Shown here one piece after another: positions 1 to 34,578 of a stretch of DNA of 34,578 nucleotides (positions are counted from its first letter, which is position 1; every line of letters starts with the position of its first letter). Both the position numbers and the translations under genes were made by a program. The notes under the pieces were generated by a model, which was not told the origin of the DNA, made no database searches, and saw only the letters and a program-made list of their open reading frames with translations. Source of the DNA: a virus (lineage: Duplodnaviria; Caudoviricetes); IMG/VR virus record IMGVR_UViG_3300034777_000230, positions 1-34,578 of that record; one strand, written 5' to 3'.

Positions 1-44
1 CGACAGAGTTGAAAAACGCACTTTCATTTAAGAGGTGATCCAAA

Positions 45-1238
45 GTGAAGCAGCAAATTGAATATGTAGAAACGGCAAAATTAGTGCCTTATGCACGCAA
101 TTCGCGCACGCATTCTGATGAACAGGTGGCCCAAATTTGCGCATCTATAAAGGAATTTGGCTTCACAAATCCTGTTTTGATTGATGGTGAAGGTGTTATC
201 ATTGCCGGCCACGGGCGAACAATGGCAGCGCAGCGATTGGATATGAAAGAGGTGCCATGCCTTAGATTGGGACATTTAACGGATGCCCAAAAGAAGGCAT
301 ACGTCATTGCCGATAACAAATTGGCACTGAATGCCGGTTGGGATGACGAAATGCTGGCGATAGAATTGAAGGAACTAAACGCAGAAGATTTTGACCTATC
401 CTTAACAGGCTTTGATGATGACGAATTGGCGGCATTGTTGGCCGAAGCGGTCGAAGAAGGTTTGACGGATGAAGATAGCGTTCCAGAGGCACCCGAAACG
501 CCGGTGACAGTTGAAGGCGATGTTTGGGTGTTGGGCAATCATCGTCTTATGTGCGGCGATAGCACCAGCATTGATGCAGTTGATAAGTTGATGGATGGCA
601 ACAAGGTTGATCTAGTTTTCACAGACCCGCCATACAATGTGGCGTTCAATGGCCGAAGCGGAAAGCATGATGTAATAAAAAATGATAATCTATCAGACGA
701 AGCGTTTGCAGACTTCATTGAAGGAACAGTTGCGACCATAAAAGCAGTTGATCCGAAGGCTTATTATATTTGGTGCAACTGGAATTTCTACGGCATCCTT
801 CAGGGCAAGCTAGAATATAAGAGTTGCATTGTTTGGGCAAAGAATGTCTTTGGCATGGGGCAAGGTTATAGACACCAACATGAATTTTGTCTTTTTCACG
901 GGAAGATTGATGAGGCCATAAAGAACGAAAGCGATCTTTGGTCGGTGAAAAAAGATCACGGATATGTCCATCCCACACAAAAACCTGTTGAGCTATCCGT
1001 TAGAGCATTTGGAAATCATATTCGTTTGACAAATGTCTTAGATTTGTTTGGCGGGTCTGGTTCAACACTGATTGGCGCAGAGCAGACAGGTCGAAAATGC
1101 TTTATGATGGAACTAGACCCGAAATATTGCGATGTAATTATCCAGCGTTGGCAAGACTTCACCGGCAAAACGGCAACCCATGAAGCCACGGGCAAAACAT
1201 ATGGCGAACTACAGGCGGAACAATGCAAAGCCGCTTAA
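45..1238 (+). CDS. ParB-like N-terminal domain fused to an N4/N6 DNA methyltransferase
   Basis: N-terminal PYARNSRTH...IAGHGR (ParB/Srx fold). Catalytic DPPY (FTDPPYN), HPTQKP and SAM-binding DLFGGSGST occur in beta-class order. GTG start after GAGGTG. Confidence 0.92.
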   Translation: MKQQIEYVETAKLVPYARNSRTHSDEQVAQICASIKEFGFTNPVLIDGEGVIIAGHGRTMAAQRLDMKEVPCLRLGHLTDAQKKAYVIADNKLALNAGWDDEMLAIELKELNAEDFDLSLTGFDDDELAALLAEAVEEGLTDEDSVPEAPETPVTVEGDVWVLGNHRLMCGDSTSIDAVDKLMDGNKVDLVFTDPPYNVAFNGRSGKHDVIKNDNLSDEAFADFIEGTVATIKAVDPKAYYIWCNWNFYGILQGKLEYKSCIVWAKNVFGMGQGYRHQHEFCLFHGKIDEAIKNESDLWSVKKDHGYVHPTQKPVELSVRAFGNHIRLTNVLDLFGGSGSTLIGAEQTGRKCFMMELDPKYCDVIIQRWQDFTGKTATHEATGKTYGELQAEQCKAA

Positions 1239-1426
1239 TGAGTGCAACCGAAGCGGCCACAAATGTTGCCATCGGCTATCTGGTCAGCGTTGCGGCAAAT
1301 ATCATTGTTTTGCCGGTGTTTGGGTATGATGTCACGATTGCTGACAGTTTTGCGATAGGTTTGGCATTCACTGCAATTAGTTTGGCGCGATCCTATATAT
1401 TGCGCAGGGTATTCAATAGGATTTAG
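1223..1426 (+). CDS. small two-TM hypothetical protein
   Basis: Two hydrophobic segments. Tightly packed between the methylase and the small terminase. Confidence 0.7.
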   Translation: MQSRLMSATEAATNVAIGYLVSVAANIIVLPVFGYDVTIADSFAIGLAFTAISLARSYILRRVFNRI

Positions 1427-1428
1427 AC

Positions 1429-1977
1429 ATGGCAGCACCATCAACATTCCCGCTAGACACGATGTGCAAGTTGCTTGACCTAACGCCGCAGCGCGTCAAT
1501 CAGTTGGTCAATATGGGCGTCCTCCCGCGCAAAGAACGTGGCCGCTATGAATTGGTTCCTGTTGTTCGGTCATATGTGAAGTATTTGCGGGAACGTGCAA
1601 TCAAGGGTGATGTTCAAGCTGGCGGCGATGATTACGCAACGCATCGTGCTAGATTGACAAAGGCAAAGGCTGACATGGCCGAAATGGAACGTGAACAGAT
1701 GGCGGCACGATTATTGCCGGCTGGTGACGTTGAAAAGGCTTGGTGCGATGTTGTGGCGAATATGCGCACTAAAATGCTGGCAATACCGACTAACGCCGCA
1801 GCCGACACGCAAGCGGCATCAAATCTTGCGGAAGCAAAACAAGTGTTGAAGGGAAAAGTACATGACGCGCTCGCGGAGCTCGCAGAAATGCGGGTCGAAG
1901 TCATTACGCCTATTCGGGCCACAGATGATGAAGATGGTGGCGACACAAGCGTTGAAAACGGCGGCACCGCCTCCTGA
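1429..1977 (+). CDS. terminase small subunit (Nu1-like)
   Basis: N-terminal wHTH-like LDLTPQRVNQLV...GRYEL and coiled coil RARLTKAKADMAEME. Overlaps the large subunit gene. Confidence 0.88.
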   Translation: MAAPSTFPLDTMCKLLDLTPQRVNQLVNMGVLPRKERGRYELVPVVRSYVKYLRERAIKGDVQAGGDDYATHRARLTKAKADMAEMEREQMAARLLPAGDVEKAWCDVVANMRTKMLAIPTNAAADTQAASNLAEAKQVLKGKVHDALAELAEMRVEVITPIRATDDEDGGDTSVENGGTAS

Positions 1978-3727
1978 TCTAACGATTTCGCAATGGGCCG
2001 ACGAATATAGACGTTTATCACCAGAGGCATCGGCAGAGGCTGGCAGATGGTCAACCAGCCGTGCTGAATACCAGCGCGGTATGATGGATGCTGTTAGTGA
2101 TCCTACTATTGAGCAAGTTGTCTTGATGACAAGCGCACAAATTGGCAAAACAGAAATAATAAACAATATATCAGGTTATCATATACATCAGGACTCCGCT
2201 CCGATGCTAGTTGTGCAGCCAACATTGGAAATGGCTAAATCTTGGTCGCAAGAAAGGTTTTCGCCAATGATAAGAGATAGTAATGTTTTGTCCGATATTA
2301 TTGGTGATCCAAGATCGAGAGATAGTGGAAACACGATCTTGCACAAAATATTTCGGGGTGGTCACATTAGTATAGCCGGTGCAAACAGCCCAAGCGGATT
2401 GGCATCCAGACCTATTAGAGTAGTTTTATGTGATGAGGTTGATCGTTACCCTCTGTCAGCCGGTACAGAGGGTGATCCGATTGAATTGGCTAAAAAAAGA
2501 TCGACTACATTTTGGAATAGAAAAATAATTTTAGTCAGCACTCCAACGGAAAAAGGTGCATCCAGAATAGAGAAAGCCTTTGCAGAAAGTGATCAACGGT
2601 ATTTTTATGTGCCCTGCCCTGATTGCAAACATGAGCAAATATTAAAATGGGAAAACGTAAAGTGGGAAGATAGAAATCCAAATACTGCACACTATTGTTG
2701 TCCTGAGTGTGGAAGTGTCTGGGATGATGCTAAAAGATATAATGCCGTTAAGAATGGCAAATGGGTTGCAACTCACCCAAGCAGTAATGTTGCTGGATTT
2801 CACTTATCTGCTCTATATTCACCTTGGACATCGTTGGCGCAAGGCGTGCAAGACTTTATTAATGCTAAGGGCGATCCAATGCGTTTGAAGGCATGGGTCA
2901 ATTTATATCTTGGCGAAACATGGGAAGAGCAGGGCGAGATGCTTGACGAATATGATCTAATTGATCGTGTTGAGGATTGGGGTGATGAGCTTCCAGAAGA
3001 TGTCTTAATGCTTACGGCTGGGGTGGATGTTCAAGATGATCGACTGGAATATGAGATAGTCGGCTGGGGCCGTGGGGAGGAAAGTTGGTCTATCGACTAC
3101 AACGTCTTATATGGTGATCCATCATCAGCGGAATTGTGGATTGATCTGGATAAGGCTTTGCAGCGCACCTACACACATCCTCTATCTGGTGACATGACAC
3201 TCAGATCAGCTTGCATCGATAGTGGCGGTCATTACACGCAGCAAGTTTATAATTATGCGCGCAATCGTGTTGGCAAGCGTGTCTTTGCGATCAAGGGTAT
3301 TGGTGGAGAAGGTAAGCCGATTATTGGCAGACCAAGTAAGAACAATATTGGCAAAATAAATCTATTTCCTGTGGGAGTGGATACGGCGAAGGAATTAGTG
3401 TATGCTCGCCTGAAGATGAAGGAAGAAGGGGCAGGATATTGTCACTTTCCATTAGGCCGCAACGAAGAATATTTTAGAATGCTTACTGCTGAGAAAAAAG
3501 TTATTAAGTATTTTAAGGGGCGTCCAAGGCGTGAGTGGGTAAAGATCCGTCAGCGCAATGAGGCTCTTGATTGCAGGGTTTATGCAACCGCAGCTTTAGC
3601 TGTTTTAAATATAAACATGGATGCAGTTGCAAAACAGGCCCAAAATAAGGTACAATCCGACAAACCTCAGCAATTCAGGCGTCCAGCATTGCCACGCCGC
3701 AATTCGTTCGTTCACGGTTATAGGTGA
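1925..3727 (+). CDS. terminase large subunit (lambda GpA family)
   Basis: Walker A SAQIGKT, Walker B VVLCDE, CxxC pairs (CPDC, CPEC), nuclease motifs TAGVDVQ and NEALDCRVYA. Start is uncertain: the ORF opens at 1862, with in-frame ATGs from 1925. Confidence 0.95.
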   Translation: MMKMVATQALKTAAPPPDLTISQWADEYRRLSPEASAEAGRWSTSRAEYQRGMMDAVSDPTIEQVVLMTSAQIGKTEIINNISGYHIHQDSAPMLVVQPTLEMAKSWSQERFSPMIRDSNVLSDIIGDPRSRDSGNTILHKIFRGGHISIAGANSPSGLASRPIRVVLCDEVDRYPLSAGTEGDPIELAKKRSTTFWNRKIILVSTPTEKGASRIEKAFAESDQRYFYVPCPDCKHEQILKWENVKWEDRNPNTAHYCCPECGSVWDDAKRYNAVKNGKWVATHPSSNVAGFHLSALYSPWTSLAQGVQDFINAKGDPMRLKAWVNLYLGETWEEQGEMLDEYDLIDRVEDWGDELPEDVLMLTAGVDVQDDRLEYEIVGWGRGEESWSIDYNVLYGDPSSAELWIDLDKALQRTYTHPLSGDMTLRSACIDSGGHYTQQVYNYARNRVGKRVFAIKGIGGEGKPIIGRPSKNNIGKINLFPVGVDTAKELVYARLKMKEEGAGYCHFPLGRNEEYFRMLTAEKKVIKYFKGRPRREWVKIRQRNEALDCRVYATAALAVLNINMDAVAKQAQNKVQSDKPQQFRRPALPRRNSFVHGYR

Positions 3728-3730
3728 TAG

Positions 3731-4318
3731 ATGGCTAATTTATTCGACGCAGCAAATGCACCGACTACTGAACCGACTGACTTTGTGGTTGGTGATTTTG
3801 TACAATGGAAGCGCACTGACCTAAGCGATGATTATCCAAATACTGCATACACATTGACTTATGTATCAAGGGATGCTGGTGGCGGCTCACATGAGTTTTC
3901 TGTAACGGGAACCGCAAGTGGTAATGATTATTTATTCACCATTCTAGGCTCTGCGTCTGATGACTTCAGCGCGGGTCATCACAAATGGCAGCTTGAGATT
4001 GTACGCAACAGCGACAGTGAGCGCATCGTGCATGAGACGGGCCATTGGGATATCCATGTGGACATGGATGTTAATGGCGTTGATCCAAGGTCATTCGCTC
4101 AAATTATGGTTGATAAGATTGAAACCATACTTACCGGCAAGGCTGATAGTGATGTTGGCAGCTATTCCATTGCTGGCCGCTCATTAACGAAGATGACTTT
4201 TGCTGAGTTAGAAGAAGCCAGAAACCGGTATATGGGTATCTATAAGCGTGAGCAAGCAGATGAGGCAGTCAAGAAGGGCAAGCCAAGCCCTAACACGATC
4301 AAAGTGAGGTTTAGCTGA
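3731..4318 (+). CDS. head completion protein, gpW-like C-terminus with N-terminal extension
   Basis: C-terminal SYSIAGRSLTKMTFAELEEAR resembles gpW. Lies between terminase and portal. Confidence 0.7.
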   Translation: MANLFDAANAPTTEPTDFVVGDFVQWKRTDLSDDYPNTAYTLTYVSRDAGGGSHEFSVTGTASGNDYLFTILGSASDDFSAGHHKWQLEIVRNSDSERIVHETGHWDIHVDMDVNGVDPRSFAQIMVDKIETILTGKADSDVGSYSIAGRSLTKMTFAELEEARNRYMGIYKREQADEAVKKGKPSPNTIKVRFS

Positions 4319-5805
4319 TGGGTGTACTTGATCTCTTCAAGCGGTCTAAGAAAAAGCCGCAGCGCCGTAATTATCAAGCAGCCGCCAAGGGGCGGCTTTT
4401 CGCTGATTTCCATGCGTCAAACCGTAGCGCTGACAGTGAAATACGTTGGGCGCTGCGTGATTTGCGCAACCGTAGCCGTGATTTAGAACGCAATAACGAG
4501 TATTTTCGGCGTTATTTGCAGCTTTTGCGGGTTAATGTTGTTGGAGAGAACGGCTTTAACCTACAGATCAGAGGCCGAAACCCAGATAATTCGCTAGATC
4601 GCGCTGGAAATAACATAATTGAGGGCGCTTGGCGTGATTTCTCGCGTTTCGGTGGGCCAACCATCGATGGCGGTCTTTCTATGGTGGATTTATGCAATCA
4701 CATCATATCTGGCGTTGCGCGTGATGGTGAGGTGTTCCTGAAGGTCGTAAAAGGCAACTATTTGCGCTACGGCATAGGTTTGCAGCTTATTGAACCTGAT
4801 CTGGTGGACGAAGAAAAGAATGAGCTTGCGGCAAACGGCAATCAGGTGCGTATGGGCGTTGAGCTTGACAGCAAAACCAAGCGCCCGATTGCGTATTATG
4901 TGTTGAATTACAATAAGGGCGACTATGATTATATGACGCCAGCCGCAGAGCGTAAATATACGCGGGTTGCTGCTGATGAGATGATGCATATCTACCGTCC
5001 AGAACGCGCAGATCAGACTAGGGGTGTTCCGTGGTCTGTTGCTGCGATTGCATCATTGAAAATGTTACATGGTTATCGTGAGGCTGAGTTGGTTGCGGCT
5101 AGAACTGGTGCCGCTAAGATGGGCTTCTTCACTAGCCCCGCTGGAGATGGTTTTACTGCTGATGGGTTTGATGATGAAGGGCAATCTGTTCCTATATATG
5201 ATGCTGAAGCTGGTACATTTCATCAGCTTCCTGCTGGCGTCGATTTTACGCCATTTGATCCAACTCATCCAACATCTGCATTTGCTGACTTTGAGAAAGC
5301 AGTTCTGCGCGGCATAGCTGGCGGTTTGGGCGTAAGCTATACATCATTAGCCAACGATCTTGAGGGAACAAGCTATTCGTCCATACGTCAGGGCGCATTG
5401 GAAGAAAGAGATTTCTACCGCACGTTGCATAGGTTTATGATCGATCACTTCCTTGATCCGTTTTATCGCATCTGGCTGGAGCATGTCATGGATCATGGAT
5501 TTGTTCCTATTTCTGGTGAAAATAAGGTGTTCAAGTTCAGTCAAGACGTAACTTGGCGCGGCAGAGGCTTCCAGTGGGTTGACCCGTTGAAGGAGATGAA
5601 TGCCGCTGTTGTAGGATTGCAGAATGGAATTATTAGCCATTCTGACATTGCTGCGACTTATGGGCGTGATGCAGAGGATACCTTTGCTCAGATTGAGCGT
5701 GATAAGGAAACAGCAGAGCAATTTGGATTGTCTATGGCTTATCAGCCGTTTGGCATGAAGCAGCCAGTACCAGCAGAGGTGGATGATGTCGAACAAACCG
5801 ACTGA
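4318..5805 (+). CDS. portal protein, lambda family
   Basis: LRNRSRDLERNN, QTRGVPW, YSSIRQG and WVDPLKE motifs; synteny. Confidence 0.95.
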   Translation: MGVLDLFKRSKKKPQRRNYQAAAKGRLFADFHASNRSADSEIRWALRDLRNRSRDLERNNEYFRRYLQLLRVNVVGENGFNLQIRGRNPDNSLDRAGNNIIEGAWRDFSRFGGPTIDGGLSMVDLCNHIISGVARDGEVFLKVVKGNYLRYGIGLQLIEPDLVDEEKNELAANGNQVRMGVELDSKTKRPIAYYVLNYNKGDYDYMTPAAERKYTRVAADEMMHIYRPERADQTRGVPWSVAAIASLKMLHGYREAELVAARTGAAKMGFFTSPAGDGFTADGFDDEGQSVPIYDAEAGTFHQLPAGVDFTPFDPTHPTSAFADFEKAVLRGIAGGLGVSYTSLANDLEGTSYSSIRQGALEERDFYRTLHRFMIDHFLDPFYRIWLEHVMDHGFVPISGENKVFKFSQDVTWRGRGFQWVDPLKEMNAAVVGLQNGIISHSDIAATYGRDAEDTFAQIERDKETAEQFGLSMAYQPFGMKQPVPAEVDDVEQTD

Positions 5806-8230
5806 TGGAATGGTGGAAGAAGCGAAGCGCGGCTTAGAGTGGCGGCGTGAGTTTGGGCGTGGCGGTACTGAGGTTGGCATTGCTAGAGCCAGAGATATAT
5901 CCAATGGCAAGAACTTGTCAGACGATACAGTCAAGCGCATGTTCAGCTTCTTTAGCCGCCATGAGGTGGATAAGAAGGCTGAGGGATTTCGTGTGGGTGA
6001 AAAGGGTTATCCATCAAATGGCCGTATCGCATGGGCGCTTTGGGGCGGTGATGCTGGCTTTTCGTGGAGCAGACAGATTGCAGAGCGTTTAGATAAAAAG
6101 GATCGGACTATGCAAGATATAGATAAATCTGATACAATGACTCAAAATGTAGAGGATCAAGAAATGGTTGATGAAGTTCGGGCGGAGCCTGATGAGCTAA
6201 GTGTTGGCGATTTTGTTAGCTGGAATAGCTCAGGTGGAGAAGCCTACGGGAAAGTAGATCGTATTGAACGTGACGGGCAAATAAACGTGCCTGATAGTGA
6301 CTTCACGATTAACGGCGATGCGGATGACCCAGCCGCCTTAATTGAAGTATATCGTGAGGGCGATGAAGGATATGAGGGATCAGGCCAGATGGTCGGGCAT
6401 CGATTTTCAACGCTTACTAAAACAGCAGAGCGTGGATACAAGGACAAAGAGCGTTTTGACCGTGAGAATATGGAAACTCGCGGCATGTCGTTTGACGGTA
6501 AGGTTGTTGACGAAGACACGCGCACTGTTCGCATTGCTGTATCCAGCGAAGAGCCAGTAGAGCGTAGCTTTGGCAATGAAATATTAGACCACGATGAGCG
6601 CAGCATTGATCTTAGCTTTGCTAAGTCAGGCCGTATGCCGCTTCTCTTGGATCATGATCCACGCCAACAGATTGGTGTGGTGGAGAACGTAAACCTTGAT
6701 GGATCGGCCCGTAGATTGCGGGCGACTGTGCGTTTCGGAAGGAATGGACTTGCCAAAGAGGTTTTCGAGGATGTTGTGGATGGTATCAGAAGCAACATCA
6801 GCGTTGGCTATCATGTCAACGATATGGAGCGTCAAGATGCGGAAAGCTACCGCGTGAAGTCTTGGCTTCCAATGGAAGTATCAGTTGTTAGCATACCCGC
6901 AGACCGGACAGTCGGGGTAGGCCGTGCAGCAGAGAAGCCACCCGCTCAACCTATCACTGAAACTCTTATTAGAGAGGAAACTATCATGTCGGATGAAAAC
7001 AAAATCGACATCGATGCGGTAAAGGCCGAAGCTACTCGCGCTGCCGCAAAAGATACTGCTGAAATGTATCGCTTGGCTGCAAAGCACAACAAGCGTGATT
7101 TGGCAGACAAAGCCGTATCAGAAGGCCGCTCACTCGCAGAATTTCGCGGTGAATTGCTGGACGTAATCGGTAATGCACCATTGGATACGCCAAATGAAAT
7201 CGGACTTGCCCCGAAAGAGGCCCGTCAGTTCTCATTGCTTCGCGCTATCCGCGCCCATGCAAACCCAACTGATCGCTCTGCACAAAAAGCTGCTGCTTTT
7301 GAATTAGAAGCTGCTGCTGCTGCGTCAGACGCGATGGGTGTTGAAGCGCAAGGCATTATGATCCCAGCAGATGTATTGCGTAGCTGGAAAGTGCGCGACA
7401 TGAACACATCTGACGATGCTGGCATCATTGCTGACGATTTCCGTGGCGGCGATTTCATCGACGTATTGCGGAATGCTTCATCAGTCATGCAAGCTGGTGC
7501 AACAATGCTGACAGGCTTGTCAGGCAACGTGAAGATCCCGAAGAAAACAGCCGCATCATCTGCTGGTTGGATTTCATCTGAGGGTGGCGCATCTGCTGAA
7601 AGCGAGCCAACTGTTGGTCAGGTCACTATGGCACCTAAAGTATTGGGCGCACATACAGACATCACACGCCTTATGATGCAGCAATCATCTTTGGATGTTG
7701 AAGCATTGGTGCGTAATGATCTGACAGCTTCTATCGCTCTGGCGATTGATCTGGGTGCATTGGCGGGTTCAGGCTCATCTGGTCAGCCAACTGGTGTTCA
7801 GAACACATCTGGCATCAACACACCAACCAACTTTGCGGCAGCTAACCCAACATTTGCTGAAGTTGTAGCTATGGAAACTGCGGTAGCAGAAGACAACGCT
7901 CTGCAAGGCAACTTGGCTTACATTCTGCCAGCCAGCATGTACGGTGCATTGAAAACAACTGCAAAAGACGCTGGTTCAGGCCAGTTTGTAGTTGCTCCAG
8001 ATGGATCAATGAACGGCTACAATGCAATCGTATCAAACCAAGTTACTGCTGGTGATCTGTATTTCGGCAACTTTGCTGACTTGCTGATCGGCATGTATGG
8101 CGGTTTGGACATTGTTGTAGATCCATACACTGCGTCTAGCTCAGGCACAGTACGGATTGTTGCACTGCAAACTGTAGATGTAGCTGTACGTCACGCAGTA
8201 AGCTTTGCATTCAACAATGACGGTTCATAA
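5783..8230 (+). CDS. prohead protease (HK97/S78-type)-major capsid protein fusion with two extra N-terminal domains
   Basis: Protease motifs PLLLDHD, ISVGY and EVSVVSIPAD. HK97-fold capsid C-terminus (GDLYFGNFADLLIGMYGGLDIVVDPY). In-frame internal ATGs with SD at 6164 and 6986. Confidence 0.92.
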   Translation: MMSNKPTDGMVEEAKRGLEWRREFGRGGTEVGIARARDISNGKNLSDDTVKRMFSFFSRHEVDKKAEGFRVGEKGYPSNGRIAWALWGGDAGFSWSRQIAERLDKKDRTMQDIDKSDTMTQNVEDQEMVDEVRAEPDELSVGDFVSWNSSGGEAYGKVDRIERDGQINVPDSDFTINGDADDPAALIEVYREGDEGYEGSGQMVGHRFSTLTKTAERGYKDKERFDRENMETRGMSFDGKVVDEDTRTVRIAVSSEEPVERSFGNEILDHDERSIDLSFAKSGRMPLLLDHDPRQQIGVVENVNLDGSARRLRATVRFGRNGLAKEVFEDVVDGIRSNISVGYHVNDMERQDAESYRVKSWLPMEVSVVSIPADRTVGVGRAAEKPPAQPITETLIREETIMSDENKIDIDAVKAEATRAAAKDTAEMYRLAAKHNKRDLADKAVSEGRSLAEFRGELLDVIGNAPLDTPNEIGLAPKEARQFSLLRAIRAHANPTDRSAQKAAAFELEAAAAASDAMGVEAQGIMIPADVLRSWKVRDMNTSDDAGIIADDFRGGDFIDVLRNASSVMQAGATMLTGLSGNVKIPKKTAASSAGWISSEGGASAESEPTVGQVTMAPKVLGAHTDITRLMMQQSSLDVEALVRNDLTASIALAIDLGALAGSGSSGQPTGVQNTSGINTPTNFAAANPTFAEVVAMETAVAEDNALQGNLAYILPASMYGALKTTAKDAGSGQFVVAPDGSMNGYNAIVSNQVTAGDLYFGNFADLLIGMYGGLDIVVDPYTASSSGTVRIVALQTVDVAVRHAVSFAFNNDGS

Positions 8231-8242
8231 GAGTGCTAACTT

Positions 8243-8266
8243 GGGAGGGCCACTTGGCCCTCCTTT
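8243..8266 (+). terminator. hairpin/intrinsic terminator after the capsid gene
   Basis: GGAGGGCC-ACTT-GGCCCTCC followed by TTT (short U tract, probably leaky). Confidence 0.7.
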
Positions 8267-8283
8267 CCAATAAGGGGCCAAAG

Positions 8284-8478
8284 ATGAAATATATTATCCT
8301 GAAATCCTGTGTCGCTGCTGGCCAAGCTAGAAAGACTGGTGACATAGTTGAGTTGAATGCAGATGAAGCTACTGCGCTAAAAGGATATGGACGTATTGAT
8401 GTTGCCCCAGAGCCTAAGCCTATTAAGGCTCCTACGGATCGGGCGGCAAAGCCTAAAGCCACAAGGGCGAAAAAATGA
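8284..8478 (+). CDS. small head-region hypothetical protein
   Basis: ATG 8284 after AAGGGG. MKYIILKSC...GDIVEL with a basic tail. Confidence 0.7.
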   Translation: MKYIILKSCVAAGQARKTGDIVELNADEATALKGYGRIDVAPEPKPIKAPTDRAAKPKATRAKK

Positions 8479-8642
8479 AGATTACGCTGATCAAAGATGC
8501 TTCTTGGGGCGGGAAGAACGGCAAAGCTGGTGCAAGTCATACAGTTGATGATCGTGTTGCTCAGAAGCTAATTGATCGCGGATATGCGAAGTCATATGTA
8601 GAAGAAAAGGCTGAAGAAGATGGCACTGCCACTAGCGAATGA
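8475..8642 (+). CDS. 55-aa hypothetical protein (not in the ORF track), similar to the preceding protein
   Basis: ATGA overlap with the previous stop. Translates as MKITLIKDASWGGKNGKAGASHTVDDRVAQKLIDRGYAKSYVEEKAEEDGTATSE. Confidence 0.7.
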   Translation: MKITLIKDASWGGKNGKAGASHTVDDRVAQKLIDRGYAKSYVEEKAEEDGTATSE

Positions 8643-8934
8643 TTTAGCCGAAATATTCAACATTGATGAGTTCGCTCAATCAATCACATATCAACGTGCT
8701 GCTGGGCGTGGGGATAGCACAATCAAGGCTGTCTTTGACAATGAAACCATCCCAGTTGACGCTGGTGGAATGACAACTGTTCATCAGGAGCAGCCTAGAG
8801 TAACATGTAGAACCGTAGATGTTCCATACATTCAGTATGATGACGCTATGATAATATCAGCAGACACTTATTATGTTCGCGCTTGGATACATGATGGCAC
8901 TGGCGTTACTGTCGTGCAGTTGGAGAAATCTTGA
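8620..8934 (+). CDS. head-tail joining protein (gpFII-like)
   Basis: Size, position and C-terminal DGTGVTVVQL. Confidence 0.75.
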   Translation: MALPLANDLAEIFNIDEFAQSITYQRAAGRGDSTIKAVFDNETIPVDAGGMTTVHQEQPRVTCRTVDVPYIQYDDAMIISADTYYVRAWIHDGTGVTVVQLEKS

Positions 8935-9377
8935 TGGCTCATGTCAGGCAGCAAATAAGAGACAGAATTGTCTCTGTGCTTAAATCCAATGTTTCTTTGG
9001 TAAAGCGCAGAGTATTTTCATCTAGGGTCTATGCTCTGACAGAAAAAGACCTTCCTGCTATCACGGTTTATACGGGATCAGAAGCATCTACCCTGCAAAC
9101 CATTGGTGTAAAAACGTCTGCGCGTATTGTTTCTGTTGATGTAGATATATATGTGCGAGCAACAAGTAATTTTGATAATGATGTGGACGCTATTGCTGTC
9201 CAGATCGAAGAGGCAATAGCCAATGACTTTACGGTCAATGGCCTTGCAAAATCGGCGGTATTATCCGGTACAGACATGAATTTTTCAGGCGAAGCGGAGC
9301 AGCCAGTAGGTTCCGCAAAGCTGACATTTGATGTAAGGTATGATACAGCTATTAATAACGTTGAAACCGCCAGATAA
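8931..9377 (+). CDS. tail terminator protein (gpU-like)
   Basis: HVRQQIRDRIV...LPAITVY motif; immediately upstream of the tail tube gene. Confidence 0.75.
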   Translation: MMAHVRQQIRDRIVSVLKSNVSLVKRRVFSSRVYALTEKDLPAITVYTGSEASTLQTIGVKTSARIVSVDVDIYVRATSNFDNDVDAIAVQIEEAIANDFTVNGLAKSAVLSGTDMNFSGEAEQPVGSAKLTFDVRYDTAINNVETAR

Positions 9378-9389
9378 GGAGACTTTACT

Positions 9390-9779
9390 ATGGCAACTCA
9401 CGCGGGTAGCGAAGGAACTGTTAAGGTCGGTTCTAACGCAATTGCAGAAATTCGTTCTTTCAGCTTAGAAGAAACAGCGGATACCTTAGAAGATACAACT
9501 ATGGGCGATACTGCTCGCACATATAAATCATCTTTGACAACATTCACTGGATCAGTAGATGTTTTCTGGGATGAGACAGACACAAGTGGTCAGGGCGCTC
9601 TTACTATCGGAGCCTCTGTTACCCTCAATGTTTATCCAGAGGGCGATGCTTCTGGGGATACATACTATAGCGGATCGGCTATTGTGACAGGCGTTACACG
9701 CTCATCATCGTTTGATGGTCTTGTGGAGGCATCGATAACTGTGCAAGGTAGCGGGGCATTAACAGCTACAACGGTGTAA
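9390..9779 (+). CDS. major tail tube protein
   Basis: Strong SD AAGGAG. T/S/G-rich, with EDTTMGD...GSVDVFWD...VEASITVQGSG. Confidence 0.85.
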   Translation: MATHAGSEGTVKVGSNAIAEIRSFSLEETADTLEDTTMGDTARTYKSSLTTFTGSVDVFWDETDTSGQGALTIGASVTLNVYPEGDASGDTYYSGSAIVTGVTRSSSFDGLVEASITVQGSGALTATTV

Positions 9780-9782
9780 AAA

Positions 9783-10127
9783 ATGTCATTAGCGAAACGC
9801 ATTGCGGCCAAACGCGCAGAACAAGAGCGAGGCTTTCTAGATGTGGAAGAATGGGGCGAGGGGGATCAACCTCTTCGCCTTTACTTCACTACAGTCTCAG
9901 CGCGTGATATGGAGCAAATCCAGAGAAAGCACAAAGACTTCATCAACAATCCAACAATGTCTGCTATGATCGACTTGATCATTCGCAAATGTGAGAGTGA
10001 TGCTGGTGAAAAGGCTTTTACGTTAGAGGATAAGCCCATCTTGATGGGTGAGCCTATAAATCTCATTGCTAAGGTTTTCGGTGCAGTTCTGGAAAGCGTG
10101 ACTATAGAGGAACACGAAAAAAACTAA
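9783..10127 (+). CDS. tail assembly chaperone (gpG-like)
   Basis: Lies between tube and tape measure genes. Ends in slippery A AAA AAC TAA. Confidence 0.85.
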   Translation: MSLAKRIAAKRAEQERGFLDVEEWGEGDQPLRLYFTTVSARDMEQIQRKHKDFINNPTMSAMIDLIIRKCESDAGEKAFTLEDKPILMGEPINLIAKVFGAVLESVTIEEHEKN

Positions 10128-10276
10128 GAGGCGATCCTTTTAGATATAATCTGATTGCATTGGCTGAGTTGCTTGGCAAAACCATAGGTGAAATAGAGCA
10201 AATCAGTCTTTCAGAGTATAATGAATGGATCGCTTTCTTTAGGATCAAAGCGGAGCAAAAAGATAATGGCGGTTGA
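10118..10276 (+). other. -1 programmed frameshift site and gpT-like extension (gpGT product 9783-10276)
   Basis: Heptamer AAAAAAC at 10118-10124. The -1 frame reads LRGDPFRYNLIALAELLGKTIGEIEQISLSEYNEWIAFFRIKAEQKDNGG* (stop 10274-10276) and has no ATG of its own. Confidence 0.85.
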
Positions 10277-11756
10277 AAAGCTAACTTTTGAGATGAACGC
10301 CGTTGGCAATGCTGTTCCGGCGATGAAGAAGGTACAAGCGCAACTGGGATCGCTTGACCAGACCATGACGCGCACAACCCGTCATATGGCAAACCAAAAC
10401 AGAGCTATGAGATCAAGCGCTGGCGGTATGCAGCGTATGACTAGAAATATGGGTAGTCTTGGTTTGCAAGTGCAAGACGTTGCAGTTCAGGCAAGTATGG
10501 GAACAGACGCACTGCGCATCTTCTCGATGCAGGGTGGTCAAATACTTAGCATATTTGGCCCGCTAGGTATGATTGCGGGTGCTTTGACTGGCGTTGGCGC
10601 TGCGGTCTTGATGGCAAGTGGTGGGCTGGACAGGTTTCGCGGTGTTTTTTCTGATATAACTCCAGCATTAGATAACTTCACAAATACACTTGGCGTTTTA
10701 TTAATGCAGTTTCAGCCTCTAGTAAGCTTTGTCGGTGGTGTTCTTACTGGTGCTTTCAATATGCTTGGAGGCGTTATTGATTTTGTCTCTGATAATTTAG
10801 CTGCACTAACCACTGCGGCGGGAATATTCGTTGCAATACAATTAGGAAACATAGCATTTAAAGCTGCTAGAAGTTTCGTGAGCCTTGCAAAGGCTGTATC
10901 CGCTACGCAAATCTTGATGAGTGCATTAAATGCTGTCACAAGAAGAAATCCTATTATGTTAATTGCAATAGCTGCTGGAGTTGCCGCAGATCAACTTGGT
11001 CTTATCACTAAGGCAATGGATGAGCTAAAGGAAAAATTCCCTGAGTTTTTTGATGCTGTTAGTGATGCGGGAAGTGCTACAGCAGCTTTAATTACAGCAA
11101 GTTATGATGCACTTAATGCTGCATTGAGAACGCCAGCCACGCTAGATATAGGCGGGAATGCTGAGGATGAATTATCAAAAATAACATCAGCAACGCAAAA
11201 TGCAATGAGCGCGTTAGATCAGATGAAGTCCAGAGTGAAAAGCCTCACAGATACCATAGAAAACAGCATGGAAAGTGCTTTTATGTCTATTGTTGATGGC
11301 ACAATGACAGCAAAAGACGCTTTTCGCGCTATGGCGCGTGACATTATAAAAGAGCTTTATAGGATATTTGTGGTCAAGCAAATAACTGGATTTATCACAG
11401 GCGCAATCACAAGCGCATTTAATCCTGCTTCTGCGGCTGGAACAGGAGGTGGGGTTGCTCCTCCATTCGCGCCCAGAGCAATGGGTGGTCCTGTGTCTGG
11501 CGGCAGAGCCTACATGGTTGGCGAGCGTGGCCCAGAGCTTGTGGTTCCAAGCCGTAATGCTCAAGTCGTGCCAAACAATCAGCTTGGCGGCGGTGGCGGC
11601 GTAGTAGTCAACCAAACAATCAACGTCTCCACAGGCGTACAGCAAACCGTACGTGCTGAAATTAAGCAGTTAATGCCACAAATAGCAGACAGCGCTAAGG
11701 CTGCTGTAGTAGACGCCAAGCGGCGTGGTGGATCATATGGAAGGGCATTTGCATAA
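10266..11756 (+). CDS. tail tape measure protein
   Basis: Ala/Gly-rich helical protein with LQVQDVAVQ and C-terminal RAMGGPV...YMVGERGPELVVP. Start ATG 10266 follows GGAG. Confidence 0.9.
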   Translation: MAVEKLTFEMNAVGNAVPAMKKVQAQLGSLDQTMTRTTRHMANQNRAMRSSAGGMQRMTRNMGSLGLQVQDVAVQASMGTDALRIFSMQGGQILSIFGPLGMIAGALTGVGAAVLMASGGLDRFRGVFSDITPALDNFTNTLGVLLMQFQPLVSFVGGVLTGAFNMLGGVIDFVSDNLAALTTAAGIFVAIQLGNIAFKAARSFVSLAKAVSATQILMSALNAVTRRNPIMLIAIAAGVAADQLGLITKAMDELKEKFPEFFDAVSDAGSATAALITASYDALNAALRTPATLDIGGNAEDELSKITSATQNAMSALDQMKSRVKSLTDTIENSMESAFMSIVDGTMTAKDAFRAMARDIIKELYRIFVVKQITGFITGAITSAFNPASAAGTGGGVAPPFAPRAMGGPVSGGRAYMVGERGPELVVPSRNAQVVPNNQLGGGGGVVVNQTINVSTGVQQTVRAEIKQLMPQIADSAKAAVVDAKRRGGSYGRAFA

Positions 11757-12382
11757 TGGCTATTAGTTATCCTTTAGCTCTGCCTACGCATACGGGCATA
11801 GCTCAGATTGAACTAAGGGCGACTAACGCAGTTGCCTATAGTCGATCACCATTTACATTCTCAGGTCAGGCTCATGCTTATGCTGGTAAGGCTTGGCAGG
11901 CTGATGTTACGTTGCCATCCATGAAGCGCGAAGATGCGGAGAGATGGGTGGCTTGGCTCATTTCGCTGAAGGGTCAGTTAGGCACTTTTTATCTGGGCGA
12001 TCCAGCGGCTACTACCCCACTAGGCTCAGCGCGTGACGCGGATACGATCTTAGTCAATGGCGCTCTATCATCTGGTGATACGATTGCCATAGATAGTGCT
12101 CCAGCAAATCAGACTGACTATTTGAAAGCTGGCGATTATATGCAAATTGGTACTGGCACAAGCAGGCAGTTGTTCAAAGTTCTTACAGATGTAGATACAA
12201 ATGGATCTGGTCAAGCCACAGTAGATGTTTGGCCGAATGTCAGAACCACCATAACAAATAACGCTTCTGTTACTGTGCAAAGCACACAAGGCATTTTCAG
12301 GCTTATTACAAATGAGCAAGCGTTCAGCATCAACGAGGCAAGCGTTTACGGCGTTACATTCGGAGCGATTGAGGCAGTATGA
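11756..12382 (+). CDS. distal tail / minor tail protein
   Basis: Directly follows the tape measure gene; SPFTFSGQ...W motif. Confidence 0.7.
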   Translation: MAISYPLALPTHTGIAQIELRATNAVAYSRSPFTFSGQAHAYAGKAWQADVTLPSMKREDAERWVAWLISLKGQLGTFYLGDPAATTPLGSARDADTILVNGALSSGDTIAIDSAPANQTDYLKAGDYMQIGTGTSRQLFKVLTDVDTNGSGQATVDVWPNVRTTITNNASVTVQSTQGIFRLITNEQAFSINEASVYGVTFGAIEAV

Positions 12383-12930
12383 GCAGAACAATCCCATCCG
12401 CGCTGCTGACAGCGCTTAGTCAGCCAGAGGTTCAACCCTACTATGCCGTTGAGCTTGATTTTGATACTGCGCCAGTTCGTCTTTGGACAGGTTACGGAGA
12501 TCGTGACATAGGTGTAAACACATATATTGGTGCAGGTAATTTGCTTACAATCGGTGGGCTTGAAGAGGTCAATGATCTATCAGCTAAAAATATAACGCTT
12601 ACGTTGTCAGGGGTGCCTTCTAGCTTAGTTTCAATTGCGTTGAACGAGCCTTACCAAAGGCGTGAGGCAAAAGTTTATTTCGGCACTATAGACACTACAA
12701 CCCCGATAGAAGTCTTTAGCGGCATTATGAACACTATGACCATAGAAGATAGCGCTGAAACAAGCGTTATTTCTATTTCGGTTGAAAGTAAATTGGTGCG
12801 CTTAGAGAGATCAAGCAATCGCAGATACACCCACGAAAACCACGTTTCACGTCATGCCGGTGATACATTTTTTTCATTCGTTGCGGATCTGCAAGACAAG
12901 GATGTCATATGGGGCAGAGAGAAAGCCTAA
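12379..12930 (+). CDS. minor tail (hub, gpL-position) protein
   Basis: Synteny; VRLWTGYG...YIGAG...RRYT...GDTFFSFV pattern. Confidence 0.7.
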   Translation: MSRTIPSALLTALSQPEVQPYYAVELDFDTAPVRLWTGYGDRDIGVNTYIGAGNLLTIGGLEEVNDLSAKNITLTLSGVPSSLVSIALNEPYQRREAKVYFGTIDTTTPIEVFSGIMNTMTIEDSAETSVISISVESKLVRLERSSNRRYTHENHVSRHAGDTFFSFVADLQDKDVIWGREKA

Positions 12931-13322
12931 ATACTTACTTGAAATCGGTGAAAGATAAGAAATTTCAATGGGGAGCGCATGATTGTCTTACGTTCACTAA
13001 TGACGCCTTTCATGCTATGTATGGCGAGGGTTGGGCTGATGATTGGCTAGGGCGCTATATGACCGGATCTAAGTTGCTGCGCAGTAAAGAGCTAAAGAAA
13101 GAGTTTGGGTTTAGTAAATTTTCTGACGCTGTAGATTGGAAGCTCAGTCGAATAGATCATGTGCCGCCCCTTGGCGCACTGATTACGACAAAAGAAGCGC
13201 AGAGATGGATAATTGGCGTTGCAATGGGCATCTGCACAGGAAGCAAGGCAGTTTTCTTATCTAAGGAAGGTGTGCTATATTTGCCGTTAGATGTCATTCA
13301 TCAAGCATGGGTTAAGGTATGA
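12909..13322 (+). CDS. NlpC/P60-like tail assembly protein (gpK position)
   Basis: FQWGAHDCLTF motif; position before the tail tip gene. Confidence 0.7.
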   Translation: MGQRESLNTYLKSVKDKKFQWGAHDCLTFTNDAFHAMYGEGWADDWLGRYMTGSKLLRSKELKKEFGFSKFSDAVDWKLSRIDHVPPLGALITTKEAQRWIIGVAMGICTGSKAVFLSKEGVLYLPLDVIHQAWVKV

Positions 13323-16300
13323 AGAATAATATTCCCTACAACGTACTTAGAAACCCTAATGCTTGGGAAAATGCGCCAAGAGGGCCAGTTGCCGCTGCTG
13401 TTGGTGGGGCGTTAGGCCTATCTACTACAAGCTTATTTGGCAGTGCTGCAATCACTTTTGGCGGCATAACGCTTAGTACAGCTTCAGTTATAGGATACTT
13501 TGTTACAACGGCAATTACCTCTTGGGCAGTGTCTGCGCTATCTTCTAAGCCAGATATAGGCTCGATAAGTTCGTCTGGAATTATGGTGAACGCAAGAGAG
13601 GCGGCAGCGCCGCAAGATTTCGTTTATGGCAAAGTGCGAAAAGGTGGCATTGTAACGTTTTATGAGTCCACTGGCGACGAAAACATATATCTGCACCAAG
13701 TAATTTGTTTGGCTGGACATGAAGTTAATTTAGTTGGAGATATATATATTAACGATCAGATTGCTACATTTTCCGGCAATTTTGTTACGACTGCTGGATC
13801 TGGCGATGATGAAGTAAATTGGGACAGCAAGATCCGCATTAAGAAATATGACGGCTCACAGACCACAGCAGATAGTGACTTAGTTTCAGAGACAAGTGTA
13901 GATGCAAATTTCAAGGGTCTTGGCATATCATATTTATATGTCAGATATGAATATGACCAGGATGTTTTTGCTAATGGCATCCCTTTAATTACAGCGATTG
14001 TCGAAGGTAAAAAAGTTTACGATCCACTGACTGGCTCAACAAACTACAGCAACAATGCCGCTAGATGTATTAGAGATTTTTTGACTTCTGCTTACGGATT
14101 AAGTGATAGCGCAATTGATGATATTTCATTCGCGTCTGCGACTAACGAATGTAACGAAGATGTCACTCTTAATGGCGGCGGCACGGAAAAAAGATATGAG
14201 CTAAATGGGATTATTAGGGCAGATCGATCTGTTGGCGATGTTTTGGGTGATATGGTTACGGCTTGCGCTGGCACCTTGTTCTGGGGTTCTGGATATTGGA
14301 AGCTTAAAGCTGGCGCTTATTCCAATCCAGTTAAAGAGCTAACGCTTGATGATTTGCGCGGGCCTATTAACTTAGAGACGCGCATTAACATGCGTGACAA
14401 CTTCAACACTGTTCGTGGCACGTTTAACGATGCTGAACAGTCTTGGATCACGGCTGATTATCCACAGATATCTAGCACAGCATTTAAAGCGGAAGATGAT
14501 AACGAAGAAGCTTTGCTAGACTTGCCTTTGCCATTCACGACGAGCGCAGCAACTGCTCAACGTCTAGCTAAATTGACTTTATTTAGAGGCAGAGAGCAGA
14601 TGACTTTGAGCGCAGACTTTGGGCTTGAAGCTATGCAGATTGAGGTTGGCGATATAATCAGCTTTACCAATGAGCGCTATGGCTTTGATGAAAAGCAGTT
14701 CGAGGTCGTTGGCTGGAGATTTTCATCAAACCAAGATGCTGGAGACTTGCGCATAAACTTAACATTGCGCGAAACATCAGCCGCGGCGTTTGATTGGAAC
14801 TCTGATGAAACTTCAATCATTAGCAATAACTCAACACTGCCAGTTTTTACTTCTGTTGCGACTCCAACAAACTTAACTCTCACATCTTCTGCAATATTAA
14901 ATGAAGATGGATCAACAGTTCCCGCGATTGAGGTTGAATGGGATGAGTCGCCAAATGCTTTTGTGCAATATTACGAAATACAATATAAGCGCTTAGGAAC
15001 TGGCGGCGATCCAGAATTCACATCAGTATTTGGTTCATCAAATTTCTTTGTTATTTCTCCGGTGATTGTTGGCGAAAACTATCAAGTCAAAGTAAGAGCC
15101 GTTTCTGCCTTGGGTGTTAGGTCAATATTCGCAAGTGCAACGCTTAATTCGCAGGGCGATACTACAGCGCCAAATGCACCCACAAGTTTAGCTGCTAATG
15201 GTGCATCTAAGTTTATAGAGATCACTTGGGTCAACCCAGCAGATAGAGATTTAAGGCACGTTGAGGTTTGGGAAAACTCTAGCAATGATTTAGGAACTGC
15301 TACATTTATTGGGAGTTCGTCTAGCAGTGGTTTCATAAGAGGTAACTTAACTAACGGTATCCAAAGATATTATTGGGTTAGAGCCGTCGACTTTAGCGAC
15401 AATAAATCTTCGTTTGTAGGAAGTGTAAATGCTACCACTTTATTCGTTCAGCCGGGAGATTTTTCATCTGCTGTAGATGATTTATTTACTGAAGCAGAAA
15501 GGTTCAACGTTAAGCCTGTGCAGTCTTTGCCTACGTCCGGTGATGCGGATGGGCAGCTTGTTTTGTTGTTGCCAGACATTACACTTTATAGGTGGGATGC
15601 TACAGCTTCAGCTTGGGAAACAGAGGTGTACGCTGATACTGCAGATAATTCAATTACTGCTGGCAAGATAGCTACTAATGCGGTCGTAGCTGACAAAATA
15701 GCGGCAGGGAGTATTATCACATCTAAACTTGCCACTGGTGCCGTAACGGCCAATGAGATTGCTGCGAACACTATTAGCGCAAATGAGATAGCTTCTAACT
15801 ATGTTTACGCTGGCACACTTACAGCCGCTCAAGTCAATGCTGTCAATATTAATGCTGATGAAATGTCTACTGGTACTATTACCTCTACAACCTCTAACCC
15901 TACTGGTTCACAAAGTGGCTTTAAGGTAGACACTCAAGGTAGATTTGTAGCTGGTGATGCTGATGCTTTTATTAAGTTTAACGGTTCAGGTATCACGTTT
16001 AAAGGTGCAGTCGCTTTAAGCTCGCCCGGAATTTTACCAGTCGTATTTGAAGACAATTACGAAGTTTTCCCAACAGGTAGTGGATCAACAACTCTAAACG
16101 TCAATGCTACAAATGAAGTTGAAACCTATGCTGGTAACGGTGTTATCGGAACTGGCTTCACTGTTTTCGCTGGGGATCATTTAATTTGGACTGTAACTGT
16201 AGGGTCAAGGGTCGATCAATCTTGGACGGCTGCGGTCAAGTTTAACGGCGGAACTATAGGTACTGCATCTTATACTGGCACTGGTGGTACTTTTTCACCT

Positions 16301-16435
16301 TACAAGATTGCTACAGTATCAGGGTCAAACAACATAACCTCAAACTACACAAACCCAACAATCAATGTATCTGGGGCAATTGCTTCAGGGTCAGGGCGGT
16401 TTTTACAATTTAGAGTAAGAGTGTTCAGGGATTAA
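13319..16435 (+). CDS. tail tip / host specificity protein (gpJ-like) with FN3 domains
   Basis: VYGKVRKGG, VEGKKVYDP, FN3-like YQVKVRAVS and YYWVRAVD, and I(T/V)AxKI beta-helix repeats. Confidence 0.9.
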   Translation: MKNNIPYNVLRNPNAWENAPRGPVAAAVGGALGLSTTSLFGSAAITFGGITLSTASVIGYFVTTAITSWAVSALSSKPDIGSISSSGIMVNAREAAAPQDFVYGKVRKGGIVTFYESTGDENIYLHQVICLAGHEVNLVGDIYINDQIATFSGNFVTTAGSGDDEVNWDSKIRIKKYDGSQTTADSDLVSETSVDANFKGLGISYLYVRYEYDQDVFANGIPLITAIVEGKKVYDPLTGSTNYSNNAARCIRDFLTSAYGLSDSAIDDISFASATNECNEDVTLNGGGTEKRYELNGIIRADRSVGDVLGDMVTACAGTLFWGSGYWKLKAGAYSNPVKELTLDDLRGPINLETRINMRDNFNTVRGTFNDAEQSWITADYPQISSTAFKAEDDNEEALLDLPLPFTTSAATAQRLAKLTLFRGREQMTLSADFGLEAMQIEVGDIISFTNERYGFDEKQFEVVGWRFSSNQDAGDLRINLTLRETSAAAFDWNSDETSIISNNSTLPVFTSVATPTNLTLTSSAILNEDGSTVPAIEVEWDESPNAFVQYYEIQYKRLGTGGDPEFTSVFGSSNFFVISPVIVGENYQVKVRAVSALGVRSIFASATLNSQGDTTAPNAPTSLAANGASKFIEITWVNPADRDLRHVEVWENSSNDLGTATFIGSSSSSGFIRGNLTNGIQRYYWVRAVDFSDNKSSFVGSVNATTLFVQPGDFSSAVDDLFTEAERFNVKPVQSLPTSGDADGQLVLLLPDITLYRWDATASAWETEVYADTADNSITAGKIATNAVVADKIAAGSIITSKLATGAVTANEIAANTISANEIASNYVYAGTLTAAQVNAVNINADEMSTGTITSTTSNPTGSQSGFKVDTQGRFVAGDADAFIKFNGSGITFKGAVALSSPGILPVVFEDNYEVFPTGSGSTTLNVNATNEVETYAGNGVIGTGFTVFAGDHLIWTVTVGSRVDQSWTAAVKFNGGTIGTASYTGTGGTFSPYKIATVSGSNNITSNYTNPTINVSGAIASGSGRFLQFRVRVFRD

Positions 16436-16471
16436 GATTGAGCTAATCCATTGTGTATTTTGCTATGCTCT

Positions 16472-16499
16472 TTGCAATTCAGCCAATATGCGGTATAGT
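16472..16499 (+). promoter_or_regulatory. candidate sigma70 promoter for the accessory fibre cluster
   Basis: TTGCAA-16 nt-TATAGT in a ~100 nt intergenic gap of the otherwise tightly packed late operon. GGAG precedes ATG 16535. Confidence 0.45.
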
Positions 16500-16534
16500 T
16501 CGGGTGCATATGCTTAATCTCGGAGAATTTAATA

Positions 16535-16972
16535 ATGGCAAGCTTTAACAAGGTAAACGACTTTGTGGCAAACGCTGTGCATAATATGGATTTGGAAAGT
16601 GACCAGATCGCAATAGCTTTGTCCAACACAGCGCCAAGCTCAGAGTCGTCAGACCCAAGCGCTGATGGAAACGGCATTTTAGGAAATGTCACAGAAATAT
16701 CTTACACGAATGCGTCATCACGCAGCGTTACAACATCATCATCTGGTCAAGCCTCTGGTGTTTATAAGTTGGTATTAGCTGACGTTACCGTTACTGCTTC
16801 TGGCGGCAATGTTGGCCCCTTCCGTTACATCTACATTTACAATGATACAGTAACATCACCAGCAGATCCGCTTATAGGTTATTATGATTACGGTTCATCA
16901 CTTACGCTGAACGATGGTGACAGCTTCACTACTGATTTCTCAGCGGCAAATGGTGTTCTGCAACTTACATAA
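16535..16972 (+). CDS. putative virion structural protein
   Basis: Beta-rich 145 aa (GPFRYIYIYNDT...PLIGYYDYGSSLTL); good SD. Confidence 0.65.
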   Translation: MASFNKVNDFVANAVHNMDLESDQIAIALSNTAPSSESSDPSADGNGILGNVTEISYTNASSRSVTTSSSGQASGVYKLVLADVTVTASGGNVGPFRYIYIYNDTVTSPADPLIGYYDYGSSLTLNDGDSFTTDFSAANGVLQLT

Positions 16973-16983
16973 GGGGCTGAGCA

Positions 16984-18804
16984 ATGGCCGTTCTTAAAAA
17001 TCGGGCAAAGATGTCCACAAGTACCACAGGAACTGGAACCATTACGCTTGGCAGCGCCGAAAGCGGCTATCAGACTTTTGCCGATGCTGGTGTAGCTAAT
17101 GCAGATGTAGTCCGTTACGTTATTGAGGACGGCAGCAACTTTGAGATAGGCACAGGCACCTATACAAGCTCTGGCACAACTCTTACACGCACGGTAAGCG
17201 AAAGTAGCAACTCAGACGCAGCTATTAATCTTAGCGGTTCAGCTACAGTGTTTATCGGGGCTACGGCTGCGGATATTGAGTTAAGCGGAAACATGGCTGG
17301 CGATATTTCGTCAAATGGCCATGAGATTAAGTTTGCCGACAGTGGTGCAGCAGATCAAGATAGACTTACTTTTGGGGCATCTGATGATCTCCAAATATAT
17401 CATGACGGCTCAAACTCTTACATCGTCGAGGGTGGCACTGGGGATTTAAGGCTGCAAGCCGCAAACTTGGCAATACAAAATACTTTTGGCCAGTACATGA
17501 TCGAAGCCAACAATGGCGGCGGCGTAAATCTTTATCACAATACTACGCTGAAGGCGCAAACTGAAAGCGCCGGTTTTGCAGTACGCGGTCAACTTGTTGT
17601 CAGAGACAGCGGCGGTGGGGTGGAGTATAGGCTTCCAGCCGCCGACGGCACTAACGGACAGGTGCTTACCACAGATGGCTCAGGCGCTGTGACCTTCGCA
17701 GATGCTGGCGGCGGCGGTGGTGCTGATCTCTACGCTGCTAACGAAAGTAGCCCTGCCGCACAGCCTTCCGCCACGGGGGCAAATGCAATAGCCATTGGTG
17801 ATAGTGCTGTTGCTAGTGATGAAGACGCATTTGCTGGCCCTCTATCAAGAGCTTCAGGAACATATTCTGTTGCTCTGGGGATTGCTAATAATAGTAGCTC
17901 TTATGGCGCTGGTGGAAGCTACGCCGTAAGTCTAGGCTATCAATCAAGAGCTATGGCACTTCAGTCTGTCGCACTTGGAGCAGGTGCCTACGTCGATAGT
18001 GATAGTAGTCGAGGGTTTGCGTTAGGTGAAAACAGCTTCGTTCAACAATGCGATTACGGTTTGGCTCTTGGCGCGGCTGCGCGAGTTCATGGCGGCAATA
18101 GCGCAACTGAAGCAACAGCTTTTGGAAGTTCATATGCTTCGGGAACGAGTTCAATTGCAGCGGCCATAGCAAACAACACGTCCAGCTACGGTGCTAGCGG
18201 TAATTACAGTCTGTCGATTGGTCAGACATCCAAAACGACCAATTCAAATGCAATAGCTTTGGGGTCGTCTAACACATCTTCGGGTGTGCGTTCTGTAACA
18301 CTAGGCGGCGAGGTAAATACTGCGAGCGCAGAAAGCAGTTATGCATTTGGGGTGCGCTCCGTTGCAGACAAAATTGGACAGTATGCATTTGGCTGCTGGA
18401 TAGGTCAGCAAGGCGGGATGATGGTCTTAAAGGCCGATACAACCGACGCAACGCCAAAGGCTATGGCGTCAAACAATAATGCGGCTGGGTCTAATAATCA
18501 AATCATCCTACCCAACAACAGCGCCTACGCCTTCCACGGCACTATTGTAGCTCGCCAAAAAGCAGGCGACGGCACAGCAAGCGCAGCTTGGAGGGTCGAA
18601 GGACTGATCCGCAGAGAGGGTTCGGCAGGGGCAACAGTCCTAGTCAACTCAGCCACCACTGTCCTTGATAACACACCCAACTGGGGCATGGCACTATCTG
18701 CTGACACGACCAATGGCGGGCTGGCGATCACAGTAAATGGCGCTGCCTCTACAAACGTTAAGTTCGTCGCAAACATCACGACATCAGAACTTACATATGC
18801 CTAA
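16984..18804 (+). CDS. tail fibre/adhesin with YadA-like head repeats
   Basis: LPAADGTNGQVLTTDGSG fibre motif, poly-Gly linker, and repeated AIAIG/SVALG/AVSLG motifs. Confidence 0.8.
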   Translation: MAVLKNRAKMSTSTTGTGTITLGSAESGYQTFADAGVANADVVRYVIEDGSNFEIGTGTYTSSGTTLTRTVSESSNSDAAINLSGSATVFIGATAADIELSGNMAGDISSNGHEIKFADSGAADQDRLTFGASDDLQIYHDGSNSYIVEGGTGDLRLQAANLAIQNTFGQYMIEANNGGGVNLYHNTTLKAQTESAGFAVRGQLVVRDSGGGVEYRLPAADGTNGQVLTTDGSGAVTFADAGGGGGADLYAANESSPAAQPSATGANAIAIGDSAVASDEDAFAGPLSRASGTYSVALGIANNSSSYGAGGSYAVSLGYQSRAMALQSVALGAGAYVDSDSSRGFALGENSFVQQCDYGLALGAAARVHGGNSATEATAFGSSYASGTSSIAAAIANNTSSYGASGNYSLSIGQTSKTTNSNAIALGSSNTSSGVRSVTLGGEVNTASAESSYAFGVRSVADKIGQYAFGCWIGQQGGMMVLKADTTDATPKAMASNNNAAGSNNQIILPNNSAYAFHGTIVARQKAGDGTASAAWRVEGLIRREGSAGATVLVNSATTVLDNTPNWGMALSADTTNGGLAITVNGAASTNVKFVANITTSELTYA

Positions 18805-18816
18805 AGGAGATACCAA

Positions 18817-19122
18817 TTGGCTATTCAACACAACATCTCTGAGGCGAACTCCGATTACGGCATTTCGTTCTCAGGCGCATACTACCGCATTGTGACAGCG
18901 GCAATCAGCCGTCAGCGTGGAACTGATCCAAAGTTTTCCGTAATGATTGACTTGAGTGCTTATGCTACAGCAACGCCTGATGATGATACTCGTGAGGTAG
19001 ATTTCAAACGCTACAACGCAAATCTGACAGATGTAGAAGCTAAGTCTGGCTCTACGTTTATGGATAAATGTTATGCTTGGGTTATGGATCAAAATGACAT
19101 GGACGGTTCTACTGCAGTATAA
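18817..19122 (+). CDS. hypothetical protein, possible fibre chaperone
   Basis: TTG start with AAGGAG; directly follows the fibre gene. Confidence 0.65.
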   Translation: MAIQHNISEANSDYGISFSGAYYRIVTAAISRQRGTDPKFSVMIDLSAYATATPDDDTREVDFKRYNANLTDVEAKSGSTFMDKCYAWVMDQNDMDGSTAV

Positions 19123-19132
19123 GGAATAAACT

Positions 19133-19495
19133 ATGGGCGTTGTAATTGACTACACATCTGGCTTCTTTGAGGCTGCACCTACGGGTGAAACTGTTGGCAG
19201 TATTACTGGCAATGCAACGCTGGATCTAACATCTGGTAATGTGTTTAGTCATGCGCCTAGTGCGAACGCCACCTTTGTATTTAGCAATCCACCTGCAAGT
19301 GGCACTGGGTATGACTTCACGCTTAAAGTCACGCCATCTGCCACGGTGACAATCACATGGCCCTCCTCAGTTAAATGGGCTGGCGGCACAGCACCTACAG
19401 CACCCGCTAATAATGAGACTGACGTATATTCTTTCTTCACCACAGATGGCGGTACTAGCTACTACGGCTTTCAAGCAGGAGATGCATTAGCATGA
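19133..19495 (+). CDS. fibre-associated beta-sandwich domain protein
   Basis: TLDLTSGNVF...ITWPSSVKWAGGTAPT...TDVYSFFTTDGG, typical of phage fibre terminal domains. Confidence 0.7.
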   Translation: MGVVIDYTSGFFEAAPTGETVGSITGNATLDLTSGNVFSHAPSANATFVFSNPPASGTGYDFTLKVTPSATVTITWPSSVKWAGGTAPTAPANNETDVYSFFTTDGGTSYYGFQAGDALA

Positions 19496-21432
19496 GTGTA
19501 GCTATAGATTATAGCTCCGGTGCGTTTGCGGCTAACAAGGCGCAGGGCGTTGGTACAATAGCTCAAGCACAGGCTGGCTATGACTTAGCTAATGCTTCTT
19601 ATGATAGTGTTAGCTTTAGCGTGGCGAGTCAGACGTTACTTCCATATGATTTGTTCATAGATAGTACCGGAAGTCATTTGTATGTGGTAAGCTCAAATGA
19701 TCAAAATGTCTATCAGTACAGCCTTTCGAGTACTTGGGATATTACTTCTGCAAGTTATGTTCGTACTTTAGATGTCTCAACAAATAGTTCTGGCCCCAGA
19801 GCTATCTTCTTTAAGCCCGATGGCAGTGAGATGTATTTAGGTGTTGGGGGTGATCAAGAGATACAAAAATACTCTCTTAGCTCAAATTGGGATATAAGCA
19901 GTGCAACCTATACAAATGCACTAGGCGTGTCTTCACAAGGAACTTCGCCATCGGGTTTATATATTGGTAATAGTGGAACTAAACTATACTTTTCTACACC
20001 AGACAACAATTTAATAGTTGAGTATACCTTATCTACGGCGTGGGATATTACAAGTGCAACTCATGTTCAATCATTAGATATTAATACACATGAAACCGCT
20101 GTTCAAGCAGTAGTATTTAAGCCTGATGGTACAAGTATGTACATTATTGGTAGTCAAAGAGATGCCATAAAAGAGTTTAGTTTAAGCACTGCGTGGGATC
20201 TTTCTACAGCATCTAAAGTGGGTGCATTTGCAGACGATTTTGTGATTGCTTCTCAAGAGACTTCACCTCAAGGTATTTTCTTTAAGTCTGATGGTACAAA
20301 ATTATATGTAGTTGGAACTGCGAATGACACCATCTACCAATACTCCACAGGATCGTATGTTCAAAACCTAGACATCTCCAGCGGCACCTACTTCAACTAC
20401 ACCCCATCAGCCAACACCACGTTTACTTTCAGCAATGCACCAGCATCTGGCACGGCGGCTGGCTTTGCTTTGGCGGTTACTGGGGCAAATGTAGGTGCGG
20501 GTTATGACATTGCTAATGCTTCGTATGATAACAAGAGCTTTGATATCAGCAGTCAAGAAACTCTAGCCAGTGCTTTATTTTTTAAGCCTGATGGTACAAA
20601 AATGTATATGACAGGTGGAAATGCTGACAGTGTATTTGAATACGACTTGTCCACTGCCTTTGACGTAAGTACCGCTGCATATAACAGTGCTTCATATTAT
20701 TATGGCGCACCTCCGGGAATTACTGAGGCACTGTTCTTTAGAGCCGATGGTCTAAAGTGGTATTCAATAGATCGTGGCGAAGATAGAGTTTATGAATATA
20801 ACATGTCAACTGCGTGGGATATTACGAGTTCTTCTTTAAACCAAAGTCTTGATGTCTCCAATAAAGAAGCAGCGGGTCGTGGTTTATTTTTTAACTCAGA
20901 TGGAACTAAGATGTATATTTGTGGCACTGGTTTATCTACTGCTAATCAATACAATTTAAGTACTGCTTGGGATATATCAACAGCTTCTCATAGCTCTACT
21001 TTTAGTGTTAGTTCGCAAGATGTATTTCCACAGGGAATATCTATAAAATCCGATGGCACAAAGATGTATATTGTTGGGAGTAATACTGACACTGTGTATC
21101 AGTACAGTTTAAGTACTGCTTACGATCTTTCTACAGCATCCTACGACAGTGTAAGTTTTAGCGTACAAAGTCAAGATTCACTCCCCTTTGGATTTTATTT
21201 AAAACCTGACGGTACAAAAATGTATATAGCAGGTAGATCTAATGATACTATCTTTCAATACACCACACAATCCACAGCAACATCCACATTCACATATCCC
21301 TCATCAGTGAAGTTCCCTAGCGGCACAGCCCCTGCTGGCCCAGCTATAGGTGAAACAGATGTGTTGGTCTTTTACACAGACGATGGTGGAACTACCTATC
21401 AAGGCTTTAGAGCAGGGGATGCAATGGCATGA
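19492..21432 (+). CDS. paralogue of 19133-19495 carrying two inserted 5-repeat beta-propeller-like domains
   Basis: Ten ~50-aa repeats (STAWDISTAS...FFKPDGTKMY...QY) in two blocks. The three flanking segments align to the upstream 120-aa protein. Confidence 0.8.
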   Translation: MSVAIDYSSGAFAANKAQGVGTIAQAQAGYDLANASYDSVSFSVASQTLLPYDLFIDSTGSHLYVVSSNDQNVYQYSLSSTWDITSASYVRTLDVSTNSSGPRAIFFKPDGSEMYLGVGGDQEIQKYSLSSNWDISSATYTNALGVSSQGTSPSGLYIGNSGTKLYFSTPDNNLIVEYTLSTAWDITSATHVQSLDINTHETAVQAVVFKPDGTSMYIIGSQRDAIKEFSLSTAWDLSTASKVGAFADDFVIASQETSPQGIFFKSDGTKLYVVGTANDTIYQYSTGSYVQNLDISSGTYFNYTPSANTTFTFSNAPASGTAAGFALAVTGANVGAGYDIANASYDNKSFDISSQETLASALFFKPDGTKMYMTGGNADSVFEYDLSTAFDVSTAAYNSASYYYGAPPGITEALFFRADGLKWYSIDRGEDRVYEYNMSTAWDITSSSLNQSLDVSNKEAAGRGLFFNSDGTKMYICGTGLSTANQYNLSTAWDISTASHSSTFSVSSQDVFPQGISIKSDGTKMYIVGSNTDTVYQYSLSTAYDLSTASYDSVSFSVQSQDSLPFGFYLKPDGTKMYIAGRSNDTIFQYTTQSTATSTFTYPSSVKFPSGTAPAGPAIGETDVLVFYTDDGGTTYQGFRAGDAMA

Positions 21433-22187
21433 GTGTATCACGTTTAATGCAGATGGGTGCGGCTGGTGGCTTTAAACCTACAGACATAGCTAATGTAGCA
21501 ATTTGGTTAGATGCTACAAACACATCCTCTTTGTTTCAAGACTCTGCGAAAACAACTGCTGTAACTTCTGACAATGATCCGATTGGTTGTTGGGCAGATT
21601 TGTCAGGAAATGGTTATGATCATATTCAAGCTACAAGTGTAAATAGACCAACTCTTGATACAAGCACTATGAGTTTAAACAGCATTAACTTTGATAATAC
21701 TGTAGATAGTGGATTAGGTCAGTTTTTGCAGAATGCCTCAAGCAAAGACACAATCACAATTTTTATTGTGCTGGAAAGCACTTCTACTTCTGCGGGTGTA
21801 TATTTTGGTTTCGGACTAACCTATAATGGGTATTTTATGTGGAACGCTAGTAACTCAACAAACTACCTTACCGCCCCCGCAGGGCAGTTTAGAACAGTTG
21901 GTGATAGTTACACCGCACCCGCTGCAAATACATCAGCAATCTTAACAGGAGATTTAGTTCAGTTTGTTAGAAAAAATGGAACGCAGTATGCTGTTAATAG
22001 TCCGTATACGTACACCGGAGGAAGTGGTGGAGGAACTTATGTTGGGCGTAGAGGCTTAACACCTAACGATCATAAACCATATCTTGGAAACATTGGTGAA
22101 ATAATAACTTATGACAGGCGCTTATCATCATCTGAAATCGGTACGGTAGAAGCATATCTGTCTACTAAATGGAGCATAGCAATATAA
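21429..22187 (+). CDS. ConA-like lectin/LamG-type domain protein
   Basis: IWLDA...WADLSGNG...RPTL and GNIGEIITYDRRLSSSEI...EAYLSTKW. Confidence 0.75.
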   Translation: MSVSRLMQMGAAGGFKPTDIANVAIWLDATNTSSLFQDSAKTTAVTSDNDPIGCWADLSGNGYDHIQATSVNRPTLDTSTMSLNSINFDNTVDSGLGQFLQNASSKDTITIFIVLESTSTSAGVYFGFGLTYNGYFMWNASNSTNYLTAPAGQFRTVGDSYTAPAANTSAILTGDLVQFVRKNGTQYAVNSPYTYTGGSGGGTYVGRRGLTPNDHKPYLGNIGEIITYDRRLSSSEIGTVEAYLSTKWSIAI

Positions 22188-22699
22188 TGTTAGTTAAACT
22201 TACAAACGGTCAGCCCAACCAATTCCCTTACACCGTTGGGCAATTTCGCCGTGATAATCCAAACACATCTTTTCCACGTCAGATCCCTAATACGATCTTG
22301 CGTAGACATGCAGTCTATGAGGTCACTGAGCTTGAGAAGCCAACCTATGATCCGCTGGTGCAAACACTTGTGGCTGGCACACCCGCACGGGAAGTCATCC
22401 GCATGAAGACTGAGGCAGACTGTACTGACCCTGACACGGGTGAAGTAGACACAGATCAGGTAGGCCAACCTCTATATGGCAGCGAGTGGGAAGTAGAACA
22501 CACTGTGCAAAACATGGAGCAAGCCACGGCAGAAGCTAACGTTAGATCAAAGCGTGATGGGTTGCTGCAAGAGACTGACTGGATGGCTTTGTCGGATGTT
22601 ACTATGTCTGATAGTATTACAGTATATCGTCAGGCGCTGCGTGACATCCCAAGTCAGTCTGGGTTTCCCTTTAATGTTACTTGGCCCACTAAGGAGTAA
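22187..22699 (+). CDS. tail fibre assembly chaperone-like protein
   Basis: C-terminal VRSKRDGLLQETDW...YRQALRDIPSQSGFPFNVTWP; TAATG coupling to the upstream gene. Confidence 0.8.
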   Translation: MLVKLTNGQPNQFPYTVGQFRRDNPNTSFPRQIPNTILRRHAVYEVTELEKPTYDPLVQTLVAGTPAREVIRMKTEADCTDPDTGEVDTDQVGQPLYGSEWEVEHTVQNMEQATAEANVRSKRDGLLQETDWMALSDVTMSDSITVYRQALRDIPSQSGFPFNVTWPTKE

Positions 22700-22705
22700 T
22701 AACAC

Positions 22706-23380
22706 ATGCTAGGTTTCAGCCCATTAGCGTCTGCCCCCTTAGCGGATACTGGGGCTGTTGCGGCAGTTCAGTATTCTTTAACTGCTGATACGGGTTCGTT
22801 TGCGCTTACTGGAGAGACAGCGGGTTTCACAAAAGCTGTATTGATAGACTTGGCTGCGGGTTCGTTTGCGCTTACAGGTCAAGACGTTAATCTAAGTGTA
22901 TCTGAAGCATTTGAAACTGGCTCATTCGCCTTATCAGGGCAAGACGTAAGTTTTGAAGTAGGCGAATTTTTTGGCGCTGGTGGATTTTTACTAACAGGCC
23001 AAGATGCTGGACTAACTAAGTCTGTTAAGCTTAGCCTTGATGCCGGTAGCTTTTCTTTATCTGGCCAAGATGCAAACCTCAAAATAAACAGAGCCGTTTT
23101 AGCCGAAACAGGGGTATTTGCGCTTACGGGTCAAGCAACAAGCTTTACTAAAGCTGTGTCAGTTTCGCTTGATGCTGGATCTTTTACCTTAACTGGCAGC
23201 GATATTGATTTAATCATATCAGAGGGCGCTGGAACTGGTATATTCACATTGAGCGGTCAAGACGCAACATTCTCTTTTGCATTTAGCCGCCGTTTTGAGT
23301 TTGATGGTTATTCACAGGAAGTGGTTTTAAAAGACAACAATTTTGTTATAATAGAAGAAGCGTACAAAGAGGCGGCATAA
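22706..23380 (+). CDS. repeat-containing putative structural protein
   Basis: SD AAGGAG. Eight G-x-F-x-L-(T/S)-G repeats with period 20 or 22 aa. Confidence 0.7.
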   Translation: MLGFSPLASAPLADTGAVAAVQYSLTADTGSFALTGETAGFTKAVLIDLAAGSFALTGQDVNLSVSEAFETGSFALSGQDVSFEVGEFFGAGGFLLTGQDAGLTKSVKLSLDAGSFSLSGQDANLKINRAVLAETGVFALTGQATSFTKAVSVSLDAGSFTLTGSDIDLIISEGAGTGIFTLSGQDATFSFAFSRRFEFDGYSQEVVLKDNNFVIIEEAYKEAA

Positions 23381-23706
23381 TGACTTTTTATATGAAGCAG
23401 AATGATACAGCGCCATCTATTCGCGCAAATCTAAAGGATGGAGATGGAGCGGCGATAGATTTGACCGGCGCATCCATTAGGTTTCATATGCGCACTATTG
23501 GTGGAACAAGTAGCAAGGTTGATGCTGCGGGCTATGTTATCTCTCCACCCGCTAGTGGTATTGCTCAATATAATTGGGTTGCTGCCGATACAGATACAGT
23601 TGACAGCTATCAAGCAGAGTTTGAAGTAACTTATTCTGATGGCACAATAGAGACATTTCCAAATGATGGTTACATTCGCGTAGAAGTGACTGACGATATT
23701 ACTTAG
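23380..23706 (+). CDS. BppU N-terminal-like domain protein
   Basis: KQNDTAP...IDLTGASIRFHM...YQAEFEVTYSDGTIETFP. Confidence 0.7.
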   Translation: MTFYMKQNDTAPSIRANLKDGDGAAIDLTGASIRFHMRTIGGTSSKVDAAGYVISPPASGIAQYNWVAADTDTVDSYQAEFEVTYSDGTIETFPNDGYIRVEVTDDIT

Positions 23707-23715
23707 GATTTTAAG

Positions 23716-23949
23716 ATGGAAATTGGTGCATTGTGGAGTGTTTGTTTAACTGCTGGATTGGGTTTAATGGGGTGGTTGCTTCGCAGTGCATACGCTGAAG
23801 TGCAGCGCATTAGCATATTGCTAAACAAGACCCGCGAGGAGATGGCGCGGGAATATGTGACAAAAACCGATAGCTCTGCTGTAATGACGCAGATCGTGTC
23901 GCGCTTTGACCGCATAGAAGAGAAAATAGACCGCCTGATGGAGCGGTGA
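23716..23949 (+). CDS. small membrane protein (N-terminal TM plus coiled coil)
   Basis: Hydrophobic N-terminus; EYVTK...RFDRIEEKIDRL. Confidence 0.7.
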   Translation: MEIGALWSVCLTAGLGLMGWLLRSAYAEVQRISILLNKTREEMAREYVTKTDSSAVMTQIVSRFDRIEEKIDRLMER

Positions 23950-24122
23950 TCTGCTCCCTTGCCAGCGTAGCCGTTGGCGTACTTGCTTATGGGCAGCTTT
24001 ACACTGCGTGTATATACAGATGCCCATATCCATCCTTCTGGTATCACTACCCATATGTTATAAGGGTGGAGTACAATAGTGGATGCCCGCGTTTTGCTGA
24101 CGTTGGTAAAGATGCCAAATGA
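23946..24122 (+). CDS. 58-aa Cys/Tyr-rich protein (not in the ORF track)
   Basis: GTGA and ATGA overlaps at both ends. Translates as MICSLASVAVGVLAYGQLYTACIYRCPYPSFWYHYPYVIRVEYNSGCPRFADVGKDAK. Confidence 0.65.
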   Translation: MICSLASVAVGVLAYGQLYTACIYRCPYPSFWYHYPYVIRVEYNSGCPRFADVGKDAK

Positions 24123-24562
24123 TAGATCCATTTACAGCTTTAGCTGCCGTGAAATCAGCGGTTTCTGCAGGCAAGGAACTTGTAAACGTAACCAAGCAAA
24201 TCGGTGAGTTCTTCGATGGAGTGGATGATTTACGCGCTGCTCATGAGAAAAAGAAGAACAGTCTTTTCTCTGGGTCAGATGAAAACTCTATGGAAACTTT
24301 CGTTAATCTCCAGAGGGCCAAGGACGCCGAGGAGGAACTGCGTCAGATCGTAATTGCCACCAGAGGTTTTTCCGCTTGGGGTGAATTGCAAGCCATAAGA
24401 GTGCAAGCAAGGAAGGATCGTAAGGCTAAGATAGAAGCTGAAAGAAAGCGCAGGGCGAAGCTGGTTGAGCGCGTTGTTATTTATGGCGGCGCTGTAATTA
24501 TTGTCACGATTATGCTGGGGATTACTGTTGTAATTATCTTAGCGAAGCAGGGGCGGTTATGA
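24119..24562 (+). CDS. hypothetical protein with C-terminal TM helix
   Basis: MIDPFTALAA start, coiled coil and hydrophobic C-terminus. Confidence 0.75.
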   Translation: MIDPFTALAAVKSAVSAGKELVNVTKQIGEFFDGVDDLRAAHEKKKNSLFSGSDENSMETFVNLQRAKDAEEELRQIVIATRGFSAWGELQAIRVQARKDRKAKIEAERKRRAKLVERVVIYGGAVIIVTIMLGITVVIILAKQGRL

Positions 24563-24813
24563 GCGACGGTTTAAGCGGAATAGGATCGGCACCGTTTAAC
24601 GTGCAGTCAGACATTCACCAGCAAGCCAGAGCGCGTGAGCGCATAGAAACGCACATGGCAGAGCAAAGAATGGAGAAAGAGCATAGAGCCAACCACAGCC
24701 ACCTAGAGGCTCTCGCAAAGCAGAGATTTGATTTGCAAGAAAGTTATGATAGGTTTGGCCGCAAGACAAATGCGGATAGACCGCAGGGAACTAAGTTAAA
24801 TATAGAGGTTTGA
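24559..24813 (+). CDS. hypothetical protein
   Basis: ATGA-coupled to the upstream gene; charged and helical. Confidence 0.65.
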   Translation: MSDGLSGIGSAPFNVQSDIHQQARARERIETHMAEQRMEKEHRANHSHLEALAKQRFDLQESYDRFGRKTNADRPQGTKLNIEV

Positions 24814-24814
24814 T

Positions 24815-25129
24815 ATGTCAGCAAAGAAGCTAGAAGATCAAAGCAAATATGATGCTTATGATATGAATGATGATGGCATTGTTTCTGATGCGGAAATGGC
24901 AAGAGCCAAAGAAATCCGAGAAACAGAAGATTTACTGCGCAAGCACTTGGCACAGTTACGCATGGCGCGTTGGACTTTAATTGGTATGGGGGCATTCACG
25001 GCGGCTATGTTTGCGATGCCAGTGGGTCGTATAGAGGCTCTCAGCGATATTTCTAATCTGTTCTACATTAGCGGGGCGGGCATTGTTGGCGCTTACATGG
25101 GAACCACAGCGTGGATGAGTAGGAAATGA
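24815..25129 (+). CDS. EF-hand-loop, two-TM membrane protein
   Basis: DMNDDGIVSDAE followed by two hydrophobic helices. Confidence 0.7.
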   Translation: MSAKKLEDQSKYDAYDMNDDGIVSDAEMARAKEIRETEDLLRKHLAQLRMARWTLIGMGAFTAAMFAMPVGRIEALSDISNLFYISGAGIVGAYMGTTAWMSRK

Positions 25130-25521
25130 TTGACAAACTAATAGCACCCGTAACTGGTCTTTTAGACAAGTTCATTCCTGATGCTGACGAAAAAGCAAAG
25201 CTCGCGCACGAGATTGCCACGATGTCACAGCGTCACGCGCAAGACTTGGCCCTCGCTCAGATACAAGTCAACGCAGCAGAAGCGGCAAGTGGAAGCACTT
25301 TTAAAGGTGGCTGGCGTCCTTTCATTGGCTGGATCTGTGGGCTTGCTTTTGGTTGGCATTTTATTGGTCAGCCTGTTGCCCTTTTTTTTGTAGCTTTAAC
25401 GGGAACAGAAATCCCGCCCTTGCCAGAATTTGATATGGGAACGCTGCTGACTGTTCTTGGCGGCATGTTAGGAATTGGCGGTCTTAGGACATATGAAAAG
25501 CAGAAAGGCTTAACTAAATGA
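25126..25521 (+). CDS. holin (3TM, GTA-holin-like)
   Basis: GGWRPFIGW...LGGMLGIGGLRTYEK; adjacent to the endolysin. Confidence 0.85.
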   Translation: MIDKLIAPVTGLLDKFIPDADEKAKLAHEIATMSQRHAQDLALAQIQVNAAEAASGSTFKGGWRPFIGWICGLAFGWHFIGQPVALFFVALTGTEIPPLPEFDMGTLLTVLGGMLGIGGLRTYEKQKGLTK

Positions 25522-25946
25522 GAAAGATTAACGAAATTATAATTCACTGTACTGCGACAAATCCAAACTGGTATGCTGATCGGCCTGTTGAAGATGTAGT
25601 AAAAGAAATCAAACGATGGCACGTTGAAGAGCGTAACTGGTCTGACATTGGCTACCATGCAATCATTCACCGTGATGGTTCTGTGGGCTATGGTAGGCCC
25701 GTAGAGCGTTCTGGGGCGCACTGTAGGGGCCGAAACAAGTCATCCATAGGGGTAAGCCTTGTAGGTGGCCGTGGCGGCTGCGCTGACGATGATTTTCTGG
25801 ATAACTTTACGCCAGAGCAGGAGACAGCTTTGCGTGAATTAATTGTAGAATACAGCGTCAAGTTTCCCAGCATCAAAGAAATATCTGGGCATAATTCCTA
25901 TGCAAGAAAAGCTTGCCCTTGTTTCGCTGTGAAAGATTGGTCATAA
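25518..25946 (+). CDS. endolysin, N-acetylmuramoyl-L-alanine amidase (T7 lysozyme-like)
   Basis: IIIHCTAT, DIGYH, GAHC, GHN...KACPCF Zn-binding pattern. Confidence 0.93.
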   Translation: MRKINEIIIHCTATNPNWYADRPVEDVVKEIKRWHVEERNWSDIGYHAIIHRDGSVGYGRPVERSGAHCRGRNKSSIGVSLVGGRGGCADDDFLDNFTPEQETALRELIVEYSVKFPSIKEISGHNSYARKACPCFAVKDWS

Positions 25947-25952
25947 GCAAAA

Positions 25953-26009
25953 GTCGGGGCTGGCTCATAGGAAACTGTGACAGGGTTGTGATGAACTTGC
26001 TGGCCCCAC
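25953..26009 (+). ncRNA. candidate structured RNA (three-way junction) downstream of the endolysin
   Basis: Outer stem GGGGCUGGC/GCUGGCCCC and inner hairpin UCAUAG-GAAA-CUGUGA. G-U pairs are satisfied only on the plus strand. Confidence 0.35.
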
Positions 26010-26010
26010 G

Positions 26011-26039
26011 AAAAAACCCCACCTAATCAAGGCGGGGCT
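26011..26039 (-). terminator. intrinsic terminator (twin of 33761-33789)
   Basis: Minus strand AGCCCCGCCTTGATTAGGTGGGGTTTTTT. Confidence 0.85.
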
Positions 26040-26084
26040 TCTCTCATATCTAGCTGAACATAGGAGACCAAGCCATACGCTCAA
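26011..26084 (-). ncRNA. candidate sRNA A
   Basis: TTGACA(26117-26112)-16-TAATAT(26095-26090) upstream and a terminator downstream. No SD-led ORF. Contains the anti-SD UCUCCU. Confidence 0.45.
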
Positions 26085-26118
26085 AGTCGATATTAGTTAT
26101 ATTTTTATCTATGTCAAC

Positions 26119-26158
26119 AAAAACCCCGCCACTACACAAGGAGAAAATAGTGACGGGG
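26119..26158 (-). terminator. intrinsic terminator of the leftward early operon
   Basis: Minus strand CCCCGTCACTA-13 nt loop-TAGTGGCGGGG-TTTTT, 20 nt after the stop at 26179. Confidence 0.8.
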
Positions 26159-26178
26159 GAGAAGGTTTCACCCTTCAT

Positions 26179-26487
26179 CTACGCCGCGTGGGAGGACGCG
26201 GCATCTTGTTCCGCAATACGCATTCGTCTGTATCGATTAACAATATTACGGGTACAGCCTAATTCTGCCACAATATTGTCTACGGTCATACCCTTTTCTA
26301 ATCGTTCATAAATTTTAACTTTGTAGCCATTCGGTCTGCCCTTATGACCACCCATTTTTTGCTTTTGCATAAATTGCCTAGATTTGCCAAAATTTGGATT
26401 GTCACCAAATGACCCACTAGATTTGACGTATTTCATATCGGCTTCTGCCATTTCTTTCATTTTTGCGGCTAACACGGCTTCATCCAT
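26179..26487 (-). CDS. hypothetical protein with C-terminal HTH
   Basis: GMTVDNIVAELGCTRNIVNRYR; SD GAAGGG. Confidence 0.7.
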   Translation of the reverse strand: MDEAVLAAKMKEMAEADMKYVKSSGSFGDNPNFGKSRQFMQKQKMGGHKGRPNGYKVKIYERLEKGMTVDNIVAELGCTRNIVNRYRRMRIAEQDAASSHAA

Positions 26488-26668
26488 GAATGTTTTTCCC
26501 TTCTTTTTGTAGTGATAAGATAAATGATTTTAATTCTGATCTGGCGCGTTCCAAATCTTGCTTCACGTTAGGGTGCGGATCTAGCCTAAAGCTTTCATCT
26601 TGCAAACGATCTACTTGCCCCCTGAGAAATCGCAAATGTGCGTGATCGGCTGATGTAAGGCTCTGCAT
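26480..26668 (-). CDS. hypothetical protein
   Basis: SD-like AAAGGGGGG before ATG; coupled to the next gene. Confidence 0.65.
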   Translation of the reverse strand: MQSLTSADHAHLRFLRGQVDRLQDESFRLDPHPNVKQDLERARSELKSFILSLQKEGKNIHG

Positions 26669-26855
26669 TTATATACCCCCCTTTCTGGCTGCGTTTGAAA
26701 TTGATCTGCCAATAGTGGCAAAATCTAACAAGGCTCTTAGCATCCCATTCCAGAATATCTGAAGCCTCTGCATAAGTGTAATCATCGGCAAGTGATTTGA
26801 CCAAAGCAATCTTTTCTTGCTGGTGGCGGTTGCGGATTTCTGCCCAAGTTTCCAA
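26595..26855 (-). CDS. hypothetical HTH-like protein
   Basis: Probable TTG start at 26855 after AGGAG; YTYAEASDILEWDAKSLVRFC. Confidence 0.55.
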   Translation of the reverse strand: METWAEIRNRHQQEKIALVKSLADDYTYAEASDILEWDAKSLVRFCHYWQINFKRSQKGGYINAEPYISRSRTFAISQGASRSFAR

Positions 26856-26856
26856 T

Positions 26857-27048
26857 TTACTGCTCCTGTTCTGGCCGTGGCCGTGGTTTGATGTTTGGAA
26901 TAGGGCGGCGGTAATCTGCTTCACCGCCCATCTCTACGCACTGAGGAAGAAAGATCCGCTCAAGATCATAATACTCAGAAAACGCCTTGCATTCATCTGG
27001 TGATGAGAAAATGACAAAGGCCATAAAAACTGGTTCAGCAATATTCAT
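26857..27048 (-). CDS. hypothetical protein
   Basis: TAATG-coupled start; C-terminal IKPRPRP. Confidence 0.6.
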   Translation of the reverse strand: MNIAEPVFMAFVIFSSPDECKAFSEYYDLERIFLPQCVEMGGEADYRRPIPNIKPRPRPEQEQ

Positions 27049-27140
27049 TACATCCACCCCATGCTAACGCCAAAGATCCAGCCTAACACCACCGCAGCAA
27101 TCGCCACGGTGATGATGATGTCTTGCACCCAATTAGTCAT
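27048..27140 (-). CDS. 30-aa single-TM protein (not in the ORF track)
   Basis: GGAG upstream. Translates as MTNWVQDIIITVAIAAVVLGWIFGVSMGWM and fills the gap exactly. Confidence 0.55.
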   Translation of the reverse strand: MTNWVQDIIITVAIAAVVLGWIFGVSMGWM

Positions 27141-27399
27141 TGATAACTCCATAGCTACGACATAGCTGGTTGCGCGTTGGAACGTGTTTGATGCTTTTAA
27201 CGATCTCTACGATCTCATCATATGTGCCATACAGGTAGGCAGATTTGAGCCGTGCGTTATGCATACTAACGTCATAATCGGTTGGGCCTGTGTTGCAGTC
27301 ACAAGCCTCTGTGATGGTTACACTGTCATCAAACCAGTTGTGTTGATGTGAATAGCTGATCATGCCGGTATCGCGGCATTCTTTGCAATTATAGCTCAT
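27133..27399 (-). CDS. hypothetical Zn-finger-like protein
   Basis: CKECRDTG...CDC; ATGA-coupled start at 27399. Confidence 0.65.
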   Translation of the reverse strand: MSYNCKECRDTGMISYSHQHNWFDDSVTITEACDCNTGPTDYDVSMHNARLKSAYLYGTYDEIVEIVKSIKHVPTRNQLCRSYGVIND

Positions 27400-27533
27400 T
27401 GGAATACTCCGACAAAAAAGAGGCCAATGAACAGCATGCCAAAGATACAAAGAGCGCCTATGACATCCCCAAGGATGCCAAGGCTGTTTTCCATATCGCG
27501 CATCAGAGCGCGTAGTTTATCAAGATGGGTCAT
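27396..27533 (-). CDS. 45-aa membrane protein (not in the ORF track)
   Basis: ATGA overlaps at both ends. Translates as MTHLDKLRALMRDMENSLGILGDVIGALCIFGMLFIGLFFVGVFQ. Confidence 0.6.
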   Translation of the reverse strand: MTHLDKLRALMRDMENSLGILGDVIGALCIFGMLFIGLFFVGVFQ

Positions 27534-27928
27534 TGTTTTGGCTCCCCTACTCTTGCAACAACAATCGTGTTCCCATCTTGGTCTTTCGCAAATCGATCTG
27601 GATCATCAAGGCCGTAGGTTTCTCCTTCCATAGCCTTAACCATGTCCGAGCCTTCGCTGATCCACTCATCCAGCGTCATGTGATTTAGCTGATGTACGTT
27701 GACGCTATGTTGCGCCCAATCAGCGCCCTCTGGACGATCCTCACCATCCAAGTGCGGGTGCGTGTCATAGGTAAACAGAAAATAATTACCCGCATCTGTT
27801 AAAACCTTTTCGAGGCTTAAATGCTTGCATCCAATTGCCTTGAGAATTTGAGCGCGAGTGATGCGCTCTGGTTTTTGCACTCTGATGCTGAAAATGTCGG
27901 GATCAAAATTGTAAACTGTATCGCTCAT
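27530..27928 (-). CDS. hypothetical protein
   Basis: GGAG SD and ATGA overlap at 27928. Confidence 0.7.
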   Translation of the reverse strand: MSDTVYNFDPDIFSIRVQKPERITRAQILKAIGCKHLSLEKVLTDAGNYFLFTYDTHPHLDGEDRPEGADWAQHSVNVHQLNHMTLDEWISEGSDMVKAMEGETYGLDDPDRFAKDQDGNTIVVARVGEPKQ

Positions 27929-28122
27929 GCGGTTTCTCCATCTATCCAAGACTTGCATTCTGCCTCAGTCGCAAATGACGCAACCATCAAAGGAACGGTG
28001 CCAAGACTCCATTCCTCAAATTTATTAGGATCTATGATCTGCCAGATTACACCAGCAGCATCATAACTCTTGTGCAAAAAGTTCCCATGCAGGGCTTCAA
28101 GTTTATAACCTTTATAATTCAT
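27925..28122 (-). CDS. hypothetical protein, first gene of a leftward operon
   Basis: Strong SD GAGGAG. Confidence 0.7.
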   Translation of the reverse strand: MNYKGYKLEALHGNFLHKSYDAAGVIWQIIDPNKFEEWSLGTVPLMVASFATEAECKSWIDGETA

Positions 28123-28148
28123 ATCAATCTCCTCATTTGATAATAGAT

Positions 28149-28177
28149 AGCCTAATCTATAAATTTGATAATTGCAA
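28149..28177 (-). promoter_or_regulatory. candidate leftward sigma70 promoter
   Basis: Minus strand TTGCAA-17-TAGGCT in an AT-rich divergent gap. Confidence 0.55.
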
Positions 28178-28195
28178 TAGCTAATCTAGGCTACT

Positions 28196-28223
28196 TTGAC
28201 ATAATATAAATAATTGATATGGT
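28196..28223 (+). promoter_or_regulatory. candidate rightward promoter for rusA
   Basis: TTGACA-16-TATGGT with an extended TG. Confidence 0.55.
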
Positions 28224-28229
28224 CACGCC

Positions 28230-28670
28230 ATGTATAAGGTAGAAATAGAAGTGTCAGGACAGCCGCAGGGCAAGGCCAGACCACGCTTCACCAAGTTTGG
28301 CAGGGCATATACCCCAGCGAAAACGAAGCTTTATGAGCAGCGCATACAAGCAGCGGCATGGTCTGTTATGAAGCAATATGACCTAGAGCCAACTGACAGG
28401 CCCGTTCATGTAGACATCATAGCCTTTATGGATATTCCTAAAAGCTGGTCAAAGACCAAGAGACTAGAAGCGGAATACAATGCCCTTCGACATACTACCA
28501 AACCGGATTTAGATAATATTTGTAAAGCGGCGCTTGATGGCATTTCTTGCGCTGCTGGTGGGGGGCCAGTTATTTTAGATGACAAACAGGTTCACAGCAT
28601 CAAAGCCAGAAAAGTGTATTGTCATCCTGATAGAGGGCCAGTTCTCTATATTTCGGTTGCATGGGAATAG
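28230..28670 (+). CDS. rusA: RusA family Holliday junction resolvase
   Basis: GKARPRF...YTP, KPDLDNICKAALDG and DDKQV motifs. Confidence 0.9.
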   Translation: MYKVEIEVSGQPQGKARPRFTKFGRAYTPAKTKLYEQRIQAAAWSVMKQYDLEPTDRPVHVDIIAFMDIPKSWSKTKRLEAEYNALRHTTKPDLDNICKAALDGISCAAGGGPVILDDKQVHSIKARKVYCHPDRGPVLYISVAWE

Positions 28671-28972
28671 CTGTAATCTGGCCCATACGTTTCACGCCAC
28701 AGCTTCGGCTCACGATGGAGCGCGATTTTGGATGTGTCAAAAAGACCCTGATGATGCCCTTCACATAACGGGATACAGCTTAGATCTGAACGCTTGCTAG
28801 TTCCAAACCTATCGTGGATTGGATGATGGGCTTGCGTGGGGCTGCGCTGCACTTCACCAAACGCCTCACAGATGCAGCAATTTTGCTGGCGTATCCATGC
28901 AAGGAACTTGATGCTTTTCTTATCCTTAGGAGCCTTGAGGCCCAGCGGCGGCTTATTTGCTAAGTTGGTCAT
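28646..28972 (-). CDS. putative HNH-like Zn-binding nuclease (DUF968/Ref-like)
   Basis: FLAWIRQQNCCIC...AHH...CIPLCEGHH. Confidence 0.65.
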   Translation of the reverse strand: MTNLANKPPLGLKAPKDKKSIKFLAWIRQQNCCICEAFGEVQRSPTQAHHPIHDRFGTSKRSDLSCIPLCEGHHQGLFDTSKIALHREPKLWRETYGPDYSYSHATEI

Positions 28973-29378
28973 ATGTTGGATCGTATCCTATTGCTTCTGA
29001 TAGCTTGCTCATAGCGGCCTCAAAGAAATCCATAAATTCTTTCTGATCCATCTTATCAAATGCAATGCTATCTGGAACATAATAAATCTGGCCCGTTACG
29101 CCGTTTATAATGCTCTTGTAATAGCCGCAAAGCATTTTCAAATCGTTGTGCAAGTGATCCTTTGTTGCCCACTTCCCTGTGGCCTTTACAACGCCTGTGA
29201 GCGTAGCCCAATAGAAAGCGTGATGCGGATTGGAGCGATTGGCAACTGGCTTCAAATCGAATAGCTGCCCTTCGCTGTAATCTTCCATCATATACGCAAC
29301 GTGCTTACTGACAGGTTCTAAAGCTCCGCTGCGCATAGTGACTTGCAAATGTGGATGATCAGAACGGGATTTCATCAT
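28953..29378 (-). CDS. NinB/DUF1367-like recombination-associated protein
   Basis: RSNPHHAFYW...SIAFDKMDQKEFMDFF. Confidence 0.6.
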   Translation of the reverse strand: MMKSRSDHPHLQVTMRSGALEPVSKHVAYMMEDYSEGQLFDLKPVANRSNPHHAFYWATLTGVVKATGKWATKDHLHNDLKMLCGYYKSIINGVTGQIYYVPDSIAFDKMDQKEFMDFFEAAMSKLSEAIGYDPTYDQLSK

Positions 29379-29718
29379 CTACATCGCTTTGAAGTGCATC
29401 GTGTTCTTGATGCTGCACTTCTTCTCTTGCCTTACCGCCAAGCAACGTCACAGCAGAAGCGCGAATATCCAGATAAGGCTTGTCGTTATAGATCCGCATG
29501 GAAAACTCACCAGAGACAGAAATCTTGATGCCCTTCTTTACATAGCTCACGATGGCTTGCGCTGCCTTGCCCCAATAGGCGCAGTCAAAATATAGGACGC
29601 TTTTATTTGCTCCATATCCATCTTGAACAGCAACAGAGAACTTTAATACGGGTGTGCCTTTATGCTCACGCAATTCTGCATCTCTGGTCACGTTACCAGC
29701 AATTACAATATTCTTCAT
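29359..29718 (-). CDS. ssb: single-stranded DNA-binding protein
   Basis: IAGNVTRDAELR OB-fold start; C-terminal DDEIPF. Confidence 0.93.
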   Translation of the reverse strand: MKNIVIAGNVTRDAELREHKGTPVLKFSVAVQDGYGANKSVLYFDCAYWGKAAQAIVSYVKKGIKISVSGEFSMRIYNDKPYLDIRASAVTLLGGKAREEVQHQEHDALQSDVDDEIPF

Positions 29719-30293
29719 TTCATTAACTCCAATTTGCGGTTGTTGTGAGCATAGAACAGCGTATCATACTGCTCGCTTGTCAGACCGACATGCTCTATTA
29801 ATTTTTTAAATCTGGCCTCATTGGCCGCGAACTTCTCAGCATCACAATTCTTGTAAAACTCAATGGCTGCATCAATTCTGGCGTTCAAATCAAGCTCCAT
29901 CGATGGGCCTTTTTTATTTGCCACGGCTGCATTGCCATCATCATCTTCTGGCGCAATCCCTGCTAATCCCAGCAAACCATAACGCCTTGCGTATGTAATC
30001 GCAGAGCCAAGACCCTGCATATCGTTTTTGCCCAGCACCAAATAAACCTTGCTGTCAAATGTATCACCAGATGAATGCAGAAGCTTTGTTTCTACAAAAT
30101 GGCCTTCGGCGTCCTTATCGTTGCGCTGTAGTACAGCAAACCCATTAGCATGGAATGCACCCATCGTGGCGTTTACCACTGCTTCAAGGTCAGCATATTT
30201 GCTTTTGAAGTGCGGGTTTTTACTGTTCTTTACGGCTGATCCCATTTCACTCTGTGCTTTTAGCAATGCTTTGATTGCTTCAATCATTTTCAC
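29715..30293 (-). CDS. erf: ERF family single-strand annealing protein
   Basis: NPHFKSKYADL and QGLGSAITYARRYGL...EDDDGN. Start is GTG 30293 or ATG 30287. Confidence 0.92.
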   Translation of the reverse strand: MKMIEAIKALLKAQSEMGSAVKNSKNPHFKSKYADLEAVVNATMGAFHANGFAVLQRNDKDAEGHFVETKLLHSSGDTFDSKVYLVLGKNDMQGLGSAITYARRYGLLGLAGIAPEDDDGNAAVANKKGPSMELDLNARIDAAIEFYKNCDAEKFAANEARFKKLIEHVGLTSEQYDTLFYAHNNRKLELMK

Positions 30294-30456
30294 TCTCCCT
30301 TTTGTGTTCCTGATGTGCTGCTTTTATTCCCACATCAACGGCATCCATCATTGAGAGAACAGCATAGCTTTCAATATTCCTCTCAGTTGCTATGGCAACC
30401 ATTGCTTTAAATACATGTCCTTTTATGGACAGTGGAGTAGGGTGTTTGTGTAGCAT
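30280..30456 (-). CDS. 58-aa hypothetical protein (not in the ORF track)
   Basis: SD GAGGAG. Translates as MLHKHPTPLSIKGHVFKAMVAIATERNIESYAVLSMMDAVDVGIKAAHQEHKRESEND. Confidence 0.65.
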   Translation of the reverse strand: MLHKHPTPLSIKGHVFKAMVAIATERNIESYAVLSMMDAVDVGIKAAHQEHKRESEND

Positions 30457-30545
30457 GTAATCTCCTCTTTAGTGAATTACTCTTTACATGATCTTATTTG
30501 TCGCGTAAAGACTGATTATCAATTTTGTCACTAAGGTTATGAATA

Positions 30546-30743
30546 ATGGAAAATCGCAATATATTATCACTTAACAGAATGCGTGAGATGTTAGCGGATC
30601 GCAACATTTCATCAGTGTCTAGGAACACTGGCATCAATCGGGTCACGCTGTCGCAAATAATGAACGGCACAACTGATCCTAAATACTCCACTATGGAGCG
30701 GCTATCTAACTATTTGGAGGAAAAACATGGACAGCCAGAATAA
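30546..30743 (+). CDS. Cro/XRE-family HTH regulator
   Basis: ISSVSRNTGINRVTLSQIMNGTTDPKYSTMERL; first gene of the rightward unit. Confidence 0.85.
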   Translation: MENRNILSLNRMREMLADRNISSVSRNTGINRVTLSQIMNGTTDPKYSTMERLSNYLEEKHGQPE

Positions 30744-30939
30744 TCAACTATTGCAGTATCTGCGTGACCACAGACGCATCCAGCCAATGACAGCTTTGCG
30801 CCAGCTTGGGATATACCGGCTGGCCGCAAGGATCAAAGATTTGCGCGATGAAGGCCATGAAATCATCACTGATCGTGTCGGTGAAAAGCGGATAGCGGAA
30901 TATACGTTGATCAAAGAAAAAACCCCCAGCGTGAACTGA
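30727..30939 (+). CDS. winged-helix DNA-binding protein
   Basis: IQPMTALRQLGIYRLAARIKDLRDEGHEIIT; SD GGAGG. Confidence 0.8.
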   Translation: MDSQNNQLLQYLRDHRRIQPMTALRQLGIYRLAARIKDLRDEGHEIITDRVGEKRIAEYTLIKEKTPSVN

Positions 30940-30942
30940 GGG
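30917..30942 (-). terminator. antisense intrinsic terminator (OOP-like position)
   Basis: Minus strand CCCTCAG-TTCACG-CTGGGGG-TTTTTT, overlapping the 3' end of 30727-30939. Confidence 0.65.
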
Positions 30943-31034
30943 CTTTAGTAGAAAAAGGTATTGCGTTATACTGATTGGGCTAAAAGTAACGCGGGGTCAT
31001 AGTAGCTGACCTCGCCCTTAATGGAAAGGGAAAA

Positions 31035-31688
31035 ATGAGCGTAGAAGCGTTGCACTGGGCATTATCTCAGAGAAAACTTAAACCGTCAGCTTGGATTGTA
31101 CTTATTAAGCTGGCTGATCGTCATAATCCAGATTTCGGATGCTTCCCAAGCACACAGAGGATCGCAGAGGATTGTAACATGTCTCGCATGTCGGTCACTA
31201 GGCATCTGAACGAACTGGAACTGATGGGCCTAATACGGCGTGAGAACAGGGAAAAAGAAACGGGTGAAAAGACATCAAACATGTATCATCTTAGCTTCAA
31301 AACCGATGTAACAAATTGTGACATAGGTAGTAACAAATTGATGCAACCCCATGTAACAAATTGTGGCAGTAATCTAGTAAGTAATAATCTTGTAAGTATA
31401 AAAGATAATATACCTCAATTTGATGAATTTTGGGAAGCTTACCCAAAGAAGATGGCAAAGGGGCAGGCAAGGAAGGCTTGGGCTAAGGCTATCAAGGCAG
31501 ACACACCGCAGAAGATCATAGATGCTGCTGTAGCCTATGCAATTTCGCAGCAAGGCAAAGACAAGCAATTCATCCCATACCCAGCCTCATGGCTTAATGC
31601 TGAGAGATGGAGAGATGAACCGGAGCCGCAAAAGGATGAGATGTTGAACGTGGCTGCTATGTTTCTGAAGGGAGAGATCAATGGATAG
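31035..31688 (+). CDS. replication initiator (N-terminal HTH, lambda O position)
   Basis: CFPSTQRIAEDC HTH; C-terminal FDEFWEAYPKK and IPYPASWLNAERWRDE; internal iterons. Confidence 0.85.
   Translation: MSVEALHWALSQRKLKPSAWIVLIKLADRHNPDFGCFPSTQRIAEDCNMSRMSVTRHLNELELMGLIRRENREKETGEKTSNMYHLSFKTDVTNCDIGSNKLMQPHVTNCGSNLVSNNLVSIKDNIPQFDEFWEAYPKKMAKGQARKAWAKAIKADTPQKIIDAAVAYAISQQGKDKQFIPYPASWLNAERWRDEPEPQKDEMLNVAAMFLKGEING
31306..31398 (+). repeat. iterons / putative replication origin
   Basis: GTAACAAATTG at 31308, 31330 and 31353 (22-23 nt period), then TAATCT(A/T)GTAAGTA twice in AT-rich sequence. Confidence 0.75.
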
Positions 31689-32148
31689 GAATGGATTTCT
31701 GAAGGAAAGGCTTTCTAACTTTCTACAGCGTTTAAACCCACCCAGAGCCATGCAGAGCAACGCAGAGGCGCAAAAAGAAGAAATAACGGATCTTTATAAC
31801 CGTCTGGCAAAGCTCGCTCCTAGTAAGGGCTATAACGATTGGTGGAGGGATTTCACTGAGCATCTTCTAAGCAATGCTATCGCAAGGACATGGCCCACGA
31901 TTAAGGAAATGAATGAGGCGGCAAGGGCCATAGCTCCAAAGCGTCCAGAGTTTCGTGATCTTACCAATGAGCCAGCATGGTCACCAGACCCCTATAAGAT
32001 TAACGCACAGCGCATTAAGAACATGCAGCCCGTCGGAGAGGAGTGGATAAGCGGAAAGCAATCAGAGCAGCTAATCAGCAGGGGCTTGATTGAGGAAACT
32101 GATCTTGATCCTTATCGCACTTACTTAGCTCATAGCACACATTATTGA
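31681..32148 (+). CDS. hypothetical protein at the helicase-loader (lambda P) position
   Basis: Coupled to the initiator gene; RTWPTIKEM motif. Function is inferred from synteny only. Confidence 0.6.
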   Translation: MDRNGFLKERLSNFLQRLNPPRAMQSNAEAQKEEITDLYNRLAKLAPSKGYNDWWRDFTEHLLSNAIARTWPTIKEMNEAARAIAPKRPEFRDLTNEPAWSPDPYKINAQRIKNMQPVGEEWISGKQSEQLISRGLIEETDLDPYRTYLAHSTHY

Positions 32149-32213
32149 AAAAGTCGTTTGACAGTTTATATGAAATCTGCTCATCTGGCATTCCATTGAA
32201 AAAGGAGATTGCG

Positions 32214-33230
32214 ATGTCAATCATTAAACAAATCAGCCTGAGCAAGGTTGATCCAAACCCGTACCGGATGCTTGGAGATTATCCATATAGCGAGGAAAAG
32301 CTGTCTGTGTTGGTTCGCAGCATCAAAGATGTTGGCCTGTGGGAGGGCGTTATTGGGCGTGAGAAGGGTGATCGTGTAGAGATTGCATTTGGTCATCACA
32401 GAATAGAGGCGGCTAAACGTGCTGGCTTATCTGACGTTAATGTTGTTATTCGTGACTTATCTGATGACGATATGCTGCGCTTTATGGGTCGTGAGAACGG
32501 TGAAGATTACCGCACAGACTTTCTTGTGTTGCTTGAAACTTGGGAGGCGGCTGACTTGCAACTGCAGTCGCGCGACTGCAAATCATCAAAAGCTATTGAT
32601 ATTGCAGAGTTTTTGGGATGGACGCAGGACAGGCCCAGTGGCGGCGTTCAATTTAATCGTGCTTCGGACGCTTGCAACAGTGCTTACAACCTTATTAAAG
32701 GCAAATATCTTGAGCGGTCTGATCTTGAAAGCCTGACAGTGAATGAGGCCAGAGAGATTTGCACTAGAGCGCAAGCCAATATGAAGCGCCTCGATGCGAT
32801 GGGTAAGCAAGGAAATCGCAAGGCGTCTGAGATTGAAAAGTCAAAGAAGCAAGTAGCAAAGGCTGTTAAGGCAACCGCAAAGCAATCCAGAGAGGGCCAA
32901 GTAGCTCAAAGGGATCTTCGCAGCACATTGGATGTAAATACTTACCGATTGGCAAAAGAGGCTAAGGTTAAGGAGCCTTTATTTGCGCAGTTTGGCAATC
33001 AATTGGCTGATCGTATTTCTGCAATGCTCAATGAGGATGTCAACGCTGGAAAGCTGGAAAATATCATTGATGCGTTGGATATTATTGAGAATGAGCAAGA
33101 CCATGCTGTTGTCACATCTATCAAGGCTAACCTCAAAGGCTTGTCAGAGCGCTCTATGCGCTGGCGCAGCAAAATGAGCAAGGAAAAGGTGGTAGAATTA
33201 AAAGCAATAGAGGGAGGCGCTGATGTCTAA
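32214..33230 (+). CDS. ParB/Srx N-terminal domain protein
   Basis: VDPNPYR, SIKDVGL and IAFGHHRIEAA. ATG 32214 follows AAGGAG, with TTGACA at 32158. Confidence 0.8.
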   Translation: MSIIKQISLSKVDPNPYRMLGDYPYSEEKLSVLVRSIKDVGLWEGVIGREKGDRVEIAFGHHRIEAAKRAGLSDVNVVIRDLSDDDMLRFMGRENGEDYRTDFLVLLETWEAADLQLQSRDCKSSKAIDIAEFLGWTQDRPSGGVQFNRASDACNSAYNLIKGKYLERSDLESLTVNEAREICTRAQANMKRLDAMGKQGNRKASEIEKSKKQVAKAVKATAKQSREGQVAQRDLRSTLDVNTYRLAKEAKVKEPLFAQFGNQLADRISAMLNEDVNAGKLENIIDALDIIENEQDHAVVTSIKANLKGLSERSMRWRSKMSKEKVVELKAIEGGADV

Positions 33231-33702
33231 GCATTTACGAAGAGAAGCGGCACGAGCTTGCCCAATACATCAAACTGTTATGGAAACAGCAGCAGACCAG
33301 CTTTGCTTACATGGGGTTTTTGAGAAAGATGCAATACTTGATCAGCTTAACCTAAAGGCAATGTCTGATGCTATCCGTTGGGATTACATAAGGGATTTCT
33401 TGCAACAGGAACAGGGATGTGAGCTTGTTCCATTAGCAAGTGTTTATTTTAAAAGACATCAAAGGCACGATGAGATAGCAAACCCATCAAGGTATATTGC
33501 TGGCGGTCATGGCAAAAAAACTGCTGGATATGCAGCTATAACATCAAGAAATGATCATCTTGTAGTGGCAAAGATAAAGATCAAACACGCCATCAGTAAC
33601 GGGGTTGGCGAAGCATTTAGGAATTATTTACAAGCGGCTGAAGATAAGCGGGTTGGAAGTGGCCTAACGCCTTTGCAAATAAGTGTAGATAAAGCCTCAT
33701 AG
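33223..33702 (+). CDS. hypothetical protein
   Basis: SD GGAGG; overlaps the stop of the ParB-domain gene. Confidence 0.75.
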   Translation: MSKHLRREAARACPIHQTVMETAADQLCLHGVFEKDAILDQLNLKAMSDAIRWDYIRDFLQQEQGCELVPLASVYFKRHQRHDEIANPSRYIAGGHGKKTAGYAAITSRNDHLVVAKIKIKHAISNGVGEAFRNYLQAAEDKRVGSGLTPLQISVDKAS

Positions 33703-33719
33703 CAATGCTAACATGTGAT

Positions 33720-33789
33720 CATTCATATAGACCCTTTCTTTTGAATTGATCTGCTCAACTAGCCCCGCCTTGATTGGTGGGGTTTTTTT
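33720..33789 (+). ncRNA. candidate sRNA B
   Basis: TAGATA(33686)-17-TAACAT(33709) with an extended TG; ends in the twin terminator. The 5' part is complementary to an RBS-ATG-like sequence. Confidence 0.4.
33761..33789 (+). terminator. intrinsic terminator (twin of 26011-26039)
   Basis: AGCCCCGCCTTGATTGGTGGGGTTTTTTT. Confidence 0.88.
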
Positions 33790-33804
33790 CATTAGGATAG
33801 GCAC

Positions 33805-34518
33805 ATGCCAGTAAGTTTGAACTTTCAATCTAATACAAAGCAAATTGAGGCCCGCATGGCTAACCTTGCGCTCAAGCAGATCCCATTTGCAACGGCCAAG
33901 GCACTGACGCTCACAGCAAAAGAATTGGTTAATAAGAACGAAAGAGACACAGCGCAAATCTTTAACAGCCCAACTAATTGGACTGTAAAAGCATTCAGGT
34001 TCATCCCAGCTAAAAAGGATAACCCCAGAACATTCATCTTGCGCAAGGACAGGCCCGCGACAACAAACGTGCCACGCAGCAAGCAAAACTATCTGGAGGA
34101 TTTGCAAACAGGCGGTGGGCGTAAGCCTAAAGCCTTTGAGGGCGCACTGAGTGCAAAGGCGAAAGGTGCAAACAAATTCCGATATGCCACACCCACAAGA
34201 AGCAGCAGACTTAACAAAGCCGGTAACATCAGCCGCAATGCCATCGATAAGATATTAGCGGAGACAGGGGTATCAGGCTCAAAGCTATTCATACCCAGAT
34301 CAGACAGTGGCCTAGCACTCAAAGGCGGTGACGGTGTATTCCAACGAATGGCAAGGGGCAAGGTTAAGAAGCTTCTGCACCTAACCAATGCTACACCAAA
34401 CTATAGAAAGACATTTAACTTCTATGGACGTATGCAAAAATACGGAAGATCAAAGTTCCCCAAGATATTCCAGCGTGAGTTCAGGGCCGCCATCCTTAGC
34501 AGCAAGCGGGTAAGATGA
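33805..34518 (+). CDS. tail completion-like protein (gpZ / neck-type), displaced from the tail cluster
   Basis: Basic protein with N-terminal KQIPFATAKALTLTA and C-terminal PNYRKTFNFY...FQREFRAAI. No equivalent gene lies between 8620 and 9377. Confidence 0.65.
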   Translation: MPVSLNFQSNTKQIEARMANLALKQIPFATAKALTLTAKELVNKNERDTAQIFNSPTNWTVKAFRFIPAKKDNPRTFILRKDRPATTNVPRSKQNYLEDLQTGGGRKPKAFEGALSAKAKGANKFRYATPTRSSRLNKAGNISRNAIDKILAETGVSGSKLFIPRSDSGLALKGGDGVFQRMARGKVKKLLHLTNATPNYRKTFNFYGRMQKYGRSKFPKIFQREFRAAILSSKRVR

Positions 34519-34578
34519 CTACTATGAAACAAGCAATACACCTTAAACGCGAGCAAAAAGGTACTATGACAACTATAT

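Follow-up and report, generated by a model that had tools for sequence, protein, structure and literature searches.

A predicted terminator used twice closes an optional mini-gene for a predicted small RNA, possibly a decoy, in a marine phage lineage

Why should a phage close both sides of its early region with nearly the same hairpin, placed in opposite orientations? We asked this of a viral DNA of 34,578 nucleotides (the window, by which we mean the whole stretch analysed). There, the reverse complement of positions 26011-26039 is identical to positions 33761-33788 at 28 of 29 positions, as an earlier note had quoted, the left copy having an A that the right one lacks. The local alignment score of this pair was 26, compared to a maximum of 14 and a mean of 11.1 in 60 Markov-shuffled windows; the inverted match is genuine and exceeds chance by a wide margin. 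Each copy (26011..26039, minus strand; 33761..33789, plus strand) folds into a hairpin with a U-tract at about -17 kcal/mol (z about -4), and both are predicted intrinsic terminators. The other terminators of the window are, as the note had said, unlike them: among the seven detected, the twin pair scored 19 and the next-best pair 6.5. Bracketed by the two copies are the early genes, namely leftward ORFs and genes for RusA, HNH, NinB, SSB, an Erf-like ssDNA annealing protein (29715..30293, minus strand), two HTH proteins, a replication initiator and a ParB-like protein. A motif reported to be shared upstream of the hairpins was confirmed in its letters, the two 11-mers matching at 9 of 11 positions, but not in its register: the left one lies about 10 nt from its hairpin and the right one runs into it.

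This twin does not represent a conserved system. Among 18 whole or near-whole phage records, a near-identical pair was present in the window alone (score 19 compared to 12 or less elsewhere), and relatives of the window phage carry other terminators at both boundary sites. One of them, G009, uses a single different terminator family at both. The exact right hairpin is also present in an unrelated phage lineage (L001/L002), and near-variants of it terminate a host gene in L238. It is not a generic high-copy host terminator, which the note had named as something that would refute its reading: the exact hairpin occurred in 0 of 151 Rhodobacteraceae genomes, and a relaxed pattern occurred, single-copy, in 11 of 101 host-family genomes.

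What the left copy closes is a 108-bp accessory cassette (26011..26118, minus strand) consisting of a promoter, a small RNA and the terminator, all predicted, and flanked by short direct repeats of terminator tails. In 43 related viral loci the cassette site was filled in 20 and precisely empty in 23; 18 further filled loci, selected for the motif, were obtained from metagenomes. Contigs of two runs contained a clean 108-nt skip from 26010 to 26119 with five shared letters, and small shares in RNA runs X17 and X18 represented strains with an empty site. Gain and loss of the cassette are precise. We counted 26 distinct cassette strings and 21 distinct units, which occur singly or two in tandem. 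Each of the two flank backgrounds contained both main cassette types, an indication of horizontal exchange. One neighbor of the site is the 3' end of the leftward early operon (26119..26202, minus strand) with its three hairpins, two of which have anti-Shine-Dalgarno-like loops and the last of which is the operon's own terminator. Downstream lies the convergent endolysin 3' end, where a conserved three-way-junction RNA element after the endolysin stop (25953..26009, plus strand, fold z -3.28) forms the fixed right flank of the insertion site; judged by eye, its varying stems stay paired across phages with different lysin genes. Neither the left nor the right site had a real DNA match in the annotated phage collection.

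The predicted cassette promoter, TTGACA-16-TAATAT (26090..26117, minus strand), is of the sigma-70 type and matches the consensus at 10 of 12 positions, while other alleles have different TTG.../TAnnAT or CATnnT boxes at an equal distance to the loop. The RNA, with a probable start placed from the -10 box, would be about 73 nt long (26011..26083, minus strand, fold z -4.35) and contain a 5' hairpin, a GCUAG linker and the terminator. The conserved hairpin top reads GG-YUUGGUCD-CC (26063..26074, minus strand; UUGGUC at 26071-26066), and UGGUY was present in 20 of 20 filled viral loci, which had been chosen by flank alone. Of its closing pairs, one is G-C in 11 of 11 and the other is G-C in nine, A-U in one and G-U in one. 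The conserved GCUAG motif (26050..26054, minus strand) lies mostly 10-11 nt past the loop core. GCU(A/G) is present in all 21 units, as the unit regex required, and for four units the regex took GCTGC, three letters ahead of GCTAG. In the clear units C>U and A>G are the only core changes, and either would still allow a wobble pair with a single unchanging partner (a weak indication, about 1 in 12 on a simple count). The long 5' stem covaried weakly, its score being reached by 42 of 500 shuffles; an alternative 5' pairing from RNAalifold consisted mostly of G-U and was not accepted.

The cassette terminator is interchangeable, while the UUGGUC loop, GCUAG and their spacing are constant. Relatives use at least three unrelated terminator types behind the constant 5' loop, and 29 of 39 cassette records have a type other than that of the window, which is the reverse of the common 3' scaffold with a variable 5' seed that had been suggested. 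The commonest cassette terminator was single-copy in all nine of its carriers among 35 records, three of the carriers being at least 92% complete. Even within the window's own terminator type the hairpin loop, whose lack of conservation in relatives the earlier note had named as refuting its reading, is different in 8 of 10 records, which read CCCTGATCAGG and not CCTTGATTAGG. The window allele departs from this family at two positions, in each case by a C>T change that makes it more like the right copy, and these changes suggest exchange between the left and right copies.

At the gathering score, Rfam gave no match in the window or in 124 kb of relatives, and none in 7 of 9 loci, including all of the roseophage cassette loci; matches at E ≤ 10 on the left site were terminator-level noise. 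Searched against 151 genomes, a cassette model (R1) picked up no homolog in hosts; the two weak matches were plain terminators. Mimicry of a tRNA 3' end or of 16S, which we also considered, fits a minority of alleles only. Judged from its sequence, the cassette is predicted to be an optional mini-gene for an uncatalogued small RNA.

The right copy belongs to a different gene. A predicted promoter, TAGATA-17-TAACAT (33686..33714, plus strand; in strains the -10 box varies to TAATAT or TACGAT), precedes a predicted RNA of about 69 nt (33721..33789, plus strand) that ends the replication operon and consists of a small hairpin, a linker and the terminator. This layout is common to relatives, and the element is kept where the upstream gene has been replaced. 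The linker, ATCTGCTCAACT (33749..33760, plus strand), is identical in G010 and G011, where it stands before a different terminator. Short RNAs had been expected at both copies, and each copy does end a promoter-bearing candidate RNA of about 70 nt; a common-scaffold family is not supported, and the cassette RNA model has no match to the right-boundary RNA. In partial support of the earlier reading, CUAG occurs in 10 of 12 right-boundary RNAs, compared to a background of 1.84 per kb, although these RNAs are mostly related and 8 of the 10 share one terminator family. Its presence here without the loop fits protein binding as well as pairing.

Between 33717 and 33824 no substitution was listed in spanning contigs from four runs of three studies. 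The right hairpin loop, TTGATT at 33770-33775, is at the same time a fitting -35 box for a predicted late promoter, TTGATT-17-TAGGAT (33770..33798, plus strand), whose +7 falls on the ATG at 33805, so that a leaderless start is probable for the first late gene (33805..34518, plus strand; PHROG 1924, minor tail protein-like). The RusA gene has a like geometry, with TTGACA-16-TATGGT and +7 at the ATG at 28230. Conservation of the right loop would be explained by this likely second use as a promoter box. The first late protein had no relatives in viral contigs, and the 53 ORFs scanned yielded no Q-like antiterminator.

Could the twin nevertheless be functional in itself, as a shared 3' scaffold, as an antitermination target or, as had also been proposed, as a homology pair by which Erf inverts the early module? 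We consider this improbable, and as a general feature it is largely refuted. The two C>T changes towards the right copy, the invariance of the right element in four runs and the same-family terminators at both boundaries of G009 are in its favor, as is the computed energy of a plus-strand transcript that reads through the left copy and pairs with the right hairpin (-51.5 kcal/mol compared to -28 for two separate hairpins). On the other hand, the pair is confined to one record of 18, which does not support a shared antitermination target; terminators are freely exchanged among relatives; the left copy is missing entirely from more than half of the loci; and the right RNA is not recognized by the cassette model. 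As for inversion, the region lies the same way round in all 12 informative relatives, and the joints listed for four runs, from contigs that drop rare variants, included none that changes strand. Reuse of the terminator by incidental short-homology recombination in the lineage of the window is likely, and the Erf-like protein is a plausible agent of such exchange.

We favor, at somewhat less than even confidence, a reading in which one predicted intrinsic terminator was reused at two unrelated short-RNA genes, the left copy closing a cassette whose predicted small RNA is likely a decoy. A decoy is the likeliest role for this RNA on present sequence evidence. Host polymerase would transcribe the cassette early in infection, and the RNA would display the UUGGUC loop and the GCUAG motif and so titrate a partner, tandem units supplying a larger dose. 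Pairing would start from the loop, with an RNA carrying GACCAA. A resident prophage or satellite may supply the most plausible partner, an antisense immunity RNA of the C4/CI type; RNAs of this type naturally target a hairpin with the cassette's loop. At the right boundary, the hairpin would end a separate short RNA.

The likeness to C4 targets comes from L078 and L085, two non-roseophage matches of a loop-plus-U-tract pattern that sit in C4 loci; in both of these the target hairpin has the cassette's hairpin top, and GACCAA, complementary to its loop, stands in the C4 bulge. For L078 the likeness is partly circular because this locus was found by a cassette-derived search pattern. The cassette did not match RF01394, RF01695 or RF03163, and the c4-a1b1 model (RF03163) matched 0 of 5 cassette-bearing records at E ≤ 1. 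There was no C4 RNA in the window. Two C4-shaped patterns gave one and eight matches in the viral collection, none of them C4-like (L223 was rejected as lying inside coding sequence), and a C4-shaped pattern matched 2 of 401 Rhodobacteraceae genomes, fewer than its control. With 27 candidates per genome scored, C4 switches were found in 2 of 151 Rhodobacteraceae genomes, both with specificities other than that of a GACCAA-type partner; a search of 151 such genomes for sRNA-Xcc1-like RNAs gave three weak matches without GACCAA or CUAGC. C4 RNAs with GACCAA and those without it could not be told apart by duplex energy, and exact patterns found no cognate GACCAA partner in the viral collection or in Rhodobacteraceae genomes.

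Trans-acting small RNAs are typically of this size, with an A/U-rich linker and a U-tail. It could be speculated that the cassette RNA, which fits this type in all three respects, is an ordinary, probably Hfq-dependent, RNA that blocks translation of a host mRNA, its loop and 3' stem strand (UUGGUCACCUC or UUGGUCUCCU) pairing with the Shine-Dalgarno sequence and spacer. The window allele is indeed complementary to an AGGAG-spacer-AUG pattern. We think this unlikely: the start-codon-spanning pairing is lost in other alleles, phage start sites in 22 records showed no conserved target, a CUAGC...UGACCAA site had 20 matches in 10 small host-family genomes compared to 48 for the control, and the second motif and the tandem units are left unexplained. 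Far less probable still is a neutral or merely insulating promoter-terminator fragment. Its patchy presence would suit such a fragment, but promoter, stem and terminator sequences turn over around two motifs that persist at a constant spacing, the G-C to A-U change preserves the closing stem, and each tandem unit keeps its motifs.

Another possibility is that the partner is a protein, the cassette RNA being a pseudo-ToxI kind of antitoxin-like unit whose GCUAG tail binds a host RNA-binding defense nuclease; here too tandem units would raise the dose. The toxI layout given in PMC3475682, a promoter, tandem units and a terminator, is that of the cassette without toxN. The units align with the ToxI repeat of L240 (shuffle p from <0.001 to 0.065), and the rank of the cassette among all windows is second or shared first in 5 of 8 loci. 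The regex-required GCU(A/G) of all 21 units recalls C27 and U28 in the CUA tail of ToxI, each described there as essential (PMC3475682), and CUAG recurs in the right-boundary RNAs, mostly of one terminator family. Against this, ToxN (PF13958) was found in 0 of 401 Rhodobacteraceae genomes in a search without a positive control, and TenpN in 1 of 201 genomes, with 52-nt repeats unlike the cassette. Rfam ToxI (RF02519) had no match on the cassette, the window's own allele was outside the top six ToxI-like windows of its genome, a second pseudoknot stem is possible in 10 of 21 units only, and no A-rich ToxN-type cut site follows the tail. This pseudo-ToxI reading appears doubtful, about as much so as an ordinary small RNA.

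The twin itself is minor, although it reveals how terminators are traded between sites as exchangeable parts in these phages, and how one loop is probably held constant by its additional use as a promoter box. The cassette, an RNA-only accessory gene absent from Rfam, matters more. It offers a testable handle on RNA-level conflict among marine phages, prophages and hosts: strains with and without it occur in nature, its alleles have one or two units, and two of its short motifs stay constant. If the decoy's partner is a C4-type RNA, the phage would be countering the RNA immunity of another element with a free mimic of the RNA's target, a strategy of which the open-licence literature searched gave no description. 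We tentatively suggest that marine roseobacter-type siphophages carry an exchangeable, dose-tunable, RNA-only counter-defense gene that mimics a free C4/CI target (or a type III antitoxin), would soak up an immunity RNA or a defense nuclease, and is swapped at terminator tails like a moron.

Lambdoid morons and other terminator-bounded modules are optional, bring their own promoter and terminator, and come and go between flanks that are conserved. The cassette is like them in all of these respects, and unlike them in being RNA only, 108-180 bp long and exchanged at terminator tails. In the lambda pR'-6S-tR' unit the late operon is immediately preceded by a promoter, a short RNA and a terminator. 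The right copy has this arrangement, except that a second predicted promoter overlaps or follows its terminator; the corresponding small RNA of an Stx phage is described in PMC7547250. Like the phiTE pseudo-ToxI and ToxI arrays, as portrayed in PMC3475682, the cassette is phage-borne and made up of short RNA units in variable number, with a similar first stem and, in one allele class, the tail CAGCUAGA; unlike them, it has one or two diverged units instead of near-identical repeats, and a pseudoknot is possible in about half of the units. IsrK is a structural homolog of P4 SeqA, the CI target, according to PMC4825925. With IsrK (RF01394), P4 SeqA and c4-a1b1 leaders the cassette shares a hairpin, a short single-stranded motif and a terminator within about 75 nt under its own promoter, and the hairpin top GG-UUUGGUCA-CC is identical in L078. 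In contrast to these leaders, it is missing the first hairpin with a GCAAAAUC-type loop, has no C4 RNA, second target or antirepressor gene downstream, and stands alone as an optional and sometimes tandem unit.

The inverted hairpins at 26011-26039 (-) and 33761-33789 (+), which the earlier note described as twin terminators, do match at 28 of 29 positions. Their alignment scored 26, as compared to 14 or less in 60 shuffled windows, and both copies fold as terminators. The match reflects shared descent rather than chance.

The window covers the complete virus record of 34,578 bases, and its PHROG matches are those of a small siphophage. Genes for methylase, terminase, portal, capsid, tail, holin and amidase lie on the plus strand at 45-25946; the early region that follows encodes RusA, HNH, NinB, SSB, Erf, two HTH proteins, a replication initiator and a ParB-like gene, and the first late gene starts at 33805. 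No integrase was found among the 53 ORFs scanned in the window. The capsid shares 79.7% identity with its counterpart in Roseobacter phage CRP-811 (PMC12629253), and relatives of the HNH protein lie mostly in Rhodobacteraceae genomes; together these point to a roseobacter as the probable host. The ParB-N protein and a 159-aa orphan (32214-33702) form an optional block, not found in the 17 other records mapped and with other sequence in its place in some strains. A 646-aa tail-associated protein (19492-21432) has internal repeats of about 51 aa, and no direct-repeat families in the window are larger.

The left twin is the terminator of a 108-bp cassette (26011-26118, minus strand) with a predicted promoter (TTGACA-16-TAATAT) and a predicted 73-nt RNA. 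Many endolysin relatives lack the cassette precisely. A search with the flanks only gave 49 viral loci, near-identical strains counted (20 filled, 23 empty and 6 unrelated), and a metagenome scan requiring TAGC gave 22 (18 filled, 1 empty and 3 unrelated); the viral and metagenome loci hold 26 different cassette strings and 21 different units, several alleles being two units in tandem. UGGUY is present in all 20 filled viral loci, usually as UUGGUC atop a short GG/CC stem, and GCUA or GCUG follows 3' of the loop, mostly 10-11 nt on. The closing pairs are preserved in 11 single-unit alleles, once through a change from G-C to A-U, while support for a longer stem is weak. No Rfam family matched the RNA, and no host homolog was found in 151 genomes. 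By these comparisons the cassette is an optional, uncatalogued predicted small-RNA gene with two constant motifs.

Contigs of two runs skip 26011-26118 with five letters shared at the joint, and terminator-tail repeats flank the cassette on both sides. Gain and loss are therefore likely to occur by recombination at the terminator tails. Sorted by terminator, 39 cassette records comprise 10 of the window type, 27 of the CAGAGA type and 2 others; each of the two main types is found with both flank backgrounds. In L100 / G009:34050-34450 the cassette site carries two consecutive promoter-RNA-terminator units, the second pyrimidine-rich with GCUGCUAGA in its terminator loop.

Two further RNA motifs adjoin the cassette. 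A three-way-junction RNA 3' of the endolysin stop (25953-26009, plus strand; also in L088, L089, L113 and other loci) has the conserved loop UGUGAUG, and its stems keep their pairing in phages whose lysin genes differ; in L020, L028 and L029 only a bare stalk is left. It resembles C4/sRNA-Xcc1 in its stalk-plus-two-hairpins shape but lacks the bulge, and had no Rfam match. The leftward early operon carries three hairpins at its 3' end (26202-26119, minus strand), and their UCCUCCC and UUCUCCUU loops are conserved throughout the group. They may constitute a 3'-UTR anti-Shine-Dalgarno sRNA, and gave a weak ar14 match (E=8).

The predicted right-boundary RNA lies downstream of a promoter-like TAGATA-17-TAACAT (33686-33714). 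In four runs (three studies) the -10 box changes to TAATAT or TACGAT only, and no substitutions at 33717-33824 were listed in spanning contigs. The element is kept in strains where the upstream gene is replaced. Relatives likewise carry a promoter, small hairpin, linker and terminator 3' of the replication operon, and the window shares its 12-nt linker, letter for letter, with phage records G010 and G011, where it precedes a different terminator. The right half of the upstream motif, which the earlier note saw as common to the twins, thus belongs to a separate right-boundary RNA family; a model of the left RNA did not match the right RNA. The right loop, TTGATT, stands 17 nt upstream of TAGGAT, and the ATG that opens the first late gene falls at +7 from this box, the same promoter-to-ATG geometry as at the RusA gene. 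This geometry (28196-28230 and 33770-33805) predicts that the transcripts of RusA and of the first late gene are leaderless. The right loop would then double as the -35 box of the late transcript, which would explain its constancy. The layout resembles that of lambda pR'-6S-tR'.

The comparison of detected terminators took in 18 complete or nearly complete records, namely the window, CRP-811 and 16 others that are relatives or neighbours. It was made record by record, with a detector that missed long-loop terminators, and a near-identical pair occurred in the window only (score 19 vs 12 or less elsewhere). The hairpin-type pattern of the window had a single match in each of 4 records out of 35; two of the four are partial and could conceal a second copy. 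The commonest cassette terminator is single-copy in all 9 of the 35 records having it, three of them at least 92% complete. A second uncatalogued motif family, at the early/late boundary, consists of large-loop terminators whose GGCUAGG...ACUG loop is conserved (G001:21817, G002:24446, G009:34162 and 24494, G010:25009, G011:22601, G012:11351, G013:18424, G015:27884; L030), with no Rfam match.

The earlier note took the twins for a small-RNA family scaffold, an antitermination target or an inversion pair for ERF. Against inversion, the early module has an identical orientation in 12 of 12 informative relatives, and no strand-changing joint was listed in contigs of four runs, two joints not being displayed and contigs dropping rare variants. 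Nor is the hairpin a generic high-copy host terminator: the exact right hairpin is in none of 151 Rhodobacteraceae genomes, and a relaxed form occurs once each in 11 of 101. The exact form recurs in another phage lineage (L001, L002), and a close variant terminates a host gene (L238), presumably cytochrome c1. Both boundaries of G009 carry members of one other terminator family, less alike than the window twins, which is a point in favour of the earlier note. At two positions the left copy of the window has T where its own family has C, each change bringing it closer to the right copy (seen in 2 of the 10 records of this type), which fits left-right exchange in this lineage. The simplest reading is that terminators are a pool of interchangeable parts swapped by short-homology recombination, with Erf as a plausible agent, and that the twin is most likely incidental terminator reuse. 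The original observation is confirmed, and its interpretation is supported in part.

The predicted cassette RNA is most likely a decoy for a putative partner. The main rival is an antitoxin-like decoy for a protein. The ToxI repeat of pECA1039 can be aligned with the cassette units (shuffle p from <0.001 to 0.065), which for ToxI likeness come second or tied first in five of eight loci, although they fall outside the top six ToxI-like windows in the window itself, L017 and L145. PMC3475682 gives the ToxI CUA tail as essential, and CUAG is present in 10 of 12 right-boundary RNAs too (eight share one terminator family and one was chosen by CUAG), so a CUAG-reading protein is a possible partner. 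However, ToxN was found in 0 of 401 genomes, by a search with no positive control, and TenpN in 1 of 201, where the repeats are unlike the cassette; Rfam ToxI did not match, and a pseudoknot can form in just 10 of 21 units. A third option is an ordinary mRNA-blocking sRNA, for which phage records and 10 small host-family genomes yielded no conserved target. The tenpIN locus (L242:1290-1938, a Rhodobacteraceae genome) has two 52-nt antitoxin repeats. Those of a Lelliottia plasmid toxIN (L241:760-1160) are 100% identical over 59 nt to the pseudo-ToxI of phiTE, which suggests that the latter may be a captured genuine antitoxin of another ToxN.

For a decoy with an RNA partner, the closest comparison is with C4. 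A loop-plus-U-tract pattern returned 14 viral loci: eight roseophage cassettes, four chance-like loci, and L078 (IsrK and two C4 matches) and L085 (one C4 match). In the last two, the C4 bulge GACCAA targets the matched hairpin, and the large C4 loop pairs with the stretch 3' of that hairpin. Rhodobacteraceae do have C4 switches, of other specificities; they are complete in two genomes (L221:1390-1630, L222:600-860), where the second target covers the ribosome-binding site of the next gene, which in L221 is Bro-N-like. In clear units, C>U and A>G are the only changes of the cassette core; wobble pairing to one partner would tolerate either, a weak sign. Every search for a cognate RNA of the loop, in the viral collection and Rhodobacteraceae genomes, was negative and the c4-a1b1 model did not match five cassette-bearing records at E<=1; the cassette is therefore at best C4-target-like in how it works, and does not belong to that family. 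IsrK is described in PMC4825925 as a structural homolog of P4 SeqA, the CI RNA target. With the C4/IsrK target leaders the cassette unit shares the order of loop, short motif and terminator, but it has no adjoining regulated gene and no C4 was found beside it in the window, which suggests that its RNA may be a free target mimic.
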